Below are positions 1-64,000 of a DNA stretch of 64,000 nt, piece by piece (within the stretch, counting starts at the first letter, position 1; each line of letters begins with the position of its first letter). The notes under the pieces were generated by a model. The model was not told the origin of the DNA. It did no database searches and saw only the letters and a list, made by a program, of their open reading frames with translations. The position numbers and the translations under genes are program-made. The stretch is taken from sequence record PP534475.1, one strand, 5' to 3'. This stretch comes from Escherichia phage YJin-2024a.

Positions 1-2
1 AT

Positions 3-90
3 TGGTGGGGAAAGATGGAGTCGAACCACCCGAGTCGCAATGACAACTGATTTACAGTCAGCTCTGCTACCACTTACAGAATATTTCCCC
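3..90 (-). tRNA. tRNA-Tyr (anticodon GTA), class II with long variable arm
   Basis: Reverse complement folds with acceptor GGGGAAA/TTTCCCC, anticodon stem GCTGA/TCAGT, loop CTGTAAA, T-arm GGTGG-TTCGACT-CCATC, encoded CCA; resembles E. coli tRNA-Tyr from memory. Confidence 0.7.
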
Positions 91-221
91 ATATTTAGAA
101 GTATTCAAAAAATTCTAATTTAAACACTTTTAAATATGTTTCCAAATTAGATAACTATTATACCAAGTTTTAAGGCACTGAGCAAGTCAAATTTTAAAGA
201 ACTTGCTCAGTGCTGTATTAG

Positions 222-497
222 TTAGTCGAACTTAGGAGCGACAGTTAAGGAGAACGGAAGTTCGAAAACTTCTTCGCCCTCATCACTAACAGTAATTACA
301 CGACCTTTAAGTTCAGACATTGAAATATCAATATCAGCTTTTGCATCTGGAGCCATGCCAGCTTCAACACATTTAGCTTTAATTTCCGGCAGAAGTTCTA
401 CATCGTAGAAATAAAGCCATTCAATCTCACCTTCCCAGCCTTCCCAGGATTTACAGATTGCACTTTCAATACCAGTTGCTATAACACGATTTTGCAT
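222..497 (-). CDS. hypothetical protein
   Basis: 91-aa ORF downstream of a T5-type early promoter (approx 505-540, minus strand). Confidence 0.45.
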   Translation of the reverse strand: MQNRVIATGIESAICKSWEGWEGEIEWLYFYDVELLPEIKAKCVEAGMAPDAKADIDISMSELKGRVITVSDEGEEVFELPFSLTVAPKFD

Positions 498-587
498 TCG
501 TTAACTCCTTCATCAATTTATATAACTATTATACCAGAAATTTAAAGCAAAAGGCAAGTACATTTTTAAAAATTCTGTTTGGAGGAG

Positions 588-794
588 CTAAACTCCAGAT
601 TCTTCAGCCAAGTCTAGACTAATAAGAGATATAGCCATAATTGCCGCTCCATGTTCTTTTTCTCCAGTCTCTTTAGCTAGAGTTATAATGTCAAGAAATT
701 GCTTATGAAAATCTGCAACCTCTTGAGTTATACCTGCCTCAGCAATCATACCTTTAAGCATGAAACGTTGTGCGGTAATTTCAGGATTAGCCAT
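588..794 (-). CDS. hypothetical protein
   Basis: 68-aa ORF; start overlaps stop of upstream small ORF (ATGGCTAA). Confidence 0.45.
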   Translation of the reverse strand: MANPEITAQRFMLKGMIAEAGITQEVADFHKQFLDIITLAKETGEKEHGAAIMAISLISLDLAEESGV

Positions 795-954
795 GTTGTT
801 TCTCCAGTTTCATCTTTAATAGTCTACAAATAAAATCAATGTCTTCATCCGTGCCTAGATCTCTATCTTCAAGAGTTGCCTTGAAGTTTTTAGTCAATTC
901 CATAAGGATGACTTCCCTAGAACGACGTGTTGGCGGAGGTGGATGTCTATACAT
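787..954 (-). CDS. small Pro-rich hypothetical protein (55 aa)
   Basis: ORF below track threshold; stop overlaps the next start, suggesting translational coupling. Confidence 0.3.
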   Translation of the reverse strand: MYRHPPPPTRRSREVILMELTKNFKATLEDRDLGTDEDIDFICRLLKMKLEKQHG

Positions 955-969
955 CTTATTTCCTTAATT

Positions 970-1046
970 TGGTAGGGGTGGTGGGATTCGAACCCACAAA
1001 ACCTGAATTTTAAGTCCAGTACCTATGCCAATTCGATTACACCCCC
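970..1046 (-). tRNA. tRNA, probable anticodon TAA (identity uncertain)
   Basis: Acceptor GGGGGTG/CACCCCT, anticodon stem CTGGA/TTCAG with loop CTTAAAA, T-arm GTGGG-TTCGAAT-CCCAC, encoded CCA; D-stem pairs poorly and variable arm is short for Leu. Confidence 0.5.
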
Positions 1047-1147
1047 GTGTAATCAGTTTATTAGTTGATACATATTATAGCCTAGTGAAAATCCTACTAC
1101 TAGTCCCACAAACCAACCAATATAATAATCTTTTAGTTTCACAGGTA

Positions 1148-1333
1148 TTATCCTCGTTCAATATCTAGGGAAATACCACAGTTAGGATTAATACCTGTAC
1201 CACTGCAATTTGGGCAAACCCAGATATTGCAAAAAGTATCTCCTGCTTCTGCATCAGAACTTTCACCAATTCCCCTACACTCAGGGCAGACACATTCTTC
1301 TAGCTCTTGCTTGAGTTCTTGAAACTTAGACAT
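1148..1333 (-). CDS. small Cys-rich zinc-ribbon protein
   Basis: 61 aa with CPEC..CNIWVCPNC..C spacing typical of a zinc ribbon. Confidence 0.45.
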   Translation of the reverse strand: MSKFQELKQELEECVCPECRGIGESSDAEAGDTFCNIWVCPNCSGTGINPNCGISLDIERG

Positions 1334-1341
1334 ATAGTCTC

Positions 1342-1743
1342 CTAATTAAGTTTTTCAAAACGACCTAGAGAATCTCTAGTCATCTTATTTAAGATTTTTC
1401 CCATATTCTGCTTTCTTGTGAATAATTCTAGGTTAGGTAAAGCATTATTAGACTTATCATCATCTTTGTGCTCTATTTCATAGCCTTCCGGTATTTCACC
1501 GTTGAAAGCCATCCATACGAGTCTGTGCACATATTCATTTTTACCTAGTCCCTTATTGCAAATTTTCACCTGAAAATATCCAGATTTACCATTGCAACGT
1601 GGAGATAATACCTTTCCTTTTATAGTTCTAGTGTACTCGCTATATTGATTTCGTTGTGTTATTATTCTATCCTTAGTTTCTATTGTACCATTTAAGTGTA
1701 CAATTAAAATAACACCAAAGTACTCAAATTCAACCTTTTCCAT
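1342..1743 (-). CDS. HNH homing endonuclease
   Basis: HRLVW...IEHKDDDKSNNALPNLELFTRKQN matches the HNH motif; sits inside the tRNA cluster. Confidence 0.6.
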   Translation of the reverse strand: MEKVEFEYFGVILIVHLNGTIETKDRIITQRNQYSEYTRTIKGKVLSPRCNGKSGYFQVKICNKGLGKNEYVHRLVWMAFNGEIPEGYEIEHKDDDKSNNALPNLELFTRKQNMGKILNKMTRDSLGRFEKLN

Positions 1744-1757
1744 ACGTAATACCTAAT

Positions 1758-1832
1758 TGGTGGGTCGGAGGAGAATCTAACTCCTACTCATTAGCTTATG
1801 AGGCCACCGCTTTAACTTTAAGCTACCGACCC
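1758..1832 (-). tRNA. tRNA-like RNA with non-canonical anticodon arm
   Basis: Good acceptor GGGTCGG/CCGACCC, D-arm GCTT-AAAGTTA-AAGC, T-arm AGGAG-TTAGATT-CTCCT and CCA, but the only stable stem in the anticodon region (CTCAT/ATGAG) encloses a 6-nt loop. Confidence 0.4.
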
Positions 1833-1838
1833 TATGTT

Positions 1839-1932
1839 TGGAGGAAGATGCCAGACTCGAACTGGCACACCGTGTTTCCACAGTTACTGGCTGTTTAGCA
1901 AACAGCTCCCTTACCTTTAGGGTTAATCTTCC
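1839..1932 (-). tRNA. tRNA-Ser (anticodon GCT), class II
   Basis: Acceptor GGAAGAT/ATCTTCC, anticodon stem GCTGT/ACAGC with loop TTGCTAA, long variable arm, T-arm GCCAG-TTCGAGT-CTGGC. Confidence 0.65.
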
Positions 1933-1953
1933 AAATTTATAAGATATATTATA

Positions 1954-2466
1954 TTAGAAATTTAGCTTCATAGCAAGAAAATTTTTCAAGTTTTCGGTAG
2001 ACATCTCATCCACATCTATAGGAGAAACAAAGCCGTTTAATTTTCTAGCAAATTTTTCACCTGCAGGGTCATTATCCCCGACAGCTACCAATTTAAAAGG
2101 TAGTAATTTCAGTTGCTTTAATAACGCAACTGCCTTAAATACAGATTCAGCAATCAATACTACTTTTTCATCTCCATTGAGAGTTTCTAGTCCCCATACA
2201 CACTGGGTAGTAGAATGAGTAAAGTATTTAGCTTCAAAGGGGCACTTACCATGACCTTTTGGAGCAGAAGGATTATAAGTTTGATAGCCCCTCAACATCC
2301 CAGAGAAGTCATATAACGGGACTGTTAGCCATCCTTCCGGACTTAACCAGCAATGATATTTATCTGTATCAAATCCTCTAGATAAGAGGTGCTGTGTTAG
2401 CTCATCAACATTCATATTTGGTTCCTCTCTCAAATTTATAGATATATTATACAGAGAATTTAGCAT
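1954..2466 (-). CDS. hypothetical protein with Toprim-like motifs
   Basis: VVLIAESVFKA ... VAVGDNDPAGEKFARKL resembles the Toprim E and DxD signature. Confidence 0.4.
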   Translation of the reverse strand: MLNSLYNISINLREEPNMNVDELTQHLLSRGFDTDKYHCWLSPEGWLTVPLYDFSGMLRGYQTYNPSAPKGHGKCPFEAKYFTHSTTQCVWGLETLNGDEKVVLIAESVFKAVALLKQLKLLPFKLVAVGDNDPAGEKFARKLNGFVSPIDVDEMSTENLKNFLAMKLNF

Positions 2467-2590
2467 TCAAGCAATCAAATTTTTTAACTTTTTAGAGAAA
2501 AATCATAGGGCACTTAAGGATAGCAGATAAGTGGTGAGGACCAAAATTTGTGACCCCACTAAAAATCCGGGGGTAATTTTTAAAGACCCC

Positions 2591-2619
2591 TTGACATTTT
2601 CGCTGGGGTAGTGTAAAGT
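2591..2619 (+). promoter_or_regulatory. sigma70-type promoter TTGACA-17-TAAAGT
   Basis: Consensus -35, 17-nt spacer, near-consensus -10; AGGAGG RBS 8 nt before ATG at 2682. Confidence 0.6.
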
Positions 2620-2681
2620 ATATGTTATGGATGAGTGATCAAAGAGACACACATTTTCTATATACTAGGAGGTGTCAAAAA

Positions 2682-3674
2682 ATGACAGAAGAAGTAGCTA
2701 AGAGTCCTGAGACCGTCGCTAGCGTTGCAGCAGAACTGCACCGTCACGAGGAATCAGATAAGAAAAAGTGGGAGAAGGTCAGAGCCTACGAAGAGAAACA
2801 TCGTGAACACGATGAAGATGATGAAGAAGATGACGATGATGAGTATTGTCATAAATATGGAAAACGTAAAATGCAAGAACCAGTAAACGTATTCACTAGT
2901 GGCTTCCCTGGCCTAATGGGTGGTTACCCAGCAAACGCAGGTGCTTTCGGTGGTGAAGGTATGGGACTATTCGGAGCTATCCTAATCGGTGCTCTATTAA
3001 CAGGCGGATTCGGTGGTTTCGGTGGATTCGGTGGACGTGGTGTAGTTGGTGAAGGTACCGCAGTTGATGCAGTACTTCAGAACCAAGATACCGCTAGTAT
3101 TCTAGCAGCTATTAACACTACTCGTACAGAGGCTAACCAGGGTACTGGAGCTGTTTTAAGCGCAGTTAATAATGGTTTTAGCCAGACATCCCAAAACCAG
3201 AGCCGTGATACTCAGTCTGTACTAACTACGATCTATGGTACAGGTGCTAATCTGTCTAATCAGATCTGCCAGGAAACTCGCAACGTTATTCAGGGTCAGT
3301 TCGATCTTTCTCGCCAGATTGATCAAGCTTTCGCAGCTAATCAGATAGCTCGTGCACAAGATAAGTTTGATTCTGCACAGATCGCTTTCCAGCAGACTTT
3401 ACAAACTAATAACCAGTTTGCCGCTGTTCAGGCTCAGATGTGTGCTAACCAGAACTCTCTGGAACGTCAGATCGCTGAATGTTGCTGTGAACTTCAGACT
3501 GCGATTGCTGGTGTAACTACTGCGCGTATCCAGGATGAGTTAGACGCGTGTCGTCTACGTGAAGCAATCGCTGCGGGTAGCGGTGCTAACGGTCAGGTAA
3601 TTAATCAAATCGCTTTAAGTCTTGGTGCTATCACTCAGACTCTGGCTGGTCTGCAGGCTAAACTGCCGGCTTAA
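2682..3674 (+). CDS. membrane protein: acidic N-terminus, glycine-zipper segment, Gln/Asn/Thr-rich Cys-containing C-terminus
   Basis: Start moved to ATG 2682 because of the RBS; GGFGGFGGFGG hydrophobic Gly-zipper; DEDDEEDDDDE acidic tract; no recognisable family. Confidence 0.6.
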   Translation: MTEEVAKSPETVASVAAELHRHEESDKKKWEKVRAYEEKHREHDEDDEEDDDDEYCHKYGKRKMQEPVNVFTSGFPGLMGGYPANAGAFGGEGMGLFGAILIGALLTGGFGGFGGFGGRGVVGEGTAVDAVLQNQDTASILAAINTTRTEANQGTGAVLSAVNNGFSQTSQNQSRDTQSVLTTIYGTGANLSNQICQETRNVIQGQFDLSRQIDQAFAANQIARAQDKFDSAQIAFQQTLQTNNQFAAVQAQMCANQNSLERQIAECCCELQTAIAGVTTARIQDELDACRLREAIAAGSGANGQVINQIALSLGAITQTLAGLQAKLPA

Positions 3675-3695
3675 TATTAAGGGGAGGAGCCCATT

Positions 3696-4112
3696 ATGAG
3701 TAAATATGGTTTTGTAAATAACGGACTTAATCAAAGTATGGGCTCCCAGCAGCCCGTTCCGGGTCTGGATAACCCCTACTTACAACAGTTGCAACAGCGT
3801 TTAGCAGAAGCGCAACAGATGCAGCAACAACTCCAGCAAAACCCTGGAAGTGTAAGTCCTATGCAAATGATGCAGCAAATGAGCGGGCAGTCGCAAATGC
3901 CTCAACAAATGCAGCAACAGATGCCGCAGCAGCAAGTTCAGCAACAAACCCAACAACCGCAGGTTTCTGCGGAGGGACAGGCAGTACTAGCCCTTTTCGA
4001 AGACTTCGCAAAGACAGAGGATGGGAAACAGCTTGTATCACTTATGGGTAAGTTTAATAGCTTCTGCCAAAGCCAAGTTGCAAAAGCTCAAAATGGTGGT
4101 AATAACTCCTAA
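3696..4112 (+). CDS. Gln-rich low-complexity protein
   Basis: 138 aa with PQQMQQQMPQQQVQQQTQQPQ tract; GGAGG RBS upstream. Confidence 0.55.
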   Translation: MSKYGFVNNGLNQSMGSQQPVPGLDNPYLQQLQQRLAEAQQMQQQLQQNPGSVSPMQMMQQMSGQSQMPQQMQQQMPQQQVQQQTQQPQVSAEGQAVLALFEDFAKTEDGKQLVSLMGKFNSFCQSQVAKAQNGGNNS

Positions 4113-4121
4113 GGAGAAATT

Positions 4122-4316
4122 ATGTGTTGCAGAAAATCTGTTTCGTGCTGCCCAATGCCTGTAGCACGTTGTTGCTCTCCAGCAATGTTTACGCAAATAC
4201 CGGCGTTCAATCCGTTTGCCTTTAAGCCTACTCTTATCCTGCCCCCTAGAGTAGATTTTCAGTCAAGATTGGCCTCCCGTATGGGTGGTTGCTGTACACC
4301 GAGAGTGTGGTTCTAA
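4122..4316 (+). CDS. small Cys-rich hypothetical protein
   Basis: 64 aa with several CC pairs; last ORF before the terminator; may not be coding. Confidence 0.3.
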   Translation: MCCRKSVSCCPMPVARCCSPAMFTQIPAFNPFAFKPTLILPPRVDFQSRLASRMGGCCTPRVWF

Positions 4317-4329
4317 ACCAAAAACAAAA

Positions 4330-4362
4330 GCCCCTGCCGAAAGGTAAGGGGCTTTTTCTTTT
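4330..4362 (+). terminator. intrinsic terminator
   Basis: GCCCCT...AGGGGC hairpin with inner GAAA loop followed by TTTTTCTTTT. Confidence 0.7.
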
Positions 4363-4365
4363 GCC

Positions 4366-4408
4366 TTAAATACAGAAAAGCCCTGCGCTCTCCAGGAAAC
4401 GCAGGGCT
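4366..4408 (-). terminator. intrinsic terminator for the convergent SPFH gene
   Basis: 8-bp GC-rich hairpin GCCCTGCG/CGCAGGGC followed on the minus strand by TTTTCTGTATTT. Confidence 0.65.
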
Positions 4409-4432
4409 TACTTCAGATGTTACATGCGGGTA

Positions 4433-5380
4433 TTATTTATTACGCATATCCATAATCATTTGGCCATCGTAACCAGTTCCCACTACTGTTTGCGGTACAC
4501 CACCTTGGTATTTCTGAGCACGAATCATTTCGACTTCCAGTTGTTTCCAACGAATCATCTCAGGAGTAATGGTACGTTGCAGTGCGGCGTTAGCTTCAGC
4601 TTCTTTCTTAGCTGCATACAGTTTAGCATCTGCATCACGTTCGTTAGCAATAGCTTGGTTATTACGAGCTTCGCGATCTGCTTCTGCTTGTTTAACCTTC
4701 TGCTGTGCTTCTTGTTCAACACGAGCCAACTCAGCTTTTGCAGCATTAACTTGCTCTTCACGAACTTTGGTATTCTGTACCTGTTCCATGATTACTGGAG
4801 GCAGAGTAATATCCTGAAGGAATACCTGCTTAACTGTGTAACCATATGGGCGTGCATACTCTTCAACTTCTTGTTGAATTGCAGTTTGCAATTGAGCCTG
4901 AATTTTAGCATCAAACAAATCTTGTGCTTTAGGTACAGACTTACCAAACTCACGAATAGTAGACAGTAATTTTTCAGTTACATACTTGTCTAGCGCCTGA
5001 TCCTGAGTACCTGCGTTAATGCGGTTAATCGGTGCCTTAGAACCATCAAACTGCAACATAACAGTCAGGTCAACAGTGGATTTAAACTTATCCTGACTAG
5101 GAACCTGAAGTTTATCTAATTTTAGAGCAATATCTTTAGTACTAAAAGTATCGAAAGAAGCAAAAGGATTTACAATATGAAAGCCGGGTAATACTGGGCT
5201 AGGGTCAACTTTACCCAGGAAAGTCTGGGTTTTAACAGTACCGTCTTGAACAACAGTATAGGAGTTAAGGGCCAGAACTAAACCTACCAAACCAACTGCA
5301 GCACCAATACCCCAACGTTTGATATTACGCATCAATTTTTGCTCATAAGTCAGTTCTTTAGTGTTTTTAGTAGCAAACAT
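4433..5380 (-). CDS. SPFH/band-7 (prohibitin/HflKC-like) membrane protein
   Basis: N-terminal TM helix, SPFH-like core, long Ala/Glu/Gln-rich coiled coil (AKAELARVEQEAQQKVKQAEADREARNNQ). Confidence 0.65.
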   Translation of the reverse strand: MFATKNTKELTYEQKLMRNIKRWGIGAAVGLVGLVLALNSYTVVQDGTVKTQTFLGKVDPSPVLPGFHIVNPFASFDTFSTKDIALKLDKLQVPSQDKFKSTVDLTVMLQFDGSKAPINRINAGTQDQALDKYVTEKLLSTIREFGKSVPKAQDLFDAKIQAQLQTAIQQEVEEYARPYGYTVKQVFLQDITLPPVIMEQVQNTKVREEQVNAAKAELARVEQEAQQKVKQAEADREARNNQAIANERDADAKLYAAKKEAEANAALQRTITPEMIRWKQLEVEMIRAQKYQGGVPQTVVGTGYDGQMIMDMRNK

Positions 5381-5414
5381 ATATTTCCTTTGTTTTAGTT
5401 ACAGTTAATAAAAT

Positions 5415-5489
5415 TGGCCGAGGTGACAGGATTCGAACCTGCATAAAGGAATTTAGAAGACTCCTGCCTCTCCCTTAGACTACACCCCG
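5415..5489 (-). tRNA. tRNA-Arg (anticodon TCT)
   Basis: Acceptor CGGGGTG/CACCTCG, D-arm GTCT-AAGGGAG-AGGC, anticodon stem GGAGT/ATTCC with loop CTTCTAA, T-arm GCAGG-TTCGAAT-CCTGT, CCA. Confidence 0.7.
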
Positions 5490-6286
5490 TTTAAGTATTT
5501 TTAAGAACTCTCGTAAAAACTCTTAAAAATACAGACGATACCGGGAGAGTCATAAGTCTCACTCATTAAGTATTTCAAGACAAAATACAGTAACGTCTAT
5601 TATTTTCCAGTTTAAGTCAGGGTGACTTAGTGGTTATGTCCTGCGGTATATTGAGGACTCGGTTAGGCTTGGGGTCATGACTTCCCACCTTTTGCTGCTA
5701 CTCAACAGGAGTTATCGCGAATTACCTGTGCTATTGTGCACCATTAGTGACATCTCTCATGTCAGCATTTCCCACTTTGTGGATAGCTTGAAAAACTACT
5801 CCGATATGGAGAAAGAACTTCACTATCCTAGAATACCTTCTAAAGTTCTTCTTTAGCCTGGACATAGTTAAATCGTAATAAAACTATTCAGCAGACTGGT
5901 TGGTTAGTCTGGAACCAACTACCGCGTGGTTTAGGCAGTGCGCAACTAACCTCGGAAGCTTTTACATTAAAAGCACCAGTTATCCAGTTCTTACCGACCG
6001 TAGGACTCGAACCTACATCTTCCACCAGTTACGGCTTGATAATACCAATTATACTAGGACGGCAGTGTTACTACATAAGTGATTTCCACACCCCACTATT
6101 TATAAATTAGAGAAGAGTTTAGGGGAGAGGTTTCAGACGCCTCATTTTACACGTTCTAGCCACTAACCGGGATTGCCGCCCCCTGTGTACTAGTTTTACA
6201 ACTAACCCACCGACTCTATTCAATGCGCTCCGGTTGGGATTCTGCACTCAGCGTAATCGGCTCGCTGTTCTCTAATTTATGAATAT

Positions 6287-6315
6287 ATTATACAGAATTT
6301 AAAGGCATTTAGCAA
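6287..6315 (-). promoter_or_regulatory. T5-type early promoter (TTGCTA-17-TATAAT) firing into the ORF-free region 5490-6280
   Basis: Minus-strand consensus hexamers with AT-rich upstream element; -35 lies 9 nt after the stop of the 6324-6767 gene. Confidence 0.6.
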
Positions 6316-6323
6316 ATAAATTT

Positions 6324-6767
6324 TTAATTAAATTCGCCAGCAATCTGAGCAGCAGTACCGCCATCATAACGCCCAGGAAATTCTTCCTTAATCGCTTTCA
6401 TCAGCATACCCTTTGTAATTCCAGGGTTTAGCTTAACTAATTCTGCAAAGTATTTACGAATCTCAGTATCAGATAACTGAGGAGGCAGATACTCCTGCAA
6501 CCACTTATTTAGAATGTATTCATACTGAGCGGACTGCAAGCTATAACTATCAAGATCTTGACCATGAAGTTTAGCTTTCATCTGGTTAATGCTTTTTAGT
6601 TGCGCTTTGAGATAAGACACAAATTGTTCAGAAGTGATGAAATCTTTATCAATACGCTGAAGATCCCCGATTATGGTCTGATAGCTTTTAGCGACTTCTT
6701 TATCAGAACCATTAAACTTAGAATCCTGCAAAGCTCTACGCAAAACATCTAAAATATTCTCTTCCAT
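6324..6767 (-). CDS. YqeY/GatB-C-terminal-domain-like protein
   Basis: C-terminal GMLMKAIKEEFPGRYDGGTAAQIAGEF resembles the GatB/YqeY motif. Confidence 0.5.
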   Translation of the reverse strand: MEENILDVLRRALQDSKFNGSDKEVAKSYQTIIGDLQRIDKDFITSEQFVSYLKAQLKSINQMKAKLHGQDLDSYSLQSAQYEYILNKWLQEYLPPQLSDTEIRKYFAELVKLNPGITKGMLMKAIKEEFPGRYDGGTAAQIAGEFN

Positions 6768-6937
6768 TATTTCATTCCTAACGCTTGGTTAAAAGATTGT
6801 TCTGTCATAACTGCTGAGACTTTGGCGAAATCAAACTTTTTAGGGTTTGTAGTGATTTCAGCAACGTTAGAAGTTTTAACAGTTTTCGTAGTACGAATAC
6901 CGCGAGTGTTAACACCAATAATTACAACTGATTTCAT
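6767..6937 (-). CDS. small hypothetical protein (56 aa)
   Basis: ORF below track threshold; stop overlaps next start (TAATG); promoter at 6969-6997 upstream. Confidence 0.35.
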   Translation of the reverse strand: MKSVVIIGVNTRGIRTTKTVKTSNVAEITTNPKKFDFAKVSAVMTEQSFNQALGMK

Positions 6938-6968
6938 ATTTCGCTTCCTCTCATTAATTTATGGAAGT

Positions 6969-6997
6969 ATTATACGGAAATTTAAATATTTAAGCAA
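6969..6997 (-). promoter_or_regulatory. T5-type early promoter TTGCTT-17-TATAAT
   Basis: Consensus hexamers on the minus strand with AT-rich upstream region. Confidence 0.6.
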
Positions 6998-7005
6998 GTA
7001 AATTT

Positions 7006-7473
7006 TTAAGTTTTAGTGACAACAGGTTTATAGAATGTATGTCCCTTAATCTTAGTTGTTTTCTTAAATTTCTTTGTCCAGTAAGGTTTATCTTTACCAC
7101 TATGGAAGTATAGTGCTCCATATGTAGGATCTTGTGGTAAATCAACGTAGTATATCACTCTAGCTAAATTCTTAGCGGTTTGCCAAGCCTCATCAGTTTT
7201 ATCAACTTTTGGTCTCTTAGATACCCAAGAGAACTGGTTAGACTGATATACTACTTTACAGTAGGAATCTGGGAATTTACCGGAGTTTACACGGTTTTTA
7301 GTAACATGTGCAATCGCCGTCATTCCCTTTATGCCCTCACCACGACTCTCGAAATAGATATTTTTAGCAATGCAATCTATTTCTTTTGCATCGTGCGATG
7401 CCTGACTACTAAAGCTGAAGGTAAGGGCAGCTACTAAAAGCAAAGCTGCCTTCATTCTTTTTACTCCTGCCAA
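7006..7473 (-). CDS. secreted SleB-family cell-wall hydrolase
   Basis: Signal peptide MKAALLLVAALTFSFSSQA; NIYFESRGEGIKGMTAIAHVTKNRV matches the SleB hydrolase motif. Confidence 0.6.
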   Translation of the reverse strand: MAGVKRMKAALLLVAALTFSFSSQASHDAKEIDCIAKNIYFESRGEGIKGMTAIAHVTKNRVNSGKFPDSYCKVVYQSNQFSWVSKRPKVDKTDEAWQTAKNLARVIYYVDLPQDPTYGALYFHSGKDKPYWTKKFKKTTKIKGHTFYKPVVTKT

Positions 7474-7778
7474 TCATATTCAACACGATTGGGATTTTCT
7501 TTATACCCTAAGTCAAGCAAATCATTACGCATAGTTTGCTTAGCTACTGGGTTCGAGGTTACTAGTACCACTTTCTTTGGTCTCTGCCCAAATTCTAAGA
7601 GTAAACGAAGAATTTGATAACCTTCCATACCATCTACAGCTAAGTCATTATCCATATAAATGAAGTGGCCTGTGGTATCAGTTTTATTCAGAAACTCTAC
7701 AGCGGCTTCTGGGGTTCGAATGATAATGTCCATTCCGTGAAGATTACGCACATCATCAATCAAAATATGAAAAGTCAT
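7461..7778 (-). CDS. CheY-like receiver (REC)/flavodoxin-fold protein
   Basis: HILIDD, YMDNDLAVDGMEGYQIL and VVLVTSN align to REC Asp-pair, phospho-acceptor and Thr positions; overlaps hydrolase gene by 13 nt. Confidence 0.45.
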   Translation of the reverse strand: MTFHILIDDVRNLHGMDIIIRTPEAAVEFLNKTDTTGHFIYMDNDLAVDGMEGYQILRLLLEFGQRPKKVVLVTSNPVAKQTMRNDLLDLGYKENPNRVEYDWQE

Positions 7779-8220
7779 AATAGCCTCGTTTCATCAATTT
7801 AAAAATATATTATACATATAATTTAGTAGATTAGCAAATACATTTTTAAATTGTGAAACTAGTAAACCGATAAACAGCCTAGAGGCGCCACAGGCCATAT
7901 CTTATGAGCCATGTACCTTTGATCTAGGGTTTGAATCATCAACGAATACTTTGCATCTTTTAGCTTTAGAAGTTTAGAAGTTTGAGTTCTTTAAACTTTT
8001 CAGCTTTCATACTTAAATGTTGATCTTTGAAGTTGTGTCGGTAATATCAACGACGCTTTGTTCTTACGTGTCAGCTTAAAAGGCTGGTGTAATAAACATA
8101 ATCTCCAATAGATTATACTTTATAGTATGGTCAGCGGTCTTATTTAACCTCGTATTTCAACCGCTGCTGCGAGGTAAGATGCTTGGGCTTTCGTCTACCG
8201 ATTTACTAGCTTTTAAATTA

Positions 8221-8859
8221 TTACTCTACTTCAATGAAGGTAGAGGCGTTAGACTCGGACAGAACAAAGTCAACATTTGTTGCAAAGTCCTGGTATTCCT
8301 CGTCATGTTGCTTAATCAGCTTCTCCAGTTCCAGCGGATCAATCAAGAATGGAGTATTCTTGAGTTCCAGCAGGTTGAGCTGCATTTTAACTTCATCTTC
8401 GGAAGTTTTCTTATCGCGGGTAGCCATGCTATCCTGCAAACGCTCATATTTAGCGTCAAACTGTGCTTTCTGCGTATTAAACTTAACCGTAGCGGCATGG
8501 AACTGCTTACGCATGTTAGCCAGCAGCTGAGCTTTAAGCTCCATAGAACGCTTAGCTTCAATTGCTTCCGCAACAGTCATCTTACGAGAACCAATCTCAA
8601 CGATTGTTTCTGCATTGCTCTTAATCAGAGCAGATTTGATACTATCACGCTTAGACATCATATCCAGCAGAGACTGGAAATCAGTCTTAATACGAGTAGA
8701 CAGATCGGCTACTTCGATTGCAGCGCCAACTACAACCTGGTTTTTATCCTTACCTTCACCAACAGCGATCAGAAGCTGCTGTTCAGTAGCTTTACGGATT
8801 TTAGCTTCCAGAGATTTGATAGTTGCCAGAGCACGAGTTTTAGAAATACGAGTAGTCAT
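8221..8859 (-). CDS. hypothetical coiled-coil protein
   Basis: 212-aa ORF, no recognisable motif. Confidence 0.5.
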   Translation of the reverse strand: MTTRISKTRALATIKSLEAKIRKATEQQLLIAVGEGKDKNQVVVGAAIEVADLSTRIKTDFQSLLDMMSKRDSIKSALIKSNAETIVEIGSRKMTVAEAIEAKRSMELKAQLLANMRKQFHAATVKFNTQKAQFDAKYERLQDSMATRDKKTSEDEVKMQLNLLELKNTPFLIDPLELEKLIKQHDEEYQDFATNVDFVLSESNASTFIEVE

Positions 8860-8912
8860 TATTTGCTTCCTTATATGAAGTTTGAGATTTGAATTTGTTT
8901 AAATTTGGTCTA

Positions 8913-9095
8913 TTACAGACCAATTGCCAGCAGAGTGCGCAGAACAGTATCGTTACTGTTATCAATTTTAGGATTAGCACGATTTAGTAGATTAAAGATT
9001 TTCTGGATACCTGATTGACGTTCAGCCATACGACGGATACCCAGATCACGAGTAGCTTTCTTACCATTTTTACGAACATTTTTAGATACTGGCAT
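8913..9095 (-). CDS. small basic hypothetical protein
   Basis: 60-aa Lys/Arg-rich ORF. Confidence 0.4.
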   Translation of the reverse strand: MPVSKNVRKNGKKATRDLGIRRMAERQSGIQKIFNLLNRANPKIDNSNDTVLRTLLAIGL

Positions 9096-9165
9096 ATTTG
9101 TTTTCCTTTTATTGTTTTCTCAAATTTATGAATATATTATACAGAATTTTGGAGCCGGAAGCAAA

Positions 9166-9867
9166 TCAAATTTTCATTTTTTCGATCATAGCTGCAACAC
9201 AATAGCTCTCAACTAAGGCATCGAATGCTGGGTCGTGCTTAACCGGATAGATCCCATAACGAATAGTGTCCATCTTCTCCATTTTAGCTATTGCCCAGCT
9301 AATACCTTCGGTCTCTAGAGCTTTATAACTGTATCCAGCTTGCATCCAGAGATTACGAAGAGATCGAACATTGCCCAAATTCCAGAATTTCCACGGAACT
9401 ACCTCTTCATTGGTTCCAGCATGGAACGTATTTGCAGAGTAGATAGTCATATCAAACTCTGGGCCATTGCCATAATACAAAGCATTTTCGCCTAGAGCCA
9501 ACTCCATAATATTTTGAGCCATAGAGAAGGCAGCATAGTTTGAGCCTAATTTATTAGTGCAATGATGTTTACCATTTTGGAAGGCAATCAGTTTTGGATT
9601 ACGTTCCTTCATAGCTTCCATAATGTGGATAGCAGACGGACTATTTTTAGCTTGATCCATCCAGAATGCTAGAGTAGATGCTGTAACTTTGGCACCAGAA
9701 TTAAGTTGATCTTGCACATCCAAAGTAACAAATACTAGATCAGGGTCTTTATCAATTCCATGCATAGCCACAAAAGCGAAAGAAGGCATTGCGATATGAG
9801 TAGTACCACAATCTCCTGGAGTTCCTAGAGATTCAATATCTAGCATACCAAATGGTTTTACTTTCAT
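9166..9867 (-). CDS. DEDDh-family 3'-5' exonuclease
   Basis: Exo I motif GMLDIESLG and C-terminal HDPAFDALVES (H-x4-D). Confidence 0.6.
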   Translation of the reverse strand: MKVKPFGMLDIESLGTPGDCGTTHIAMPSFAFVAMHGIDKDPDLVFVTLDVQDQLNSGAKVTASTLAFWMDQAKNSPSAIHIMEAMKERNPKLIAFQNGKHHCTNKLGSNYAAFSMAQNIMELALGENALYYGNGPEFDMTIYSANTFHAGTNEEVVPWKFWNLGNVRSLRNLWMQAGYSYKALETEGISWAIAKMEKMDTIRYGIYPVKHDPAFDALVESYCVAAMIEKMKI

Positions 9868-9895
9868 AACTTATCCTTTATTGTGTAGAAAACTA

Positions 9896-10117
9896 TTAAA
9901 GAGCTGTCTCTTTAATAGACTCCCACTTCTTGGGGTCTTTAAAACCAGGAAGCATATCCTCACTGACATCCCAGTTCTCTTCCATATAGTGGTCATCTAA
10001 GTCTAACTCATCCACTGCTAAATCCATTATCTCATGACTAGAAAGTCGTGTGTAATCCCTAGCTGACTTATGAGTACTAGCACGGTTAAAATCATTCTTT
10101 ACTACAAAATTACGCAT
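9896..10117 (-). CDS. hypothetical acidic protein
   Basis: 73-aa ORF bounded by hairpin elements. Confidence 0.45.
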   Translation of the reverse strand: MRNFVVKNDFNRASTHKSARDYTRLSSHEIMDLAVDELDLDDHYMEENWDVSEDMLPGFKDPKKWESIKETAL

Positions 10118-10119
10118 AG

Positions 10120-10148
10120 TTTCTCCAAATAAGAGGGGCTTTCGCCCC
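10120..10148 (-). terminator. GNRA-tetraloop hairpin terminator
   Basis: Minus-strand GGGGC-GAAA-GCCCC followed by CTCTTATTT. Confidence 0.55.
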
Positions 10149-10158
10149 CTGATTTAAA

Positions 10159-10374
10159 TCACTTGCCCAGCAGTTTAAGGATATTTTCCATAATAGTTTG
10201 GGCAGATTTTTCACTCTTGTTGGTTTCAGCCAACTTTAAAGCGAGTTCTTCCTGCTGTTTCTGAATATCAGCAGCGATTTTTTGATCAGCCTCAATACGA
10301 GCTTGAAGCTCATCAGTGATAGTGCTAAAGGAAGCAACGATTTCAGTAACAGAACGTGGTTTCTTAGAGAACAT
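10159..10374 (-). CDS. hypothetical coiled-coil protein
   Basis: 71-aa ORF flanked on both sides by GGGGC-GAAA-GCCCC hairpins. Confidence 0.45.
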   Translation of the reverse strand: MFSKKPRSVTEIVASFSTITDELQARIEADQKIAADIQKQQEELALKLAETNKSEKSAQTIMENILKLLGK

Positions 10375-10438
10375 AAAAAATATCCTTGATTAGTTAGAGA
10401 ATTGGTCGATTGTAGGGGCTTTCGCCCCTATTTACCTG

Positions 10439-10954
10439 TTACTTCGCTTTACGCTTGCGAGCTGGTTTAGCAGATTTACGAGCAGAATCACCAGTGAACT
10501 TAATGCCTACACCATAACACAGAGCACGAACATTATCTTTACTATACTCTACGCCAAAGATATTTGGCTTAACAGAGCCAAACTGTCCACGAGTATCACG
10601 CAATACATCTGCTGTTGGTTTACGCTTCTGGTTAACTGCCTTCTCATAGTCTTTCATAGACATACCATTACGAGAGAACAATTCAGCCCCAGCGTTGAAG
10701 CTCAGGGAAACTGGGACAGATTTGTGGCCGTAATTTTCTACATACATAACCATTTTGTAGGATTTACGAGTAGCATTTTTAGCCTTAGGCTTCTGACGAA
10801 TCGGAGCCGGATTATTCAGTGCTTGAGCAGCCTGAGCATCGGTAGGATGCTTACGCAGGTGGCGTTCCAGACGAGCTTTGCGATTAGCCTCAGTCTTCGG
10901 GAAAGTTTTAACTGCCGGAGCTGCTTGAGTTTTTGCGTTTTTCTGCTTAGCCAT
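10439..10954 (-). CDS. Lys-rich basic protein, possible nucleic-acid binding
   Basis: Start moved to MAKQKN because of upstream AAGGAAAA RBS; both termini Lys/Arg-rich. Confidence 0.45.
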   Translation of the reverse strand: MAKQKNAKTQAAPAVKTFPKTEANRKARLERHLRKHPTDAQAAQALNNPAPIRQKPKAKNATRKSYKMVMYVENYGHKSVPVSLSFNAGAELFSRNGMSMKDYEKAVNQKRKPTADVLRDTRGQFGSVKPNIFGVEYSKDNVRALCYGVGIKFTGDSARKSAKPARKRKAK

Positions 10955-11030
10955 TATTTGTTTTCCTTTTTTGTTTATCAATTTATGAAGTATATTATAC
11001 GAGAATTTGAAGCGTTTAGCAAATGAATTT

Positions 11031-11480
11031 TTAATTTATTAACTGTAAGCTTCTTTTAATTTCAGACCTTACCTGCATCAAAAGAACTCCTAAAGTATTA
11101 TCCCCGATGCCTCGGCAAACACCCCAATATGTATCTCCCCAGGTATTTCCTTCGATCAAAGTTGCATTTTTTGTTGCTAACAGTTTGTCTCTCAAATCAG
11201 GAATTGCAAACTTTAACCGTAAAAGCTCTAGCATTACATCATCTTTTACCTTATCCCAGTCAGAGCGCAGAGTTAATTTACGTCCTCTACGTTTGGCAAC
11301 TCCTGCGTTTAGGGAGCGTAGTACATGGGCTACATTATCTTTTTGGTCTGATTTCATAGCCTGAAAAGCATGTTCTACAGTATCAGCATGCCATATTTCA
11401 TTTAGATATTCGAAAGTAATTGGTGATAAATAAAAGTTTGATAAGAAACTATAAGTACCTTTAAATTCAGTAATCTTCAT
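11031..11480 (-). CDS. NADAR (YbiA-like) domain protein
   Basis: LSNFY, EHAFQAMK and GNTWGDTYWGVCRGIGDNTLGVLLMQVR align with E. coli YbiA (FSNF, EHYFQAQK, ENDAYWGDGGHGKGKNRLGYLLMELR). Confidence 0.75.
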   Translation of the reverse strand: MKITEFKGTYSFLSNFYLSPITFEYLNEIWHADTVEHAFQAMKSDQKDNVAHVLRSLNAGVAKRRGRKLTLRSDWDKVKDDVMLELLRLKFAIPDLRDKLLATKNATLIEGNTWGDTYWGVCRGIGDNTLGVLLMQVRSEIKRSLQLIN

Positions 11481-11761
11481 TTTTTACGCCCCGCATCTTT
11501 AGCCTCCTCGGCGGTATAGATATACTGATAAGCCCCTTTGGAGTAGGCTGGAGCAGTACACATTTTCTTACGCTCAATCTCTTCTTGAGCTTTTCTTTCG
11601 CGTTCCGCTAATTCTTCGTCCAGATAAACTAAACGTTGTTCTGGAGGAGGTGGAAGACGTGTTTCTGGCTCACCAATATTAGCCTTTCTTATTTGACGAG
11701 GCGATTGTGCACGTTTTCTCAATGGTTTAAATCCTAATGAATTTGAGTTATAAATCCGCAT
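11477..11761 (-). CDS. hypothetical protein
   Basis: 94-aa ORF overlapping the NADAR start by 4 nt. Confidence 0.4.
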   Translation of the reverse strand: MRIYNSNSLGFKPLRKRAQSPRQIRKANIGEPETRLPPPPEQRLVYLDEELAERERKAQEEIERKKMCTAPAYSKGAYQYIYTAEEAKDAGRKK

Positions 11762-11837
11762 AAAGCCCTCCTCACTTTCAATACGAATATTATACTAAAT
11801 TAGAGGGCTTTAAGCAAGAAAATTTTTAATTTATTTA

Positions 11838-12326
11838 TCACATCTCAGCCATTTCAGCTTCAGTAATAACTGTATTACACAATGCATCTACAGCTTCATT
11901 ACCACTAATACCAGAATGCCCTTTAACCTTAATAAAGGTAGGATTAGTATTATGAAAGTTGATATACTGCTGTGTTAATTTAAATGCTTCCTGCCAAAGT
12001 TCTAGATTAAGAGGAACTTCACCATCTGCTTTCTTCCAGCCTTTCCTTTGCCAAGAAAACATCCAACTTTCCATGCCATTTTTGCAATAAGCAGAGTCAG
12101 TATAGATAGCAATTGGTCTATTATCTTTTTTAACAGACCAACGTAGAGCTTCTACAATAGCTGTGAGTTCCATCTCATTATTTGTAGTTTTAGGATTATA
12201 ACCAGATTTAGAACCCAAACGATCGTCGTTATCATTATAGACAATAAAACCCCAAGCACCTGGACCTGGGTTAGACTTACAAGCACCATCTGTGTAAATG
12301 TGGAAAACCGACATTATACCTCCCAA
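11838..12326 (-). CDS. rnhA: ribonuclease H
   Basis: YTDGAC..NPGPGAWG, NEMELTAIVEAL, IYTDSAY, KVKGHSGISGNEAVDAL. Confidence 0.85.
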   Translation of the reverse strand: MGGIMSVFHIYTDGACKSNPGPGAWGFIVYNDNDDRLGSKSGYNPKTTNNEMELTAIVEALRWSVKKDNRPIAIYTDSAYCKNGMESWMFSWQRKGWKKADGEVPLNLELWQEAFKLTQQYINFHNTNPTFIKVKGHSGISGNEAVDALCNTVITEAEMAEM

Positions 12327-12595
12327 CTAATTTTAAGACCCATGTCCACAAAGGCAGCTTCTCGGTAATATTGAGAGATATGATACCCCTTATCCGATAA
12401 GGTTTTTAGTACCGATTTAGCTGCTCCTGGCATTTCTCTAGGATTATATAGCCACCTAGCGTAAGGATTATCTCGAATAATTATTTCTGTATTTCCAGAC
12501 TTAGCAGCTTCTACAATCTTTTCTTCTATAAACTTTAGAAATGCGGGTACTTCTGTTAATCCTGCAAGTTCTTGAGCTTCTTTGGCTGAAATCAC
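12314..12595 (-). CDS. hypothetical protein
   Basis: 93-aa ORF overlapping the rnh start. Confidence 0.4.
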   Translation of the reverse strand: MISAKEAQELAGLTEVPAFLKFIEEKIVEAAKSGNTEIIIRDNPYARWLYNPREMPGAAKSVLKTLSDKGYHISQYYREAAFVDMGLKISWEV

Positions 12596-12688
12596 TATAT
12601 ACCTCCAATTTATAAAATATATTATATTTAAATTTCACTAAATAAGCAAATGAAATTTAAATATAATAGCCCCGAAGGGCTATTTGAG

Positions 12689-13042
12689 CTAAATTATAAT
12701 TAAGATTATGAGAGCATAGGTTAAGTAATGGAGTAACTGATCAAATCCTAAAGCTATCCAAAACCTGGAATCACTTATATCGTATTTACAGCATTGTGCT
12801 TTCCAGTAATCTATGATAAAGTGTAGAATTAATTCCATTATAGCTAAAGTTATAGCCATTCCTAGTGATGTGAACATAGTAAGAATTATAAAGGTTAGTC
12901 CAGCATGTACTAGAGAATGGGTTAGTAATGGAAGTTTCCACCCTATTTTGTGGGTCTTCCTTAACATGTATGGAGTTTGGAGTGGATAATCAGCCATAAA
13001 ATGTTTCAGGAAGAATACAACAAATAATAATATTGTCAACAT
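12689..13042 (-). CDS. small integral membrane protein
   Basis: 117 aa, three or four hydrophobic helices. Confidence 0.45.
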   Translation of the reverse strand: MLTILLFVVFFLKHFMADYPLQTPYMLRKTHKIGWKLPLLTHSLVHAGLTFIILTMFTSLGMAITLAIMELILHFIIDYWKAQCCKYDISDSRFWIALGFDQLLHYLTYALIILIII

Positions 13043-13045
13043 ATA

Positions 13046-13900
13046 TTATACCGTAAAGGGATATGCAATAGCAGGGTGGTGTTCGTAACCACGAACAGTA
13101 AAATCATCCTTGCTTACCCAGGTCAATACATCCTCCAGAGTTCGGATATTTGGATTGATTTCTAGAGTAGGAGGTGCAAAAGGTTCACGATCGAATTGCT
13201 TATGCTCCATCAAAACATTATACTGATCCTCATAGATATGAAGATTGATAATCTTCTGGCGTGCAATTCCTGGTTTAAGGCCTGTAATTTGTGCCATTAA
13301 TGCTAGAAGCGTATAACACTGAACCATGTTAAATACTTGGCCTAATAGGAAGTCATTAGATCTCTGGAAAGAGTTCAGGTATAATGTATCTCCCAAAATA
13401 GAGAACTGATGAGTGTGCATACATGGACGTAAGCAACCCTTTGAGAACTCCCCAGGATTCCAGAAGGTTAGAATTTCCCCCCGATCATCAATGCCCTTCT
13501 TCAGATTATGATAAATCTTGGCTAGTTGGTCAAACATAAGACCATCGGAATTAGTCCACTGACGTCCTTGAACACCATAGACTCGTCCCATATCATCCTC
13601 ACCTTTACGGTATGGATTGTCTAGCCAAGCTAAGTTTTCATTTGCATTAGCATTCCATGTGTTAACACCAATAGCGCGGAATTGTGCTGCTGAATCATAC
13701 CCACGTAGATACCCAATCATTTCCATTATTGCTTGTTTTGCAAACGCCTTACGAGTAGTAATAAGTGGAAATTCCCCTGCACCTACGTTAAAAGTAAAGT
13801 CTGCATCAATAATAGTGAGGCAACGAACCCCTGTTCTAGGATTCGTTACCCACTGACCCTCTGATAAAATACGTTTTCCAACTTCAATATACTGATCCAT
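13046..13900 (-). CDS. thyA: thymidylate synthase
   Basis: [13 protein letters not shown] and PCMHTHQF conserved ThyA segments, 284 aa. Confidence 0.9.
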
Positions 13901-14433
13901 TAATAAGTAACCAATTCCTGTACAAATCGCAGGCTGTTATCACTGTTTGCGCCAGTTGCGTAAACTAAACGAGTAGATTCATAGTTGTAATCTAGAATCG
14001 TATTATCCAGATGTACATCTGCCTCTAGTTTTTGATTACTAAAGATTGTGGATACAAAAGCACTTTCAATATGTCCATGAATATACATTTCGTACAATAA
14101 TGTTGCGCCACCTAAAACCACTGTCTGTTGATCTTTTAAGAATGTAGGTAATGTATCCCCAATCTTAGAAATTGGGGTATAGATACCATGTTTAATATCA
14201 TCAGGCAGAGGACGATCTGCACGAATAAAGAGGTCAGATTCTCCAATCATACGTTGTCGAACAACTTCTGGAAGTGCTAAATAAGTACCAGCACCAATGA
14301 TGATGTTATCTGGATTCAACATGTCCAGTTGAGAATAGAAAGCATCTAGTTCTTCTTTGAAGGAACCCCATGGAAGTTTACCGCGGAGGCCGAACTCCCC
14401 ATTCGGCCCAACTGCATACATTGCTGTAATCAT
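13900..14433 (-). CDS. frd: dihydrofolate reductase
   Basis: 177 aa, [11 protein letters not shown]-terminal motif, directly upstream of thyA. Confidence 0.75.
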
Positions 14434-15575
14434 AAGAAATCTCCAAATTCATTACCCAGATCTTTCAGAGTATCAGTAGAGGTTTCGGTGACTTGACCTA
14501 CACGATATGCTGCACCAATCTGGATTTCTTGTGGAGCAGGCTGTAAAGAAGTGGTATCCAGCCAGTTCATGATCCATGGAATAGGGTTCTTGGTGATTAC
14601 CGGCAGGTTACTTGGCCATTCTACACCAATGTGCATAAACGCATTACGTCCCACAAAATATAGGTACTCTTCTAGAAGTTCTGCGTTCAAACCAATCAGA
14701 CTACGACCTTTGAAAATGAAATGACCCCACTCAATTTCAGTTTTCAGAGTTTTCAGGAGCTGTGCTGGTGCTTTAGCTACTGCTTCATCTACCAGATCTT
14801 TGTCAAATTGTTGAAACATAATCTGGATGATTGCTTTGGACATCTGGGTGTGCAGAGCTTCATCTTTAGCGATTAATTGTAGATTTTTAGCAATACCTTG
14901 CAGAATATCGTTCTCTGCTAATGCAAAGGTACATGCAAAGGATGCGTAAAACTGCATTGCTTCCAGACCGTAGATCGCAAAGTAAGCGTCTAATAGTTTA
15001 GCCTGAGTTTCACGTTTAACTTCAGGGAACTCAGTTTCTGGATATGTATTGTCACCACGATGATCGCGTACTGCGATGAAATACTGACCTAACTGGTACA
15101 GTTCATCAAATAGTTCAACAGAATCAGCGATGCGTGCGAATGCTTCTTGGTTTTTGGTTACAGAATCAATAAATTCTGCTGGATCAGTTAACACATTACG
15201 AATAATATTGCTATAAGCACGACTATGCAGATCTTCGAAGTAGCTCCACTGTTTGAGCATACCCTCTAATTCTGGACGACTTACAAGCGGCATAATAGCT
15301 GCTTCAGGAGCACGACTGATAAAGGAATCAGTTTGAGTCTGCCATGCTAAGTTCAGGAGTGTAATTTCCTGAATTTCACGTGGGAGGTTAGGCCATTGTT
15401 TCTTATCTGCTTCCAGACTGATTTCAGTTTCAGTCCAAAATTGAGAGCGTTGCAGAAGTGCCAGACGTTCTAGTTCTGGATGTGCTACACGTACATAATC
15501 TGCGATACCGAGAGAATCTCCCAGGAAAAGGTCAGCGTTAGTATGATCCCAATTCAGGTTTAGTAAAGTAGTCAT
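14430..15575 (-). CDS. nrdB: ribonucleotide reductase class Ia small subunit
   Basis: Ferritin-like iron-ligand helices (LEAMQFYASFACTFALAE, KDEALHTQM), 381 aa. Confidence 0.9.
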   Translation of the reverse strand: MTTLLNLNWDHTNADLFLGDSLGIADYVRVAHPELERLALLQRSQFWTETEISLEADKKQWPNLPREIQEITLLNLAWQTQTDSFISRAPEAAIMPLVSRPELEGMLKQWSYFEDLHSRAYSNIIRNVLTDPAEFIDSVTKNQEAFARIADSVELFDELYQLGQYFIAVRDHRGDNTYPETEFPEVKRETQAKLLDAYFAIYGLEAMQFYASFACTFALAENDILQGIAKNLQLIAKDEALHTQMSKAIIQIMFQQFDKDLVDEAVAKAPAQLLKTLKTEIEWGHFIFKGRSLIGLNAELLEEYLYFVGRNAFMHIGVEWPSNLPVITKNPIPWIMNWLDTTSLQPAPQEIQIGAAYRVGQVTETSTDTLKDLGNEFGDFL

Positions 15576-15606
15576 TGATTTTCCTCTTTCTCACTATTTC
15601 AGGAAT

Positions 15607-15635
15607 ATTATAGCAAATCTGGTAGCGATTAGCAA
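15607..15635 (-). promoter_or_regulatory. promoter for nrdB (TTGCTA-17-TATAAT)
   Basis: Consensus hexamers between nrdA and nrdB on the minus strand. Confidence 0.55.
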
Positions 15636-15640
15636 GTAAA

Positions 15641-15674
15641 ATTTCAAAGAAAAAAGGAGACCCGAAGATCTCCT
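15641..15674 (-). terminator. intrinsic terminator after nrdA
   Basis: Hairpin GGAGA..TCTCC followed on the minus strand by TTTTCTTTG. Confidence 0.55.
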
Positions 15675-15682
15675 TGTTTTTA

Positions 15683-18013
15683 TTAAATAGTACAACCACC
15701 GGATGCACAACCGGCTGCTTCTTCTCCAGCACCTCCACCATTTGCGGTATTGAAGTTAGCATAATACCAAGTTTTCCACCCATACTTAACAGCAGTCATG
15801 AAATCACGAACTACTACTGGGCCAGGAATGATTTCATTCTCAAACTTGGTGTAGTCATAGTACATATTCGTACTGATAGACTGACTGAAGAATTTCTGCA
15901 TAGTTGCTACCCACTTGATCCACTCGATACGATCTACATCATAAGCCAGTTTATAGCTCATTAACATTTCCCAATCGGTTGCACCTGGAGCAATTGCAAT
16001 TACTTTATTAACTGCACTACCCTTGATAGATACAATCTTACGAGGTGGTTCGATAGAGTTAGTAACACCTAACAGAACAGAAGAACTTTCTCCCGGCATC
16101 TGAGCAGTCAGAACAGAGTTACGCATACCATATTTCAGAATATCTGCACGTAGAGACTCCCAATCCATTTCTAGACCTACGGATACCAGTTCATCAACAG
16201 TTTTCTTGTACGTGTCGATTACCAGAATTCCTTTAGATGGTTTAGTACGATCAAACCACTCACATGCGCCCTGTTCTTTAGCTAGGCGTACAGAGGCTTT
16301 ATGCAGGAAGTAAGACAGTTTTTCAGCCTCACGGTGAATCCAGTTACGGGCTTCAATACCTTCATAAGCCAGACCTTCTGCTGCCATTGCACCTGCTGCG
16401 TTCATCAGGCCAATACCCACATTACGACGTTTCTTAGCCGTATATTCCATAGTTGGGAACGGATAATCCTGAATTTCAATAATTGTATCAACGAATTTCA
16501 GGAGGATGTAGCAAGTTTTTTCCCACTCGGCCAGAGATTCCATGCGTCCAAGTACAACACCACCTAAGTTACACAGAGATACTTCACCAATATCCTCCGG
16601 CTTCATTTGATCAAGCTGCTCTTTTGTCTTGTACAGCTCTGTAATGTGATGGAACGGGCGTGTAGGCTGAGTAATTTCAACACAAAGGTTTGTCATACGG
16701 ATCGGATCAAGGAAGTTACCGTGACGATTAGATTCCCCAATGTGGTGAGCATACATACGTCCTGTTTCCATTCGGATACGTAGCCAAGTATCTAGGATTT
16801 CTTTTGCAGAGACTTTAGGAGCTGCAGGAACTGTTTTTCCTTCGTGGTCGATCTTTGTAAGAGATGCCACACGTTTCTCCGCTGCCACGTAGATTTCTTC
16901 AAATTTAGCCTCGTCATCACTATAAAACGCTTCATGAACTTCTGGAGCATAGAAGTATGACATTAGCGTAATATCTTCGTTTTTAAGATAACGTTTTAAC
17001 AAAAGATTGTTAAAGCTCAGAGAATAATCCATCTTATCGATTTTATTCTCATCTGTAGCACGTTGTTGCTTAACCTGCATCAATTGAATGATTTCAGGGT
17101 CGAAGTACGGATAAGACACTGTGGCAGAACCACCACGAGTTTGCTGAGTATTGGCCTTTACTGAGCGGTCAATGTGTCGATAATATGGCAGTTTTCCGGA
17201 ATGCGGGAATGCCCCATTTCGCACCGGATCAGCAATTGATCGGCTTTCAAGATGATACCCGATTCCCGCTCTGGCTGCGACCATTTTGAAGACGATGTGC
17301 TCGGCGGTGTCGATTGAATCCAACGTGTCAGTGGAATCCACGAGGCAGCAACTAGCAAATCCACGGTCACTAGAGCGCAGACCAACCAGTGGCGGCGTAG
17401 GAACGTTGATTTTGTGGAGTGACATTGCGTTATAGAGGTCGATTGCATCTAGAATTGTCCAGTTAGGTTGAGATAACATCGCCATTGCCATACCCATGTA
17501 GGCGAACTGCGGAGTTTCATAAATTTCACCAGTGGCTATGTTACGACGGGAATACTTATCAAAGAACTGTTTCAGTCCACCACTAGTAAAAAGACGATCA
17601 CGATCATGGTCGATAACTTGATTCAGAGCTTCAAATTGCTCATCGGTAATCCATGCACTCATGTTTTCCCATGCACCTACGCTAACCATGTGGTCATGGA
17701 AGAAGCGTAGAGAAGGTGGTTCGAAAGAATCATAAAGGCGTTTACGCATTTGCGCAAGACGTAATTCCTTTGCTGGCACATCATATGCTGGATTATCTTT
17801 GATAAGACTTTCAGCAGCTTTAATTAATGCATCCATCAGAGTGTCGGAATCTACAACCCCTTTAGGCAGAGTTTTTTGAGCAGCCATAGTAATGGCTGAC
17901 CAACTTACATCAACTGTTTTGCAACCATACTCCGCCCAACCATTGAGTTTTTCAGGAGCAAAGTCTTCTACAGTACCGTCACGTTTAATTACTTTTTCAA
18001 TGCGATGGCTCAT
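15683..18013 (-). CDS. nrdA: ribonucleotide reductase class Ia large subunit
   Basis: ATP-cone N-terminus, NLCVEITQP active-site region, C-terminal CASGGC pair; start moved to MSHRIEK (RBS AAGGAAAG) because the track N-terminal extension covers the promoter. Confidence 0.9.
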   Translation of the reverse strand: MSHRIEKVIKRDGTVEDFAPEKLNGWAEYGCKTVDVSWSAITMAAQKTLPKGVVDSDTLMDALIKAAESLIKDNPAYDVPAKELRLAQMRKRLYDSFEPPSLRFFHDHMVSVGAWENMSAWITDEQFEALNQVIDHDRDRLFTSGGLKQFFDKYSRRNIATGEIYETPQFAYMGMAMAMLSQPNWTILDAIDLYNAMSLHKINVPTPPLVGLRSSDRGFASCCLVDSTDTLDSIDTAEHIVFKMVAARAGIGYHLESRSIADPVRNGAFPHSGKLPYYRHIDRSVKANTQQTRGGSATVSYPYFDPEIIQLMQVKQQRATDENKIDKMDYSLSFNNLLLKRYLKNEDITLMSYFYAPEVHEAFYSDDEAKFEEIYVAAEKRVASLTKIDHEGKTVPAAPKVSAKEILDTWLRIRMETGRMYAHHIGESNRHGNFLDPIRMTNLCVEITQPTRPFHHITELYKTKEQLDQMKPEDIGEVSLCNLGGVVLGRMESLAEWEKTCYILLKFVDTIIEIQDYPFPTMEYTAKKRRNVGIGLMNAAGAMAAEGLAYEGIEARNWIHREAEKLSYFLHKASVRLAKEQGACEWFDRTKPSKGILVIDTYKKTVDELVSVGLEMDWESLRADILKYGMRNSVLTAQMPGESSSVLLGVTNSIEPPRKIVSIKGSAVNKVIAIAPGATDWEMLMSYKLAYDVDRIEWIKWVATMQKFFSQSISTNMYYDYTKFENEIIPGPVVVRDFMTAVKYGWKTWYYANFNTANGGGAGEEAAGCASGGCTI

Positions 18014-18155
18014 TTGGCTTTCCTTTTTATAGTTATCAGGATTTAAGGAATATTCTACTTTATTATCGGTCATTAGGCAAATAAAATTTTCTGATAGAAA
18101 AGGCCCGAGTATTTTCATACCCAGGCCCTGTATATTACCAGTCTAGCTTTTTAGC

Positions 18156-18377
18156 TTATTCAATTACTTTAGCTCTAGCTACTTCTTTTAATAGAATATC
18201 TATGGAGGTGCTCAGCTCGTTATAATTGAATGGTTTATTTGGATTTGAGGTTACAATTTTCCACGCTAGGGTTGTCTTAGGACTTTCTTCCCCTTCCTTA
18301 CGTGTAATCATATTAGCAGCACTCAGTGAAGTACGATGTATTTTAGTTTTACGGCTCAGATGAACGACGTTTCCCAT
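18156..18377 (-). CDS. small hypothetical protein
   Basis: Start ATG sits 1 nt after the phoH stop with AAGGTG RBS. Confidence 0.4.
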   Translation of the reverse strand: MGNVVHLSRKTKIHRTSLSAANMITRKEGEESPKTTLAWKIVTSNPNKPFNYNELSTSIDILLKEVARAKVIE

Positions 18378-18378
18378 A

Positions 18379-19140
18379 TTACACCTTCCCCATGTCTTTA
18401 AAAATATCATAGAATGCTTTAGACTCAACAGAACGAACGTTATCAATCAGTTCGATCATTGAGAATGGGGCATTTTCGTATTTCTCATAGACTTCCATAA
18501 GGAGTGCTAGACCTGAGTCACCTTTAATGTCTTTCTGAGCTATATCTCCGCAGATAATTAAACGGCAGTCTTGTCCTACACGAGTTAGGAGACAAATCAT
18601 TGCCTCAACGGAAATATTCTGAGCTTCATCGACAATTACATAGGAGTTGTTGAAAGTTCTGCCACGAGCATGTTCGATAGCCAAAAATTTAATTTTCTGA
18701 CGTTCGACATATCCCTTATAGGCATGATCGCCGATGGCCCATTTCATACCATCAGCTATTGGCTCCAACCAAGGCTCTAGCTTTTCTGCTAGATCACCAG
18801 GAAGCATACCAAGAGACTTACCTAGAGGTTCATTAGGACGTACGAGAATCACCTGCTCAATATCTGAGTGAATGTCTACGAGTTCCTGAGCTGCAAGAAC
18901 GGACGGAATAAAGGTTTTACCAGTACCTGGCTCACCGATACCCACAGTCACTGTGTTGTTCTTGATCATATTGATATATGATTTTTGCTCGCGGTTTTTA
19001 CCTACTAGGGATTTAGCAACTGGGTTAGCGTAATCATTAGAAAAATCAGCCTGAATTACGTTATTCTCATATTTGTTGCCACGCTTTCTTGAACCATTGC
19101 GGTTCTCTCTTTTTTGACGTGCTTTTCCCATAAATAACAC
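18379..19140 (-). CDS. phoH: PhoH-like ATPase
   Basis: Walker A GEPGTGKTF and Walker B VIVDEAQN. Confidence 0.85.
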   Translation of the reverse strand: MLFMGKARQKRENRNGSRKRGNKYENNVIQADFSNDYANPVAKSLVGKNREQKSYINMIKNNTVTVGIGEPGTGKTFIPSVLAAQELVDIHSDIEQVILVRPNEPLGKSLGMLPGDLAEKLEPWLEPIADGMKWAIGDHAYKGYVERQKIKFLAIEHARGRTFNNSYVIVDEAQNISVEAMICLLTRVGQDCRLIICGDIAQKDIKGDSGLALLMEVYEKYENAPFSMIELIDNVRSVESKAFYDIFKDMGKV

Positions 19141-19408
19141 TCCTATAGTGTACTTCGCTTCTAACAGAGGATCAACAAAGAGATCTTGTTTATCAACTTA
19201 CAAATACATTATAACAAGGTTTACAGCAAAAAGCAAGTATAATTTTAAATAAACCTATGATATTGCTTTTAAATAAAAAATTTACTTGCTTATAAAGGTA
19301 GAAGTATGATACTAGATAATCATTTATTTATATGTAAAGATATTATGCTGTATAGCATCAATAAAAATTGATAAAAATCAAAAGTCAAATAGTATTAGAA
19401 AAATGTAG

Positions 19409-19437
19409 TTGACGTATGGGGTGGAATTATGTATAAT
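19409..19437 (+). promoter_or_regulatory. sigma70 promoter TTGACG-17-TATAAT
   Basis: Near-consensus hexamers 22 nt upstream of ATG 19459 with AGGAG RBS. Confidence 0.65.
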
Positions 19438-19458
19438 ATGTAAATTAAGGAGAATTTA

Positions 19459-20130
19459 ATGGTAAGAAAGAGAATAACTACAGAAGATGTGAACTTAGCA
19501 CTTGCTCCTAGAGGAATAGTTATGCTAAGCACGTATATATCAGCTAAATCCAACGCTATATTTAAGTGCTCTAATGGGCATAGTTGGGAGGCTAGAGTAG
19601 ATAATGTAAAAGGTGGTAGAGGTTGCCCTTATTGTGCTAGCCGTACTTTGGATCTTAAAGAAGTAAATGAATCTTTAGCTGCCCGTGGAATAAAGATGGA
19701 AGGTAAATACATCAATTCCAAGAGTAAAATCATGTTTAGCTGTGAGAATGATCATAGGTGGGAGTCTACACTTGATAGTGTTAGGAATCATAATTCTGGC
19801 TGTCCTATATGTTTATTAGAGAAGGATAATTACCCTACTAACGTATATATTTTAGTAAGTAATATGGGAACCAAAATAGGGGTATCTAGCAGAACTAAAG
19901 ATAGACTCAGAGATATTAAAACTTCTTCTAACATACATGATTTAAAAATATTTAAGGAGTATAGCTTTTCAGATAGATCAAAAGCTATGCGTATTGAGAA
20001 AGAAACCCATTTACAGTTTAAGGAATATAATTGTCAATATAAAGATTTTGATGGTGCTACAGAATTTTTTAGTATTGAGCCAGAAGTAGTAGCAAGGTTT
20101 ATTGAGGAAATAATTAATGAACAAAGATGA
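19459..20130 (+). CDS. T5orf172/GIY-YIG-like protein with tandem N-terminal zinc ribbons (homing-endonuclease-like)
   Basis: Two KC.NGH.WE...CP.C repeats; NVYILVSNMGTKIGVSSRTKDRLRD resembles the T5orf172 core. Confidence 0.55.
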   Translation: MVRKRITTEDVNLALAPRGIVMLSTYISAKSNAIFKCSNGHSWEARVDNVKGGRGCPYCASRTLDLKEVNESLAARGIKMEGKYINSKSKIMFSCENDHRWESTLDSVRNHNSGCPICLLEKDNYPTNVYILVSNMGTKIGVSSRTKDRLRDIKTSSNIHDLKIFKEYSFSDRSKAMRIEKETHLQFKEYNCQYKDFDGATEFFSIEPEVVARFIEEIINEQR

Positions 20131-21964
20131 ATTGATTAGAAATTGTAAGGAAATTATTGAGGGATCTGCCAATGAAGAGTTACTTTTTAATAACGCGAAC
20201 AAACCGAGTGAACGTTTCCCTACACAAAGGGATATGCTTGCAGGTGAATTGAGTAAGTATCTGATTCTAGAAGAAATGCCAATTCAGATTCGAAATGCTC
20301 ATATGATTGGGGATATTCATTTCCATGATGCTGATTATGCTGCATTAGGCATGACTAACTGTTGTCTGGTAGCTCTGGAAGATATGCTGAAGAATGGTAT
20401 GAAGGTTGGTAATGCTGAAATTAGCACTCCAAACTCTATCACTACTGCGGCGGCTATTACTGCTCAGATTATCACTCAGGTTAGCTCTCATCAGTATGGT
20501 GGTACTTCTGTAGATCGCCTTGATGAAGTATTAGCCCCTTATGTTCGTAAATCCTATGACAAAAATCATGCGTTTGCAAAACGTTGGACTAAGGATGAAG
20601 CCAAAGCATCAGTAATGGCTACGGAGATGACTGAAAAGGAAGTCTATGATGCCTGTCAGGGTCTAGAGTATGAAATCAATACGATGTTCAACTCTAACGG
20701 TCAGAGTCCATTTATTACCTTTGGTTTTGGTCTAGGAACTTCTTGGGAAGCACGTCTAGTACAGAAAGCAATACTGAAAGTACGCATGGATGGTTTAGGT
20801 ATCAATAAACGTACAGCTATCTTCCCGAAACTGGTATTTGTACTTCGTGATGGCGTAAATATGAAACCAGGAGATGTTAATTATGACATCAAGAAGTTAG
20901 CTATGAAATGTACTGCTGAACGTATGTATCCAGATTATATCAGCTATGACAAGGTTGTAGAAGTTACTGGAGACTACAAAGTTTCTATGGGCTGTCGTTC
21001 ATTCCTAGCTGCTACAGAAGATGGTGAAACTGCCGGTCGTAATAACTTAGGTGTTGTTTCTGTAAACTTGCCTAGAATTGCTATCGAAGCTGAGGGAAAT
21101 ATTGACCTATTCTTTGATTTGCTTGAGCTACGTGTGGATACAGCATTAAAAGCGTTGGAATGGAGAGTTGATCGCTTAAAATACATTCAAGCTAAAGCTG
21201 CACCTATCCTCTATATGTCAGGAGCCTTTGGGTTACGCTTGGGGCCTGATGAATATGTATTCGATCATTTCTATAACCGTGCTTCTGTATCTCTAGGGTA
21301 TATTGGTTGCCATGAAATGCTACAGTTCATGTTTGGCAAAGATGTAGATACAATGTCCGAGACCTGCATCAAGTTTGTTCAGCGTGTATTGCAGTACATG
21401 CGGGATAGAGTAGATCAGAAGAAGGAAGAAACTAAATTAGGTTATAGCCTGTATGCTACACCATCAGAATCCCTATGTGACCGTTTTTGTCGTCTAGACC
21501 GTGAATATTTCCCGGAGCATGAAGATATTTTATCCAAAGGATACTACACTAACTCTCACCACCTTGATGTGGAACGTAAAGTTGCTCCTAACGTGAAATT
21601 TGATTATGAATCTAACTTTACTCCGATTGCTTCTGGTGGGTGTATTTCCTATGTAGAACTACCGGATATGAAACGATTCCCAGATGCACTGGAATGGGTT
21701 ATTAATTATGCTGCTAGTAAGGTTCATTACTTCGGTATTAATACTCCAGTGGATTCTTGTGGTAAATGTGGATTCTTAGGTGAAACAATAGCATCCGAAG
21801 ATGGATTTAAGTGCCCTATCTGTGGTAATCATGACCCCGAAACTCTTGAAGTAACTCGTCGAGTTTGTGGGTATCTTGGAAATCCGGGTGCTCGTCCATT
21901 TAACCCTGGCAAACAGCACGAGGTGATGGGCAGAGTGAAGCATCAGGATATTCGAGCTAAGTAA
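20117..21964 (+). CDS. nrdD: anaerobic ribonucleoside-triphosphate reductase (class III)
   Basis: C-terminal glycyl-radical motif RVCGYLG preceded by CGKCG..CPICG zinc site, 615 aa. Confidence 0.9.
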   Translation: MNKDELIRNCKEIIEGSANEELLFNNANKPSERFPTQRDMLAGELSKYLILEEMPIQIRNAHMIGDIHFHDADYAALGMTNCCLVALEDMLKNGMKVGNAEISTPNSITTAAAITAQIITQVSSHQYGGTSVDRLDEVLAPYVRKSYDKNHAFAKRWTKDEAKASVMATEMTEKEVYDACQGLEYEINTMFNSNGQSPFITFGFGLGTSWEARLVQKAILKVRMDGLGINKRTAIFPKLVFVLRDGVNMKPGDVNYDIKKLAMKCTAERMYPDYISYDKVVEVTGDYKVSMGCRSFLAATEDGETAGRNNLGVVSVNLPRIAIEAEGNIDLFFDLLELRVDTALKALEWRVDRLKYIQAKAAPILYMSGAFGLRLGPDEYVFDHFYNRASVSLGYIGCHEMLQFMFGKDVDTMSETCIKFVQRVLQYMRDRVDQKKEETKLGYSLYATPSESLCDRFCRLDREYFPEHEDILSKGYYTNSHHLDVERKVAPNVKFDYESNFTPIASGGCISYVELPDMKRFPDALEWVINYAASKVHYFGINTPVDSCGKCGFLGETIASEDGFKCPICGNHDPETLEVTRRVCGYLGNPGARPFNPGKQHEVMGRVKHQDIRAK

Positions 21965-21971
21965 GCTAATC

Positions 21972-22008
21972 AGCCGGGTTGCTAGTCGACCTGGCTTTTA
22001 TTTTATTT
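21972..22008 (+). terminator. intrinsic terminator after nrdD
   Basis: 8-bp hairpin then TTTTATTTTATTT; overlaps the -35 of the next promoter. Confidence 0.55.
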
Positions 22009-22035
22009 GCTTTCAGCCAAAAATTTATATATAAT
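22007..22035 (+). promoter_or_regulatory. T5-type early promoter TTGCTT-17-TATAAT
   Basis: Followed by conserved ATAAATTTGAGAGGAG leader and ATG 22064. Confidence 0.65.
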
Positions 22036-22063
22036 AGACTTATAAATTTGAGAGGAGAAAGCT

Positions 22064-22345
22064 ATGAGCGAATTGCTTCCTAAAGTAGATGTCTCCCATC
22101 TTGGAGAGCCTAGTGAAGAACGTAAGGCCCTAGATTGGTTGGGCGGATTTGATTATCGTCGTGTTGTTGCAACATGGAATGATAAGAAAGTTAAGAAGTT
22201 TCGGGTACATTATGTAGGTAAAGACAAGTGGCTCTGGATTGATTATGAAGAATCGAAGGGGTCTACTAAGGCTGTGAAAATTTATCGTATGTATGGGTAT
22301 TATTATGCTCACTGTGATAAGAATGAATTTACAGTACAGAACTAA
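22064..22345 (+). CDS. hypothetical protein
   Basis: 93-aa ORF directly after the promoter. Confidence 0.45.
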   Translation: MSELLPKVDVSHLGEPSEERKALDWLGGFDYRRVVATWNDKKVKKFRVHYVGKDKWLWIDYEESKGSTKAVKIYRMYGYYYAHCDKNEFTVQN

Positions 22346-22354
22346 GGAACAAGA

Positions 22355-22558
22355 ATGAAAAACGTAAAACATCTTAAATATCGCTTAATTTACAACGGAC
22401 GTATGGAAACAGAAGATCTGGCCCAGTTAGCTATTAATTCTAATGAGGTTACAGTGCGTGCGCTGGCAATTGAAAAGTTGCGTGCCTCCTATGAAAATCG
22501 TGTTATGGAACTAGAGGAGAAACTTTATGGCATTCTCGAAGCCGATGCTACCAGATAA
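22355..22558 (+). CDS. hypothetical protein
   Basis: 67-aa ORF. Confidence 0.4.
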   Translation: MKNVKHLKYRLIYNGRMETEDLAQLAINSNEVTVRALAIEKLRASYENRVMELEEKLYGILEADATR

Positions 22559-22748
22559 GGGTTTAAACGCCGCTTTGGAAAACGCATTAATGCAACACTG
22601 GGAAACTGGCTATAGGGATGGTGTTGAATCCTGCGCTACTATGCTAGAAGTTATTGCTAATACCTTAATGGAGAAAGGCAATAAAGAATTAGCTGAGCTA
22701 TTAGACAGTATTGGGCAAAACTTCAGAGAACAGGTGAAAAATGCGTAG
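22527..22748 (+). CDS. hypothetical protein
   Basis: 73-aa ORF overlapping both neighbours. Confidence 0.4.
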   Translation: MAFSKPMLPDKGLNAALENALMQHWETGYRDGVESCATMLEVIANTLMEKGNKELAELLDSIGQNFREQVKNA

Positions 22749-23556
22749 ATTAATTATTATTAGTGGTGCAGGTTTGAGTGTTGAAAGTGGTGTACGAGCT
22801 TTTCGTACTGATACTGCTAGTGGTAAAGCATTGTGGGATGATTATGATCTAGAAGAAGTATGTAATATTCATGCCTTTCGTGGTAATTTTTATCATAAAA
22901 CTCATATGTTTTACAACAAGCGTCGTGAAGAGCTAAAAACTGTTGAACCCAATCTTGCACATTTGCGTATTGGTGAATGGTATAAACAATATCCAGGTCA
23001 AATAGTAAACTTGACTACCAACGTTGATGACCTTATTGAGCGTGCTGGCGTTCCACATAGTGACATTCTGCACATTCACGGATATTTAAAAGAGGTTGTT
23101 GTAGCTGATAGCTACAATAGTAGCAATAAACGGATTATTGATGTAGGATACAATTCTATTGATCCAGATGATTATAAATGGGTTAAACCTAATGTAATCT
23201 TCTTTGGAGAGCATGCTCCTGCATATGCAGAAATGTACAATGTTTTTGATGGTATTACCAGTCAAGATATGATAGTTGTGGTTGGTTGTTCTAACCAAGT
23301 AATTAACTTCTACTGGGAATTATTTCCTGTTCTTAATTTGACTGCTGCGAAACTTATGGTTGTTAACTACTATGATAGTGCCCTAGCGGCGGAACCGGAC
23401 TATCAAGGTATGACTCGTAGTGAGATGTACCAGCTGGAAGAACGCGGTGTCCCTTACTGGAGTAAAGGTGCGGTAGATGCTTTCAGTGATCCTGATTTTA
23501 TTGCTCGTGTGGAAGCTCATTTAGAGGGTAGACCTTATGTGTCAGGAAATAAGTAA
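22741..23556 (+). CDS. Sir2 (sirtuin-fold) protein lacking the zinc-ribbon module
   Basis: SGAGLSVESGVRAFR, TTNVDDLIERAG, HIHGY, NVIFFGE, VVVGCS match sirtuin Rossmann-fold motifs; no CxxC pairs. Confidence 0.65.
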   Translation: MRRLIIISGAGLSVESGVRAFRTDTASGKALWDDYDLEEVCNIHAFRGNFYHKTHMFYNKRREELKTVEPNLAHLRIGEWYKQYPGQIVNLTTNVDDLIERAGVPHSDILHIHGYLKEVVVADSYNSSNKRIIDVGYNSIDPDDYKWVKPNVIFFGEHAPAYAEMYNVFDGITSQDMIVVVGCSNQVINFYWELFPVLNLTAAKLMVVNYYDSALAAEPDYQGMTRSEMYQLEERGVPYWSKGAVDAFSDPDFIARVEAHLEGRPYVSGNK

Positions 23557-24049
23557 TACTCCAATTATTTTTCTGGACATTGATGGGGTGCTCAATTCGA
23601 GCATCTCCCACCATCATGCACCTGATGATGAAAAGATTTTCTTTGGGAGTGACTGGGTTTTCAAACCGCTTCTCAAGGCTTTTCAAGATTTTATTCGTCC
23701 TTCCTCGATAATGATTGTTGGGGTATCCTCATGGTTCTCTGTCAGGAATGAGATGGAGAACGTTCAGATTATGACCGGATTAGGTCTTATCGATCGTTTT
23801 CTTGGTACAACGGATTTTACTGGTGGTGGATTATCTAGGGGTAATTCTGTTCTTCGCTTCGTTGAAAAGCATAAGCTCAAACATTGGTGTGTGCTGGATG
23901 ATGCCGGTGCTATGATGTATCAGTATCCAACGGTTATAGTCAATGGTAGGACTGGGATAAATCTTCAAGATTTAAAAGCTGTTAGCTATATGCTAGAATT
24001 TAGCCCAGATCTTGAAATGTGTAAATCCTTGCAACAATTTAAGGTGTAA
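23537..24049 (+). CDS. HAD-superfamily phosphatase
   Basis: Motif I FLDIDGVL and motif IV VLDDAG; overlaps the Sir2-like gene by 20 nt. Confidence 0.55.
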   Translation: MCQEISNTPIIFLDIDGVLNSSISHHHAPDDEKIFFGSDWVFKPLLKAFQDFIRPSSIMIVGVSSWFSVRNEMENVQIMTGLGLIDRFLGTTDFTGGGLSRGNSVLRFVEKHKLKHWCVLDDAGAMMYQYPTVIVNGRTGINLQDLKAVSYMLEFSPDLEMCKSLQQFKV

Positions 24050-24051
24050 AT

Positions 24052-24480
24052 ATGTTCAATAATGTATTCTCTAAAGAAGCTAACCCAATTTTGGTTAACT
24101 TTTGGCGTACTCTCCCAGCTAGCCTGTATAATGAGGCTATTAACTCTTTGAAAATATGGTGTGAGAATAACGAAATCTCCTTTGCTTTTAAAGATGATAT
24201 TGATGAGGCTCCCTGTATTGGTTTAATTGTGCAGGTAGAGGAGGGTCTTGAAGAGATTGTGGGCTGGAAAGAGTTAGACGAAATGGGCTTAGTTTTTGCG
24301 TTAAACTATAAGTTGTTTATGCCCAACAAACACCGTATTGCTATTAATTATAAAACTAGTGAATCTCCTGGTTTTCAGGTTAATGAACGTTACGGTTGGT
24401 CTTACTCACCAGAAGAAGTGAATGATGGCATCCAAAAACTTCGCCGTTTTGGTTATCAAATTCCGGGTTTAACTGCCTAA
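24052..24480 (+). CDS. hypothetical protein, paralog A of a tandem pair
   Basis: Shares with the next ORF the pattern D.PC.G......G.E...W.EL..MGL..ALN..LF.P......I...PGL. Confidence 0.5.
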   Translation: MFNNVFSKEANPILVNFWRTLPASLYNEAINSLKIWCENNEISFAFKDDIDEAPCIGLIVQVEEGLEEIVGWKELDEMGLVFALNYKLFMPNKHRIAINYKTSESPGFQVNERYGWSYSPEEVNDGIQKLRRFGYQIPGLTA

Positions 24481-24489
24481 GGAGGCAGG

Positions 24490-24879
24490 ATGGAACAAGT
24501 ATATTGGCGTCAGATTGACCCTAGTTTGGTGAAACGTGCGGAGAAGCTGCTACAACGTTGGTTGGGGGTAAGGCAAGCCTCCTTCACTTTTCCTGAGCAG
24601 CAAACAGATGATCCCTGTGTTGGTGTTTTCCTATCCGGCTACGCGGGGGAATGGGAATTAGATTGGAATGAATTGTCTGCTATGGGCTTGATTGTTGCCC
24701 TAAACTTCTCTTTGTTCCATCCACGTGGTTTGGCCATATGTCGTGTGCCGGATGACGGTTGTTCGCCCCATCTTTTACAGGTGGAAGATGATATTTGGGA
24801 GTACACTCCAGATATTCTCAAAGAAGCTAAAGAACAATTAAACCGTGTTGGGATCTATGTTCCGGGATTAAATGACTAA
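24490..24879 (+). CDS. hypothetical protein, paralog B of a tandem pair
   Basis: Same architecture as 24052-24480; own RBS AAGGAGG. Confidence 0.5.
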   Translation: MEQVYWRQIDPSLVKRAEKLLQRWLGVRQASFTFPEQQTDDPCVGVFLSGYAGEWELDWNELSAMGLIVALNFSLFHPRGLAICRVPDDGCSPHLLQVEDDIWEYTPDILKEAKEQLNRVGIYVPGLND

Positions 24880-24973
24880 TGATTTTTATTAGCTGAACTC
24901 TGATTACCGAGTCATTTTGGCTCGGATTATTACATAATCTTTCCAGTTAATTGACAGTATGAATAAATTGTCA

Positions 24974-25002
24974 TTGACAAATTGGATGGATTATGTAATA
25001 AT
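24974..25002 (+). promoter_or_regulatory. promoter TTGACA-17-AATAAT with TG extension
   Basis: Two TTGACA hexamers (24951, 24974) upstream of the HNH gene. Confidence 0.45.
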
Positions 25003-25021
25003 ATATGTATTGGAGGTAAAG

Positions 25022-25474
25022 ATGTCGCTCACACAACAAGAACTTTTAGATAATTTCCGATATGAAGATGGAAAATTATTTAGAACTACAGGAAGAAATG
25101 CAGGCAAGGAATGTTGTGTTTCAACGGGAAATGGTTATTACCGTATTTCTCTAGGGAGTAGAACTATGCTCCGACACAGAGCTATCTTCTTAATGCATCA
25201 TGGATACTTACCTGATTTGGTAGATCATGAGAACACTATAAAAGGTGATGATCGTATTGAAAATCTTAGGGAGCAGACAGTATCTGGTAATCTAAGAAAT
25301 ATCAAATATAAGAAAGGAATGCATGTTTACCCTTCTGGTAGTAAGAACTGGCAAGTAGTATTTACTATTAACCGTAAACGGATAGTTAAAGGAACATATG
25401 ACAACTATGAGGTTGCATGTTCTATGGCCAAGATGTTTAGAGGCCAATTATATGGTAGGGAATCAATCCAGTAA
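25022..25474 (+). CDS. HNH homing endonuclease
   Basis: HRAIFLMHHGYLPDLVDHENTIKGDDRIENLR is an HNH motif; start moved to MSLTQQ (RBS GGAGG). Confidence 0.6.
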   Translation: MSLTQQELLDNFRYEDGKLFRTTGRNAGKECCVSTGNGYYRISLGSRTMLRHRAIFLMHHGYLPDLVDHENTIKGDDRIENLREQTVSGNLRNIKYKKGMHVYPSGSKNWQVVFTINRKRIVKGTYDNYEVACSMAKMFRGQLYGRESIQ

Positions 25475-25482
25475 AATTTCAT

Positions 25483-25512
25483 TTGCAAGGGAGTATTATT
25501 TTATAGTATAAT
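25483..25512 (+). promoter_or_regulatory. T5-type early promoter TTGCAA-18-TATAAT
   Basis: Followed by CATAAATGAGAGAC leader; transcribes the ORF-poor region 25520-26000. Confidence 0.55.
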
Positions 25513-26009
25513 ATTCCCATAAATGAGAGACATTAGTAAAAATTGATTTTGCTAATTTTTCTTGTTTACAATCCGCGATACGGAACAGTTAGGCTGCCCC
25601 ATTAAGGGTTGTTTTAACTGTTACGTGTTGGTTTTTAAACAAATAGTTAATAGAATACTTAGCGATCTGCGTCCCGTAGGAACCCTGGTAAGGCCTCGAA
25701 GCAACCTAGATAGAGGTGGTTGTGAAGTGAGACGGGAGGAGTGAAAAACTCCGAGACGTGATTCTGTAAGTTATATTGCATCTAGTATGAGCTAGTATAT
25801 GAAGCATTAGGTGAGCAAATCTGGCTTAGCGGCCATCCTCAAGGATTTGTGCGGTATAGCAAAGCAGCAGCGCAGCGTGAAAGTGGAAGTTGCCACCCCA
25901 CTTCAGTATTTGCAATTAATTTGTTGAGAAATTGACAGTAACAGTTGTTCTATTCTCTCTGAATAGTCCTAAAGAAAACTTATTTCATTTCCAACACAGG
26001 AGTATTGTT

Positions 26010-28799
26010 GTGTTCTCAATCCTACAAGGTCATGCAGGATTTCATCGCGATTTAGCCACAGGCAATTGGCGAGAAGTTAAAGCAGAAGACTATCTTTTTG
26101 CTAAAAGATTTTCCTCAAAGCATCCTGAAGGTAAACCAGCTTCAATGCCCTTCAAGTTTGATGTAATTGATGAAGTTGATCCTCAAACCCTAGTAGAAAT
26201 GCTTCCTCTTATGAGACGTTTAACGTCTGACCCTCATATCGTTGCGGTACGAGGTCGATGTCTTGCACCTAAAAATAATGTGCGGCGTAAGAAGGGCAAC
26301 TTTAATGTATCTAACCCAAGTCATATAATTGCAATGGACGTGGATGGTATTGTAGATACAGGTGGTTGCAACAAGTTTGATCTTGTTGGCATGGCTCGAC
26401 ATATTATTAGAATGTTAAATAGTATTAGTGAGGATATGTTTCCTCTTGATGCAGGGTTTATCGCTCATGCATCGTCTTCGGCTGGGCTAAAACCAGGTAT
26501 CCGAATGCACTTAATACTAGAATCTAATGTTAAAGTAACTCAGGGTCAAATCAAATTCTTATTTACATCTATCAACGAAAGTAGTAGACAAAAGTATGGC
26601 TTTGATATTGCCGACTTAGCTTATTACTCTTCCGTACAGCTCCATTATTTTGCAGATCCGTTATTTACCGATGGTATAGTAGATCCGTTTAAAGCGGAGG
26701 GTGCTTCACGTCTGGTATTTGTTAAGGGTTCTAAAGTAAATTTACCTAATAATCTGGTTGACTATGAAACAACTAGAGGTGAGTTTAAGGAGGAGTTTTA
26801 CTCTTTACTCGACCAAATTAAAGGTAAAAAAGCTGCCTCCGATAAAGTAGAGGAAACTATCAGCGAACTAGAAGAAGCTGAGGATGGGGTGTATCTACGT
26901 ATTATCCCTAAACTCTATCATAGAGCTTTGGAGGATGGTGTTGATTTTGCATGGCTAGAAAAAGAAATTCGTCCAGCCTTATCAGAATATATTGCAACTA
27001 AAGATAATAGTCGTAATATTCAAGATTACTTTAATAATGGTCGTAAACAGGCTCTGAAAGCATTTGTTAATAATTCTAAACGTGATATACCCGATGTTTT
27101 AAAAGGTATTCCACTTAAAAAGCTAGAAACTAATTCTCTAGAAACTGATAACTTCTTGAAATTAAATACTGTACCACCAGAAGGTTATATGACTTTTGTA
27201 AAAGCAAGTCTAGGTACAGGTAAAACTACAGCGGTTGTGCGTTGGTTAGATTCAGGGGTTATTAAAGGTAATTTCTTAGCAATTACCAATACTCGAGCAC
27301 TGGTATCTTCAAATGCTAAGAAATTTAGTGCAGGACAATATGATAAGTCTGTAGATATGCTTAATTTTAAGCGTGGCGCTATTGACCGTATGTCCACAAC
27401 TATTCACTCTTTGCATAAGTTCAAGAGTTTTATTGGTCAAATCGATGCAATCTTTATCGATGAATGTGATGCTGTAATGAATGACCTATTATTCGCCCCT
27501 GTTGTTAAACAACGTCGTGAATGTATTCAGGTTCTTCGGGATATTCTTGCAACTGCAAAAATCATTATATTATCTGATGGGGATATTAGTGCAGAAACAA
27601 TTGAAGCATATGGTTCTTTGATTGAGTTTGATAAACCGGTTGCATTTTATAATCATCACCGTAAAATGCTATCAAAAGCTCATGCTTATGAGTTCCCTGA
27701 TGAATCCAGTATTTGGGTTGCACTTCAGACTTCTCTAGAAATGGGTGAGAAATCTATCCTAGTATCTGACTGTGGGCCGGATGAACTGAATGAGAAGGGT
27801 ATGGCACTGCGTCGTAATACGGGTGCGTTAGTTAAGGAAATCCACTCAAACTCCACATCTGATGTGGATATTAGACGTATTCTGGATTACACAACTAATG
27901 AGCTAATTGATCAACAAATTGATTGCTTATTATGTAGTCCATCCGTAACGAGTGGTGTTGACTTCAACTATTTTGATAACGTATTCGTTATTACTAGAAC
28001 CAGCAACCAAGCGCCAAACATGCGTTTCCAAGCAATCAGGCGCGACCGTGGCGCTCAGAACATTTATTATTTTATTGATAAATCTACGAGTGGATTCTCC
28101 GCAGGTTCTGAACAATATAACATTGATGAAGGTTGGCTGGAGTTAGCACAGCAACTATACGCACGTCGCAGGGAACTGGAGTCTAGGAATTATACTAGTA
28201 CTTTACGTTATTACTTGCTTGATCAGGGTGCAACTATTGATATTTTCAGTGAAAGCTGGGGAACTATCGAAGGTGCTGGGAAGGAATATACGGAAGAGCG
28301 AATCAAAGCCATTTTGCATTCAACTCCTGATTATTGTGCTCCACGCCATGCAGATGCGTATGAAGCTAAACTACTTCTTGTTCGTTATTATCATCTTGAG
28401 TCTATTAAAGATGTAACAGTTGAGCATGTTGAACAATATATCAAGGATAAACCGAATGATAGAGCTGCATTCTTCCATAAGATGCACGAGATGTTCTGGG
28501 AAGATATTAAGAAGTGCTCAAATGTCACTATCAAACCATTCATAGAAGCTCTGAAAGGCAAGAAGAAAGATTTCTTCCTTAAAACAGGTCAGAGTGCTAA
28601 CCCAAAATATGCCAGAATGTATCTTGGTATGATGGGTATTGGCAAGGATATGAACACGGAGAATATTGTAGACTGGTACAGAACTTATTGTAAAATCGAG
28701 TGTATGCCAATCCCATATAAGTTTATGACTGATGAGGAGAAACATATGCATGATGAAGCAATGGCAGAGCTAGGTGCTAGAAATGACAGTGAAGAATAA
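26010..28799 (+). CDS. primase-polymerase-like N-terminal domain fused to P-loop helicase (origin-binding-protein-like)
   Basis: N-terminal IIAMDVDG (hhDhD-like); Walker A SLGTGKTT, Walker B IFIDECD; probable GTG start at 26010 with AGGAG RBS 7 nt upstream (track ORF begins at TTG 25932). Confidence 0.55.
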   Translation: MFSILQGHAGFHRDLATGNWREVKAEDYLFAKRFSSKHPEGKPASMPFKFDVIDEVDPQTLVEMLPLMRRLTSDPHIVAVRGRCLAPKNNVRRKKGNFNVSNPSHIIAMDVDGIVDTGGCNKFDLVGMARHIIRMLNSISEDMFPLDAGFIAHASSSAGLKPGIRMHLILESNVKVTQGQIKFLFTSINESSRQKYGFDIADLAYYSSVQLHYFADPLFTDGIVDPFKAEGASRLVFVKGSKVNLPNNLVDYETTRGEFKEEFYSLLDQIKGKKAASDKVEETISELEEAEDGVYLRIIPKLYHRALEDGVDFAWLEKEIRPALSEYIATKDNSRNIQDYFNNGRKQALKAFVNNSKRDIPDVLKGIPLKKLETNSLETDNFLKLNTVPPEGYMTFVKASLGTGKTTAVVRWLDSGVIKGNFLAITNTRALVSSNAKKFSAGQYDKSVDMLNFKRGAIDRMSTTIHSLHKFKSFIGQIDAIFIDECDAVMNDLLFAPVVKQRRECIQVLRDILATAKIIILSDGDISAETIEAYGSLIEFDKPVAFYNHHRKMLSKAHAYEFPDESSIWVALQTSLEMGEKSILVSDCGPDELNEKGMALRRNTGALVKEIHSNSTSDVDIRRILDYTTNELIDQQIDCLLCSPSVTSGVDFNYFDNVFVITRTSNQAPNMRFQAIRRDRGAQNIYYFIDKSTSGFSAGSEQYNIDEGWLELAQQLYARRRELESRNYTSTLRYYLLDQGATIDIFSESWGTIEGAGKEYTEERIKAILHSTPDYCAPRHADAYEAKLLLVRYYHLESIKDVTVEHVEQYIKDKPNDRAAFFHKMHEMFWEDIKKCSNVTIKPFIEALKGKKKDFFLKTGQSANPKYARMYLGMMGIGKDMNTENIVDWYRTYCKIECMPIPYKFMTDEEKHMHDEAMAELGARNDSEE

Positions 28800-29016
28800 A
28801 AAATGGGAAACAAGGAAGTTCCCAGTAAAAGAACGTAAAGTTCCTGTTTATGATACTTCGGAAAAGCTATGTAGGGTGGTACCGCATAGACTAGCTGGCA
28901 TCCCTAACATATCCGAGTGGTTACTTAAACAACGGAAAACAAACGTGTCTCTTCGCATCGGCTTTGAGTTAGATAAAGTCTATGCTGAACTTGCTTCTTT
29001 GCTCAAGGAATCGTAA
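28783..29016 (+). CDS. small hypothetical protein
   Basis: ORF overlapping the end of the helicase gene; start uncertain. Confidence 0.3.
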   Translation: MTVKNKKWETRKFPVKERKVPVYDTSEKLCRVVPHRLAGIPNISEWLLKQRKTNVSLRIGFELDKVYAELASLLKES

Positions 29017-29024
29017 AAATTTAT

Positions 29025-29053
29025 TTGCATAGTTCAAAAAATTTCTGTATAAT
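29025..29053 (+). promoter_or_regulatory. PN25-like T5 early promoter TTGCAT-17-TATAAT
   Basis: TTTATTTGCAT..TCTGTATAATAGATTCATAAATTTGAGAGAGGAG closely matches the classical T5 PN25 sequence as recalled. Confidence 0.75.
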
Positions 29054-29084
29054 AGATTCATAAATTTGAGAGAGGAGTTTAAAT

Positions 29085-29789
29085 ATGGCTGGTTCTCGTA
29101 GAAAGAAACATATCCATGAAATCCCGGATGAAGTCTTTAAAAAGGTTATAGAGCATCTGGAGAACGGTGGTACTAAGAAAGCAGCTTGTGAAATGCTAGG
29201 CGTATCATCCAATCCAACTATGGAAAGGATGATTGAAGAATGGCAAGATCGCCAAATTCAAGTTGCCGAAATGAAGAAAAAGAAACGCGGCACACTTATT
29301 GAAGGCATTGAGTTAGCTAACGTTATTGAGCAGTATTTATCTGGGGATTCTTTTGAAGAAATTGCCGATCGTAATTATCGCTCTGTAGCAATGGTTAAAT
29401 CTGTTCTGGAACGATATGGTGCTTTGCTTCGTTTGAACGATATTGTAGATCCATTGAATCCTCCAATTATTCCTGATGATGCTGTAGCAGAAGAATTTGC
29501 AGTTGGTGAGCTTGTTTGGGTTCCTGGATACCAGTGTATTGGTGAAATCAAAAAAGCAATGGATAATCCTGTTGGTTGCTACCGTGTATGGCTTCTATCA
29601 GAAGGCAAACAACAGAACGTTCATTATATGAATTACGAGCTGGCTTCTGTTAAACACCTGGAAAAGCTAGGGGTTGATGTAAAATCTCTAGGGTACAAGT
29701 GGACTCGTGAAGAAATTATTACGTTGATTAACGAAGCTGTTAAGGCTGCCCTGAAACTTGATAAAGAAAAAGGAAAACGCCGTGAGTAA
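29085..29789 (+). CDS. HTH-domain DNA-binding protein
   Basis: N-terminal GGTKKAACEMLGVS helix-turn-helix; Lys-rich C-terminus. Confidence 0.45.
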   Translation: MAGSRRKKHIHEIPDEVFKKVIEHLENGGTKKAACEMLGVSSNPTMERMIEEWQDRQIQVAEMKKKKRGTLIEGIELANVIEQYLSGDSFEEIADRNYRSVAMVKSVLERYGALLRLNDIVDPLNPPIIPDDAVAEEFAVGELVWVPGYQCIGEIKKAMDNPVGCYRVWLLSEGKQQNVHYMNYELASVKHLEKLGVDVKSLGYKWTREEIITLINEAVKAALKLDKEKGKRRE

Positions 29790-30012
29790 GCTAACAGATT
29801 TGCTCAAAGATGGAGATGTAAAATATCTCCAGCGGGATAGCTGGGAAAATAATAAATGCTTTACAGTAGTTTTAGAATTTAACGTAGAGCAGGGTACAGT
29901 GACCGAACATGTGTGGGAGAACGGTATGGAATCCCCACTTATCCGTCAAGTAAACCTTACCCTAGACGAGGCTCTGGCTGACGATTGGGAGATTGTTGAA
30001 CTAGATGTGTAG
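29782..30012 (+). CDS. small acidic hypothetical protein
   Basis: Probable GTG start overlapping the upstream stop (GTGAGTAA); track start is TTG 29758. Confidence 0.35.
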   Translation: MSKLTDLLKDGDVKYLQRDSWENNKCFTVVLEFNVEQGTVTEHVWENGMESPLIRQVNLTLDEALADDWEIVELDV

Positions 30013-30118
30013 CAATTACCGAAAAATTTCAGTTGCTTAATCCTATAATTCTTGATATAATATTCTCATAGTTTGAAAGAACTATTCTGTTTAATTCTTA
30101 ATTAAGGAAATATAAAAT

Positions 30119-30529
30119 ATGACTACTCCAACTCAGTGGACTGATGAACTGTTCGAAAAAATGTCTTCCGAATACGTTGCTCGTATGGAGCAATTCCCCG
30201 AGGATGAACGTCCGGGTGTTAGCATGGAAATTGTTAGCGAAATTGCCCAGGAAAATGGTGTAACTCCGAACGGTTTTCGTATGAAGCTGACTAAAGCAGG
30301 TTTGTATATCAAGAAAGCTGCTGGCTCCGCTTCTAAATCTAGCGCATCTACTGGAGAAAAAGCTTCTGGTGGTTCTCGTACCTCCAAAGCCCAGGCTCAT
30401 GCTGATCTTCGTTCAGCATTCTCTGATGCTGGCCTAGCACCAGATTTTCTGGATGATGCAATTATCGACAAACTGACCGGTAAAGCAGCCGCTCATCTGG
30501 CAGAAGCAATCCGAGCTATCACTAAGTAA
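30119..30529 (+). CDS. hypothetical protein
   Basis: 136-aa ORF behind a TATAAT promoter near 30055. Confidence 0.45.
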   Translation: MTTPTQWTDELFEKMSSEYVARMEQFPEDERPGVSMEIVSEIAQENGVTPNGFRMKLTKAGLYIKKAAGSASKSSASTGEKASGGSRTSKAQAHADLRSAFSDAGLAPDFLDDAIIDKLTGKAAAHLAEAIRAITK

Positions 30530-30565
30530 TTTTTAGATAAATCCACCAACAAAAGGAATACAGTT

Positions 30566-30862
30566 ATGACCAAAGCTGAAATTATCGCACAATGTGAAAA
30601 ATTTGGTGAGTTTTATCTTCATTACGAGAAACTTCGTCAGAAAGGAACTACGTACCTTCAGGGTACGATGGAATTTGATCCAGCCCAAGATAAATATCTG
30701 GCTGAGCGTATTAAACGTGAACGTATTCGTAAAGCGAAAGATGATGAGATCCTTGTCTTCTCTCGTACTAATGATAGCTTCCGTTTTATTCCTGTCGAGA
30801 AAGTCCGTCGTGTGACTAGCCTCCAATCAGAGTTAGATCGTGCTTCTCCAGTAGGCCGATAA
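30566..30862 (+). CDS. hypothetical protein
   Basis: 98-aa ORF followed by a terminator. Confidence 0.45.
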   Translation: MTKAEIIAQCEKFGEFYLHYEKLRQKGTTYLQGTMEFDPAQDKYLAERIKRERIRKAKDDEILVFSRTNDSFRFIPVEKVRRVTSLQSELDRASPVGR

Positions 30863-30872
30863 GAAACCAATT

Positions 30873-30894
30873 AGCCCCTATATGGGGCTTTTTG
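30873..30894 (+). terminator. intrinsic terminator
   Basis: AGCCCC-TATAT-GGGGCT followed by TTTTTG. Confidence 0.65.
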
Positions 30895-30912
30895 TGTATT
30901 TGGGATATGTAA

Positions 30913-31221
30913 ATGAGCGAACAGGTAAATCAAAACTATGAAGGACACGTTGATGACCAGTCCATCATACTTTGGGAGAAGGAGGGAGAACAAGTAAGAT
31001 TAACAGTATCTGAATTTCGTGGGAATCTATACATGGGTATTCGTTACTGGCTTCTTGATATTAATGATGAATGGTTTCCAACGAAATCTGGCTTCTCTTT
31101 TCCTTACACCCTAGAAACAACATCACAGCTTTTCTATGCGTTTACACAGATTCTTAGCGAATCTGAGGTTTTACATGAAGTACAGAAACGAGCTGAAGAA
31201 CTCAAAGCCAAGAATGCCTAG
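30913..31221 (+). CDS. PC4/YdbC-like ssDNA-binding protein
   Basis: RLTVSEFRGNLYMGIRYW...WFPTKSGFSFP matches the PC4 fold motif. Confidence 0.55.
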   Translation: MSEQVNQNYEGHVDDQSIILWEKEGEQVRLTVSEFRGNLYMGIRYWLLDINDEWFPTKSGFSFPYTLETTSQLFYAFTQILSESEVLHEVQKRAEELKAKNA

Positions 31222-31239
31222 TTCTTGGCTTTTTCTTTA
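31207..31239 (+). terminator. intrinsic terminator
   Basis: GCCAAGAA/TTCTTGGC hairpin containing the stop codon, then TTTTTCTTTAT. Confidence 0.65.
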
Positions 31240-31248
31240 TAAATGTAT

Positions 31249-31277
31249 TTGCTTTCAACTCAGTTTTGTTATATAAT
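31249..31277 (+). promoter_or_regulatory. T5-type early promoter TTGCTT-17-TATAAT
   Basis: Consensus hexamers upstream of the ligase N-terminal gene. Confidence 0.65.
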
Positions 31278-31308
31278 ATTTATATAAATTGATGAGAGAT
31301 ATAAATAA

Positions 31309-32280
31309 ATGACTAATGTAAAAGAATTTATTAAACGCTGTCAAGAAGCATATTATCAAGGCATGTCTTTAATCTCTGATGAGGAATATGATCGTCTTAT
31401 TAAAAGATTCCCACTAGAGGAAGAGATCGGGCCTAAGGGCGATATTCCACATCTATATCGTATGTATTCTTTACAGAAAGTTTATTATAATCGTGGAGAT
31501 AAGCCCCCATTTAACCCATTAGGTCAGGTAGAAACTGATAAGTTAGATGGTTGTGCGATTTCTCTGTTATATATTAATGGCGAATTTGTTCAAGCACTAA
31601 CTCGTGGTAATGGCATTCTAGGGAATGATGTCACAAGCAACGTAAGACTGCTGAACATCCCTAAAAAGATTTCCCAAAAAGTACCTACTCAAATCACTGG
31701 TGAAGTTCTAATTACAAAAGAAGTAGAAAATAAACGTAACTTTGCCTCTGGTGCTATTAACCTCAAAGATAGTGATGATTTCGTACAACGTATCGGAGAA
31801 GGTGGTTTAATCTTCGTCGCATATGGTATCCAGTGTTCTGCTGAATCTGTAGGTATTACAGAAACGTATTTAAAAGATATGCTTTGGCTAGAGAATGAGA
31901 ACTTCTTAACAGTTGTTAATGTGCGTTCCTTCTTTAAATGGATTCCGACGGATGGTAAAGTTGTTCGTATTAATGACAACAACAAATTCTTCCGAGAAGG
32001 CTGGACTAATAAATTCCCTCGTGGAGCATTCGCTATTAAAGAGGATGAAGAAGGCGAGATTACAACTCTTACTAAAGTTGAATGGCAGGTAGGGGCTTCT
32101 GGTAAAGTAACTCCAGTTGGTTATTTTGAACCGGTAATTATTGATGATGCTACAATTGTTAAAGCGACTCTTAATAACGTTGATTATATTAACTCTCTTG
32201 ATCTAGAGATCGGTTGCCAGATTCGAGTGATTCGTGCTGGTGGTGTAATCCCGTGCATAGTAGAGCGAGTATACGATTAA
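31309..32280 (+). CDS. NAD-dependent DNA ligase, N-terminal adenylation/OB part
   Basis: KxDG active-site motif ETDKLDGCAI; ends where the LigA zinc-finger region would start. Confidence 0.75.
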   Translation: MTNVKEFIKRCQEAYYQGMSLISDEEYDRLIKRFPLEEEIGPKGDIPHLYRMYSLQKVYYNRGDKPPFNPLGQVETDKLDGCAISLLYINGEFVQALTRGNGILGNDVTSNVRLLNIPKKISQKVPTQITGEVLITKEVENKRNFASGAINLKDSDDFVQRIGEGGLIFVAYGIQCSAESVGITETYLKDMLWLENENFLTVVNVRSFFKWIPTDGKVVRINDNNKFFREGWTNKFPRGAFAIKEDEEGEITTLTKVEWQVGASGKVTPVGYFEPVIIDDATIVKATLNNVDYINSLDLEIGCQIRVIRAGGVIPCIVERVYD

Positions 32281-32330
32281 TACATAACCCTTTGCTACCC
32301 ATCTACCATATCGGAATTATAAAGTGGTTA

Positions 32331-32359
32331 TTGACATTTTCGCCGCTTAGGTATATACT
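32331..32359 (+). promoter_or_regulatory. promoter TTGACA-17-TATACT inside the ligase gap
   Basis: Shares the 13-mer TTGACATTTTCGC with the promoter at 2591; only an 8-codon mini-ORF follows. Confidence 0.5.
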
Positions 32360-32423
32360 ATTATCATTCAGTTGAGGGATAGAAAGTTATGGCGAGGGTA
32401 AGCAAAGTTAGTTAAAATTGTGG

Positions 32424-32452
32424 TTGCTAAATGCTTAAATACTTGCTATAAT
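32424..32452 (+). promoter_or_regulatory. T5-type early promoter TTGCTA-17-TATAAT
   Basis: Followed by TATAAATTGATAAGGAAG leader and ATG 32483. Confidence 0.65.
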
Positions 32453-32482
32453 ATTTATATAAATTGATAAGGAAGAAATTTG

Positions 32483-33253
32483 ATGAAAATCGAAATTCCA
32501 ACACAATGTCCCTCTTGTGGTTCTAAGCTAGATCTTGTCAACGGACAATTATTCTGTCGGAATAAGTCCAACTGTCCAGCGCAATCAAGTAAGTTAATTG
32601 AGAACTTCTGTACAAAAATGAAGTTAAAGGGCTTTGGCCCAAAAACTATTGAGAAGCTGGAGCTGACGAAGATTTCAGAACTATTTTACCTAACCGAAGA
32701 AGATTTGGTTAGAGCCGTGGGTAGCAAGGTTGCCGCTAAGTTAATTAGCGAATTAAATACTAAAGTTCGCGGAGACATTGACTTTGGTTCAGTTCTCGGT
32801 TCTTTAGGAATCCCTCTAATTGGAGAGGTTGCAGCAAAGAAATTATCCCAAAATTGCACTAGCTTCCACGATGTGAAGGCTGACGGCAAGGCTGGAGAAA
32901 ATTATAAAGCCTGGCTAAATTCCCCACAAGGCAAGGATGTTATCGAACTGCCGTGGAAATTCTCAACTGGTGCTAAAGCTAAAACTGTCGTTACAGATGA
33001 ATTAGTTGCCCAGTCAAACGGAATCGCGGTATGTATTACCGGATCTTTGCAAGATTTTGCAAATAGAACGGATGCAACAAACTATTTAGAAAGTCTAGGG
33101 TATACGGTTAAGAAATCCGTTACTAAAGACGTCAAATACCTAATCTGTGAGGATGAATCAAAACGTTCTTCCTCATCTTATAAGAAAGCCGAAACGAATG
33201 GGATAGAAATCCTGTCGATTAAAGAACTATTGGAGAAAAATAATAATGTCTAA
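32483..33253 (+). CDS. NAD-dependent DNA ligase, C-terminal Zn-finger/HhH/BRCT part
   Basis: CPSCGSKLDLVNGQLFCRNKSNCPAQ is the LigA zinc-finger; start taken at ATG 32483. Confidence 0.75.
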   Translation: MKIEIPTQCPSCGSKLDLVNGQLFCRNKSNCPAQSSKLIENFCTKMKLKGFGPKTIEKLELTKISELFYLTEEDLVRAVGSKVAAKLISELNTKVRGDIDFGSVLGSLGIPLIGEVAAKKLSQNCTSFHDVKADGKAGENYKAWLNSPQGKDVIELPWKFSTGAKAKTVVTDELVAQSNGIAVCITGSLQDFANRTDATNYLESLGYTVKKSVTKDVKYLICEDESKRSSSSYKKAETNGIEILSIKELLEKNNNV

Positions 33254-34013
33254 ACTGAACTGGAACGTAGAAGGTGTAACCGAGTCTCTGAAAGCAAAAG
33301 CCACTGCTCTGGGTGTTGCTGTAATCTCTCAAGAACAAGTAGCTGCTATTGCTGCTGAACTGGCTACTGAAACTGGCAAAGATGTTACTGCTCGCTCTGT
33401 TGGCTCTAAACTGCGTAAAGAAGGTTTTGAAGTACAGAAAGCTAACGAAGTACAGAAATCCCCGTGGACTCCTGAGCAGGAAGCTGAACTGGTTGATTTC
33501 CTGAACGCTCATGCTGGTCAGTATACCTATGCTGAAATCGCTGCTGCTGTAGCTGGTGGTCAGTTCGGCGCTAAGCAGGTACAGGGTAAGATTCTGAGCC
33601 TGGAAATGACCGCTTCTGTTAAGCCAACTGAAAAAGCTGCTGCTGTTCGTTCCTTCACTCCGGATGAAGAAACTGATTTTGTTAATCAGGTTGTTGCTGG
33701 TGCTACTATTGAAGCTATCGCTGCTCACTTCGGTCGTAATATCAAGCAGATCCGTGGTAAAGCTCTGAGCCTGCTTCGTGAAGGTCGTATCGCTGCTATG
33801 CCGGTACAGGAAACTTCAAGTGCTAAAACTCGTGAAGATCTGTTAGAAGGTCTGGATCTGGTTAACATGACTGTTGCTGAGATCGCTGAGAAAACTGGTA
33901 AGTCTGAGCGCGGTGTTAAATCTATGCTGTCTCGTCGTGGTCTGGTTGCTAAGGACTATGATGGTGCCGCTAAGCGTGCTAAACTGGATGCAAAAGCTGC
34001 GGCTGCTGAATAA
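33246..34013 (+). CDS. abundant DNA-binding protein with three HTH-like repeats
   Basis: Three similar segments (YAEIAAAV..AKQVQGKILSLE / IEAIAAHFGRNIKQIRGKALSL / VAEIAEKTGKSERGVKSML); codon usage of a highly expressed gene. Confidence 0.45.
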   Translation: MSKLNWNVEGVTESLKAKATALGVAVISQEQVAAIAAELATETGKDVTARSVGSKLRKEGFEVQKANEVQKSPWTPEQEAELVDFLNAHAGQYTYAEIAAAVAGGQFGAKQVQGKILSLEMTASVKPTEKAAAVRSFTPDEETDFVNQVVAGATIEAIAAHFGRNIKQIRGKALSLLREGRIAAMPVQETSSAKTREDLLEGLDLVNMTVAEIAEKTGKSERGVKSMLSRRGLVAKDYDGAAKRAKLDAKAAAAE

Positions 34014-34030
34014 TCTGGTAAATTAAACCT

Positions 34031-34065
34031 AAGGGGAGGGGGCTATGCTCCTTCCCCTTTTTGCA
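34031..34065 (+). terminator. intrinsic terminator
   Basis: AAGGGGAGGGG...CTCCTTCCCCTT hairpin followed by TTTTGCATTT. Confidence 0.7.
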
Positions 34066-34095
34066 TTTAGAAGGCACGAAAGCGTGCAAAGGAGA

Positions 34096-35568
34096 ATGAC
34101 CTTGTTTAACGTGCAAGCTGTAGTGTTGAAGATGCTTCTAGCTTCTGAACAGAAGCAAATAGCATTGGAAACATTCTCAAAACTGCATAAAGATCATTTT
34201 AATGACGCTTTCTCCTCAATTTACCAAGCCGTCCAGAATTATTATAAAAAATATAACACAATGCCGTCCATTGACGCACTTATGCTTGAAGCTAATAGGA
34301 ACGCCCGCCTTTCTCAAGCTCTAGTCGTCTTAGCTAACACTCAAATTCCAGAAGTGAGCATGGAACAGGCACTTGAAGTCCTAGAAGCCGAATATACACA
34401 GGATTTATTCCTGAAACTTCTAGAAACAGACGTGCTTCAAGATTTAACAATGCTGGATCAGGGAGAAATTCTCAACCGAGTTGCCTCCCTTCACTTAAAA
34501 TTAGAAGAGAAAGTAACGAATACTGGAAAAGTATTCAACGCAGATAACATGCGTATTTTCCAGAGAGAAGAAGATACCAAACTGAACTTAATCGCTCTTG
34601 GTATTTGTAATGAGTTCGACGCTCAAATTGGTTTAGCTCGCACAGAAACGTTACTGCTTGGTGGTTGGCGTGGTACTGGTAAATCCATTATCTGTTCAAA
34701 CATACAGGTTCAGCAATATTTGAATGGAGATATTGCTCCATACTTCTCAATTGAGATGAAAGAACATGAAGTATTTAGACGTAATCTAGCCATGTTAGCA
34801 GGTGTATCAGCACTAGCAATGCGTAATAATACTCTAGAAGGTGCAGCTCTGTTGAGATTAGCCAGAACTAGAGCTAGAATGTTTAATGGTGGTGAAGAGC
34901 TTTTCGATAGCTTTGTTAAACAGTACACAATGGCTAAGATGAGTGATTTCTACGATATGGAGAGTAAGCTAATAGAAGGGTATGAGCTACATACTCCTAT
35001 GATTATTGTTTATGACCCTGAGCTGTCTATTACAACAGTTGACGTAGAACTAAATAAATTAGTTGCTAGATATGGTGATAAAGTTACAGTAGCTTTACTG
35101 GACTATATTAACCAAACCCGACTTCCAGACTCTAAAACCATTGATATGTATGACTGGAAAGAACAGATGGTTGTTAGCTCGTCTTTCAAATCTATCTGCC
35201 AGAAACATAACGTGGCTGGTGTAGCTCCTTACCAGATAGATCAAGATGGTAGAACACGTATGTCAAAGGGGATTCTTGATTCCGCTGACATGGCTGCTAA
35301 TCTTAATGCTGCAAAAGCTGATAATGGTCAAGGTGCTATTATGTTTGACTTCGTTAAGACTCGTTCTTCTGATAGCGTGAAGTTTATGCCTAAAATGAAC
35401 TGGGAAACTCTGCGAATGGATAACACTACCAACCTAGCAATGGAAGATATATCTCAAATGGAAGCTGAGTTCGTTATCCCTATTGAGAAGGATAAGCCGG
35501 CTCAACCTAAACGTGCTAAGAAAGACAAAGCTGAAAATTCAACAGGTGAACAGGCCAGCGATATATGA
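34096..35568 (+). CDS. RecA-fold replicative helicase (DnaB-like)
   Basis: Walker A GGWRGTGKS, Walker B VALLDY; start moved to MTLFNV (RBS AAGGAG) because the track start lies inside the terminator. Confidence 0.65.
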   Translation: MTLFNVQAVVLKMLLASEQKQIALETFSKLHKDHFNDAFSSIYQAVQNYYKKYNTMPSIDALMLEANRNARLSQALVVLANTQIPEVSMEQALEVLEAEYTQDLFLKLLETDVLQDLTMLDQGEILNRVASLHLKLEEKVTNTGKVFNADNMRIFQREEDTKLNLIALGICNEFDAQIGLARTETLLLGGWRGTGKSIICSNIQVQQYLNGDIAPYFSIEMKEHEVFRRNLAMLAGVSALAMRNNTLEGAALLRLARTRARMFNGGEELFDSFVKQYTMAKMSDFYDMESKLIEGYELHTPMIIVYDPELSITTVDVELNKLVARYGDKVTVALLDYINQTRLPDSKTIDMYDWKEQMVVSSSFKSICQKHNVAGVAPYQIDQDGRTRMSKGILDSADMAANLNAAKADNGQGAIMFDFVKTRSSDSVKFMPKMNWETLRMDNTTNLAMEDISQMEAEFVIPIEKDKPAQPKRAKKDKAENSTGEQASDI

Positions 35569-36455
35569 GTAGAATAACAGAACTACTTGATCTGAAAGGC
35601 ATTGAATATAAAGACACAGGTGGGGACATCCTCATCTGTTGTCTCAATCCAGATCATGACGATAAACACCCAAGTTTGCGTATTGATCCTGAAACAGGTA
35701 TTATGCACTGCTTGAGTTGTGGCTTCGGTAAAGGTATACCGAGCATTTACCATTATTTTAATGAGACTCAGTACCGACAGTCCCCAAGACTATCGCAGGT
35801 ACGTAAAAAGATTTCAGAGATTAGGAATGGATCTACGAATCTTGCAATTCCTGAATCTGCTTACCTTTTCGAAGGTGATTTCCGAGGTATAAGTTCTAAG
35901 ACCTTGAAGAAATATTTTGCTTTCCAACACCAAGCAGATTGGGAAGGCAGAATTGTATTCCCAATCACAGATGCTGTTGGACGCAATATCCTATTTTTGG
36001 GTCGTTCTATAAACAGTTCTGCCCCTCCTAAATACTTAGTAAAACCAAAACAAGTTTCACCACCGATTTTTCCTGTACGATATAATACTCCAGTTCTTAT
36101 TCTAGTTGAAGGTATCTTTGATATGCTGAACCTAGAGGATAATGGTATAGACTATGCTTCTTGCTGCTTTGGTACACATCAGTTCACTTCAGATAACATT
36201 GCAGATAAGTTCAGTCCTTATATTATTGCTGGTGTAAAAGTTGTTGTTATCTTACTAGATAATGATGCTTCTGGTAATAAAGCTGCACAAGCATTGGCTA
36301 AGCTAATTCGTACAAAAACGCGTTTAATACCTGTAGTTGCTAACTTTCTCCTGCCTGAAGGCAAAGATCCAGGTGATTTAAACAAAGATGAAATTGATAT
36401 GTTAGCAAAACGTATTGAAATTTTAATTGCTGAATCGCTTAAAGATTTGGTATAA
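35565..36455 (+). CDS. DnaG-type DNA primase
   Basis: CHC2 zinc finger CCLNPDHDDKHPSLRIDPETGIMHCLSCG plus Toprim segment VLILVEG...LLDNDASG. Confidence 0.8.
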   Translation: MSRITELLDLKGIEYKDTGGDILICCLNPDHDDKHPSLRIDPETGIMHCLSCGFGKGIPSIYHYFNETQYRQSPRLSQVRKKISEIRNGSTNLAIPESAYLFEGDFRGISSKTLKKYFAFQHQADWEGRIVFPITDAVGRNILFLGRSINSSAPPKYLVKPKQVSPPIFPVRYNTPVLILVEGIFDMLNLEDNGIDYASCCFGTHQFTSDNIADKFSPYIIAGVKVVVILLDNDASGNKAAQALAKLIRTKTRLIPVVANFLLPEGKDPGDLNKDEIDMLAKRIEILIAESLKDLV

Positions 36456-36517
36456 TATATTGGTAAGTTAGAGAAGAAACACTGAAGTTATACTTACTTA
36501 CCAAGAGGAGATTAAAT

Positions 36518-39085
36518 TTGAAAATCGCAGTAGTTGATAAAGCTCTAAATAACACTCGTTACGATAAACATTTCCAGCTATACGGCGAGGAAGTTGATGT
36601 ATTCCATATGTGTAACGAGAAGTTATCTGGTCGTTTGCTTAAAAAGCACATTACTATTGGAACACCAGAAAACCCATTTGATCCGAATGATTACGATTTT
36701 GTTATACTAGTAGGTGCTGAACCTTTTCTGTATTTCGCAGGTAAGAAAGGCATTGGTGACTATACTGGTAAACGTGTAGAGTATAATGGATATGCTAACT
36801 GGATTGCGAGTATTAGCCCAGCCCAGTTACACTTTAAGCCTGAAATGAAACCAGTTTTCGATGCAACAGTAGAGAATATCCACGATATTATCAATGGTCG
36901 TGAGAAGATTGCAAAAGCTGGTGATTACCGTCCCATTACTGACCCTGACGAGGCGGAAGAATATATCAAGATGGTGTATAATATGGTTATCGGACCTGTC
37001 GCATTCGACTCCGAAACCTCAGCACTATACTGTCGAGATGGTTATCTGCTTGGTGTTTCTATATCTCACCAAGAATATCAGGGTGTATATATCGATTCTG
37101 ATTGTCTCACAGAGGTTGCGGTATATTATCTCCAGAAAATTCTAGATAGTGAAAACCACACTATTGTTTTTCACAACTTGAAGTTTGATATGCACTTTTA
37201 TAAGTACCATCTGGGACTTACTTTTGATAAAGCACATAAAGAACGCAGGCTCCATGATACAATGTTGCAGCATTATGTTCTAGATGAGCGTCGTGGTACT
37301 CATGGCTTGAAATCTCTAGCAATGAAGTATACCGATATGGGTGACTATGACTTTGAACTAGATAAGTTCAAGGAGGATTACTGCAAAGCATATAAAATCA
37401 AGAAAGAAGATTTCACATATGATTTAATTCCGTTTGATATTATGTGGCCTTACGCTGCAAAAGATACCGATGCCACTATACGTTTGCACAACTTCTTCTT
37501 ACCAAAAATTGAGAAGAATGAAAAACTTTGCAGTCTGTATTATGATGTTCTAATGCCTGGTTGTGTATTTCTCCAGCGTGTTGAGGATCGTGGTGTACCA
37601 ATTTCTATTGATCGCTTGAAAGAAGCTCAGTATCAGTTAACTCATAATCTGAATAAAGCCCGTGAGAAGCTGTATACTTATCCAGAAGTCGTTCAGCTAG
37701 AGAAAGATCAGAACGAAGCGTTTAACCCAAACTCTGTTAAACAACTCCGTGTTCTTCTGTTTGATTATGTTGGCTTAACTCCAACAGGTAAATTGACGGA
37801 TACTGGAGCAGACTCTACAGATGCAGAAGCTCTGAACGAATTGTCTACGCAGCATCCAATTGCTAAGACCCTACTAGAGATTCGTAAGCTGACCAAGCTG
37901 ATCTCTACTTACGTTGAGAAGATTCTTCTAAGCATTGATGCTGATGGTTGCATTCGTACTGGCTTCCATGAGCATATGACTACTTCTGGTCGCCTGAGTT
38001 CTTCTGGTAAACTGAACCTGCAGCAGCTACCTCGTGATGAATCTATTATCAAGGGTTGTGTAGTAGCTCCTCCAGGGTATCGTGTAATCGCATGGGACTT
38101 AACAACTGCGGAAGTTTATTATGCTGCTGTTCTATCTGGTGATAGAAATATGCAACAAGTATTTATCAACATGAGAAATGAACCAGATAAATACCCTGAC
38201 TTCCACTCTAACATCGCACACATGGTATTTAAGCTCCAATGCGAACCTCGTGATGTTAAAAAGTTATTCCCAGCCCTGCGTCAAGCAGCTAAAGCAATCA
38301 CCTTTGGTATTTTGTATGGTTCTGGCCCGGCTAAAGTAGCTCATTCTGTTAATGAGGCTCTTTTGGAACAAGCTGCTAAGACAGGCGAACCGTTTGTAGA
38401 GTGTACTGTTGCAGATGCTAAAGAGTACATTGAAACTTACTTCGGTCAGTTCCCACAGCTTAAGCGTTGGATTGATAAGTGCCACGACCAGATCAAGAAC
38501 CATGGGTTTATCTATAGTCACTTTGGTCGTAAACGTCGTCTGCATAATATCCACTCCGAAGACCGTGGTGTTCAGGGTGAAGAAATTCGTTCTGGATTTA
38601 ACGCAATCATTCAGTCTGCTTCTTCTGATAGTCTCCTTTTAGGGGCTGTAGACGCAGATAATGAGATCATTTCTCTTGGCCTAGAACAAGAGATGAAGAT
38701 TGTTATGCTGGTTCACGACTCCGTGGTTGCTATTGTTCGTGAGGATTTGATCGACCAGTACAATGAAATCCTGATTCGTAATATCCAGAAAGACCGTGGT
38801 ATCAGTATTCCTGGCTGTCCGATTGGTATTGATTCAGATTCTGAAGCTGGAGGTTCTCGTGACTATTCTTGTGGTAAGATGAAGAAACAGCACCCATCAA
38901 TCGCTTGTATTGATGATGATGAATATACTCGTTATGTCAAGGGTGTATTACTTGACGCAGAGTTCGAGTATAAGAAACTAGCTGCAATGGATAAAGAGCA
39001 TCCAGATCATAGCAAATACAAGGATGATAAGTTTATTGCTATATGTAAAGATTTGGATAACGTGAGAAGGATTCTCGGTGCTTGA
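36518..39085 (+). CDS. family A DNA polymerase with 3'-5' exonuclease domain
   Basis: Exo motif FDSETSALY; polymerase motifs KAITFGILYGSG and LVHDS; TTG start with AAGAGGAG RBS; 855 aa. Confidence 0.9.
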   Translation: MKIAVVDKALNNTRYDKHFQLYGEEVDVFHMCNEKLSGRLLKKHITIGTPENPFDPNDYDFVILVGAEPFLYFAGKKGIGDYTGKRVEYNGYANWIASISPAQLHFKPEMKPVFDATVENIHDIINGREKIAKAGDYRPITDPDEAEEYIKMVYNMVIGPVAFDSETSALYCRDGYLLGVSISHQEYQGVYIDSDCLTEVAVYYLQKILDSENHTIVFHNLKFDMHFYKYHLGLTFDKAHKERRLHDTMLQHYVLDERRGTHGLKSLAMKYTDMGDYDFELDKFKEDYCKAYKIKKEDFTYDLIPFDIMWPYAAKDTDATIRLHNFFLPKIEKNEKLCSLYYDVLMPGCVFLQRVEDRGVPISIDRLKEAQYQLTHNLNKAREKLYTYPEVVQLEKDQNEAFNPNSVKQLRVLLFDYVGLTPTGKLTDTGADSTDAEALNELSTQHPIAKTLLEIRKLTKLISTYVEKILLSIDADGCIRTGFHEHMTTSGRLSSSGKLNLQQLPRDESIIKGCVVAPPGYRVIAWDLTTAEVYYAAVLSGDRNMQQVFINMRNEPDKYPDFHSNIAHMVFKLQCEPRDVKKLFPALRQAAKAITFGILYGSGPAKVAHSVNEALLEQAAKTGEPFVECTVADAKEYIETYFGQFPQLKRWIDKCHDQIKNHGFIYSHFGRKRRLHNIHSEDRGVQGEEIRSGFNAIIQSASSDSLLLGAVDADNEIISLGLEQEMKIVMLVHDSVVAIVREDLIDQYNEILIRNIQKDRGISIPGCPIGIDSDSEAGGSRDYSCGKMKKQHPSIACIDDDEYTRYVKGVLLDAEFEYKKLAAMDKEHPDHSKYKDDKFIAICKDLDNVRRILGA

Positions 39086-39575
39086 TTTCAAATTGCCCGT
39101 ATATGCTTTACGGGCGTTTGTATCAATTGAGCAAGAAGGTGATTATTCCGTAATTACAACAAGATATAATAAATATGTGCTAGATAACAGGAAGTTGCCT
39201 GGCACTTTTTCTCAACGTAGGCTTATTCTATTTGAGAAACGGAAAGAATTACCATACAAGCTCTATCCTATTAGAGGTAGAATATCCATGTTATCTCAAT
39301 TAGTTGGGTCAAAGCGTAACCAATTCATAGATTCTGATGGAAATCTTATTAATTGGAAGAAAACTACGTTTTATGATGTTGTCACCTCTAAAGTTTTGCA
39401 TTCAGCTAGAATTTATAACGGAAAATACCAATGCTATGTAGCTAAAGTTCCATATCCATTTGTATTATCCTATGTTCCAGCTTATATAAGTTATATTCTG
39501 GTAAATAATAGCCCTGTTATTTATCAAGTCCATCAAGAGGAGCCTGAAATTCCTAGACTTAGAATAAAATTATGA
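39078..39575 (+). CDS. hypothetical protein
   Basis: 165-aa ORF overlapping both neighbours; start uncertain. Confidence 0.35.
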   Translation: MLDFKLPVYALRAFVSIEQEGDYSVITTRYNKYVLDNRKLPGTFSQRRLILFEKRKELPYKLYPIRGRISMLSQLVGSKRNQFIDSDGNLINWKKTTFYDVVTSKVLHSARIYNGKYQCYVAKVPYPFVLSYVPAYISYILVNNSPVIYQVHQEEPEIPRLRIKL

Positions 39576-40924
39576 AGGTTGTTATATCTAATAAAGCCTA
39601 TTTCAAGCCCGATGATGAACTTTGGGATTATTGTAGTAAGCAAACCACTTATCACATTGAGACAATGACTAGTAAATACCCTATTATGTATAAGAATAGT
39701 GGTGTTGTTGCTAAAGAGATTAAGTGGATTCCTATCACGCGTCTGGATCTACTAGATGCTAAAGGAGTAAAATACGAATTAGTTGATAAACGCACATTAG
39801 CTCCGGTAGATATACCAAAACCTACGTTCAAGCTGCGCGAAGAAGATCAGCTTCCAATATACGAAGAATGCGATGATACCTGTATTATTAATGGTAAGCC
39901 TGGATTTGGCAAAACTATCCTAGCCCTGGCACTTGCGTATAAATTTGGCCAGAAAACTCTGGTAATTTGTACCAACACATCTATTCGTGAAATGTGGGCG
40001 GCAGAAGTTCGTAAATGGTTTGGGTTTGAACCGGGTATCATAGGTTCTGGGAAATACAATATTGATCCACCAATTGTGGTCAGTAATATTCAAACAGTGA
40101 ATAAACATGCGAATAATCTGTCTAAAGTATTCGGTACTGTTATAGTTGATGAAGTTCACCATTGTGTGGCCACAACTTTCACTAACTTCCTAGAAATATC
40201 ATGTGCTCGCTATAAGATTGGACTATCTGGAACATTAAAACGTAAAGATGGTCTACAAGTTATGTTCAAAGATTTCTTTGGATATAAGATCTTTAGCCCA
40301 CCAGTTAATAATACTGTTGCACCTACAATCCATAGGTACTCCGTACCTGTTGAGTTATCAGGGAACCAAAACGTACCCTGGGCATTACGTGCTAACGATG
40401 TGTATAATCATCCTGAATATCGAGAGACTATTATAAACCTGGCACATTTATACGTGAATATGGGGCATAAAGTACTCATTGTAAGTGATAGAACAGAGTT
40501 AATCCAAACAGTGCTAGAAGCTCTTGCACAGCGTGGTGTTACAACATATGAAATTATAGGGGCAACCCACTTAGATGACCGATTAAAAATTCAGGAAGAT
40601 ATAGCAAAAGGTGGACCTTGTGTACTTGCAGCAGCTCAAAGTATCTTCTCTGAAGGTATTTCTCTTAACGAGTTGTCTTGTTTAATAATGGGGAGTCTCA
40701 TTAATAATGAATCTCTCATCGAACAGCTTGCAGGACGTGTTCAACGTATTGTCAATGGTAAACTCGACCCTATTGTTGTAGATCTAATTATGAAAGGTGG
40801 CACTGGACTAAGACAGGCTTCTGGACGTATGGCAGTATATCGTAACAACGGGTGGAAAACTATTACTATGACTCCGGAGAAAGCAGTTCAATTAGCTAAA
40901 ATTGCATTTGGCAACAGCTCATAA
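39572..40924 (+). CDS. SF2 DNA helicase (T5 D10-like)
   Basis: Walker A GKPGFGKT, DEAH-type VIVDEVHH. Confidence 0.8.
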   Translation: MKVVISNKAYFKPDDELWDYCSKQTTYHIETMTSKYPIMYKNSGVVAKEIKWIPITRLDLLDAKGVKYELVDKRTLAPVDIPKPTFKLREEDQLPIYEECDDTCIINGKPGFGKTILALALAYKFGQKTLVICTNTSIREMWAAEVRKWFGFEPGIIGSGKYNIDPPIVVSNIQTVNKHANNLSKVFGTVIVDEVHHCVATTFTNFLEISCARYKIGLSGTLKRKDGLQVMFKDFFGYKIFSPPVNNTVAPTIHRYSVPVELSGNQNVPWALRANDVYNHPEYRETIINLAHLYVNMGHKVLIVSDRTELIQTVLEALAQRGVTTYEIIGATHLDDRLKIQEDIAKGGPCVLAAAQSIFSEGISLNELSCLIMGSLINNESLIEQLAGRVQRIVNGKLDPIVVDLIMKGGTGLRQASGRMAVYRNNGWKTITMTPEKAVQLAKIAFGNSS

Positions 40925-41144
40925 ATGATGTATAATATATACATAAATTTGAGAGAGAAAGTTTCGGATTGATAAGAAAGTCCGAAGCAGAAAAATAAAA
41001 ATTTTAGTTGCTAAATTCTCTCGAAATCTAGTATAATATATACATAAATTCGAGGAGAAAACAAAAATTAAATTCTTCGATTATGAAAAGCTATACTTAC
41101 TAGCTAGAGGAAATTCCGACCTAATTATTAAGCTATTCAAAAGA

Positions 41145-41429
41145 ATGCTTACAGAGCCTGATGCTCACCAATTATTGGTCGGTTCCTCATTCATTTTGAA
41201 TGAATCAACAATAGTTGATAATCCAAATAAATTGTCTAATAGACAACTGGCAGAATATCTAGGAATTTTAAGTCTACGAAATTATGCCGAATACAAGTTT
41301 ACAAACGATCCTAGTTTGGACATACAATATGTTCCAGTATGGATACCACGTTTAGTAATCGACACTAACCCACTAATCGCAATTAACAAATCGAAATTAA
41401 TCTTTAAAGAGGAAATAAAATATGGCTAA
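41145..41429 (+). CDS. hypothetical protein
   Basis: 94-aa ORF with weak RBS. Confidence 0.3.
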   Translation: MLTEPDAHQLLVGSSFILNESTIVDNPNKLSNRQLAEYLGILSLRNYAEYKFTNDPSLDIQYVPVWIPRLVIDTNPLIAINKSKLIFKEEIKYG

Positions 41430-42195
41430 GTCTTGGGGCGAAACTACTGGCGGTTCTAACGATAAAATCGAATTCCTGAAGTTCAACAACGGTATCACTC
41501 GTGTTCGTATCGTTTCTGGTGTTCTTCCACGTTATGTCTATTGGCTGACTAATAAAGAGGGTAACGCAGCTCCTTTCGAATGTCTCCGTTTTAACCGTGA
41601 CAAAGAGAGCTTTGTTCGTGGTAAAGCTGATCCAGTTCATGAGATGGGCTTCTTCGAGAAAGAGCTGGATAAAGAGGGTAATCGTGTTCCGCTGAAACCG
41701 AAGAAAAACTATATCGCTTTTGTTATCGACCGTTCTGATAACAAACTGAAAGTAATGGAAGTCAAGGCTACTATTCTGAAAGGCATCCAGTCTATCATGA
41801 AGCAGTTGAATCTGGCAACTCCGTTTGATATTGATATTTCTATCGAGAAAAAAGGTAAAGGTTTCGATACTGAGTATGATGTACAGCAGATTGCTGCTAT
41901 GCAGTTCCAGATTAAGCTGCAAGATCCTAACAGTGCGGAATCTAAGCAATATGCTGCGGATGTAGATCTGATCGGTGAAGCTATGTGTGACGAAGATGGC
42001 GACATCATTAAGTTCGAAAAAGTTCCTTCTCTGGAACAAACCTATCCGGTTCCTACCTATGAAGAGCAGAAAGAAGCAATTCAAGCCTTCATGGAGGGTC
42101 GTGAGAATAAAGATGATGATGCCAAATCTGGTAATAGCAATGTAGGCTCCCAGAAAGGTATTGACACAGAAGCTGCAAGCGATCTGGACGACTAA
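41422..42195 (+). CDS. gp32-like ssDNA-binding protein with acidic C-terminal tail
   Basis: RVRIVSGVLPR...NAAPFECLRF resembles T4 gp32 AVIRFLPSK...QAPFAIL; C-terminus ...EAASDLDD; high-expression codon usage. Confidence 0.5.
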   Translation: MAKSWGETTGGSNDKIEFLKFNNGITRVRIVSGVLPRYVYWLTNKEGNAAPFECLRFNRDKESFVRGKADPVHEMGFFEKELDKEGNRVPLKPKKNYIAFVIDRSDNKLKVMEVKATILKGIQSIMKQLNLATPFDIDISIEKKGKGFDTEYDVQQIAAMQFQIKLQDPNSAESKQYAADVDLIGEAMCDEDGDIIKFEKVPSLEQTYPVPTYEEQKEAIQAFMEGRENKDDDAKSGNSNVGSQKGIDTEAASDLDD

Positions 42196-42201
42196 TAAAT
42201 A

Positions 42202-42226
42202 GAGGGGCTTCGGCCCCTTTCTTTTT
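42202..42226 (+). terminator. UUCG-tetraloop intrinsic terminator
   Basis: GGGGC-TTCG-GCCCC followed by TTTCTTTTT. Confidence 0.7.
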
Positions 42227-42231
42227 AACCA

Positions 42232-43209
42232 ATGAGAATATTATTTAGTGCTGATCATCATATCAAACTAGGACAAGATAAAGTTCCAAAGGAATGGCAG
42301 AAGCGTCGCTTCCTGATGCTAGGAGAACGGTTAAATGATATATTCCATAATCATAACTGTGATCTCCATATTGCTGGTGGTGATATACTTGATGTTGCCG
42401 ACCCGTCGTCAGAAGAAATAGAACTGCTTGAACAGTTCATGTCAAGACTTGACCATCCAGGCAAAATCTTTACTGGAAATCATGAAATGTTAACTAAAAC
42501 CATTTCATGCCTATATCATTATGCAGGAGTTATTAATAAAGTAACGAGTGGTAAGTGGGAAGTAATTACCAAACCATATCGTTCCCCTGAATTTGATATT
42601 GTTCCGTATGATGAGATCCATAAATCCAAATGGAAACCGTCTGAATCAAAACTATGTTTCACGCATGTTCGTGGTGAAATCCCTCCACATGTAAAACCAG
42701 AAATTGATCTAACTAAGTATAACTGTTATGATACTGTAATTGCTGGCGATTTACATTCTTATACTAATAGCCAGACTATCGGATCTACTAGACTTCTCTA
42801 CCCAGGGTCTCCATTAACTACATCGTTCCATAGAGAACGCACAAAAGGTACAAATGGTTGCTTTATCATTGATACCGACACATTAAAAGTAGAATGGATT
42901 GAACTAGGGGATTTACCACAACTGATTCGTAAAACAATCGGAGCCGGTGAAGAGATGGAACCTAGTGATTATGATCGTGTAGTCTATGAAGTTACTGGTG
43001 ACGTTGTTCAACTAAAGTCTATCAAAGACTCTGATTTATTAGATAAGAAGATTAACCATCGAGTTACTAAAGACGCTAAGTTAAATCTTGTTGATCTTGA
43101 TATGTTAGGTGAACTTGAACTTTACTTCCGTGAAGTCGAGAAGCTATCTCAAGGCGACATTGATAGAATCTTGGCTAGAGCTGCGAAATATGTCAAAGAT
43201 TACAATTAA
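42232..43209 (+). CDS. SbcD/Mre11-like nuclease
   Basis: Calcineurin-like phosphoesterase motifs DHH, GGDILD, GNHE. Confidence 0.8.
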   Translation: MRILFSADHHIKLGQDKVPKEWQKRRFLMLGERLNDIFHNHNCDLHIAGGDILDVADPSSEEIELLEQFMSRLDHPGKIFTGNHEMLTKTISCLYHYAGVINKVTSGKWEVITKPYRSPEFDIVPYDEIHKSKWKPSESKLCFTHVRGEIPPHVKPEIDLTKYNCYDTVIAGDLHSYTNSQTIGSTRLLYPGSPLTTSFHRERTKGTNGCFIIDTDTLKVEWIELGDLPQLIRKTIGAGEEMEPSDYDRVVYEVTGDVVQLKSIKDSDLLDKKINHRVTKDAKLNLVDLDMLGELELYFREVEKLSQGDIDRILARAAKYVKDYN

Positions 43210-45028
43210 GACACTAAAATTTAGTAACGTTATGTCTTACGGTAAGGACATCGTAATTCATTTCGATAAGAATCCAGTTACTCAACTAATTGGTGGCAAT
43301 GGACTAGGGAAATCTACAATTGCTACGGTTATTGAAGAACTCTTTTATAATAAGAACTCACGTGGTATTAAGAAGGATGCTCTGTTCTCCTGGTCTTCTC
43401 CGAAAAAAGAATACGATATGCACGCTTACTTCTCGAAAGATGAAGATGAGTACGAACTGCATAAAGTAGTTAAATCAACTGCTAAAGTAACTCTTATTAA
43501 GAATGGAGAAGATATTAGTGGGCATACGGCAACCCAAACATACAAGATGATTGAAGAGATTATGGGTGGTGACTTCCAAACATTCACCAAACTAATCTAT
43601 CAATCAGTGGGTTCCAATCTAGACTTTCTAAAAGCAACAGATGCAACACGTAAGGCTTTTCTTGTTAACTTGTTCAATCAAGAACAGTATAAAGAAATGT
43701 CAGAAACTATTAAGGCTGATCGTAAAGAAATAGCAAATACCTTAAATAATTTGCAGGGCCAAATGGCTGTAATTACGAAAATCCTTAATGGAAAGAATAC
43801 TCTGGGAACCTTACAAGAACCAGTAGAAGTGCCTGAGTTTGACGAAGAACCCTTAGCACAAGAACTTACTGAATCGAAAATTAAGGCGGCATTAGCCAAG
43901 TCTCAAGAGGCTAATATTACTAAATTGCGTAATTTGGACAAAGCTGTACAAGTTGCCGAACAATCTTTCGAGCCTTTCAAAAATTTGCCCGCGCCCACTG
44001 ACCAAAACGAAGAGATCTCGAGTGTTACGCGTGACCTAACGATTGTGACCTCACGTGCGAGCGAAGTTAAGAAACGTTATCAGAAGTTCAAGCAAGAGGC
44101 TTCAAATACTGAATGTCCTACTTGTGGTACTCATCTGGATACAACTGCTGCTCAAAAAGCAATGGATATGGCTAGAACAGAATATGATCCTCTGTTCAAA
44201 GAGAAGCAATCTCTTGAAGCTAAGTTAGAACAGTTGAAGAAAGAACAACTTGAGTACGTTGCGTATACTAGAGCAAAGGATGCTTTGGATAAAGCAGTGG
44301 TAGCTAGAGACGAGTTCAAAAATTCAATGAGTGATGCTTCTTTTGAAGAACTCAATGTGCAAATCCTACAAGTGCAAATCCGACAATTAGAACAGGAAAT
44401 AGCTGATGGCCGTTCTAAGGTTGCAATTGCCAAAGAGCATAATGCAAATGTTGAATTAGCCAATGCAAAATATAAAGCGAAACTAGAACAGATTGAGAAA
44501 GCTGAGGCAGAAATGTCTGAGATTACTTCCAAACTGGATGGAGTATCAGAAGCTGTTGCTGATCTCGATATTCTGATCGCCGCATTGAAAAATCTGGTAG
44601 GGTATAAACTAGAACATAGTGTGAAAGTATTTGAAGAACTAATTAATAAATACCTTTCTATTATGACTGGTGGTAAGTTCGCACTTGGATTTGAACTTGA
44701 TGAAACGAAATTACAAGTAGTAATCTTCAATGATGGAAACCGTACTAGTATGGAGAACTGCTCTACTGGTCAGCAAAGTCGAATCAACCTAGCAACTCTG
44801 TTAGCTATTCGAATGCTACTAACATCTATTAGTAAAGTTAATATTAATCTTCTATTCCTTGATGAAGTAATTAGCTTTATTGATACGAAAGGACTTGACA
44901 CTCTTGTTGAATTATTAAATGAGGAAGAAAGTCTAAATTCTATCATTGTTTCTCATGGGCATACGCATCCATTAGCTCATAAGATTACTGTCAAAAAAGA
45001 TGCAGAAGGATTTTCCTACTTAGAATAA
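43190..45028 (+). CDS. SbcC/Rad50-like ATPase
   Basis: Walker A GGNGLGKST, long coiled coil, CPTCG zinc hook, C-terminal LLFLDE; start taken at MSKITIK. Confidence 0.8.
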   Translation: MSKITIKTLKFSNVMSYGKDIVIHFDKNPVTQLIGGNGLGKSTIATVIEELFYNKNSRGIKKDALFSWSSPKKEYDMHAYFSKDEDEYELHKVVKSTAKVTLIKNGEDISGHTATQTYKMIEEIMGGDFQTFTKLIYQSVGSNLDFLKATDATRKAFLVNLFNQEQYKEMSETIKADRKEIANTLNNLQGQMAVITKILNGKNTLGTLQEPVEVPEFDEEPLAQELTESKIKAALAKSQEANITKLRNLDKAVQVAEQSFEPFKNLPAPTDQNEEISSVTRDLTIVTSRASEVKKRYQKFKQEASNTECPTCGTHLDTTAAQKAMDMARTEYDPLFKEKQSLEAKLEQLKKEQLEYVAYTRAKDALDKAVVARDEFKNSMSDASFEELNVQILQVQIRQLEQEIADGRSKVAIAKEHNANVELANAKYKAKLEQIEKAEAEMSEITSKLDGVSEAVADLDILIAALKNLVGYKLEHSVKVFEELINKYLSIMTGGKFALGFELDETKLQVVIFNDGNRTSMENCSTGQQSRINLATLLAIRMLLTSISKVNINLLFLDEVISFIDTKGLDTLVELLNEEESLNSIIVSHGHTHPLAHKITVKKDAEGFSYLE

Positions 45029-45031
45029 AAC

Positions 45032-45514
45032 ATGGCCGTAGATAGTAGAGAGAAAGGTAAACGTGGTGAGTATCAAGTAAGAGATATTTTACGTGAACGT
45101 ACAGGTCTTGAGTGGGAACGTGTTCCTGGCTCTGGTGCTTTTGGCCAGAGCCATGGACTGAAGGGTGACATCTACCTTCCACCACAAAGCGGACACATTA
45201 GTAAATACTGCTTCGAAGTTAAGTGGTATAAAGATGATGCATTATCAAGTAATTTATTTAATGTTGGTGAATCTACTCTAGAGAAGTGGTGGCAGCAATG
45301 CTCACGTGAAGGTGAGCAGATGAACTCCAAACCTGCATTAATATTCAAAAAAGACAGAGGACAGTGGTTAATAGCTTTGGATAGCTCAGACCCGATGGTT
45401 GACAACTTAATGAGTCGTACCCATATGGTGTTAAATAAGAAAGACATGGAAATCGTAATTGGTTTATTTGAGCCGTGGCTACATCATGCATCTGTTGAGG
45501 ACTTAATTAAATAA
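45032..45514 (+). CDS. PD-(D/E)xK nuclease, Hjc-like Holliday-junction resolvase
   Basis: KGKRGEYQVRDIL..G....VPGSG.....KGDIY.....CFEVKW follows the Hjc pattern. Confidence 0.45.
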   Translation: MAVDSREKGKRGEYQVRDILRERTGLEWERVPGSGAFGQSHGLKGDIYLPPQSGHISKYCFEVKWYKDDALSSNLFNVGESTLEKWWQQCSREGEQMNSKPALIFKKDRGQWLIALDSSDPMVDNLMSRTHMVLNKKDMEIVIGLFEPWLHHASVEDLIK

Positions 45515-46389
45515 TGAGTAAATCCTGGGGAAAATTTATTGAAGAAGAGGAAGCTGAAATGGCTTCCCGTCGTAACCTAATGATTGTTGATGGAACTAAC
45601 TTAGGCTTTCGCTTCAAACATAACAATAGTAAAAAACCATTTGCCTCAAGTTATGTTTCCACTATTCAGTCTCTTGCAAAATCTTATTCTGCTAGAACTA
45701 CAATAGTTTTAGGGGATAAAGGGAAGTCTGCATTCCGCTTAGAGCATTTACCTGAGTATAAGGGTAATCGAGATGAGAAATACTCACAGCGTACGGAAGA
45801 GGAGAAAGCGTTAGATGAGCAGTTCTTCGAGTATTTGAAAGATGCTTTCGAATTATGTGAAACTACATTCCCAACTTTCACTATTCGTGGTGTAGAAGCA
45901 GATGATATGGCGGCTTATATTGTTAAGCTCATCGGACATCTGTATGATCACGTTTGGTTGATTTCTACTGATGGTGACTGGGATACTTTATTAACTGATA
46001 AAGTTTCTCGATTCTCTTTCACAACACGTCGTGAATACCATCTTCGTGATATGTATGAACATCATAATGTTGACGATGTAGAGCAGTTTATATCTCTAAA
46101 AGCAATTATGGGTGATTTAGGGGATAATATCCGCGGTGTTGAAGGTATTGGGGCGAAACGCGGGTATAATATTATTCGTGAATTTGGTAATGTTCTGGAT
46201 ATTATTGATCAGCTTCCCTTGCCTGGAAAACAGAAATATATACAGAATTTAAATGCTTCGGAAGAATTGCTTTATAGAAACCTAATTTTGGTTGATTTAC
46301 CTACCTACTGTGTGGATGCTATTGCTGCTGTAGGTCAAGATGTATTAGATAAGTTTACAAAAGATATTTTGGAGATTGCAGAACAATGA
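45514..46389 (+). CDS. 5'-3' flap endonuclease (T5 D15-type)
   Basis: N-terminal MIVDGTNLGFRF; 291 aa. Confidence 0.9.
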   Translation: MSKSWGKFIEEEEAEMASRRNLMIVDGTNLGFRFKHNNSKKPFASSYVSTIQSLAKSYSARTTIVLGDKGKSAFRLEHLPEYKGNRDEKYSQRTEEEKALDEQFFEYLKDAFELCETTFPTFTIRGVEADDMAAYIVKLIGHLYDHVWLISTDGDWDTLLTDKVSRFSFTTRREYHLRDMYEHHNVDDVEQFISLKAIMGDLGDNIRGVEGIGAKRGYNIIREFGNVLDIIDQLPLPGKQKYIQNLNASEELLYRNLILVDLPTYCVDAIAAVGQDVLDKFTKDILEIAEQ

Positions 46390-46832
46390 TTAAAATTAAA
46401 TTAACTCATCCAGATTGTATGCCTAAGATTGGTTCCGAAGATGCCGCAGGTATGGATCTGCGAGCATTCTTTGGTACTAACCCTGCTGCAGATTTACGTG
46501 CTATTGCACCAGGCAAATCCTTGATGATTGACACCGGTGTCGCGGTAGAAATTCCGCGAGGTTGGTTCGGTTTGGTAGTTCCTCGTAGCTCTTTAGGTAA
46601 GCGTCATCTGATGATTGCAAACACCGCAGGAGTGATAGACTCAGACTATCGTGGAACTATTAAGATGAACCTTTATAACTACGGTTCTGAAATTCAAACT
46701 CTGGAGAATTTTGAAAGACTTTGTCAGTTGGTAGTAGTACCACACTACTCAACTCATAATTTTGAAATTGTTGATGAACTAGGGGAAACTGATCGTGGAG
46801 AAGGCGGATTTGGAAGCTCAGGAAGTAAATAA
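46386..46832 (+). CDS. dut: dUTP diphosphatase
   Basis: AAGMDLRA, RSSLG..H, GVIDSDYRG dUTPase motifs. Confidence 0.9.
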   Translation: MIKIKLTHPDCMPKIGSEDAAGMDLRAFFGTNPAADLRAIAPGKSLMIDTGVAVEIPRGWFGLVVPRSSLGKRHLMIANTAGVIDSDYRGTIKMNLYNYGSEIQTLENFERLCQLVVVPHYSTHNFEIVDELGETDRGEGGFGSSGSK

Positions 46833-46853
46833 TCCTCTAATTAATTAATAATA

Positions 46854-46890
46854 AACCCCAATGGATTTTGTCCATTGGGGTTTTATTTTA
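46854..46890. terminator. bidirectional terminator between early and late modules
   Basis: 12-bp hairpin AACCCCAATGGA/TCCATTGGGGTT with U-tracts on both strands, between convergent dut and tail-fibre genes. Confidence 0.75.
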
Positions 46891-48618
46891 CTTAGCTTTC
46901 AATATATTTATTTCTTCTTGTAATTCTTCAACTTTATTAATAAGCCACTTAACTGCAGCAACGGAATCAAGCAACATAACATTTTCATCAATGGCTAACG
47001 TTTTCTCTCTTCCGGGATCTCCGTATTCCCGTACATATTGGGGATCTATTTTCTGTAAATCCTGGGCTATAAAACCGCGCCTCACCTGTTCATTCTCATC
47101 ATTTTTATAGATGTATGATTTATAGGGCATCTGCTTAATATTACCTATTGCAATATTAGTATCAATGGACTGAATATTTTTCTTTAATCTTTCATCACAA
47201 ATCGGAGATTTTGAAAAAATATAGTTTAGCGAACCATCGTTATACCCATATTGAAGATCAAATGAATTATCAATAAACGTAAACACGGTAATACTCTTGC
47301 CGTTACCTTGTTCACCATCTGGTAGTGCCCAATCCCTTACTTGAGCAATTGCAGCTCTAGGATAACTATTACTAGAATCAGGATAAGATATTTGTCCAAA
47401 ACAAGCAAAAGATCTATAGTTCTTTAGTGAATTACCACTACCACCCCCAAGAATTGGGACGAAGGCACTATATGCTGTGTTATTCCACCAGTCCGGCGCG
47501 CGATAAGCGCAGTGACTATAGGAACTCCCTGTACCGACTCCGGACGGCCTATGGGATGTTGAAAACTGACCATTACTGTCATACTTAATGCTTACAGGGA
47601 TCCCTCTATCATCTGTTATAGTTAAGCTAACACCCCATGCGCCATTAATTACTTTACTTGATTTTAGTTCCGCTGTTACATTTGCACTGGGCGATTTATA
47701 TTCAGATTTAACACTACCACCAGAAACAACAACACCTGAATCGGGGGTTGTTTTATCAGCGTTAATAACACTCCATGATGTATTTGCTGCAACGAAACCA
47801 CCGGACGCCCGGATTACCCATACACCGGTGAAGTTATTAGGGGTAATCTCTTCGGTATTACCATAACGCCCATACACACTAGATTGACGAGAAGCATCAA
47901 AGTTCCATCTACGTGGATAATTCGTTACTGCAGCATTTTCTACAATGGCGTTTAGGTTAGCATATTTTTGGAATGCCTCGGACGGATATCCAGCACCACT
48001 TGCACCATCATTTTCAATAATTGATGTAGAAGTTACGGTTCTAAAGTAGGCAGTTAAGTTAGGAGCAGAAGACTCATTCGCTCTACCGAGGTTAGAAGTT
48101 ACCCCACCATCACCACGTCCAAAAAGACCCTTAAAGGAGCCAGATTGAACACCATTTCGATCAGGAACACGGAAGGTTGTTTGACCATCACCAACTGAGT
48201 ATTTGCCTCTCTCATGTGGATCTGCTAACCATTCTGCATCACTGATAGGACTTAACATTTGAGCATATGCCCAAAGCTCCGGCCAGTCAGCACGGTTTAG
48301 CAATTGACCATCGGAAACCACCTCGTAAGGTTGAATATACGCACGACTATCACGCAGGTGGAAATCGCCAACCCCGTAATTCATAACGCCATTCATTGTA
48401 GGGCCAACTGTGCCAGTATTAATCTTATTCTCTACCCAACGCTTAGTAACCGCATCATAGTCACTAACAGGGTCTCCCGCAAGGGGAGTAGACCCAATAG
48501 GACGCACATTTAACCATGCTGCTGCACGATCTGCTAAGTCGCTTAAGTTATTATTCTTATTAAGCGACTCATTTTTAAGTTTTGTAATATCCGTAGGAAT
48601 TACTGTTTTAGTTACCAT
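46888..48618 (-). CDS. L-shaped tail fibre distal protein with C-terminal S74 intramolecular-chaperone domain
   Basis: C-terminal GFIAQDLQKIDPQYV...LAIDENVMLLDSVAAVKWLINKVEELQEEINILK resembles the autoproteolytic chaperone domain. Confidence 0.7.
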   Translation of the reverse strand: MVTKTVIPTDITKLKNESLNKNNNLSDLADRAAAWLNVRPIGSTPLAGDPVSDYDAVTKRWVENKINTGTVGPTMNGVMNYGVGDFHLRDSRAYIQPYEVVSDGQLLNRADWPELWAYAQMLSPISDAEWLADPHERGKYSVGDGQTTFRVPDRNGVQSGSFKGLFGRGDGGVTSNLGRANESSAPNLTAYFRTVTSTSIIENDGASGAGYPSEAFQKYANLNAIVENAAVTNYPRRWNFDASRQSSVYGRYGNTEEITPNNFTGVWVIRASGGFVAANTSWSVINADKTTPDSGVVVSGGSVKSEYKSPSANVTAELKSSKVINGAWGVSLTITDDRGIPVSIKYDSNGQFSTSHRPSGVGTGSSYSHCAYRAPDWWNNTAYSAFVPILGGGSGNSLKNYRSFACFGQISYPDSSNSYPRAAIAQVRDWALPDGEQGNGKSITVFTFIDNSFDLQYGYNDGSLNYIFSKSPICDERLKKNIQSIDTNIAIGNIKQMPYKSYIYKNDENEQVRRGFIAQDLQKIDPQYVREYGDPGREKTLAIDENVMLLDSVAAVKWLINKVEELQEEINILKAK

Positions 48619-48627
48619 TATAAAACC

Positions 48628-48903
48628 TTATGCCCACTCTCTAAGAGGCTGTGCAAGAATAACACTATGATCACTGTATTGAGTGAAGTCAAATGAATCA
48701 TCAATAACCCTTACGTTCACATAATACCCCTCATTCTGGGTATATATGGGCTCATCCTCTGAGCCACCAGTTTGTGTATAGGTATATCCGATAACATCAA
48801 GCATTATTTGATTTTGCAAAGTTTCATTGCCTTCCCAATCAATAACCACAAGGAAGTCTTCAAATGCTTTCTTGTCCTTAAATTTCATAGTTAAGTCTTT
48901 CAT
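48628..48903 (-). CDS. small hypothetical protein between tail-fibre genes
   Basis: 91-aa ORF. Confidence 0.4.
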   Translation of the reverse strand: MKDLTMKFKDKKAFEDFLVVIDWEGNETLQNQIMLDVIGYTYTQTGGSEDEPIYTQNEGYYVNVRVIDDSFDFTQYSDHSVILAQPLREWA

Positions 48904-51221
48904 ACAGATTCCTTCATTTGACGATCTGTTAATTCTTTATGCCAGATTCTAAAGTTACGAATATGACCGAATAAACTACGCTCTCCGTTAGCAAGGTTGT
49001 AGCCAATACGTATTGTGTGTGCACCATTCACGCTAGACCATGACGATTTAGTTTGCGTTGAAAATATACCATTTGAAACGACCTTGAAATTTCCTTCTGT
49101 ATTTCTTACAAATCCTGCAATTAGTTTTCTTTCTGAATCCACAGCCGGAAATGAAACAATACTACCAAACTGAACGTAAGGTCTTCCATTTCCAGTAGCA
49201 GATCTAAACCCGAATACCAATGCATCATCAGCAGTCTTAAAGCCACTGATATCAAATATTCTTGGCGCTAAGTTAGGAGCAACATCCCAATTTTTGTTAA
49301 CCTCAACAAGGCAAGAAACAGGAGCATTATAAAGGTTATTTTTTATTGGTATAGTAACCAGATCGCTCGCCCTTGTGGCTGGCGTTCCTTCTGTAATAAT
49401 AAAAGATGATGCGCAAGAGCCAACTTCAATTTGAGGCATTGAAATATCAGCGGTGCTTGTGTCGTCAAAAATAGCGCCACCAGTTTTGTTGGCCATATTA
49501 ATAACGCCTCGAACATCTGTAGATGTATCGGTTATCTTATACACAACCTCTACAACTATCCAATCACCATCTTTTGATACATTTTTTACGATAATATTGT
49601 TTGCATCACTACCAGAGGTCGATATTCCCATGTTATCAAGGTCAATAAATGCAACTGCTGACGTCGTTAATGGATCTCCCTTGTCAAATCTAGCCCCGAT
49701 CCGCAAATTCACACCCTTTGCACGAAATGATATTACCACATGATCACCGCTAACCACTGGTATCTTATTTGGTGTTAAGCCTGCAATTATCGTGTACGCA
49801 CCGGTTTGGCCCATATAATCACCAGGCGTGAACGTTGCATATTTAAAACCGCGATTATCAGTTTTTGTCTCACTTCTGCTCAGACCTGGATTTGGATTCC
49901 ATGATTCCGGTGTATTTGAGTTTATAAAATAATTTGTCCTCTGACCTTCAATTAGCAAACCTTCTTTTTCAAATCGCGGTTCGTCAACTTCAGCAACGGT
50001 AAATACTCCTGATTTATTAATGTATGTTGCACCTGTCGCGCGTTTAAAGTTAACAACCTTATCAGATGGCATGGTGATCACGTCATCATCAACAGTTATT
50101 TGTTTATAGCCTGGTGCAAATCCTGCTAGCATGTCCAGTGAATCATTGAATGGAATCCACACATCAGGGAAAGACTGAACTTCTGTGGTATTGCTAATAG
50201 CAACTTCTACTTTATCCACCTCAGCCTGGGCACGATCAGCTTCGGTTTTTGAGCGATCGGCTTCTGTCTTAGCAGTTTTAGCACTATTAGCAGCATTAGT
50301 AGCTTGTTTTCCCGCTTCAGTAGCAGATGCAGCAGCATTAGTTGCAGAAGTAGCCGCTTGATCTTTTAAAGCTGTTGTCTCCGTTACAGCACTATTCTTG
50401 ATGGTTTGAGTATCAGATTTTAATGCCTCAACATCAGATTTTAGACCTTGAATAGTGGTTACTGATTGACTAGCTGAAGTTGCAGAACTAGCAGCATTTG
50501 TTTCACTAGCCTTAGCTTTAGTTTCGCTAGACTTTGCATTAGTTTCTGATGTTTTTGCCTTAGTCTCGGATACTTTAGCAGCAGCAGCAGAGGCAGCCGC
50601 TTGTGCAGCAAATGCTTCCGCTTCATCCCTAAAACCTTTAGAATCGGCAGCAGACGCAGCAGATTCAGCAGCTCTAGTTTCACTAGTCTTAGCATTAGTT
50701 TCACTAATTTTTACAGCAGCAGCGGAAGCAGCAGCATTAGTCTCACTAATTTTAGCATTAGTCTCGGAGGCTTTAGCTTTGGTTTCACTAGACTTTGCAT
50801 TGGTTTCTGATGCTTTTGCATTAGTCTCTGAGGTTTTAGCCTTAGTTTCACTAGCTTTTGCATTAGTCTCAGATACTTTAGCTGCTGCGGCTGATTCTGC
50901 AGATCTATCCGCTGATGCAGCAGATTGAGTAGCAGATGTAGCGGACTGAGTGGCAGAGGCTTCAGAAGCTCCAGCAGATATAGCAGCTTCTTGTTCAGAA
51001 TCCTTAGCGTTAAGTTCCGAAGTCTTAGCAGCTATCTCAGAATCTTTTGCAGCTGCAGCAGACTTAGCTGCTGCCTCAATAGACGATACTAGCTCACTTG
51101 CAGTAATAGAACTAATAGAGTTACCAAGAGTTACTGTATATCTAGGAAATTTACTAGCAGTAGCTTTAGTATCATCAATATTTAGTATCTGTTGTACAAT
51201 AATCTTAGTAGTTACTGCCAT
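48900..51221 (-). CDS. L-shaped tail fibre proximal protein with tandem heptad repeats
   Basis: About 18 copies of SETNAKA/SETKAKA near the N-terminus followed by a beta-rich domain. Confidence 0.65.
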   Translation of the reverse strand: MAVTTKIIVQQILNIDDTKATASKFPRYTVTLGNSISSITASELVSSIEAAAKSAAAAKDSEIAAKTSELNAKDSEQEAAISAGASEASATQSATSATQSAASADRSAESAAAAKVSETNAKASETKAKTSETNAKASETNAKSSETKAKASETNAKISETNAAASAAAVKISETNAKTSETRAAESAASAADSKGFRDEAEAFAAQAAASAAAAKVSETKAKTSETNAKSSETKAKASETNAASSATSASQSVTTIQGLKSDVEALKSDTQTIKNSAVTETTALKDQAATSATNAAASATEAGKQATNAANSAKTAKTEADRSKTEADRAQAEVDKVEVAISNTTEVQSFPDVWIPFNDSLDMLAGFAPGYKQITVDDDVITMPSDKVVNFKRATGATYINKSGVFTVAEVDEPRFEKEGLLIEGQRTNYFINSNTPESWNPNPGLSRSETKTDNRGFKYATFTPGDYMGQTGAYTIIAGLTPNKIPVVSGDHVVISFRAKGVNLRIGARFDKGDPLTTSAVAFIDLDNMGISTSGSDANNIIVKNVSKDGDWIVVEVVYKITDTSTDVRGVINMANKTGGAIFDDTSTADISMPQIEVGSCASSFIITEGTPATRASDLVTIPIKNNLYNAPVSCLVEVNKNWDVAPNLAPRIFDISGFKTADDALVFGFRSATGNGRPYVQFGSIVSFPAVDSERKLIAGFVRNTEGNFKVVSNGIFSTQTKSSWSSVNGAHTIRIGYNLANGERSLFGHIRNFRIWHKELTDRQMKESV
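50486..50878 (-). repeat. tandem 21-bp (heptad-coding) repeat array inside the tail-fibre gene
   Basis: Direct repeats visible at nucleotide level, coding residues approx 116-245. Confidence 0.6.
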
Positions 51222-51643
51222 TATTTAGTTACCCCATCACTGATAAATACTTTACCCTCCATTATGCGAAAGGAGCTAATTGCAGATCCTATAACATCTC
51301 TAGTCATGATTATATCATAGTATCCAGCAAATCGCTGACGAGGATTATATTTATCTCTATCTTTAGACGCTTTAGCCCCTATATTTTCCACAGATTCTAC
51401 GGGTAAACTTATAGCTACAGCCCCCTGAGCAGCATCAATAATATTAGTAGTAAAGGATGCTAATATCTCCGCATTCTCATCTAGGCTATTTTTTACAGTA
51501 CCTCTTAGAGAATATCCGGTTAAGTTAACAGGAGTATTTGTAGGCGGATAAGTACTATCATCAACGTCTAAGAACTGCATCATTAGACCATATGGTACAT
51601 TTTCGTCTATTACTAAATCTATAACTCTATTTTCAGTACTCAT
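51221..51643 (-). CDS. tail collar/Ig-like protein (T5 p132-like)
   Basis: 140 aa, position between tail-fibre and pb4-like genes. Confidence 0.5.
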
Positions 51644-51646
51644 TAT

Positions 51647-53719
51647 TTACCTTATATGGATGTACCCGTTTTGCAGGTCTATCTTCATTCTGTAATAGGC
51701 TTCCGGGTTCCCTGATAACGCAGCATTTCTATCATAGATTATATTAACACCGATTTGTGATAAGAAGGCATTTCCTGCCACAATCTTATCAGCAGTCACA
51801 GTTCCATTAACAATCATGTTGCCATGAAGAACCATTGCAGGGTTAATCCAACCGGAACCATTCCATTGACGAGTAAATGCTGTTTGCGGAGCATTACTAT
51901 TAAACTCAGTCAATACATCATATCTAACTGGTGGACTACCAAAGTTATTCTGGAAGAAGGCATTAGCTTGTCCACCATCCCAGCCTCCAAGACCTGGAAT
52001 ACCTAAGGAATACATGCCAGGGCCTCTTTGCCCATCTGCACCAATAGTACCTTCAGTACCACTCCACTGAACTACATCAGACCAGCTAGTACCTTCAAGA
52101 AGTTTGTTAGTAACTGGATCAAGTGTACCCGTAGTCGCATAGATATTTTGTGTCATATCTGTGCGGTTAGGTGGAGTTTTTGACCAACCAGGAGGCGGAT
52201 AATCTTGTTCTAGTGGTTTAGCAGGTAGAGATGTTGCTAACTTATAAACAAATACTGTTTGTTTACCCTGCATCCCAGTACCAATATCTACGTCACCATT
52301 AGGAGTTCCAATAACAACTCCGCTAGAAATACGAAGAGTATCACCATCATAACGTATCCACTGAGTAGCATTACCTATATCTAACTTTGGCTTAGCAGAA
52401 GTGTTATCCATTCCCATCCAGATACCAGATTTTGTATCTCCCCAAGTTTTACCTTGAGTATAGATTGCCGGATTATCTCGACCAGTTAGATTAGTCATTA
52501 CAAAGTTAGCAGCATTGATAGTTTTAGTTATAACACTACCATCAACGTTAACTATCTTTTTAATAGGATCGAAAGATATTGGTGCTTTTCCTTCTGCATC
52601 TAGGAGGCCTATATTAATAGCACCAGTAGCAGCATCGATTAAAAATGTTTGCTTCCACGTGGAGCCATCTTTAATCTTACCTTTAATATACGCATAGTTT
52701 ACTTCTATACCAGTTTCATTAACAAAACTATTATCAAGAGGAGTATCCTCATTTAGTATAAAAGTCTGTACTGCAGAATCTGTTACATCTTGAGCATCTG
52801 GTCCCCACGCTATAGAGGAGACTTTAAATTTATGCTCAATTTTCCACGGAAACGATATAATAGTTGCCGCTTGTGCAGCACCTACGTTAATTTTTTGGGC
52901 CTTAGTCCATCCAGTTCTTGCAAATTCTGCGGAGTCTATATAAGACACGACAAATTCACGAACATTGGCTCCAGACCCCCTGTTCCAATCCCATTGCACA
53001 CGTAAATCATAACGTTCTTTACCATCTGCAATTCTTGCAGCCTTGAAGGTAATATTGCTAGGAGCAGTGGGCGGTACAAAGTTATACTCTACAGTAAGAA
53101 CTTTAGAAAACTCAAAGTATCCAGAGGAGTCTACAGTTACACCATCAGGCATAGTAACTTGCCCTGATATGCGTACTTTATAATCCCCAATAGGAACACC
53201 ACCAAATCTAATAGTGTGGGATAGTGGACCTATATAATACTTTACCCACGGGCTATTTGAAGGTTGAGTACTCTTTAGCTCAATAGTACAATAACTAGCT
53301 TCTCCCGTAGTTTCTATAACTACTATTGGAGCACCAACACCCACATCTACTGGATCTGCTTCTGATCGAGCAGCAGTAATAGTAGGTTTTTCTTTGGTAC
53401 TAAAAGTAGTTTTATTAGATAAATTTATACCGATCTTAGCCTCTAATAGCTCAGAGTCTATAATAGAATCATAAAAAGCCCCTTGAATCTCGTAAGAGGT
53501 TGAAGGGGTTAGATTATTAATCATTACGAAGAAAGTATCTATACCAGTATAATCACGTCTATCTATACTTTCTCCTGTCTTTAACCAAAAAGATCTACCA
53601 ATAACGTCATAGTCAGTATATATAGAGTGCTGGACATATGCCATTGTATATCCAGTCATTATACTATTTAAGACCATTTTGGCTGGTGCATTATTCGAAA
53701 TCATTAAATGGATGCCCAC
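51647..53719 (-). CDS. tail tip/baseplate protein (T5 pb4-like)
   Basis: 690 aa, beta-rich, downstream of hub gene. Confidence 0.55.
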   Translation of the reverse strand: MGIHLMISNNAPAKMVLNSIMTGYTMAYVQHSIYTDYDVIGRSFWLKTGESIDRRDYTGIDTFFVMINNLTPSTSYEIQGAFYDSIIDSELLEAKIGINLSNKTTFSTKEKPTITAARSEADPVDVGVGAPIVVIETTGEASYCTIELKSTQPSNSPWVKYYIGPLSHTIRFGGVPIGDYKVRISGQVTMPDGVTVDSSGYFEFSKVLTVEYNFVPPTAPSNITFKAARIADGKERYDLRVQWDWNRGSGANVREFVVSYIDSAEFARTGWTKAQKINVGAAQAATIISFPWKIEHKFKVSSIAWGPDAQDVTDSAVQTFILNEDTPLDNSFVNETGIEVNYAYIKGKIKDGSTWKQTFLIDAATGAINIGLLDAEGKAPISFDPIKKIVNVDGSVITKTINAANFVMTNLTGRDNPAIYTQGKTWGDTKSGIWMGMDNTSAKPKLDIGNATQWIRYDGDTLRISSGVVIGTPNGDVDIGTGMQGKQTVFVYKLATSLPAKPLEQDYPPPGWSKTPPNRTDMTQNIYATTGTLDPVTNKLLEGTSWSDVVQWSGTEGTIGADGQRGPGMYSLGIPGLGGWDGGQANAFFQNNFGSPPVRYDVLTEFNSNAPQTAFTRQWNGSGWINPAMVLHGNMIVNGTVTADKIVAGNAFLSQIGVNIIYDRNAALSGNPEAYYRMKIDLQNGYIHIR

Positions 53720-56553
53720 TCCACAGACTGTTCTCCATCATCTCCTTCTGCTCTAATACGAAAATATAGTTTTCTATTGATTCCTAGAGCATCACTGTTA
53801 TGAAGAGCAAAATCTGCCTTATTATACATTAATAAATAGTCATAAGTATACTGATTTTCAATACGTACACTTCTTAGCATTCTATTCTGAGAATCATAGA
53901 TCTCCAGAGTATAGAATATACTTTCTATTATATCTTCTTCTGGTATCCTATCCCAAGCTAGTTTTACATCTGGGCCGACAAACTCAGTTACATCCCCAGA
54001 AGCCGTATTAGTTACCCTAAAATTAGATACTACGCTTAGGTTTTTAGCAGAGTTAAGTTCTATAGATAATGTTACTGGAGAACTTCTTCTACCATTTATA
54101 TCCACAGCCCTTATTTCAAATATTGCTAAACCTGCAGGCTCTCCAATTATCTCTTGGATCATGCGTTCATTGGGATTTGTTTCTAGTTGCTGCACAATAT
54201 AAGGCTCAGCATGCCCGGAATGCACGATAGAGTAATAAACTACATTATTAGTTAAGCTTGGAAGCCAAGATAACTCACCATTTTTTCCTATAGAACCAAC
54301 TAAACCACCGGGTGTAGGGGTATATTTAAAATCTCTAGGAGGGAGGACATTGTTACTAATATCTGGTATATCATTACCACTATTATCTACTTGATCAGAG
54401 TTGATAAATACATCTTCCCCATACTCTTGTAGAGTAACATTTATCTTTCCTTCCCTAGAGTTTTCGACTTCATCTACTAAAAAGTATTTCTTATCCCATC
54501 CGTAACGGTCATATGTAAATGCAATAGCATCGTTAGGCTCAATACCAATGAATTGATACGGTAAAGAAAATGAGAGGGTTCTAGAATACCTAGATTTCTT
54601 AAGTTCTCTGTCTGCAAAACTTCTAGCAGTATAGTAGTTAGTTATATTTGCAAAAGATAATTGTAATTTTTTGTCTAAATTTTTATCTTGCTCTTTATAT
54701 CTAGAGTTATAAAAGGTAATAGAGTTAGTTTTCCAGCTAAGAGCTGGGTCTACGATAGATGCTTGAACTGAGTTGAACTTATTTCTACCAGTAGTATCTG
54801 ATAGCTCTAAATCACCATAAGTATCCAGAAAATTAATTTCTAATGGAGTATTAGAATATTTTTCTACAGTAATCCTATATTGACCAGATAAGTTGTTAAT
54901 AGCCCCACCGTAGGACTCTAGCAAACCTTGCACGTTTTTAAATACTGATTCAGATGTATCTAGAATAGTATTCATTTGTACTATTTGTCTATTTTCTGCT
55001 AATGGATCATTCCACCCAACGTATCTCCAGTATGGCTGCCAAGATACCTGGTAAGATTCATCTATAATATCTAAGATAGCAGCTTCTTGTATCAATTGTT
55101 GAAGAGGGAACTGATCAATAGTAATGTTAGCACCATATCTATCTGAAGTTAAGTAATCAAGTGTTTGCCAGATACCATTTAAACTAGTGCTATTAGCAGT
55201 TACTCTACCATCAGAATGATAGATTTTTATCTTCTTACCCTGAATCTCAGCACTAACTTCTGGGATCTCAGTTCTATTTTCATTAATAGTAAAGCGTACT
55301 ACCGCGTATGCAGTATCTAATAGTTTATATCTAGCATCCCAGTACTCAGGCCCATTACCGTTCATACTTTGGAGATAGAACCCACGCTCCTTCGCTATAT
55401 TTACTAATACTTCAGAAGCCGTTTGATCAGCTTTTCCATGATAAGTCCAAATCCTTATATCACCATTACCATCGTTATATTTATATTCCTGACCATGCAC
55501 GGAAGGACTACTAGAGGATGTTCCTGATGCTATTCTTTGCATGGTGTCTCCGGCTACTTTTTTAACACCAAAACAGGTTCTAGCAGAGCTATCATTAGAG
55601 TCCATACAAATCATAGGGTTATCCCCAAAGGAAAAGTCAAGAAAACCGTCTATCTCCCCTTCAGCAAAGGCGTATACTACATAAACTATATTAGGGTTGT
55701 GTAATTCCGTATCCGCAAAAATAGGTATTCCCGGTATTTTCTGTACACCATAAACTACTGGTATATATTTAGCAGCAAGGTTAAAATCTATATCTACTTC
55801 TTTAGTAACAGTCTCATAATACTTTTTAAGACTATAACTTCTGGATAGTCCAAATAGCTTTTTCTTAGACTTTAGCTTGTATCTTTCTTCCTGTACCTGA
55901 TACTTTGCTAGAATAGAGATACTTTTATTGGCGTGAAAGAAACCGTAGTCTTCTTGGTACTCAAGTCTTTTAGCCCCGTTAGATGGAAGTAATTGCCCTG
56001 CTACAACTTCAAGCCCTCTATGAGAAGCATCATCAGTAAATCTACCATTAACCCTATCAAAATCATAGAATTGGTTAGAACAATTCCAAGTAATTGTGGA
56101 GGTTCCAACTCCCGAAGTACTAATATTATCCTTAATACCTCCACCAGTAATTCTACCTCTAAAGTATAATAAAGGCCCGTTTGTGTCTGGGTCTACAGGT
56201 AAAATAGAACCATCCTCTGTAATAATTGCTTGGTGGATTGATACTGTTCTATCTAAAAAGGACACACCATTCTGCACTAATTTCAGTACTTCATCCTGCG
56301 CTGTACCCGTAATAGTAAAAGATAGACTGCCAATAGATAAATCTCTGTTTTGTTTATGTGCGCTAATAGATTTAACTTTACCAGCCTGATACAAAATACC
56401 GTTATATAGTACATCTCTAAAATAATCAGTTAAATAAATAAAAGCAGTACTAGTACCAGTAGAGCTAGGCAACTCTAGAGAAATTAGACTAGCAGTTTTT
56501 ATTCTGCTGTTAGTTTTTAAGTAGCTTCTAGCACTATCTAATATTTTTTTCAT
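53704..56553 (-). CDS. baseplate hub/Tal-like protein (T5 pb3-like)
   Basis: 949 aa, immediately after Dit-like gene. Confidence 0.6.
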   Translation of the reverse strand: MKKILDSARSYLKTNSRIKTASLISLELPSSTGTSTAFIYLTDYFRDVLYNGILYQAGKVKSISAHKQNRDLSIGSLSFTITGTAQDEVLKLVQNGVSFLDRTVSIHQAIITEDGSILPVDPDTNGPLLYFRGRITGGGIKDNISTSGVGTSTITWNCSNQFYDFDRVNGRFTDDASHRGLEVVAGQLLPSNGAKRLEYQEDYGFFHANKSISILAKYQVQEERYKLKSKKKLFGLSRSYSLKKYYETVTKEVDIDFNLAAKYIPVVYGVQKIPGIPIFADTELHNPNIVYVVYAFAEGEIDGFLDFSFGDNPMICMDSNDSSARTCFGVKKVAGDTMQRIASGTSSSSPSVHGQEYKYNDGNGDIRIWTYHGKADQTASEVLVNIAKERGFYLQSMNGNGPEYWDARYKLLDTAYAVVRFTINENRTEIPEVSAEIQGKKIKIYHSDGRVTANSTSLNGIWQTLDYLTSDRYGANITIDQFPLQQLIQEAAILDIIDESYQVSWQPYWRYVGWNDPLAENRQIVQMNTILDTSESVFKNVQGLLESYGGAINNLSGQYRITVEKYSNTPLEINFLDTYGDLELSDTTGRNKFNSVQASIVDPALSWKTNSITFYNSRYKEQDKNLDKKLQLSFANITNYYTARSFADRELKKSRYSRTLSFSLPYQFIGIEPNDAIAFTYDRYGWDKKYFLVDEVENSREGKINVTLQEYGEDVFINSDQVDNSGNDIPDISNNVLPPRDFKYTPTPGGLVGSIGKNGELSWLPSLTNNVVYYSIVHSGHAEPYIVQQLETNPNERMIQEIIGEPAGLAIFEIRAVDINGRRSSPVTLSIELNSAKNLSVVSNFRVTNTASGDVTEFVGPDVKLAWDRIPEEDIIESIFYTLEIYDSQNRMLRSVRIENQYTYDYLLMYNKADFALHNSDALGINRKLYFRIRAEGDDGEQSVEWASI

Positions 56554-57164
56554 AGACTTTCCCGTAAGTTTAATGAGATGTTGGAGTATGTTCCATTATT
56601 ATTTAGTGTAGATCCAAAAGCATCACCATTCATAAGTTTTGTTCTAAATAGTATTCCATTAAATACTGGCTTCTCTGCTCCAGTAGTAGTTATAAATAAA
56701 TCAGGGTATAAGTTCATAGACCACGTATTGCCTGATTTACTGAATGATGTTATTTTATATACTTTTGGGTGGTTGGACAGCTTAAACAGGTCACCAGGTT
56801 TTGGGGTACCTGTAAGAAGCCCTTTTGTATCCATAGTTATATTAGAACCCTTCTGTCCAGCAGGTATATTTACTAGACTAGTATTACCTCTAACTCTAAA
56901 AGCTTCGTATTGGGGTAATATAACATCTATATAACCACCAGTCCTTTTGTATTCTAGAATAAAAGCGTCTAGAACACTATATTCATCTGGAAATAATTCT
57001 GGATAAGAAATATTTATACCCCAGTATTGAGCAGATACCTTAACTTCGTTAACTTTACCATTTGGTAACTCATCACGAATTACTGGGTCATTATCAATCA
57101 GGTTAACACTTTCGAATCCTAAGCCTGAAAGTTCTGGATTCGTGTATGGGTCTGGTAATCTCAT
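56550..57164 (-). CDS. distal tail protein Dit (T5 pb9-like)
   Basis: 204 aa, directly downstream of tape-measure gene. Confidence 0.6.
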   Translation of the reverse strand: MRLPDPYTNPELSGLGFESVNLIDNDPVIRDELPNGKVNEVKVSAQYWGINISYPELFPDEYSVLDAFILEYKRTGGYIDVILPQYEAFRVRGNTSLVNIPAGQKGSNITMDTKGLLTGTPKPGDLFKLSNHPKVYKITSFSKSGNTWSMNLYPDLFITTTGAEKPVFNGILFRTKLMNGDAFGSTLNNNGTYSNISLNLRESL

Positions 57165-57235
57165 AGTTAATTTCTCCTCTTTAATAACAATATTATAATA
57201 GTATTAGAAAATTTTATCAAGAAATTTTTATTTTT

Positions 57236-57266
57236 CCATAAAGAAAAGGAGGACTCAAAGTCCTCC
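57236..57266 (-). terminator. intrinsic terminator after the tape-measure gene
   Basis: GGAGGACT/AGTCCTCC hairpin followed on the minus strand by TTTTCTTTATGG. Confidence 0.6.
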
Positions 57267-57273
57267 TCCAGTT

Positions 57274-60200
57274 TTAAGAATTTCCTAATGTTTTCAGACT
57301 AGCACCGTTCTCATTCAGAGCTAATTCTACTGCGTCTCTTAGAGCACCACTATTACTAGAGGCAAACTCTCTAAAACTTGCAGCATCCATAGCACTAATA
57401 TTCAGGATGATAGGTCTTCCTGAAGTTGAGTTAGATGAGGTTTTTAGCTCATCATTAGGTGTAGCTTTCATAGGAACCATAGGGGTAACTACTTCTGTAC
57501 CATGCTCACCCATTTGATAGCTAACCCCAGGGTACATATTACCACCCTCAGCACGAGGAACGAAAGAGTTAGCACCACCTATACCTTTATCGCCTCTGAT
57601 ATAAGATAATTCACCAGCATTAGCAGACATAGACACATCTATATTCTTCTGACGCTCTCCTAAGGTTAGGTAACTAGTTGTACTTGCTCCAGAATCCACA
57701 GAGGGTATAGAGGATGCACTAGAAGCAGCGGCTAAGGATAGTGCGCCTGCAGCAGCCGCAGTGGCCATCATCGTTAACCCTAATGGTAAGAACGGACGGG
57801 TAGCTGCAGCGTTCATCATAGCTACGGCTGTAGATATGATTATTTGCTTTTTAGCTTCTCGCTGTTGTATCTTAGTCTTTTCTGCCTCCAACTTCTTGAT
57901 TTTAGCTTTAGATTCCTCAGATTTACCATCACGCTTCTGTTCTGCTGCAATAGCCTGGTCTATTGCACTTATTTGCTGGTTAGCGGAATATGCCATCATC
58001 TGTCCCACCATCTGCATACCTGCAGATATGGTTGTTATACTATCCAAGCTATCTTGTGCATTAGCCACCACTGCTAAGGAGAAATTACCTATGCTGTTAG
58101 CCAATGCTGTAGAAGCAGAATCCACTTCTGACATCTTAGCTATAGCCTGATCATACATAGACATTCTATTCTCAAAATCAGCAAACTCTTTATCTGCTCC
58201 AGATAGACCAGTTGTAGGAGTGAATGTACCCCCTAGTGAGGATATGACTGATTTGTACGTTTGATCCTCTCTTTGCTTTTTAAGCTGTTCTAAGGCTGCT
58301 GAAGTTTTATAAATCTCATTACGATATTTAATTTCTTCTTCAGTATTACCTTTAGACAGCTCCAGCTGCTGCTGCAGAATAGATAACCTTTCAGTGAGAA
58401 TCTGGGACTGACCAGTGACATTTCTCTGCGTTTGGCTAACCTCTAAGTCATCCATGAGACCTGACACAAGTGAGGCAGCAGCCTGTTTCTCTGCTTCCCA
58501 TTTTTCTCTACGTATTTGTGCTTGAGCACGTCTAGATTGCTCTATCTTAGCTTGGCTGTTTTCTTGTTTAGCATATAGCTCAGTTTTTTTCTTCTCTATC
58601 TCTAGTTCAAGATTTAACTGTTCTAGACGATACTGAGTATCAGTCATAGTACGGTTATTTAAAAGGGCTATTTCTTCGTCAATGCCGAGAATTTTATCTG
58701 TAAGATCTTTAACCTTCTTCTGAGCTTCCATACCCTGATTGGTAAGTTTAAGTTTCTCCAGCTGAACTTTTTCAATTTCTTTCTCAACAGCTTTATTTCC
58801 CTGGTTTGTTTGAAGAACACGGCGTAAAGCAGCTTCTTGCTCTTCTAGCTGTTGGAGTTCTAAACGCCTACCGGCTTCCTGTGCTTTTTCTTTATCCTTA
58901 GTTTGGTTATATACATCAGCTATCTTCTGTTGAACTGCTAACTGGTTCTTAGTCTCATTACCAGTTAGTTTAACGTACTCAGATAGAGCCTGGGATGCAG
59001 TTTTCATTTCAGATAAAGTGTTAAACCCTAAGTTGAGATTTTTAACATACTCATCAGCACTCTTACCAGTTCCTGCGGATAGAGATTCTACATTTCTAAT
59101 TACATCTTCAAAAGTTGCACTGGTTTTAGCAGCAGTATCTGTGCTCATAGCTATATTTTGAAAGTCATTAGCTAAATCACCAGAAGTTTTCTTAGTTTGA
59201 TTATATGCTTTTTGTTGCTCTACTAGACCCTTTAGAGCAGCAGAGTTAAAGTCATATACAGCATCAGGATCCGTAGCATCTTTCTGTAGATTAATCTGTT
59301 TCTGGAACTCTGGATTAGCTTTTGCAACAGCAGCTCCGGCAGTTTGAAACGCTGATTTCCAAGCATTAAGGTTTTCAGTAGAATCTGCAACTTCTTTATC
59401 TAAGCGTTCTACTTGTAGACCCATAGCTGCAGTTTCTGCTACAAATTGCTTATTGGCCTCCGAAGCACCTATTGTTAAAAGATCAACAGGGTCACCTTTA
59501 CTAACTTGATTTATAGCTAGTCTTGTATAGAAATCTGCTTGTCCCATACGTTTATCATACTCAGCCTTTAGTTTGTTACGCTTATCAAGAGATTCCCTAT
59601 ACATACCTAAAGCTTTATTGTATCCTTCTTCAGAAGCAGATAAACTTAGAGCAACAGCACCTACATTACTGGGATCTATCAGTTTATTAGTTTTTTCTTG
59701 AGCTCTAGCTGCTTCAGCAGATATAGAAGCCTGAGAGATATAGAATATTGTGTTGATATAATCCATCATTGGTCCTAAGTACTTAGCAGCAGCTTGTTGT
59801 ACTTTTCTTAGGGCAGAGTTAGCGTTAGCAGCAAATAGCTCCCAAGGAGTTAATTTAAGAACCTCATCTAGGTAGCCAAGCTGCTTAGTAGATTCAGTAA
59901 TTATCGCGTTAGCGTATGCTTGTTGTCTCTGGAAAGTGGTAAGACTATTAATATTATAAGTTATACCTGTGTTAGCAGCATTTAACTGTTTAACATAGTC
60001 AGCATATGCGTCATTAAGACGAATGGTGATACCAAGCTCATCTAGAAGTTCGATCTCTTGTTTTGATACACCCTTAATTACACGGTTAAGTGCATCAGTC
60101 ATATCAACACCAAGAACAGCCGCCGCACGACGAGCTACTAAACCAAATTTACTAAGTTGTTCAGCATCAAATCCGTAGGCTGAGGCAGTGGAGGCCTGTC

Positions 60201-60954
60201 TCATCGCTTCCTCAAAAGAAATAGCGTATCCAGTAGCTTCTTGTAGTGATCTGGCAAGAGACTGAACAGGAGTACCTGTCTGAGCGCCTACTATAACACC
60301 AAACTGTTCCAATCTGTTTAGCTGATCACCTATTTTAAGTTGTTCGAATGCAGCTTGCAAAACGTAGAGATTGGAAGCAATACCTGCGTATAGCATAGGT
60401 AAACCACCACCGATCTTAGCCATTGCCGCAAAATTACGAGTAGCTCCGCGTGCGGAACCGGAAGTATTACCTAAAGCTCTAGAAGCTCTACCAGCAGCAC
60501 CAGCAGTGTCATTAAAACCTCTAGTTGTACCACCTAATGCTCTATTAGTATCATATAATCTATCTTGAACTTTCTCTGTTGCAGCTGCAACATCATTACC
60601 CATTGCTTTAACAGATCTAGAAACTCCATCGAATCCCATCTCTAGTTTATCTGTTATTTCAATAAGTTGGATAGCTAGGTAGTCTAGTTTATCACCAATA
60701 TCATTGATAGATTTAGTGATACCAGCCATACCCCTACTAGCTTGCATTTTAGTAAGACTTTTTGCTGCTCTATCTGCTGCCCTCTCAATGGAGTAAAGGG
60801 TTTTGGGCATTTTACCTAACTGCTCATTTGTCAGTTCGGAAGCAGCAGCAGCGTTTTCCAACGCATCAGATACGTTTTCAATAGACTTTGCAGTACGAGT
60901 TGCCCCCTTCTGTTTAACGTCTATTAGTAATTCTCGTATTAGCTTATCAGTCAT
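57274..60954 (-). CDS. tail tape measure protein
   Basis: 1226 aa, coiled-coil-rich, internal hydrophobic/Ala-rich segment. Confidence 0.85.
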   Translation of the reverse strand: MTDKLIRELLIDVKQKGATRTAKSIENVSDALENAAAASELTNEQLGKMPKTLYSIERAADRAAKSLTKMQASRGMAGITKSINDIGDKLDYLAIQLIEITDKLEMGFDGVSRSVKAMGNDVAAATEKVQDRLYDTNRALGGTTRGFNDTAGAAGRASRALGNTSGSARGATRNFAAMAKIGGGLPMLYAGIASNLYVLQAAFEQLKIGDQLNRLEQFGVIVGAQTGTPVQSLARSLQEATGYAISFEEAMRQASTASAYGFDAEQLSKFGLVARRAAAVLGVDMTDALNRVIKGVSKQEIELLDELGITIRLNDAYADYVKQLNAANTGITYNINSLTTFQRQQAYANAIITESTKQLGYLDEVLKLTPWELFAANANSALRKVQQAAAKYLGPMMDYINTIFYISQASISAEAARAQEKTNKLIDPSNVGAVALSLSASEEGYNKALGMYRESLDKRNKLKAEYDKRMGQADFYTRLAINQVSKGDPVDLLTIGASEANKQFVAETAAMGLQVERLDKEVADSTENLNAWKSAFQTAGAAVAKANPEFQKQINLQKDATDPDAVYDFNSAALKGLVEQQKAYNQTKKTSGDLANDFQNIAMSTDTAAKTSATFEDVIRNVESLSAGTGKSADEYVKNLNLGFNTLSEMKTASQALSEYVKLTGNETKNQLAVQQKIADVYNQTKDKEKAQEAGRRLELQQLEEQEAALRRVLQTNQGNKAVEKEIEKVQLEKLKLTNQGMEAQKKVKDLTDKILGIDEEIALLNNRTMTDTQYRLEQLNLELEIEKKKTELYAKQENSQAKIEQSRRAQAQIRREKWEAEKQAAASLVSGLMDDLEVSQTQRNVTGQSQILTERLSILQQQLELSKGNTEEEIKYRNEIYKTSAALEQLKKQREDQTYKSVISSLGGTFTPTTGLSGADKEFADFENRMSMYDQAIAKMSEVDSASTALANSIGNFSLAVVANAQDSLDSITTISAGMQMVGQMMAYSANQQISAIDQAIAAEQKRDGKSEESKAKIKKLEAEKTKIQQREAKKQIIISTAVAMMNAAATRPFLPLGLTMMATAAAAGALSLAAASSASSIPSVDSGASTTSYLTLGERQKNIDVSMSANAGELSYIRGDKGIGGANSFVPRAEGGNMYPGVSYQMGEHGTEVVTPMVPMKATPNDELKTSSNSTSGRPIILNISAMDAASFREFASSNSGALRDAVELALNENGASLKTLGNS

Positions 60955-60960
60955 GTTTTA

Positions 60961-61002
60961 TTTTTCCCAATAAAAAAGGCTCTGGGCAAATCACCCAGAG
61001 CC
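60961..61002 (-). terminator. hairpin terminator/attenuator upstream of the tape-measure gene
   Basis: 9-bp hairpin GGCTCTGGG/CCCAGAGCC followed on the minus strand by TTTTTATTGGG. Confidence 0.55.
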
Positions 61003-61037
61003 AAGCCTCATCGTGGAACGCCCATTGGAGGAAACTT

Positions 61038-61493
61038 TTACCGTGCGCGAGATTTAGCATGTGGCTTAACGTTAGGAATCCTCCCGTTTTGCGGTTTATG
61101 CTTCTCAGCACGTTTACGTGCAGCATCTACAGCTTTAGCATCAAATATATTGATAATGTGTAGAACAAATTCTTTTTCTATAGGATCAGTAATCCCATAA
61201 ATATCAAATAAAACACCTAGAGCAGCTTTATCTTTACCTATAAAAATAGGAAAGTCACCTGGTATGAAACAATCAATTAGACTGTTATAAATATTCATAC
61301 TAATAGATACAATAGGTGGAAAATCTTCGAGTTCAACAGGCATAGCCTTAGGATCAGGTTCTATACCCATTGACTCGCAAAGTATTAAATATTGTTGTTT
61401 AGTCATTTTAGACGCTGAGCTTTTAATACATTTGTCTGCAAAATCAGCAACAGCATCTAGGAGTTCTTTACGCTTTTGGGCTACGAAAAGTGT
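61038..61493 (-). CDS. tail assembly chaperone, downstream (+1) frame
   Basis: Frame open from 61493 and overlapping the end of the upstream chaperone ORF by 26 nt; ATG at 61406. Confidence 0.45.
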   Translation of the reverse strand, partial: TLFVAQKRKELLDAVADFADKCIKSSASKMTKQQYLILCESMGIEPDPKAMPVELEDFPPIVSISMNIYNSLIDCFIPGDFPIFIGKDKAALGVLFDIYGITDPIEKEFVLHIINIFDAKAVDAARKRAEKHKPQNGRIPNVKPHAKSRAR

Positions 61494-61872
61494 CTAAGTG
61501 GAACACTGTCTGGTTGATCCAAGAATCAAACGCAGCAGAGTTCTGCATGAGCATTACAGCATTATCGCGGCTAAAAGGAACTTCAGTAGCAGGATCAGCA
61601 TCTGTTTCAATCAGCATCAGTTTTTCAACGTCACCTACAGTCAAACCAGTCCAACCTTTAATAGCTGCGTCAACAAAGGCTTCAATGAACTTATCGTCAT
61701 CCTGTACCTGAATCAAAGTACCGTTAACCCATTCATCGCGTTTAGCAGAGGAGATAACACGTTTAGAGGTAGCACGAGACATATAGTTAAGTTCTAATTT
61801 AAAGTTCGGCATACCTGGGTAGGAAAGAGTAATAGTACGAGTATCAAGAGTAATATCTTTTAAATTAATCAT
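61468..61872 (-). CDS. tail assembly chaperone (G-like)
   Basis: 134-aa acidic ORF upstream of the tape-measure gene. Confidence 0.5.
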   Translation of the reverse strand: MINLKDITLDTRTITLSYPGMPNFKLELNYMSRATSKRVISSAKRDEWVNGTLIQVQDDDKFIEAFVDAAIKGWTGLTVGDVEKLMLIETDADPATEVPFSRDNAVMLMQNSAAFDSWINQTVFHLDTFRSPKA

Positions 61873-62768
61873 TTTTTAATTTCTCCAAAGAAATCTATTC
61901 TCACTGGGTCTGAAGAAGCAGTAGGTATAATATCCCACTCGACTCTATACACATCTGAGAACTCTAGGCGTTTTGTAATACGTGCTGAAGGAAAATCTAT
62001 AGAAATATTATTATTTCTTATCGTTAAAGGTATATCTGTCTCCGGTTCTATATTATAAACCATATCTCCTGCAAAACGTTTTAAGTAGTACAGAGAAATG
62101 GTTGCCGAAGCATTCATTTCAGTTACATAAGCTCTTTTATTATTATAAATTTTATTTATATCAAAAACACTCTTATCCTCTCTCCAGGAGCACTGCTGTT
62201 GGAAAGATAAAGAGGCAGAAATAAGACCAGGTAAGATGCTACCATTAGTAGAAGCTACTACTGGGCTATAAGACATTACTTCACCCTGTATAATAGAAGC
62301 TGCTTCTCTATATATAGATACTTCGGAAAATTTCCCCGATTCAATACCAACATTAAGAATTGGTATATTCTTATCTAAAGAAAAATCTACTGTAGATACA
62401 TAGCAGTTTTCAAAATATACACAGTTATTATCTTTATTTACTATATAGATATTGAACATAATAGGTTCAATATTACTACTATATAGTGGGAGTAAGAAAG
62501 TATTACCTTTTCTATCAAAACCTAACCATTCAAAGAAGTTAGCCTCAGTAAGAGTATTACTGAAATTTACTGCTAGAGAGATAGAAGAGGGGGTTTGAGC
62601 ATTTATAATAGAGTCTGCATAGTTAGTTCTACGATGAACAGTCCTACGAAGAGTCTTGAATTCCTCGTAGGAAGTCTGTATATCATAGTTTGATAGGGCA
62701 TCAAAATGAAATGCCCTACCATCATACTCAACTATAACTTTTGACTCTCTCATTAGAGAGTAATACAT
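61869..62768 (-). CDS. tail structural protein
   Basis: 299-aa ORF between tail-tube and chaperone genes. Confidence 0.45.
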   Translation of the reverse strand: MYYSLMRESKVIVEYDGRAFHFDALSNYDIQTSYEEFKTLRRTVHRRTNYADSIINAQTPSSISLAVNFSNTLTEANFFEWLGFDRKGNTFLLPLYSSNIEPIMFNIYIVNKDNNCVYFENCYVSTVDFSLDKNIPILNVGIESGKFSEVSIYREAASIIQGEVMSYSPVVASTNGSILPGLISASLSFQQQCSWREDKSVFDINKIYNNKRAYVTEMNASATISLYYLKRFAGDMVYNIEPETDIPLTIRNNNISIDFPSARITKRLEFSDVYRVEWDIIPTASSDPVRIDFFGEIKK

Positions 62769-62772
62769 TTAA

Positions 62773-64000
62773 TTAGCCACCTGCTGTTACAGTAATGCTC
62801 TTAGTACCTTCTACACCAGAACTGTCTTTAGCTACAGCTTTCACAGTAACTTCTCCAGTCTTAGTAGTATCTGCAGTTAATAGACCAGACTCTGGATCAA
62901 TTGTAGCTGCATCACCACTAGAAATAGACCAAGGTACGGCACTATTAGTAGCATCTGGCGGAGTTACTTCAACAGACATCTGTAGAGTATTGCTATTCTC
63001 CACTGAAGTGACATTACCAGCGGATTTAACTGTGATTGATTCAACTAGTTTTGGGGGAGTTTTAGCGCCATCTCCTGTAGCAATCAGATTAGCCACAGTG
63101 GTTTTAGTATACTTGCTAGAGAAACCAAGATAACCTTCATCACCAGTATCCAGATCTGTAGGAATAGCTTTAAACTCTACTGAAGTACCAAGTACATCAT
63201 CAGTTTCAATAGTAGGAATATTAACGTGTGCTTGTTTAGCTACCAGAATAGCCGCAGGACGTTCTTCATCATATTCACCACCAAGTACTAGAGCAATTTC
63301 GAAGCGGTTAACTACCTTAAGAGTTTTAATTAGATCTTTATATAGCTCCATAGATCCTAGAGCTTTATCATTAAGGTAAGCTGTCAGAGAACCAGTTAGT
63401 TCAAACGCACCAGTAAATGAACCGATTGGAATATTTACACGGGACATAATATTTGGGGTTAGGTACGTGATGTTATTATTAATGGTGAAAGTACCCCCAG
63501 TAATAGGGATATCATATGCCTTATCAGAATCCATATCCTTAATTTTCAGGATAGTCAGTTTGTTCTTAATATAAGAACTCTGAATAGTCATATAAGTTTC
63601 ATCATCAATACCTACCACATCTGGATCAAATGGCTGAGCATCCAGAGGAATAAGCTGATTACCATTACCAGACCAAGTTACACGACCAATATCTTCGATA
63701 TCAACGTTAACTTCTGCCTGATTAATCTGACAGGAATCGATATAACTCCATGCTTTATCAGTCAGAATATAAATATGTAACATTGCTAACTCGTGATAAG
63801 AGTTATCTTTGAAGTTAACCATAAAGTTAGCTTCGTTATTGTGTGCCCCTGTATTACCTTCTAAGTTAATAGCTTTACCACTAGAAAGTGCATGCCATAA
63901 CATATAGTCAGGAACAATTTGTTTGCTAGTAGTTTTGTCTTTATATGGCAGGATATAAGTAGAGAAACTCCACTCAGCTGCGTTTAAAGAGTCGTTAAAA
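62773..64000 (-). CDS. major tail tube protein with C-terminal Ig-like domain (T5 pb6-like); 5' end beyond window
   Basis: Frame stays open to the window edge; C-terminal Big_2-like segment. Confidence 0.65.
   Translation of the reverse strand, partial: FNDSLNAAEWSFSTYILPYKDKTTSKQIVPDYMLWHALSSGKAINLEGNTGAHNNEANFMVNFKDNSYHELAMLHIYILTDKAWSYIDSCQINQAEVNVDIEDIGRVTWSGNGNQLIPLDAQPFDPDVVGIDDETYMTIQSSYIKNKLTILKIKDMDSDKAYDIPITGGTFTINNNITYLTPNIMSRVNIPIGSFTGAFELTGSLTAYLNDKALGSMELYKDLIKTLKVVNRFEIALVLGGEYDEERPAAILVAKQAHVNIPTIETDDVLGTSVEFKAIPTDLDTGDEGYLGFSSKYTKTTVANLIATGDGAKTPPKLVESITVKSAGNVTSVENSNTLQMSVEVTPPDATNSAVPWSISSGDAATIDPESGLLTADTTKTGEVTVKAVAKDSSGVEGTKSITVTAGG

Follow-up and report, generated by a model that had tools for sequence, protein, structure and literature searches.

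Phage T5 (NC_005859) carries, at 42290-43062, two adjacent genes, T5.084 and T5.083, that are annotated merely as 'hypothetical protein' and 'endolysin', respectively. The experimentally characterised endolysin of T5 is EndoT5, an M15 L-alanoyl-D-glutamate peptidase, and the 'SleB' gene is already in print (2012, 2024) as a second 'endolysin' located far from the holin. A search of the literature on T5.083 and T5.084 found nothing relevant.

SleB of Bacillus is a germination-specific lytic transglycosylase whose catalytic domain is represented in the PDB by 4F55 and 4FET (B. cereus and B. anthracis). SleB proper requires muramic δ-lactam, which is missing from the peptidoglycan of E. coli and Salmonella. 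Secreted and SAR endolysins are also well known, with Lys44 of Oenococcus phage fOg44, Lyz of P1 and R of phage 21 as examples. A type VI secretion effector with the SleB fold, T6EC3, exhibits Glu-dependent toxicity in the E. coli periplasm (PMC11148199), indicating that this fold can act on Gram-negative walls.

The cREC family (PF20274) was named in 2021. Iyer, Burroughs, Aravind and co-workers, who defined it, find its members with RNA-repair and NAD/ADP-ribose-processing genes and in no case in association with histidine kinases; its predicted task is to resolve 2′,3′-cyclic phosphate RNA ends or ADP-ribose (ADPR) 1″-2″ cyclic phosphate (PMC7824862, PMC9503650). The family is explicitly stated to be experimentally uncharacterised (PMC9503650), and a literature search found no experimental work on cREC.

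The window analyzed here, a stretch of 64,000 nucleotides from Escherichia phage YJin-2024a (PP534475.1), was identified by sequence comparison as T5-like phage DNA. It contains the tRNA-rich early region, genes of nucleotide metabolism, replication and recombination, and the first tail genes. The 3.6 kb around the gene pair under study is 100% identical to Salmonella phages vB_Sen-E22 and SaI_NFG_5581, and the region matches 442 phage records, nearly all of them T5-like Demerecviridae. Two minus-strand open reading frames were found there, at 7461..7778 (105 aa) and at 7006..7473 (155 aa when counted from a TTG). Because their Pfam scores exceed the gathering cut-offs and the region is shared by over 440 phage records, these reading frames can be taken as genuine genes rather than chance ORFs. 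The first is a cREC gene homologous to T5.084 (7461..7778, minus strand, 105 aa) and the second a SleB-like Hydrolase_2 gene homologous to T5.083 (7006..7455, minus strand, 149 aa from an ATG at 7455), both sets of coordinates including the stop codon. The T5 proteins are 96% and 97% identical to their counterparts in the window, and the T5 genes match the window pair in order, 5-nt spacing and flanking promoters, with no difference of substance between the two loci. Both genes are already known and annotated in T5 and hundreds of relatives. The hydrolase gene has the cREC gene, a DUF7616 gene and a gene for a YqeY-like protein as its neighbors, and genes for thymidylate synthase, DHFR and RNR lie downstream of the cREC locus. 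Searches with PADLOC and NCBIfam yielded no match for the cREC, DUF7616 or YqeY-like proteins.

The initial annotation described the two genes as overlapping by 13 nt. This overlap depends on the TTG at 7473, which is the mechanical longest-ORF start of the hydrolase, lacks a Shine-Dalgarno sequence and is not conserved. The ATG at 7455, by comparison, has an AGGAG 8 nt upstream (7464..7468, minus strand), situated within the last codons of the cREC gene (CAG GAG TAA). This ATG was also the choice of the GenBank depositors for T5, HMD-7 and vB_Sen-E22, giving a 149-aa product, and homologues start at the same position. The ATG and a GGAG-type Shine-Dalgarno sequence were kept in every genomic context examined, whichever gene lies upstream. 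The overlap was therefore rejected: the cREC stop codon (TAA, 7463..7461) is followed by a 5-nt spacer and then by the hydrolase ATG, and the genes are tightly packed but non-overlapping.

Upstream of the cREC gene, a σ70 promoter-like site (TTGCTA-17-TATAAT, 7809..7837, minus strand, 10/12 match) corresponds in position to the promoter annotated upstream of T5.084 (T5 regulatory feature 43067-43141). A T5-type promoter (TTGCTT-17-TATAAT, 6969..6997, minus strand), recognized by direct reading of the sequence and from the T5 annotation, begins 9 nt past the hydrolase stop codon and is the equivalent of T5 'P-D/E 33'. A scan around the cREC-hydrolase unit detected no intrinsic terminator. The two predicted promoters thus enclose a two-gene unit made up of cREC and the hydrolase. 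We consider it probable that this locus comprises two functionally independent T5-like early genes in one short promoter-flanked transcription unit, with the roles for the two proteins that are proposed below.

The 105-aa protein matched Pfam PF20274 (cREC_REC) over profile positions 2-86 of 88, scoring 55.4 bits (gathering cut-off 27; E 1e-14), and PF20274 was carried by all of the homologues found. It falls in PHROG 1479, of unknown function. At E≤1, the sole other Pfam match was PalB_C (E 0.24), which is unrelated to nucleotide metabolism, and even at this threshold there was no match to the two-component receiver family PF00072. A search of PDB sequences with the cREC profile gave marginal resolvase matches only (E≥0.08), which are not meaningful. 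The AlphaFold (AF2) model of the protein has a pLDDT of 92.7 and contains a 10-residue loop in place of helix 1 and a β-hairpin in place of helix 5. The protein is a stand-alone receiver-fold domain and, having no signal peptide, is cytoplasmic.

Residue conservation was assessed in 212 diverse homologues, each sharing below 60% identity with the query. Residues D8 (7757..7755), D9 (7754..7752), R11, R21, D43 (7652..7650), D45 (7646..7644), G53, P67, T/S74 (T74, 7559..7557) and N76 (7553..7551), all encoded on the minus strand within 7461..7778, were essentially invariant, and each of D8, D9, D43 and D45 was invariant in at least 210 of the 212 relatives. The phospho-acceptor position, D43, the conservation of which had been singled out for checking in the initial annotation, is therefore conserved. 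The query differs from its relatives in having Ala at the Gly position of the D-x-D-L-G motif, where 196/212 have Gly.

Like other members of the cREC family, the window protein is a stand-alone phage protein of about 100 aa with conserved aspartates. Further, the window genome also has a sirtuin and 'Swiss Army Knife' HAD pair, as in the T5-like phage SP15 discussed in the papers on the family: a SIR2 gene adjoins the gene of an RNA-repair phosphatase with the 'Swiss Army Knife' HAD domain (HAD_SAK_2). This pair is encoded on the opposite strand about 15 kb from cREC, and the genome yielded no identifiable RNA ligase, so that a role in RNA repair would be contextual. Genes for an Rv2179c-like exoribonuclease and the YqeY-like protein were found within 2 kb of cREC, and a tRNA cluster within a few kb. 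In contrast to the published contexts, cREC in the window is neither fused nor adjacent to Nudix, RNA ligase, 2H or sirtuin genes, and a cell-wall hydrolase as the immediate neighbor of cREC is a context undescribed in PMC7824862 and PMC9503650. Judged from its genome context and from what is predicted for the family, cREC would most likely be a small phosphoesterase that acts on cyclic phosphates in RNA-end repair or counter-defence. T5 would offer a tractable system for determining the first biochemical activity of a cREC protein.

The product of the second gene matched Pfam PF07486 (Hydrolase_2) over the full profile (1-100), with a score of 88.9 bits against a gathering cut-off of 27 (E 3.8e-25), and was assigned to PHROG 938, 'endolysin'. 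In a phmmer search of PDB sequences it matched SleB catalytic domains only (4F55 and 4FET), with NIYFESRGE aligned against AVYGESRGE. Consistent with this result, the sole significant PDB matches obtained by Foldseek with the AlphaFold (AF2) model of the hydrolase (pLDDT 90.5) were these same structures, with target-normalised TM scores of 0.71-0.79. The catalytic residue, Glu36 (7350..7348, minus strand), aligned with the first Glu of YGESRGE, which by chain-offset arithmetic would be E157/E151 of SleB, the residues reported by Li 2012 and Jing 2012. Residues C28 (7374..7372, minus strand), E36, R38, E40 and C66 (7260..7258, minus strand) were invariant in 26 homologues. On these grounds the protein is assigned to the SleB catalytic-domain family, with which it shares the fold, 28-31% identity and the catalytic Glu motif Y-x-E-S-R-G-E.

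Identification as SleB proper, the spore cortex-lytic enzyme, was rejected. The hydrolase scored 50.4 bits on the SleB equivalog TIGR02869, for which the cut-off is 236.5, with only profile positions 79-201 matched, and Pfam detected no second domain, the N-terminal peptidoglycan-binding domain of SleB being absent. The phage hydrolase also differs from Bacillus SleB in its conserved Cys pair and in having a host without a cortex or muramic δ-lactam. In view of the δ-lactam requirement of SleB, the bond specificity of the phage enzyme and its activity on normal peptidoglycan remain putative. Three erroneous labels that recur in annotations are corrected by the present analysis: 'spore cortex-lytic enzyme precursor', 'endolysin' and 'intein-containing protein'.

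The N-terminus of the hydrolase reads MK-AALLLVAALTFSF-SSQA followed by S20. A Sec signal peptide was predicted at residues 1-19, MKAALLLVAALTFSFSSQA (7399..7455, minus strand), with the cut before S20; this call is heuristic, being based on a Kyte-Doolittle profile and a small-x-Ala motif. Its features are a positive n-region (K2), a 13-residue h-region, within the 7-15 residues expected of such peptides, and the site S17-Q-A19 before S20. An equivalent n/h/c segment was present in 26/26 aligned homologues, most of which also had a small-x-Ala site after it. SAR endolysins have a weakly hydrophobic, Gly/Ala-rich transmembrane domain of about 18-20 residues at the N-terminus that is not cleaved off. 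The stretch from A3 to S20 comprises 18 uncharged residues and is Ala/Ser-rich, and the N-terminus may therefore be an uncleaved, SAR-like signal anchor. Its hydrophobic core, however, spans just 13 residues and is followed by the small-x-Ala site, which gives it the look of a cleavable peptide more than that of a signal anchor. We infer Sec export with cleavage after Ala19, and the invariant Cys pair suggests a C28-C66 disulfide. Together, the predicted signal peptide and the invariant cysteines argue for a periplasmic enzyme. Thus, the initial description of a SleB-family hydrolase with a signal peptide was borne out by the Pfam, PDB and Foldseek matches, by the presence of the catalytic Glu and by the predicted N-terminal signal in all of the homologues.

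cREC keeps the acidic pocket of receivers (D8/D9, D43 and T74), to which the family-specific R11, R21, D45 and N76 have been added. Under the explanation that we favor, it would act in the cytoplasm as a phosphoesterase, with 2′,3′-cyclic RNA ends or ADP-ribose 1″-2″ cyclic phosphate as candidate substrates. It would belong to a phage set for tRNA/RNA-end repair or counter-defence, and not to two-component signaling. The 149-aa hydrolase would be exported by Sec, probably cut after Ala19, and the mature protein would fold in the periplasm with a possible Cys28/Cys66 disulfide. There it would act via Glu36 as a single-domain lytic transglycosylase of the SleB type on the host sacculus, accessory to the main lysis system. 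Main lysis would be carried out by a cassette of holin, EndoT5-type M15 peptidase and spanin encoded elsewhere in the genome. The close spacing of the two genes would be ordinary phage operon compaction, with no sign of a shared function.

The receiver fold of the small protein would also be compatible with a phospho-accepting, single-domain response regulator of the CheY/Spo0F kind that taps or drains host phosphorelays. Two-component receivers have their overall α/β fold in common with cREC, and in both the C-terminal ends of strands 1, 3 and 4 carry the acidic pocket and the Thr; the acidic pair, the acceptor-position Asp and the β4 Thr/Ser are all invariant among the cREC relatives. However, cREC lacks several features of CheY and Spo0F, namely a conserved β5 Lys (the corresponding residue 93 varies or falls in a gap among the 212 relatives), helices 1 and 5, which are missing from the model, a kinase partner, an output domain and a PF00072 match. 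Conversely, it has additional invariant Arg, Asp and Asn residues, and the family-specific character of R11, R21, N76 and the Asp at acceptor+2 suggests catalysis over a stable phospho-switch. Histidine kinases are reported never to accompany the family (PMC7824862, PMC9503650), and none is annotated in the related complete genomes. A response regulator is thus quite improbable, and of the initial receiver-like designation the fold was upheld, by PF20274, the AF2 model and Foldseek, whereas the role in signaling was not. The nucleoside 2-deoxyribosyltransferase that had been offered as the alternative, or another flavodoxin-like family of nucleotide metabolism, has only its position near the thymidylate synthase, DHFR and RNR genes in its favor. 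No such enzyme was among the Pfam or Foldseek matches; of the Pfam families, cREC_REC alone passed the gathering threshold, and Foldseek was in agreement with Pfam on the cREC/receiver fold. This candidate was rejected at both family and fold level, and the probability left to it is negligible. Neither of the findings that would have spoken against the initial description was made, as the small protein matches no nucleotide-metabolism family and the hydrolase keeps the SleB catalytic Glu. For the hydrolase, the label 'endolysin' could be literally right, and the SleB-like protein could be the main, Sec- or SAR-type endolysin of the phage. This reading draws on the PHROG 938 match, on the many records that use the name, on the familiarity of secreted and SAR endolysins and on the finding that, among lysins of phages with Gram-negative hosts, about 28% are predicted to have a signal peptide (PMC8223927). 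By the same figure, the initial view of Sec export as atypical for an endolysin was overstated. The hydrolase resembles these endolysins, and T6EC3, as a muralytic enzyme sent to the periplasm by an N-terminal signal. Unlike them, it has no adjacent holin or pinholin, and the phage already has a cytoplasmic endolysin and a holin: in the close relative HMD-7, a complete set of holin, M15 endolysin, Rz-like spanin and o-spanin is encoded elsewhere in the genome, outside the window. Since this set lies elsewhere and EndoT5 is the characterised T5 endolysin, and given that publications place the second 'endolysin' far from the holin, a main endolysin is distinctly unlikely and the hydrolase is better regarded as an accessory muralytic enzyme. 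The gene does lie in the early region, as first noted, but this position is not distinctive because the T5 holin and endolysin are also early (PMC3326045). An active transglycosylase exported early should harm the infected cell, which is a puzzle for the accessory-hydrolase reading. T5 would also be a tractable system in which to ask what use a phage that has its full lysis cassette makes of a SleB-type transglycosylase expressed from an early promoter and exported. A rather unlikely reading of the two genes is that they serve early host takeover and that neither protein acts as labelled. In that case cREC might destroy cyclic-phosphate immune signals, or might mend tRNAs after cleavage by anticodon nucleases of the host, and the SleB-type enzyme might remodel the sacculus for purposes other than lysis, such as superinfection exclusion, periplasmic assembly space or anhydromuropeptide signaling.

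The initial annotation had also called the pair translationally coupled, and one alternative reading is that the two genes form a functional module. Here the receiver-like protein would be a sensor, of phosphorylation or of a nucleotide, that governs the output or activity of the hydrolase, with translational coupling setting the stoichiometry. The 5-nt gap, the location of the hydrolase Shine-Dalgarno sequence inside the 3′ end of cREC and the bracketing of the pair by two promoters are all in keeping with this proposal, as is adjacency at fixed spacing, which holds for about 30 loci of Markadamsvirinae and for a single divergent contig, Demerecviridae-like and with 49%/43% identity. However, insertions were tolerated between the two: an HNH homing endonuclease gene separates cREC from the hydrolase in phage falkor, and another locus (L031) has an insertion of about 470 nt at this junction. 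In Pectobacterium phage My1 they are five genes, about 2.9 kb, apart. In Klebsiella Sugarlandvirus there is no cREC, and the hydrolase follows the upstream gene directly; no Hydrolase_2 was found within the 3-6 kb flanks examined at eight non-T5-like cREC loci, including that of Vibrio phage nt-1. The search for related loci in viral contigs gave nearly only T5-like loci, and the distant contexts were drawn from encoding contigs and GenBank records. Phage records with a member of the hydrolase family numbered 1,376, and those with cREC 493. From phage to phage, the paired genes differed discordantly in sequence identity (50%/91%, 56%/83% and 94%/68%), indicating recombination between them. Adjacency is lineage-specific, confined to Markadamsvirinae and close relatives. 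Moreover, cREC has no output domain and no signal peptide while the hydrolase is predicted to be exported, which would place the mature proteins in different compartments, and the hydrolase retains its own Shine-Dalgarno sequence and ATG in every context. Taken together, the insertions, the My1 split, the Sugarlandvirus and non-T5-like loci, the discordant identities and the different compartments make a dedicated functional partnership of cREC and the hydrolase unlikely; the specific proposal of a sensor that controls the hydrolase is already largely refuted by the distribution data and is very improbable. Operon compaction is the simplest reading of the close spacing, the 5-nt gap reflecting a compact genome rather than products that work as a pair. 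Close spacing may nonetheless equalise expression of the two genes, and the persistence of adjacency down to 49%/43% identity is compatible with some selective advantage of co-expression.

Comparison with related T5-like phages revealed discordant identities for the genes encoding cREC, a cytoplasmic receiver-fold protein, and the adjacent SleB-like hydrolase. Identities of cREC and the hydrolase to their counterparts in the window were 56% and 83% at locus L003, 50% and 91% at L004, and 94% and 68% at L031. To judge from these sequence comparisons, this discordance points to a hotspot of recombination located at the cREC/hydrolase junction or close to it. The position of the proposed hotspot coincides with homing endonuclease insertions.

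The 442 nt upstream of cREC (7779..8220) contain no convincing ORF. At the matching position, relatives encode an HNH_3 homing endonuclease, which is free-standing in phage falkor and fused in frame to the N-terminus of cREC in phage HildyBeyeler (P0121, 273 aa). In the deposited annotation of P0121, the endonuclease is treated as an intein whose N-extein comprises 2 residues; Pfam matched the HNH_3 and cREC portions and returned no intein domain match.

Further upstream lies a gene for a 212-aa "tail fiber protein" (8221..8859, minus strand). Because this gene is situated in the early region and its product has no match in Pfam, the label looks like a propagated mis-annotation. The 233-aa product of 9166..9867 (minus strand) matches the Rv2179c-like 3'-5' exoribonuclease domain, but is labelled "metallopeptidase", "exonuclease" or "recombination related exonuclease" in sequence records.

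Downstream of the hydrolase, a T5-type promoter (TTGCTT-17-TATAAT; 6969..6997, minus strand), strong by sequence and with an A/T-rich upstream tract, begins 9 nt past the hydrolase stop and is the counterpart of T5 promoter "P-D/E 33". The promoter scan made no call at this site, since the -35 hexamer matches TTGACA at just 3 of 6 bases. Also downstream, on the minus strand, are genes for a 56-aa DUF7616 protein (6767..6937), whose stop codon abuts the next start codon, and a weakly YqeY-like 147-aa protein (6324..6767; 25.4 bits, slightly below the YqeY model cut-off of 27). The latter is labelled "tRNA amidotransferase" or "recombination related exonuclease" in records. A gene-free stretch corresponding to T5 "rnaX" (T5 40848-41566), which T5 annotation lists as a stable RNA with no assigned function, contains a match to the Rfam tRNA model (5992..6063, minus strand; 34.2 bits against a gathering score of 29), despite which ARAGORN called no tRNA there.

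On the plus strand, a SIR2 gene and an ORF for HAD_SAK_2, the "Swiss Army Knife" RNA-repair HAD domain, overlap by 20 nt (22741..24049). The same pair in the T5-like phage SP15 has been described as a predicted NAD-dependent RNA-end repair pair. Both counterparts in phage HMD-7 are annotated "Sir2 NAD-dependent deacetylase".

Follow-up and report, generated by a model that had tools for sequence, protein, structure and literature searches.

A stretch of 64,000 nucleotides from Escherichia phage YJin-2024a (sequence record PP534475.1, referred to hereafter as the window) carries on its minus strand an open reading frame whose product an earlier note, made from the letters alone, had read as a NADAR-domain protein. 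The note held it to be a candidate reverser of DNA ADP-ribosylation and a plausible counter-defence against DarTG-like systems, and named nucleotide salvage as the alternative. The locus raises the question of what such a protein would remove, and from which host system it would protect the phage.

Family, fold and active site of the NADAR protein

The ORF is intact with exactly the ends given below; plus-strand ORFs within it (11107..11364 and 11129..11359) were taken as shadows of its frame.

11031..11480, minus strand: NADAR gene, adfN-type, orthologue of AdfN-Bas32 (bas32_0066); assigned from the ORF, Pfam, sequence identity, cloning primers and an AlphaFold2 (AF2) model

The encoded protein (149 aa, start ATG, stop TAA) was examined with the NADAR/DUF1768 profile search that the earlier note had proposed as a check. 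Residues 9–142 match positions 9–163 of the 163 in Pfam PF08719 (NADAR, DUF1768) (E 5.9e-22; 79.1 bits, the gathering threshold being 35.1), and the protein also matches PHROG 1017 (E 3.8e-44). Two solved NADAR structures are recognized by sequence, those of Escherichia coli YbiA (PDB 2b3w, E 2.4e-15) and of the Phytophthora nicotianae protein PnNADAR (PDB 8bau, E 5e-7). The AF2 model, built with 45 homologues as input, has a mean pLDDT of 96.4 and a pTM of 0.91, and its comparison with the PDB using Foldseek returns the same two proteins, YbiA at a TM-score of 0.82 and ADP-ribose-bound PnNADAR at 0.77, followed by a weak third match to the DarG1-type Geobacter NADAR (PDB 8bat, TM 0.52, 19% identity); no non-NADAR fold was matched by the model in this PDB search at E ≤ 0.001. 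Membership of the NADAR superfamily is therefore far beyond chance, and the agreement with YbiA/NADAR motifs that the earlier note had reported is borne out by profile, sequence and fold alike.

Five residues of the window protein (E36, K43, E110, D116 and W119) are invariant in the alignment of 45 homologues. E36 and K43 align with E43 and K50 of PnNADAR, and E110, D116 and W119 with its E125, D130 and W133; the five positions also align with YbiA and T4 gp30.3. The roles of these positions have been described on the basis of the ADP-ribose-bound PnNADAR structure and of mutants of the E. coli C7 DarG1 NADAR (Schuller et al, PMC11543638). The distal ribose is held by a glutamate (Pn E43) together with a second acidic residue (Pn E125), and the pyrophosphate by a lysine (Pn K50) with W133 and D130; the C7 counterparts of Pn E43 and K50 are E88 and K95 (PMC11543638). 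E36 and K43 of the window protein also occupy the aligned positions of E36 and K43 in T4 AdfN, mutants of which give weaker rescue.

Orthology to AdfN-Bas32 and its published function

The window protein is equal in length to, and identical at 146 of 149 positions with, bas32_0066 (QXV80247.1) of Escherichia phage IrisVonRoten, which is BASEL phage Bas32 according to its locus tags. The three differences from bas32_0066 (T9A, N49D and K104E) are conservative, and none of them falls in a column that is invariant or nearly so among the 45 aligned sequences; the corresponding protein of Salmonella phage SaI_NFG_5581 is 100% identical to that of the window. By tblastn, the Bas32 genome encodes NADAR at a single place. 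The published AdfN-Bas32 was matched to its gene through the cloning primers printed in the preprint of Johannesman et al: the gene-specific parts of the primers for “NADAR-Bas32” match bas32_0066 exactly, which identifies this gene as that of AdfN-Bas32, and at the ends of the window ORF one primer mismatches at 1 position and the other at 0. By these comparisons, the window protein is the orthologue of AdfN-Bas32.

The function of the window gene is accordingly one already known, an anti-DarTG1 role having been published in 2025 (Johannesman et al, Nat Commun 2025, PMC11825919). In that paper, the NADAR proteins of Bas32 and Bas33 are identical and are named AdfN-Bas32; the protein neutralizes DarT1 toxicity in uninfected E. 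coli, and its ectopic expression allows RB69, T5 and Bas25 to form plaques again on bacteria with DarTG1, whereas T5 is not rescued when the host carries DarTG2, which modifies thymidine (PMC11825919). The counter-defence by de-ADP-ribosylation that had been proposed thus stands for guanine and DarTG1, whereas its extension to “DarTG-like systems” in general does not, DarTG2 being unaffected. To this extent, a reading of raw sequence can recognize a real counter-defence gene.

The anti-DarT1 activity (PMC11825919) was shown by ectopic expression of the 98%-identical orthologue, i.e., with a sequence other than that of the window protein. A literature search on the behavior of Bas32 on DarTG1 hosts found only the AdfN paper and its preprint, in the accessible text of which the Bas32 gene is expressed ectopically; the search turned up no gene knockout reported for Bas32 or another phage of the T5-like group, such that the evidence for this clade is ectopic expression as far as that text goes, and it found no in vitro assay of a Bas32-type protein, data of this kind having been found only for T4 AdfN, DarG1, PnNADAR and YbiA. 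In the tree of the AdfN paper (PMC11825919), AdfN-Bas32 groups close to two archaeal NADARs, at a distance from the YbiA-like proteins, although the window protein keeps the glutamate of the YbiA subfamily as E110.

Public records label the orthologues variously as “swarming motility protein YbiA”, “GTP cyclohydrolase II”, “DUF1768 protein” or “hypothetical”; among the records matched, that of phage WP85 alone reads “antitoxin-like enzyme”. The mislabeled copies in T5-like genomes should read AdfN. A neighboring ORF of 216 bp is also often mislabeled in public records, as “tail tape measure protein”.

An accessory cassette in the T5-like early region

The 5 kb surrounding the gene are 97–99% identical to many Salmonella and Escherichia T5-like phages (Demerecviridae, Markadamsvirinae). 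Gene order is that of the T5 early region (nrdA, nrdB, frd, thy, rnh, T5.090, T5.089), and the earlier note was therefore correct, by synteny, to place the gene in an “early region”, with counterparts of the early T5 genes rnh, thy, frd and nrdAB around it. AdfN-Bas32 is encoded at the like locus, between a T5.090 homologue and a P-H207-type promoter in a Tequintavirus-like genome; it differs in coming from a separate phage isolate, the best DNA matches of the window being phage Stokescottia and Salmonella phage SaI_NFG_5581. The features of the locus, in addition to the NADAR gene, are as follows.

11477..11761, minus strand: upstream ORF of 94 aa, T5.090 homologue, PHROG 4593 (ORF call, PHROG and T5 alignment)
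11789..11817, minus strand: promoter-like TTGCTT-17 nt-TATAAT, upstream of the two-gene unit (by eye and from T5 annotation)
10994..11022, minus strand: P-H207-like early promoter, TTGCTA-17-TATAAT, identical to T5 P-H 207 (promoter scan)
11033..11522, no strand assigned: presence/absence cassette relative to T5 (blastn against T5; alignment of window, T5 and Bas32)

The ATG of the NADAR gene and the TGA of the 94-aa ORF upstream share nucleotides (ATGA), such that co-transcription and translational coupling of the two genes are probable; the 94-aa ORF itself has a strong Shine–Dalgarno sequence (GAGGAGG) ahead of its ATG. The site at 11789..11817 falls below the threshold of a consensus promoter scan and corresponds in place to a promoter that the T5 record annotates between rnh and T5.090; from this position and the T5 annotation, we infer that it would function as a promoter. 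Past the other end of the gene, the −35 box of the P-H207-like promoter starts 8 nt beyond the NADAR stop codon. This element forms the downstream edge of the NADAR cassette, and is the predicted promoter of the next gene, DUF7022 (10439..10981). The segment 10980–11033 in which it lies is also 91% identical to a second T5 promoter, P 16-17 (T5 41554–41628), which indicates that T5-type early promoters form a repeated sequence family; such repeats could act as recombination sites for cassette exchange.

Comparison with T5 delimits the cassette to 490 bp (11033..11522), made up of the NADAR ORF and the final ~14 codons of the upstream ORF, which have diverged. T5 has 46 bp in its place, with flanks that align cleanly, and neither the T5 annotation, blastn nor the three-way alignment reveals NADAR at this T5 locus. 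The cassette was found at ≥ 95% identity in 95 records of the phage collection, and the uninterrupted T5-type junction (the empty site) in 347, placing the cassette in about one in five T5-like genomes. The ~95 cassette-positive and ~347 empty-site genomes amount to a natural experiment on DarTG1 resistance in an otherwise near-isogenic background.

A more distant allele is found in Salmonella phage vB_SenS_UTK0009 (Epseptimavirus; L005:2489-2938), where a 60%-identical NADAR lies between rnh and the T5.090 homologue, one gene further upstream than the window copy, which follows the T5.090 homologue. This difference in position means that the locus has been hit more than once or rearranged, and suggests independent acquisition or local rearrangement as the origin of the UTK0009 allele. 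Patchy spread, together with a 60%-identical allele at another site, suggests that the cassette may be a mobile anti-defence module exchanged among the Markadamsvirinae. Further relatives, at 55–61% identity, are present in phage-like metagenomic contigs. In one of these (57.8 kb; L008:5001-5826), a 61%-identical NADAR is directly followed by a YAcAr (SLOG-type) gene and lies downstream of genes for QueC, PTPS and GTP cyclohydrolase I (the 7-deazaguanine pathway), a layout that echoes the NADAR–SLOG association of Iyer et al (2022).

Other parts of the window also depart from or parallel T5. Between thyA and rnh (12314–13042, minus strand) lie a 93-aa ORF (PHROG 5321, for which no Pfam match was found) and a 117-aa DUF3307 membrane protein (PHROG 2470, “moron/host takeover”); the thy–rnh interval of T5 contains just a promoter, marking this as another variable accessory slot, and one that probably explains the two-piece matches of 93% coverage to T5-like genomes. 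At 19459–20127 (plus strand), a homing-endonuclease-like gene with a T5orf172/MUG113 domain and a DUF4379 zinc finger lies upstream of, and overlaps the start of, a 615-aa ORF (20117..21964) in the place of T5 nrdD; T5 has only a promoter at this spot. A second homing-endonuclease-like gene, of the HNH_3 type, occupies 24959–25471 (plus strand). The segment 22741–24876 (plus strand) encodes a Sir2-family protein (271 aa), then a HAD domain of “Swiss Army Knife” RNA-repair proteins and two DUF7415 proteins; from the Sir2 gene onwards, the order of the ORFs parallels T5.102–T5.107, and the segment gives this phage a further module linked to NAD+/ADP-ribose. The tail end of a T5-type tRNA cluster, with five tRNA genes (Tyr, Leu, Met, Ser and Arg-TCT), occupies 3–5489 (minus strand).

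Proposed role and comparison with known NADAR systems

The product of the window gene is very probably an AdfN-Bas32-type NADAR ADP-ribosylglycohydrolase, orphan and antitoxin-like, that frees phage replication from DarTG1; this reading is based here on the family and fold of the protein, its conserved active-site residues and its near-identity to a tested protein. In the proposed mechanism, host DarT1 would place ADP-ribose on guanine N2 of phage DNA, and the window protein, probably expressed early in infection, its gene being second in a short unit of two, would hydrolyze the N-glycosidic bond between ADP-ribose and guanine N2; removal of the modification (G-ADPr) would then lift the DarTG1 replication block. 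The chemistry is predicted by homology to PnNADAR, DarG1 and AdfN-T4, and early timing and protection would be expected of the gene in its native phage. As regards orphan status, the neighbors of the gene encode RNase H, a PHROG 4593 protein, DUF7022 and an exonuclease-like protein, and among them there is no DarT or other ADP-ribosyltransferase gene adjoining NADAR. T5, which is without the NADAR gene, is strongly restricted by DarTG1 in a published report, and the two observations are consistent with one another.

A possible if rather doubtful extension is that Bas32-type AdfN has a wider range, taking in cytidine-ADPr and both RNA and DNA, with the cassette serving as a mobile module that guards against more than DarTG1. 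The window protein is YbiA-like and has Glu110 where T4 AdfN has His, on which grounds it may share the wider substrate range of the YbiA type; were this so, the cassette would protect T5-like phages from ADP-ribosylating defences beyond DarTG1. A rival reading, in which the protein is a broad ADP-ribose eraser whose main natural targets are C-ADPr, RNA G-ADPr or soluble ADPr-derived immune signals (DarT1 reversal being one activity), we regard as unlikely. Such breadth would agree with the removal of cytidine-ADPr from DNA and RNA by YbiA-type NADARs, unlike T4 AdfN and DarG1 (PMC12945103), given that the window protein resembles YbiA in sequence and active site, and with the SLOG-type YAcAr gene adjoining the 61%-identical homologue; the phenotypes measured for AdfN-Bas32 are, however, specific to DarT1/DarTG1, with DarTG2 unaffected (PMC11825919).

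It is very unlikely that the protein is instead a housekeeping or metabolic N-glycosidase like YbiA, clearing reactive intermediates of the riboflavin pathway, or some other ribosylated small molecule, so as to assist its nucleotide-metabolism neighbors (rnh, thy, frd and nrdAB): although YbiA is its closest solved relative (E 2.4e-15, 41% identity, TM 0.82) and it has the YbiA-subfamily glutamate (E110), its score of 65.3 bits against TIGR02464, the model for the YbiA riboflavin-intermediate N-glycosidase, falls below the curated cut-off of 73.7, no riboflavin genes lie nearby, the 98%-identical AdfN-Bas32 neutralizes DarT1 in cells where E. coli YbiA cannot, and the gene is dispensable, being absent from ~347 T5-like genomes including T5 itself, which fits accessory counter-defence better than core metabolism. 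Assignment to the TIGR02464 family was rejected on the score and on this difference in cells. The nucleotide-salvage alternative of the earlier note drew no support beyond the same neighboring genes.

Returning to the anti-DarTG1 reading, we note that E. coli YbiA cleaves G-ADPr in vitro, yet does not rescue cells from DarT1; sequence alone would hence not have predicted activity in cells, and the residues examined here do not explain the in-cell effectiveness of the phage protein.

Set beside other NADAR proteins, the window protein was found to be distinct from several established groups. The DS-32 anti-phage NADAR (NF053876) was rejected (44.2 bits against a cut-off of 240), and PADLOC gave only a weak, sub-threshold match (PDC-M42C, 28 bits). 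E. coli YbiA (2b3w) is the nearest solved relative, at 37–41% identity and the TM-score of 0.82; both proteins have an N-terminal β-hairpin and a glutamate at position 110, and the YbiA gene belongs to a LexA-controlled chromosomal operon, unlike the phage gene.

AdfN-T4 (gp30.3), the founding phage anti-DarT factor, shares the NADAR fold, the aligned E36/K43 pair and the proposed removal of G-ADPr. Membership of its clade was rejected: a BLASTP E-value of 1.1 against T4 AdfN, and Glu110 in place of the T4 histidine, set the window protein in a separate NADAR clade, as the AdfN paper (PMC11825919) also states. The two types differ in behavior as well, in that rescue by AdfN-T4 is complete only when the infecting phage is T-even, and AdfN-T4 does not neutralize DarT1 in uninfected cells, whereas the Bas32 type does.

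The DarG1-type antitoxins (Geobacter lovleyi, 8bat; E. coli C7) belong to the same superfamily and reverse the same reaction. Assignment of the window protein to this type was rejected, there being no DarT neighbor and a TM-score of 0.52 to 8bat, and the protein consisting of the 149-aa core only; the missing part, a basic N-terminal extension, is thought to bind ssDNA in DarG1-type NADARs, and its absence counts against the proposed role. The active sites are also arranged differently, E. coli C7 DarG1 using a catalytic Asp171 and the window protein having its Glu110 arrangement. What DarG1 and the AdfN-type proteins have in common is that they do not bind the toxin, and so follow the logic of a type IV antitoxin.

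Follow-up and report, generated by a model that had tools for sequence, protein, structure and literature searches.

The zinc-less sirtuin and the HAD phosphatase encoded by two overlapping genes in an early operon of this T5-like phage (Tequintavirus) are best explained as enzymes for the NAD+-dependent healing of damaged RNA ends, the role predicted by Iyer et al., and we put the probability of this reading at roughly 45%. The pair is the well-conserved 'cobB'/Sir2 and small phosphatase of T5-like phages and has already been described: the T5 annotation has carried the name 'cobb' since 2005, the zinc-less state was recorded in 2016 (PMC5107563), and the Sir2-HAD neighbourhood was reported together with a mechanistic hypothesis in 2022 (Viruses 14:1977, PMC9503650). 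To this record we add a DUF7415 gene next to RnlA in Aeromonas phage Aeh1, a cREC gene in the window (the whole 64,000-nt stretch of DNA analysed here), the conservation of an anion-binding YxxR motif, two DUF7415 genes in the Sir2/HAD unit, and the absence of RNA ligase from T5-like phages.

The operon is of the early T5 type, with three small ORFs followed by Sir2, HAD and two DUF7415 genes. Its features, and three genes located elsewhere in the window, are as follows.

21972..21996, + strand: terminator-like hairpin 3' of nrdD, the upstream boundary of the transcription unit, found by a scan (10-bp stem with 6 GC pairs, then a T-run)
22064..22345, + strand: small ORF of 93 aa, first in the operon (phrog_7953, E 8.8e-66, no known function)
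22355..22558, + strand: small ORF of 67 aa from the ORF list (phrog_5236, E 3.7e-46, no assigned function)
22527..22748, + strand: small ORF of 73 aa from the ORF list (phrog_5827, E 1.3e-30, no assigned function)
22741..23556, + strand: zinc-less phage-clade sirtuin (T5 'cobB'), 271 aa (PF02146, E 1.7e-24; phrog_2162, E 1.4e-120)
23537..24049, + strand: capless HAD phosphatase, HAD_SAK_2, 170 aa (PF18143, E 2.8e-20; D14xD16, S64/S65, R101, D121D122)
24052..24480, + strand: DUF7415 protein a, 142 aa, co-transcribed with Sir2/HAD (PF24187, E 1e-34; phrog_2502)
24490..24879, + strand: DUF7415 protein b, 129 aa, a paralogue of protein a and last in the unit (PF24187, E 2.5e-31)
7461..7778, - strand: cREC (cyclic-phosphate-processing receiver domain) protein, 105 aa (PF20274, E 9.8e-15, 55.5 bits against a cutoff of 27)
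11031..11480, - strand: NADAR gene (PF08719, E 5.8e-22)
31309-33253: phage-encoded NAD+-dependent DNA ligase, found in the window

At the site equivalent to the hairpin, the T5 annotation places a terminator followed by the early promoter T5P31, and it places a further terminator directly 3' of the orthologue of DUF7415 protein b. A promoter scan of the operon returned 16 sites against a shuffled expectation of 12.0 ± 3.4, which is not above chance, and a Pfam profile search with the 93-aa ORF gave no match. The stop of the 73-aa ORF overlaps the Sir2 start by 8 nt (ATGCGTAG), and the overlap of the Sir2 3' end with a HAD phosphatase gene, noticed in the original prediction, amounts to 20 nt (HAD ATG at 23537; Sir2 TAA at 23554-23556), with the downstream product confirmed by its PF18143 match. 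Each of the two starts is preceded by a Shine-Dalgarno-like sequence (GAGGGT/AGGTGA). In T5 proper, two small ORFs lie between the Sir2 and HAD genes, and the overlap is a lineage detail. Compared with T5, both genes are under purifying selection, with a pN/pS of 0.11 for Sir2 and 0.04 for HAD.

Profile search, alignment and 120 homologues all agree with the initial description of the ORF as a Sir2-fold protein that has the NAD motifs and no zinc cysteines. Its match to PF02146 SIR2 (87.2 bits, cutoff 24, profile positions 1-178 of 180) and that of the HAD to PF18143 HAD_SAK_2 (73.5 bits, cutoff 27.5) are far above chance. The sirtuin motifs comprise GAGLSVESG (9-17), FR (21-22), TNVDD (93-97) and HG (113-114), followed in the C-terminal part by KPNVIFFGE (149-157), GCS (182-184) and VVN (207-209), and G9-A10-G11-S13, F21-R22, N94/D96, H113-G114, G182/S184 and N209 are invariant in 48 homologues. 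The NAD-binding residues are intact, and the catalytic His113 is kept in 150 of 150 representatives. No cysteine occurs in residues 114-148, the segment aligned with the CobB zinc module, and this region has no conserved cysteine column among the 120 homologues; zinc-bearing relatives carry at least four cysteines in the HG-to-FGE stretch. An AF2 model (pLDDT 90.5) adopts a sirtuin fold with CobB and Sir2Af1 as top structural matches and predicts the zinc-less small domain to be an ordered three-stranded sheet (pLDDT 91-96, residues 111-150). No Sir2-HAD fusion was found among the 120 and 150 homologues, three representatives of 485-528 aa being left out of this count. The clusters of the closest zinc-bearing relatives consist mostly of metagenomic proteins, and one of their genomic contexts is cellular, with LplA and MpPF1 neighbours.

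The missing zinc cysteines had been taken to indicate a NADase of the kind found in defence systems, in which case the phage would consume host NAD+ with an effector of the ThsA, DSR or SIR2-HerA type. Defence SIR2 NADases (ThsA, DSR1/2, SIR2-HerA/Nezha, SPARSA and Avs5) share with the T5 sirtuin a Sir2-type Rossmann core without a Cys4 zinc ribbon, and the full set of NAD-binding residues would allow such an activity, but the match here is to canonical PF02146, no PADLOC defence model was matched at E<=1, and the closest structural neighbours are not defence SIR2 domains. The protein is a stand-alone sirtuin of 271 aa, surrounded by small ORFs, the HAD and the DUF7415 genes, with no sensor or partner domain (SLOG, HerA, pAgo, STAND or DSR C-terminal domain) fused or adjacent. 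Zinc-bearing and zinc-less members are moreover intermixed within one sirtuin subfamily, with zinc loss scattered across otherwise zinc-bearing sequences (150-151 representatives). In addition, NAD+ is needed by the phage itself, whose genome encodes an NAD+-dependent DNA ligase, so that NAD+ depletion would harm its own replication. Taken together, these observations do not support the inference from zinc loss to NADase, and we consider this reading very improbable.

The same prediction had joined the pair to the NADAR gene in an interference with NAD/ADP-ribose chemistry. A connection to such chemistry is reasonable, but NADAR has no part in it that involves the Sir2/HAD pair: a functional link was rejected, as the gene lies 11 kb away on the opposite strand in another transcription unit and is absent from T5 and L6jm. 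It occurs in about 95 T5-like records (about a fifth), compared with about 437 carrying the HAD, and is an accessory gene. The T5-like Sir2 should thus be read as neither a defence-type NADase nor a NADAR partner. Membership of the SirTM (class M) sirtuins was likewise ruled out: their hallmarks are QG in place of the catalytic HG and an adjacent macrodomain gene (PMC4518038), and the phage sirtuin retains HG and has no Macro neighbour.

The T5 sirtuin is a phage-specific zinc-less branch of CobB/SIRT5-like sirtuins. In sequence and structure it matches E. coli CobB, Sir2Af1, PfSir2A and SIRT5 best, genuine protein deacylases are its nearest relatives of solved structure, and it shares GAGxS, FR, NxD, HG, FGE and Y-x-x-R with CobB and SIRT5. 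The acyl-lysine tunnel residues F21, H113 and FGE are retained. Y58-x-x-R61 aligns with the CobB FYNARR segment, is invariant in the 48 homologues and is kept in 113 of 151 representatives; Y-x-x-R supplies the acidic-acyl pocket residues of the class III sirtuins SIRT5 and CobB. The phage protein differs from CobB and SIRT5 in its phage early operon, in the absent zinc cysteines, and in two further elements. The glutamine of TQN(I/V)D is replaced in TTNVD, with T93 invariant throughout the phage clade (among the representatives, this position is Q in 89 and T in 44), and the VYP substrate loop, which is altered across the phage clade, has become VIN.

These likenesses would suit a CobB/SIRT5-type enzyme that removes acyl groups from protein lysines with NAD+, perhaps as a desuccinylase or demalonylase, and resets the acylation of host or phage proteins early in infection (for example, of metabolic enzymes or acetyltransferase-based defences), with the HAD doing an unrelated job. 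The conserved catalytic His, FR, FGE and YxxR desuccinylase signature, the predicted order of the small domain despite its lack of zinc, and NCBIfam matches that are exclusively to CobB-type deacylase models all speak for this function, which was also argued by Skliros et al. in 2016 (PMC5107563). Their study found that the Sir2/CobB proteins of the Vibrio schizoT4-like phages KVP40, phiSt2 and phiGrn1 (38-40% identity over 76% of our query) lack zinc ligands and keep the catalytic His, listed T5 as a carrier of a homologue, and proposed deacetylation of host acetyl-CoA synthetase; the HAD neighbour was not described (PMC5107563). In our literature search, we found no experimental study, biochemical or genetic, of any phage sirtuin. 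Against a deacylase, the scores fall far under the CobB equivalog and subfamily cutoffs (101 against 243 bits for NF001753; 90 against 320 for NF040867), the TQNID glutamine and the VYP loop are changed clade-wide, no target is known, and a deacylase would not explain why, in unrelated phage families, linkage to genes for RNA ligase, cREC, kinase and HAD recurs. A deacylase is accordingly possible in our view, though rather doubtful.

This linkage is what points to RNA. Iyer et al. described a neighbourhood of a sirtuin and a 'Swiss-army-knife' HAD in phage SP15, placed the SP15-type sirtuin in an RNA-repair clade, and predicted KptA/Tpt1-like removal of RNA 2'-phosphates, with the HAD possibly processing the ADP-ribose cyclic-phosphate product (PMC9503650). 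The direction of the chemistry, which the original prediction had called unknown, is therefore the subject of a specific published proposal. The present locus belongs to the same genus, Tequintavirus, has the same two adjacent genes, and encodes a sirtuin homologous to those of the V5/Mydo type, whose genes neighbour RNA ligase and cREC genes; with V5/Mydo/SP15 homology and an adjacent HAD_SAK_2 gene, it is another member of the clade, with no substantive difference from SP15. Identity to the Vequintavirinae and Mydovirus sirtuins is 50-65%. The Vequintavirinae homologues (56-62% identity) are encoded in clusters of the order RNA ligase - cREC - (ATPase) - Sir2, in which the cREC genes fall between the RNA ligase and the sirtuin and a phosphoesterase and a pyrophosphohydrolase are encoded nearby. 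In Aeromonas phage Aeh1, the gene for RNA ligase 1 (RnlA) is directly followed by a DUF7415 gene and preceded, two genes upstream, by that of the HAD homologue. In phage Spivey, which has no HAD, DUF7415 follows Sir2, and in Sugarlandvirus, again with the HAD missing, DUF7415 keeps its place with Sir2. A PDB sequence search with DUF7415 gave nothing meaningful. Neighbouring positions in the early region of a phage are, taken alone, weak evidence.

The HAD has a Rossmannoid fold and is capless. D14xD16, S64/S65 and R101 are invariant in 27 homologues and D121/D122 are invariant or nearly so, and judging from these motifs the protein is apparently an active phosphatase; a PDB sequence search gave no match for it. 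It has the HAD core, the DxD nucleophile and the short flap in place of a cap that are seen in the capless (C0) HADs MDP-1 and the Scp1/Fcp1 CTD phosphatases, which act on macromolecular substrates, and by function it would be comparable to the phosphatase domain of T4 Pnkp; we found no assay of its activity on RNA terminal phosphates. The HAD is not obligatorily coupled to Sir2: Aeromonas T4-like phages carry it with no Sir2 gene next to it, and in ABPH49-like phages it adjoins a NARP1-type operon.

The latter arrangement raises another explanation, in which the pair acts on small NAD-derived molecules and not on RNA: the HAD would take the phosphate off an ADP-ribose phosphate (for example, ADPR-1''-phosphate), like the Macro-domain Adpp of extended NARP1, and together with the sirtuin would clear or recycle the products of host NAD+-targeting defences. 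A Prs-like and NAPRTase/NAMPT-like pair, which is the NARP1 domain signature, immediately follows the genes of HAD_SAK_2 homologues (36-41% identity) in three phages: Serratia phage ChuuTotoro, Acinetobacter phage ABPH49 and one known from a metagenome (152 kb). Phages are known to add an ADPR-1''P phosphatase to NARP1 (bioRxiv 10.64898/2026.01.28.702374), and an ADP-ribose cyclic-phosphate product as HAD substrate is allowed by Iyer et al. (PMC9503650). The characterised Adpp, however, is a Macro domain in an Adps-Namat operon and not a HAD (bioRxiv 10.64898/2026.01.28.702374), and only distant homologues of our HAD adjoin such an operon, in one phage lineage with three isolate records. Prs-like and Nampt-like genes were not found in T5 or the window by tblastn, capless HADs are more typical of macromolecular substrates, and the sirtuin is given no role, all of which makes this explanation unlikely. 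The ORF upstream of the NARP1-adjacent HADs was considered as a degenerate Sir2 and rejected; it has no similarity to Sir2 and is weakly HTH-like.

For the healing of RNA ends, we infer every chemical step and substrate as follows. Host metal-independent RNases (anticodon nucleases and toxins) would cut tRNA or mRNA to leave 2',3'-cyclic phosphate ends, which a cyclic phosphodiesterase, with the cREC protein at 7461-7778 as candidate, would open to a 2'-phosphate. The sirtuin would then remove the 2'-phosphate from the RNA at the expense of NAD+ in a KptA/Tpt1-like reaction, the capless HAD would dephosphorylate either the ADP-ribose product or an RNA end that still carries a phosphate, and a host enzyme would finally seal the ends. 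The cREC gene is a possible distal partner of the operon, a link that we infer. Tpt1/KptA has an ART fold and the phage sirtuin a Rossmannoid one, making the two functional analogues at most, with the activity of the sirtuin a prediction.

Several observations fit this scheme. The elements that clamp a peptide in deacylases are altered (zinc cysteines lost, VYP to VIN, TQNID to TTNVD), and the invariance of Y-x-x-R in the phage clade fits an anionic, phosphate nucleophile. The window encodes a cREC protein, the HAD is capless like HADs that act on macromolecules, and the large tRNA set of the T5 annotation suggests that the phage has a need for RNA repair. Against the scheme stand the deacylases as nearest solved relatives, the retained acyl-lysine tunnel, and the occurrence of the HAD without Sir2. 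In tblastn searches of T5 and the window, no RNA ligase or polynucleotide kinase was detected (all E>1), which leaves the pathway incomplete in the source phage; in T5-like phages, sealing would therefore fall to a host enzyme. As by-products, the tblastn searches of T5 and the window gave a cREC match and a weak phosphoesterase match.

Taking these observations together, we tentatively propose, with rather less confidence than in the general role, that the T5 sirtuin is a non-ART NAD+-dependent RNA 2'-phosphotransferase, convergent with Tpt1/KptA, which has shed the zinc/peptide-clamp module and reuses the Y-x-x-R pocket for a phosphate nucleophile. With the HAD, the two DUF7415 proteins and the distal cREC protein, it would form a ligase-less counter-defence module for RNA-end healing, from which a host ligase would take over the ends. 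In a less likely variant, the HAD_SAK_2 proteins would be phosphatases of ADP-ribose phosphates, forming a second class distinct from the Macro type and feeding NAD+ reconstitution by the phage. If RNA-end healing is the true role, RNA phosphate ends become a new class of sirtuin substrate, and the classical model phage T5 carries an unrecognised answer to host RNA-cleaving defences; T5 being amenable to genetics and both proteins small, the question can be put to a direct test. The comparison of records also exposed a widespread annotation error, in that many database records mislabel the HAD gene as 'Sir2'.

The overlapping Sir2 and HAD genes that the original prediction placed at 22741-24049 are genuine and correctly positioned, as judged from the ORFs, their Pfam matches and a 20-nt overlap, and a Shine-Dalgarno-like sequence lies 5′ of each ORF.

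22741..23556, + strand: Sir2 ORF, 271 aa (PF02146 SIR2, E 1.7e-24, nearly the whole profile)
23537..24049, + strand: HAD ORF, 170 aa (PF18143 HAD_SAK_2, E 2.8e-20)

E. coli CobB was the best solved relative of the phage Sir2 (E 1.8e-17), and alignment to it retained the GAGxSxxSG, FR, NxD and HG motifs and the (K/R)PxVVxFGE loop, with no cysteine at the positions of the CobB zinc ligands. These motifs were invariant in 120 homologues (at least 50% identity) and in two curated sets (n=12 and n=48), none of which had a conserved cysteine column in the zinc-ligand stretch, bearing out the predicted combination of NAD-binding motifs and absent zinc cysteines. The four HAD catalytic motifs (D14xD16, S64/S65, R101, D121/D122) are present and conserved in 27 homologues down to 27% identity, and pN/pS values against T5 (Sir2 0.11, HAD 0.04) indicated strong purifying selection on both proteins.

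In a confident AlphaFold model of Sir2 (pLDDT 90.5), an ordered three-stranded sheet (residues 111-150, pLDDT 91-96) takes the place of the zinc module. A Foldseek comparison with the PDB ranked CobB first (E 8e-18, target TM 0.84), then Sir2Af1 and SIRT5. Defence SIR2s ranked behind all of these (PsSIR2 13.1, Nezha SIR2-HerA 12.3, ThsA 12.2, AVAST5 9.6 and Avs5 9.4); no PADLOC family matched at E≤1, and CobB-type deacylase models were the sole NCBIfam matches, all well under cutoff (101 vs 243 bits). Sir2 is therefore a canonical sirtuin from a diverged, class III-like branch and does not belong with the NADase domains of defence systems. The missing zinc site had suggested a defence-type NADase, a reading that is now very improbable given the fold and PADLOC evidence, and given that the phage needs NAD+ for its own NAD+-dependent DNA ligase (31309-33253), split as in T5.

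31309-32280, + strand: NAD+-dependent DNA ligase, adenylation and OB domains
32480-33253, + strand: NAD+-dependent DNA ligase, HhH and BRCT domains

Class M sirtuins carry QG in place of HG, retain a zinc domain and have an associated Macro gene (PMC4518038); the phage protein has HG and no zinc cysteines, which ruled out membership of that class.

An exhaustive HMMER search over 1.84 billion representatives (E≤1e-3) returned 2,967 relatives, the best 150 of which were aligned; the catalytic His was present in all 150, and the CobB/SIRT5 Y-x-x-R pair in 113 of 151 sequences. Among these best 150, the nearest relatives (33 sequences, median rank 22) combined Thr for the TQNID Gln with no cysteines, more distant ones (73 sequences, median rank 82) had Gln with at least four cysteines, and intermediate combinations also occurred (Thr with zinc, n=9; Gln without zinc, n=11). 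This distribution of states shows that zinc was lost repeatedly within a single sirtuin subfamily and that its loss typifies the phage clade. One zinc-bearing TQNID-type relative, in a cellular contig (L013 4714-5427), adjoins genes for a lipoate-protein ligase and an MpPF1-family (Mollicutes-type) protein, a setting that recalls SirTM operons yet is not identical to them.

These features are already known. Skliros et al. (2016) modelled a Vibrio-phage Sir2/CobB that lacks the zinc ligand, as in KVP40, and keeps the catalytic His, and named T5 among the phages carrying a homologue (PMC5107563). Iyer, Burroughs, Anantharaman and Aravind (2022) set apart a viral clade of sirtuins whose gene neighbourhoods fall into three types, proposed that its members are KptA-like and take off RNA 2′-phosphates, and assigned to HAD, cREC, 2H and Nudix partners the opening of the cyclic phosphate or the processing of the ADP-ribose cyclic-phosphate product (PMC9503650). 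One of these neighbourhoods, a sirtuin with a SAK-type HAD, is that of Escherichia phage SP15; because SP15 is a Tequintavirus by taxonomy, the exact Sir2-HAD gene pair has already been described. The finding is therefore real and already in the literature, with its earlier interpretation in need of correction; we found no published experimental study of any phage sirtuin.

Many T5-like phages of Salmonella and Escherichia share the 3 kb around the pair at 95-97% identity (445 matching records); SCF, L6jm and Kenya-K37, the best matches, all belong to Tequintavirus (Demerecviridae). On one side of the region is the anaerobic ribonucleotide reductase gene and on the other are replication genes, a position in the early region of T5. 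A terminator-like hairpin at 21972-21996, 3′ of nrdD, corresponds to an annotated terminator and early promoter in T5, where a further terminator follows the second DUF7415 orthologue; these bounds define a unit of three small ORFs, Sir2, HAD and two paralogous DUF7415 genes.

24052-24480 and 24490-24879, + strand: DUF7415 paralogues (Pfam), completing the operon
24959-25474, + strand: HNH_3 homing-endonuclease-type gene, after the operon
19459-20130, + strand: T5orf172/MUG113 homing-endonuclease-type protein with zinc-finger domains

The block from nrdD to DUF7415 is thus bounded on both sides by homing-endonuclease-type genes, the HNH gene being missing in several near relatives, e.g. Kenya-K37 and L6jm.

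By tblastn, the sirtuin occurs in 1,007 phage records, spanning T5-likes, Vequintavirinae (V5, phi92, phAPEC8, Mydovirus), Klebsiella, Erwinia, Vibrio schizoT4-like and jumbo phages. The HAD has 498 phage records, of which about 437 are T5-like. The gene order in Shigella phage CM1 and in Raoultella phage Ro1 is RNA ligase, cREC, (ATPase), Sir2, with cREC supported by Pfam (E 5e-15 and 7e-18) and phosphoesterase, DNA ligase and nucleotide pyrophosphohydrolase genes nearby. Aeromonas phage Aeh1 carries its HAD gene two genes before RNA ligase 1, and a DUF7415 gene (L014 6796-7029) comes directly after that ligase. Klebsiella phage Spivey (Sugarlandvirus) has no HAD, and Sir2 is followed by two DUF7415 genes, one annotated as 'RNA-binding protein'. 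The window has its own cREC gene:

7461..7778, − strand: cREC protein (cyclic-phosphate-processing receiver domain), 105 aa (PF20274, E 9.8e-15)

This partner of phage sirtuins in other phage families lies 15 kb from the pair on the other strand, adjoining a SleB-like cell-wall hydrolase gene (7006-7473).

The best supported model, to which we give a probability of about 0.45, is RNA-end healing, with chemistry that we infer from the observed anatomy and contexts: Sir2 would remove RNA 2′-phosphate with NAD+ in a KptA/Tpt1-like manner, with HAD and cREC as candidate helpers. We prefer it because unrelated families of phages repeatedly have the sirtuin clade beside genes for RNA ligase, cREC and kinase, the Aeh1 HAD-RnlA-DUF7415 cluster has components in common with the T5-type operon, a cREC gene is present in the YJin-2024a genome, and the HAD is capless. 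The main rival, an ordinary CobB-like protein deacylase, is supported by the nearest relatives of Sir2 and is a weaker candidate; RNA-end healing is favoured since the phage-clade changes hit peptide-clamping elements (zinc module, VYP loop), with the NAD site, catalytic His and anion-binding Y-x-x-R invariant in the clade. RNA-end healing does leave a real gap, namely the ligase and kinase missing from T5-likes; four phage RNA ligase queries found no RNA ligase in T5 or the window by tblastn (all E>1).

HAD_SAK_2 homologues (36-41% identity) also lie directly upstream of the Prs-like and NAPRTase/NAMPT-like gene pair that is the signature of NARP1, the phage NAD+ reconstitution pathway, an arrangement for which we found no published mention.

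L006 5001-8217: HAD_SAK_2 and NARP1-type locus, Serratia phage ChuuTotoro
L009 5001-8222: HAD_SAK_2 and NARP1-type locus, Acinetobacter phage ABPH49
L010 5001-8569: HAD_SAK_2 and NARP1-type locus, 152-kb metagenomic phage

This HAD is reminiscent of the ADPR-1″-phosphate phosphatase lately added to NARP1 and may be its non-Macro counterpart. That the HAD of our pair serves NARP1-like ADP-ribose-phosphate processing is nevertheless unlikely, as the NARP1-associated phosphatase is a Macro protein, not a HAD, and the arrangement is limited to one phage lineage.

The NADAR gene, which the original prediction had linked to the pair, is genuine and belongs to a separate, oppositely oriented early cluster.

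11031..11480, − strand: NADAR (YbiA-like) gene, between a DUF7022 gene and an RNase H gene

T5 and L6jm lack this gene, and just 95 phage records have it at 95% identity or above, so that it is an accessory gene of T5-like phages; comparison of location, strand and distribution gave no evidence of its acting with Sir2-HAD.

The Sir2/HAD overlap is not universal among T5-like phages. Between cobB and HAD, T5 itself carries two small ORFs without annotation, of 61 and 60 aa with a common WCYR motif, and the window has neither.

L012 5313-5498 and 5489-5671 (AY587007 57312-57670): T5 intergenic small ORFs

The window HAD opens with MCQE, the first residues of the leading T5 small ORF, so the overlap reflects the absence of a ~320-nt segment. 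An annotation error explains why many T5-like GenBank/RefSeq records label the HAD gene a second Sir2 ('Sir2 (x2)'): the 92-residue profile phrog_18062 bears the name 'Sir2 (NAD-dependent deacetylase)' and hits the HAD in its C-terminal half (E 6e-58). Some database records already name the HAD 'RNA repair protein'.

What the first reader, a model, noticed from the sequence alone, without database searches (positions are those of the whole stretch)
24052..24879. Tandem pair of diverged paralogous small genes
Two adjacent ORFs (142 and 129 aa) share a conserved core pattern (D.PC.G, W.EL..MGL..ALN..LF.P, PGL) but differ elsewhere, each with its own RBS. Tandem diverging duplicates in phages often mark arms-race genes.
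Basis: seen in the sequence. Interest (0 to 1): 0.55.

Follow-up and report, generated by a model that had tools for sequence, protein, structure and literature searches.

The report
Conserved duplicated DUF7415 genes, T5-like phage
The two small neighbouring genes are true but ancient duplicates (the phage T5 genes T5.106 and T5.107) from a widespread, uncharacterised phage protein family called DUF7415, and they evolve under strong constraint rather than like fast-changing arms-race genes.

Summary
ORF1 (24052-24480, 142 aa) and ORF2 (24490-24879, 129 aa) are real paralogues: 32% identity over 124 aa, E=4e-21. Both match Pfam DUF7415 and PHROG 2502.

The window is a T5-like phage (Tequintavirus), and the ORFs are the orthologues of T5.106 and T5.107.

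- **Age.** The duplication is old. The pair sits at the same place, between Sir2 and the origin-binding helicase gene, in Tequintavirus, Epseptimavirus, Sugarlandvirus and phage Eos. Two other Demerecviridae carry a single copy there.
- **Selection.** dN/dS is 0.07-0.09, the same as for neighbouring housekeeping genes. The arms-race reading is not supported.
- **Asymmetry.** ORF2 keeps all 12 near-invariant residues of the family. ORF1 has lost six, and the upstream copy is degenerate in every two-copy lineage.
- **Wider family.** The single module (about 55 aa) occurs in more than 900 phage genomes. It is recurrently fused to, or wedged between, nucleotide-metabolism enzymes.

Function is unknown. 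My best inference, at low confidence, is a subfunctionalised heteromeric binding or adaptor module linked to nucleotide metabolism. This is an ordinary, catalogued family with modest interest.

The parts
24052..24480 (+). ORF1, 142 aa. It is the orthologue of T5.106 and the upstream ('a-type', degenerate) two-module DUF7415 protein.
   Evidence: ORF list. Pfam DUF7415 E 1e-34 with two stretches, and phrog_2502 E 3e-62. It is 93.7% identical to the T5 protein by tblastn, and the AKFV33 and T5 annotations name T5.106. AF2 pLDDT is 86.7.
24094..24246 (+). ORF1 N-terminal DUF7415 module (residues 15-65)
   Evidence: The N-half scanned alone scores 71.9 bits against a gathering threshold of 27, covering model positions 1-52 of 53. 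The predicted topology is beta-alpha-beta-beta.
24256..24387 (+). ORF1 C-terminal DUF7415 module (residues 69-112), degenerate. Six of the 12 near-invariant family residues are replaced: S>D, H>M, G>K, L>H, A>R, G>S.
   Evidence: The C-half scanned alone scores 51.0 bits in Pfam. It scores only 33.6 bits against the single-module family HMM, compared with 81.1 for ORF2. Residue comparison comes from the alignments.
24490..24879 (+). ORF2, 129 aa. It is the orthologue of T5.107 and the downstream ('b-type', canonical) two-module DUF7415 protein.
   Evidence: ORF list. Pfam DUF7415 E 2.5e-31 with two stretches, and phrog_2502 E 2e-61. The T5 and AKFV33 annotations name T5.107. AF2 pLDDT is 91.6 and pTM 0.85.
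24496..24651 (+). ORF2 N-terminal DUF7415 module (residues 3-54)
   Evidence: The N-half scanned alone scores 58.4 bits in Pfam. Predicted topology is beta-alpha-beta-beta.
24658..24783 (+). ORF2 C-terminal DUF7415 module (residues 57-98), canonical. It keeps all 12 positions that are at least 90% conserved in 67 diverse single-module proteins: S, G, L, N, H, P, G, L, A, G, S, Y.
   Evidence: Pfam 53.9 bits for the C-half alone. 81.1 bits against the single-module HMM. Invariant columns are listed.
24041..24046 (+). Shine-Dalgarno sequence AAGGTG of ORF1. The HAD gene stops at 24049, 2 nt before the ORF1 ATG, which suggests translational coupling.
   Evidence: Sequence and ORF coordinates.
24479..24485 (+). 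Shine-Dalgarno sequence AAGGAGG of ORF2, inside the 9-nt spacer. ORF1 and ORF2 are in the same frame, separated by TAA plus three codons.
   Evidence: Sequence.
22741..23556 (+). Sir2-family gene (T5.102 orthologue). It is the syntenic upstream neighbour of DUF7415 genes throughout Demerecviridae.
   Evidence: Pfam SIR2 E 1.7e-24. The same synteny is seen in T5, AKFV33, Sugarlandvirus, Slocum, Eos and L049.
23537..24049 (+). HAD-family phosphatase gene (T5.105 orthologue, Pfam HAD_SAK_2), immediately upstream of ORF1
   Evidence: Pfam HAD_SAK_2 E 2.8e-20. A HAD_SAK_2 gene also lies 1.8 kb from a DUF7415 gene in the T4-like phage Aeh1.
21972..21996 (+). Terminator-like hairpin after nrdD. It marks the upstream boundary of the transcription unit that ends with ORF1 and ORF2.
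   Evidence: Terminator scan. A terminator and promoter are annotated at the equivalent place in T5 and AKFV33.
24904..24928 (+). Weak hairpin (CCGAG, 9-nt loop, CTCGG) 25-49 nt after the ORF2 stop. It is the positional equivalent of the terminator annotated after T5.107.
   Evidence: Sequence. The T5 annotation places a terminator at 58952-58976, 25-49 nt after the T5.107 stop. The simple scan did not call it.

Best explanation
**Shown**
- ORF1 and ORF2 are the T5.106 and T5.107 orthologues of a T5-like phage.
- They are an ancient tandem gene duplicate.
- Each protein appears to be an internal tandem of two DUF7415 modules (beta-alpha-beta-beta). The two modules pack into one compact, acidic alpha/beta domain that has no solved structural relative.
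- The genes are the last two of an early transcription unit: small ORFs, Sir2, HAD, ORF1, ORF2. This unit lies between nrdD and the origin-binding helicase gene. Spacing suggests translational coupling.
- Both genes are under strong purifying selection.

**Inferred**
- The DUF7415 module is a small, non-enzymatic binding or adaptor module. Its near-invariant residues (W-N..S..GL...N....HP.GLA..R....G.S...W.Y) would form the binding site.
- Single-module proteins probably act as homodimers. The two-module T5-type protein would then be a fused pseudo-dimer.
- After the gene duplication, the upstream copy (ORF1) lost the canonical site and became a partner or scaffold. The downstream copy (ORF2) kept the site. 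The two products would therefore work together as a heteromer with one canonical site.
- Fusions and gene neighbourhoods point to nucleotide or NAD-related metabolism. The module may bind a nucleotide-type ligand, or tether or regulate nucleotide-pool enzymes during early infection.

**How likely.** The identity and evolutionary parts are near certain. The heteromer and nucleotide-linked binding role is a low-confidence inference.
For: **Identity**
- The locus is 94-96% identical at the nucleotide level to Tequintavirus genomes.
- Orthology to T5.106 and T5.107 is supported by synteny and annotation.

**Paralogy**
- BLASTP between the two ORFs gives E=4e-21.
- Both fall in the same Pfam family and the same PHROG.

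**Two modules per protein**
- Each half scanned alone passes the Pfam gathering score. Scores are 71.9 and 51.0 bits for ORF1 and 58.4 and 53.9 bits for ORF2, against a threshold of 27.
- Two matched stretches are also found in the Slocum, Sugarlandvirus and Eos proteins.
- AF2 predicts the same beta-alpha-beta-beta order in both halves of both proteins, with pLDDT 91.6 and 86.7.

**Constraint**
- dN/dS is 0.07-0.09.

**Old duplication**
- The pair is present in about 520 Demerecviridae records.
- The same arrangement occurs in Sugarlandvirus and Eos.
- The upstream copies form one clade with 89% bootstrap support.
- Slocum and L049 carry a single copy at the same locus.

**Asymmetry**
- Against an HMM of 67 single-module proteins, downstream copies score 81, 71 and 61 bits in the window, Eos and Sugarlandvirus.
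- Upstream copies score 34, 24 and 8 bits in the same three lineages.
- Single-copy lineages keep a canonical module, at 67 and 82 bits.
- Degeneration is therefore seen only where a canonical partner is present.

**Coupled expression**
- Gaps between successive genes are 2 nt and 9 nt, and ORF2 has a strong Shine-Dalgarno sequence.
- In Sugarlandvirus and Eos the two genes overlap.

**Link to nucleotide metabolism**
- The module is fused to DUF550 dATP/dGTP pyrophosphohydrolase (two proteins), to thymidylate kinase (one) and to DUF3850/ASCH (two).
- In Jiaodavirus a 72-aa single-module gene is wedged between nrdD and nrdG, overlapping both.
- It lies next to NudE/NUDIX and near the dNMP kinase gene in RB16 and Slopekvirus-like phages.
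- In Aeh1 it sits in the td-denA-rnlA cluster, 1.8 kb from a HAD_SAK_2 gene.
- In Demerecviridae the operon usually follows nrdD and contains Sir2.
Against: - No experiment, structure or paper bears on this family. All functional statements are inference.
- Heteromer formation was not tested.
- Many single-module genes sit in contexts unrelated to nucleotide metabolism:
  - between the terminase subunits of a lambda-like phage;
  - between capsid gene L and tail gene X of phiCTX;
  - after gpA in P2-like prophages;
  - among anonymous small ORFs.
- Early regions of T4-like phages are full of nucleotide-metabolism genes, so adjacency there is weak evidence.
- A natural T5-like genome (L024) has lost Sir2 and the catalytic half of HAD but keeps both ORFs intact. 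The pair therefore does not depend on those neighbours.
- My own profile tests barely support the internal repeat. hhalign of N-halves against the single-module profile is co-linear over 50 columns, but only P=0.0035 and 9% probability. N-half against C-half of the 16-sequence alignment is not significant in the expected register.
Confidence: 0.35

Rival explanations
1. Counter-defence proteins. On this view the DUF7415 module is a small acidic inhibitor or 'sponge' that neutralises a host immune protein or immune signalling nucleotide. The T5 pair would be two specialised versions.
For: - The proteins are small and acidic. pI is 4.6-4.7 for the pair, and the median is 4.8 for 114 single-module proteins.
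- They are expressed from an early operon.
- The module behaves like a mobile accessory gene. It occupies many different genomic positions in more than 900 phage records and in prophages.
- In Slopekvirus-like phages it lies within 3.5 kb of an Acb1 (anti-CBASS) gene, and next to NUDIX and GmrSD_N-like genes.
- Invariant aromatic and basic residues would suit a nucleotide-binding pocket.
Against: - dN/dS of 0.07-0.09 is the same as for housekeeping neighbours.
- The pair is almost universally retained at one locus across Demerecviridae. It is not patchily distributed.
- The motif is extremely conserved across phages of very different hosts. That argues against a fast-evolving protein target, though it is compatible with a sponge.
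- There is no match to any characterised anti-defence family present in Pfam, nor to PADLOC models.
Confidence: 0.25
2. Two independent, partly redundant paralogues that do not interact. Each would bind a different partner or ligand after neofunctionalisation of ORF1.
For: - Both copies are under equally strong purifying selection.
- ORF1 orthologues conserve their own distinct residues, such as WKELDEMGLVFALN and FGYQIPGLTA.
- Single-copy lineages show that one gene can suffice.
Against: - The upstream copy degenerates at the family's invariant positions in all three two-copy lineages. Single-copy lineages stay canonical.
- Gene order and tight coupling are conserved.
- Both points fit a partner relationship better than independence.
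Confidence: 0.15
3. A miniature enzyme acting on a nucleotide or NAD-derived substrate. The invariant His, Arg, Asn, Ser, Asp, Trp and Tyr of the module would form an active site at a dimer interface. ORF2 would be the catalytic subunit and ORF1 a pseudo-enzyme.
For: - Conservation of polar residues is unusually strict: N is invariant, and S, H, P, G, S and Y are at least 90% conserved across 67 diverse sequences.
- The module is fused to, or adjacent to, NTP pyrophosphatases, thymidylate kinase, NrdD/NrdG, NUDIX, HAD and Sir2.
Against: - The module is only about 55 residues long.
- It has no sequence or fold similarity to any known enzyme.
- It occurs in non-metabolic contexts.
Confidence: 0.1
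4. The similarity is chance, or the ORFs are not genes. Alternatively they are a 'tail tube protein' and an 'exonuclease', as some GenBank records label the orthologues.
For: Some records carry those labels.
Against: - BLASTP between the two ORFs gives E=4e-21.
- Pfam and PHROG matches have E-values from 1e-31 to 1e-62.
- dN/dS well below 1 shows that the proteins are under selection.
- AF2 models are confident.
- The genes lie in the early replication and nucleotide-metabolism region, not the structural module.
Confidence: 0.02

Closest known systems
Phage T5 genes T5.106 (YP_006934.1) and T5.107 (YP_006935.1), both 'hypothetical protein'
   Same: The window proteins are orthologues of these two genes. 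Order, spacing (9-nt gap, same frame) and flanking genes all match: HAD T5.105 upstream, then a terminator and the origin-binding T5.108 downstream. ORF1 is 93.7% identical to the T5 protein (tblastn) and ORF2 95% (locus L026 = the T5 genome); annotation.
   Different: In this window the two small ORFs T5.103 and T5.104 between Sir2 and HAD are absent. An HNH endonuclease gene (24959-25474) is inserted after the pair.
Pfam PF24187 (DUF7415) and PHROG phrog_2502 (unknown function)
   Same: Both ORFs match well above threshold. Pfam gives 119 and 108 bits against a threshold of 27. The PHROG matches are full length, E about 1e-62.
   Different: The family has no described function. Most members are single-module proteins of 60-100 aa. 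The T5-type proteins carry two modules, and the second gene copy is a Demerecviridae-specific elaboration.
Single-module DUF7415 proteins of other phages and prophages, for example Jiaodavirus VMC04_64, RB16p170, Aeh1p318, phiCTX orf7 and Aeromonas P2-like prophage genes
   Same: The ORF2 C-terminal module carries the same motif, IDWNELS..GLI.RIN.EILHPLGLA..RDPETG.S.G.LV..DG.WEY. It is 31-55% identical to 66 diverse members.
   Different: They are stand-alone proteins, or fusions to DUF550, MazG-like, thymidylate kinase or ASCH-like domains. They sit in many genomic positions.
[not shown]
   Same: It is a small alpha/beta protein. Between 48 and 51 residues superpose at 2.3-2.6 A.

Membership tests
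Pfam DUF7415 (PF24187) | HMM score above the curated gathering threshold (27 bits) | tested here: met
   ORF1 scores 119 bits and ORF2 108 bits. Each half scanned alone also passes: 71.9, 51.0, 58.4 and 53.9 bits.
PHROG phrog_2502 | Full-length match to the family profile | tested here: met
   ORF1 residues 11-142 match profile positions 2-134 of 134, E 3.3e-62. ORF2 residues 1-129 match positions 4-134 of 134, E 2.4e-61.
T5.106/T5.107 orthologous pair | High identity plus conserved position between the HAD/Sir2 genes and the origin-binding helicase gene | tested here: met
   Identity to Tequintavirus orthologues is 89-99%, with the same gene order.
DUF7415 canonical single-module motif | Retention of the 12 positions that are at least 90% conserved in 67 diverse members (S7, G10, L11, N16, H21, P22, G24, L25, A26, G34, S36, Y49 of alignment A2) | tested here: met
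   The ORF2 C-module keeps 12 of 12 and scores 81 bits against the A2 HMM. The ORF1 C-module keeps only 6 of 12 and scores 34 bits. So the feature is met for ORF2 and not met for ORF1.
Rapidly evolving 'arms-race' phage genes | Elevated dN/dS relative to neighbours, or patchy presence among close relatives | tested here: not met
   dN/dS is 0.07 and 0.09, against 0.05-0.08 for neighbours. The pair is present in essentially all Markadamsvirinae records.
Known anti-defence families represented in Pfam (e.g. Acb1 PF23474) and defence-system proteins (PADLOC) | Profile match | tested here: not met
   The Pfam scan at E up to 1 returns only DUF7415 and one insignificant HrpB_C hit. PADLOC gives no hits. 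No dedicated anti-defence library was available, so families absent from Pfam were not tested.
[not shown]
   [not shown]
Tail tube protein / exonuclease (labels on some orthologues) | Sequence or fold similarity to tail tube or nuclease families, and location in the structural module | tested here: not met
   [not shown]
Obligate heteromer of paralogous subunits | Physical ORF1-ORF2 interaction | not testable with these tools
   No multimer prediction is available. Only indirect support exists: asymmetric degeneration and coupled genes.

The most novel reading that the evidence does not exclude
DUF7415 would be a previously unrecognised small fold that binds a nucleotide-derived molecule, such as an immune second messenger or an NAD/ADP-ribose derivative. 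In Demerecviridae it would have evolved from a homodimer, first into a fused pseudo-dimer and then into a two-gene heteromer with a single remaining ligand site. On this reading T5.106 and T5.107 form a new type of phage sponge or regulator of nucleotide signalling or nucleotide pools, and the free-standing module in more than 900 other phages does the same job.
Probability: 0.15. Interest if true: 0.65.

Novelty: new member of a known kind. Interest (0 to 1): 0.3.

Why it matters
**For this window.** The result is mostly a clean-up. The pair is real but ordinary. It is the T5.106/T5.107 orthologues, which are catalogued as DUF7415 and are under purifying selection. The labels 'tail tube protein', 'exonuclease' and 'Sir2' carried by some orthologues and neighbours appear to be wrong.

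**More broadly.** DUF7415 is one of the more widespread small phage modules without any known function. It is found in T5-like, T4-like, P2-like and lambda-like phages and in prophages. It has an unusually strict motif, no solved structural relative, and repeated fusions to nucleotide-pool enzymes.

**A practical entry point.** The nested duplication seen here points to ORF2's C-terminal module as the place to look for the activity. Domain duplication came first, then gene duplication, and one copy then degenerated. If the module turns out to bind a nucleotide ligand or an enzyme of dNTP synthesis, that would annotate thousands of phage genes at once.

Tried and rejected
**Structure**
- Foldseek against BFVD returned only family members.
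- PDB sequence searches with single sequences and with two profiles found nothing meaningful.

**Annotation libraries and literature**
- PADLOC and NCBIfam gave nothing.
- Literature searches for DUF7415, PF24187, T5.106/T5.107 and phrog_2502/3954 returned zero papers.
- Searches for T5 gene-essentiality or Sir2 work turned up nothing on these genes.

**Related loci**
- The search for related loci with a diverse two-module alignment failed because no stretch was conserved enough.
- With P0055 and P0049 it found no loci.

**Internal repeat**
- An independent test of the repeat gave only weak support. hhalign of N-half against C-half of the 16-sequence alignment picked a different, short register at 25% probability.
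- A richer N-half profile against the single-module profile was co-linear over 50 columns, but only P=0.0035.
- The single-module HMM does not hit the N-halves.
- The two-module claim therefore rests on Pfam and on the predicted topology.

**Ideas I dropped**
- Obligatory functional coupling to Sir2 or HAD. Locus L024 lacks Sir2 and the HAD catalytic half but keeps the pair, and Sugarlandvirus, Slocum and L049 lack HAD.
- Conserved stop-codon read-through. The in-frame arrangement is not kept in Sugarlandvirus or Eos.
- The long multi-stretch hits in the HMMER search. They are Ig/cadherin-repeat false positives.
Full report
**1. The observation**

The two ORFs are present exactly as described: 24052-24480 (142 aa) and 24490-24879 (129 aa), both on the + strand. 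The quoted motifs are in the sequence.
- WKELDEMGLVFALNYKLFMP in ORF1 against WNELSAMGLIVALNFSLFHP in ORF2.
- A ...PGL... C-terminal tail in both.
- A (D/E).PC.G motif in both.

Each ORF has its own Shine-Dalgarno sequence. AAGGTG lies 5 nt before the ORF1 ATG, and AAGGAGG lies inside the 9-nt spacer before ORF2.

BLASTP of one ORF against the other gives 32% identity over 124 aa with one gap, E=4e-21. Both hit the same Pfam family, DUF7415 (E 1e-34 and 2.5e-31), and the same PHROG, phrog_2502 (full length, E about 1e-62). The paralogy is real.

**2. Where we are**

The region is 94-96% identical to Tequintavirus genomes such as Stokescottia, Kenya-K16 and AKFV33. In AKFV33 and T5 the two genes are annotated as hypothetical proteins similar to T5.106 and T5.107.

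They close an early transcription unit. It starts after the nrdD terminator (21972-21996) and contains the following.
- Three small ORFs.
- A Sir2-family gene (22741-23556).
- A HAD-family phosphatase gene (23537-24049, Pfam HAD_SAK_2).
- ORF1, then ORF2.

A weak hairpin follows at the position where T5 has an annotated terminator. Next come an HNH endonuclease gene, which T5 does not have at this place, and the T5.108 origin-binding helicase gene. The HAD stop is 2 nt from the ORF1 start, and ORF1 and ORF2 are 9 nt apart, so coupled expression is likely.

**3. Anatomy of the proteins**

Pfam reported two matched stretches in each protein. I scanned the four halves separately. Each passes the gathering score of 27 bits on its own.

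| Half | Pfam score (bits) |
|---|---|
| ORF1 N-half | 71.9 |
| ORF1 C-half | 51.0 |
| ORF2 N-half | 58.4 |
| ORF2 C-half | 53.9 |

The orthologues and relatives in Slocum, Sugarlandvirus and Eos also show two stretches.

AlphaFold2 models are confident: ORF2 has pLDDT 91.6 and pTM 0.85, and ORF1 has pLDDT 86.7. Both show the same order of elements, beta-alpha-beta-beta followed by beta-alpha-alpha-beta-beta-alpha. So each protein looks like an internal tandem of two modules, and the pair carries four.

My own profile tests support this only weakly.
- A profile of 33 N-halves aligns co-linearly over 50 columns with the single-module family profile, but only at P=0.0035.
- The comparison based on the 16-sequence alignment is not significant in that register.
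- The single-module HMM does not hit the N-halves.

I therefore treat the internal duplication as supported by Pfam and by predicted topology, not as independently proven.

**4. No characterised relative**

- PDB sequence searches, with single sequences and with two profiles, find nothing.
- Foldseek against viral predicted structures returns only DUF7415 proteins.
- PADLOC and NCBIfam give nothing.
- The literature library holds no paper mentioning DUF7415, PF24187, T5.106/T5.107 or the PHROG numbers.

**5. The wider family**

An exhaustive HMMER search with a profile of both paralogues found 159 proteins. About 25 are two-module proteins of 128-164 aa. Most of the rest match only the C-terminal module.

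That module is about 55 aa, with the consensus IDWNxLSxxGLIxRINxEILHPLGLAxxRxPxTGxSxGxLVAxDGxWEY. Across 67 diverse sequences one Asn is invariant, and S, G, L, H, P, G, L, A, G, S and Y are at least 90% conserved.

The long multi-stretch hits are Ig/cadherin-repeat false positives.

The single-module proteins are 60-100 aa and acidic, with a median pI of 4.8. tblastn finds the module in 908 phage records. It sits in very different contexts.

| Phage group | Context |
|---|---|
| Jiaodavirus (T4-like) | Between nrdD and nrdG, overlapping both |
| RB16 and Slopekvirus-like phages | Next to NudE/NUDIX; the Slopekvirus-like loci also carry an Acb1 gene within 3.5 kb |
| Aeh1 (T4-like) | Beside rnlA in the td-denA cluster, 1.8 kb from a HAD_SAK_2 gene |
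| P2-like Aeromonas prophages | After gpA, two genes from a DUF3850 gene |
| phiCTX | Between capsid gene L and tail gene X |
| A lambda-like phage | Between the terminase subunits |

All recognisable fusion partners relate to nucleotides or nucleic acids.
- DUF550 dATP/dGTP pyrophosphohydrolase, in two proteins.
- DUF3850/ASCH, in two proteins.
- Thymidylate kinase, in one protein.
- By eye, P0106 also has a MazG-like EExGE N-terminal domain.

**6. Evolution of the pair**

tblastn finds two copies in almost all of 523 Demerecviridae records. The same Sir2 ... pair ... origin-binding-gene arrangement occurs in Klebsiella Sugarlandvirus, which has no HAD gene, and in phage Eos.

Serratia phage Slocum and locus L049 have a single two-module gene at that place.

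In a neighbour-joining tree of 33 two-module proteins, the upstream copies of Tequintavirus, Sugarlandvirus and Eos form one clade with 89% bootstrap support. The duplication therefore predates these genera.

Nei-Gojobori dN/dS was computed over 29 T5-like genomes.

| Gene | dN/dS within Tequintavirus | dN/dS against Epseptimavirus |
|---|---|---|
| ORF1 | 0.07 | 0.11 |
| ORF2 | 0.09 | 0.19 |
| Sir2 | 0.08 | 0.20 |
| HAD | 0.05 | 0.07 |
| T5.108 | 0.06 | 0.05 |

This is purifying selection at ordinary strength. At the protein level the pair diverges faster than HAD or T5.108 but slower than Sir2. Identity between the two genera is 65-73% for the pair, about 90% for HAD and T5.108, and about 52% for Sir2.

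**7. A fixed asymmetry**

I scored each C-terminal module against an HMM of the single-module family.

| Lineage | Downstream copy (bits) | Upstream copy (bits) |
|---|---|---|
| This window | 81 | 34 |
| Eos | 71 | 24 |
| Sugarlandvirus | 61 | 8 |

The single-copy lineages keep a canonical module, at 67 bits in Slocum and 82 bits in L049.

In this window ORF2 keeps 12 of the 12 near-invariant positions. ORF1 keeps six, with S>D, H>M, G>K, L>H, A>R and G>S. Yet ORF1 is as constrained as ORF2.

A copy degenerates at the family's signature positions only where a canonical copy sits next to it, and gene order and coupling are conserved. This is the pattern expected when a homo-oligomer becomes a hetero-oligomer of paralogues. 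That is an inference, because I could not test the interaction.

**8. What it most likely does**

*Shown.* The pair is an ancient, constrained, co-expressed set of two-module DUF7415 proteins without a characterised relative.

*Inferred, confidence about 0.35.* The module is a non-enzymatic binding or adaptor unit whose invariant residues form the site. ORF1 and ORF2 act together with one canonical site, in ORF2's C-module. The role is connected with nucleotide or NAD-related metabolism during early infection.

The last point rests on the following.
- The fusions to NTP pyrophosphatases and thymidylate kinase.
- The nrdD-X-nrdG arrangement in Jiaodavirus.
- NudE/NUDIX adjacency in RB16 and Slopekvirus-like phages.
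- HAD_SAK_2 co-occurrence in two unrelated phage lineages.
- The nrdD/Sir2 operon of Demerecviridae.

Three things weaken it.
- Many single-module genes sit in non-metabolic contexts.
- T4-like early regions are rich in nucleotide-metabolism genes anyway.
- A natural T5-like genome (L024) has deleted Sir2 and the catalytic half of HAD while keeping both ORFs intact.

*Rivals.*
- A counter-defence sponge or inhibitor, at 0.25.
- Independent paralogues, at 0.15.
- A miniature enzyme, at 0.10.
- Chance similarity, or the 'tail tube' and 'exonuclease' labels, is refuted.

**9. Comparison with what is known, and verdict**

The ORFs are members of Pfam DUF7415 and PHROG 2502, and they are orthologues of T5.106 and T5.107. 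All defining features I could test are met, except that ORF1's C-module fails the canonical-motif test.

They are not members of any characterised functional family. The AcrIC4 resemblance is insignificant.

The finding is a new member of a catalogued but uncharacterised kind. Interest is modest, at 0.3. The arms-race interpretation is not supported. The useful by-products are the module-level anatomy, the asymmetric degeneration, and the link of a very widespread phage module to nucleotide-pool enzymes.

Noticed in passing
window 23537-24049: The T5.105 orthologue is labelled 'Sir2 (NAD-dependent deacetylase)' in RefSeq records and in PHROG phrog_18062. It actually matches Pfam HAD_SAK_2 (E 2.8e-20) and starts with a HAD motif I (FLDIDGVLN), so the Sir2 label looks like annotation carry-over.
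   Followed up: partly
L024 5171-5560 (IMGVR_UViG_2706796320, a T5-like genome): A natural deletion fuses the first 25 aa of the g73 orthologue to HAD residues 66-170. This removes the whole Sir2 gene and the HAD catalytic N-terminus. The ORF1 and ORF2 orthologues downstream are intact.
   Followed up: partly
window 24478-24492: ORF1 and ORF2 are in the same reading frame, separated only by TAA and three codons (GGA GGC AGG). T5 has the same arrangement. In Sugarlandvirus and Eos the two genes overlap out of frame, so read-through fusion is not a conserved feature.
   Followed up: yes
window 24959-25474, and 19459-20130: An HNH homing-endonuclease gene sits between the pair and the T5.108 orthologue (Pfam HNH_3, phrog_99). 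T5 has none at this position, but AKFV33 does. Another ORF lies just upstream of nrdD at 19459-20130; its positional counterpart in AKFV33 (orf100) is annotated as a T5.154-like endonuclease.
   Followed up: partly
GenBank records of orthologues (e.g. MZ571828.1 49780-50175; JLBYU43; GEC_vB_N5; T5_ev219): ORF2 orthologues are annotated 'tail tube protein' and ORF1 orthologues 'exonuclease' in several records. No search run here supports either label.
   Followed up: yes
L038 3489-3707 (Klebsiella phage ValerieMcCarty04, Jiaodavirus): A 72-aa single-module DUF7415 gene is wedged between nrdD and nrdG, overlapping both. Many Jiaodavirus records show the same arrangement. It is labelled 'MazG-like family protein', probably because of homology to MazG/DUF550-DUF7415 fusions.
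   Followed up: partly
L006-L008 around 6001-6930 (Aeromonas P2-like prophages); proteins P0084, P0172, P0303, P0309: DUF7415 and DUF3850 (ASCH-like) occur both as neighbours, two genes apart after gpA, and as fused proteins in both orders. This suggests a functional link between the two small domains. P0309 is named 'RNA-binding protein' in E. coli.
   Followed up: partly
window 22741-23556 versus 23537-24049: The Sir2 and HAD genes overlap by 20 nt here. The two small ORFs that separate them in T5 and AKFV33 (T5.103 and T5.104) are absent.
   Followed up: no
ORF2 residues about 47-58 (window about 24628-24663): The loop linking the two modules of ORF2 is the only indel-rich part of the alignment: SGYAGE here, against TSRDQNDVPVD or EIHVPELESTEY in Epseptimavirus-type orthologues. 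The equivalent ORF1 segment is conserved. Site-wise selection was not tested.
   Followed up: no
proteins P0057, P0072, P0096, P0099, P0108 and others: Giant repetitive Ig/cadherin-like proteins scored E 1e-5 to 1e-16 against the DUF7415 profile through many short stretches matching the 'DG.W.Y' end of the module. They are false positives.
   Followed up: yes
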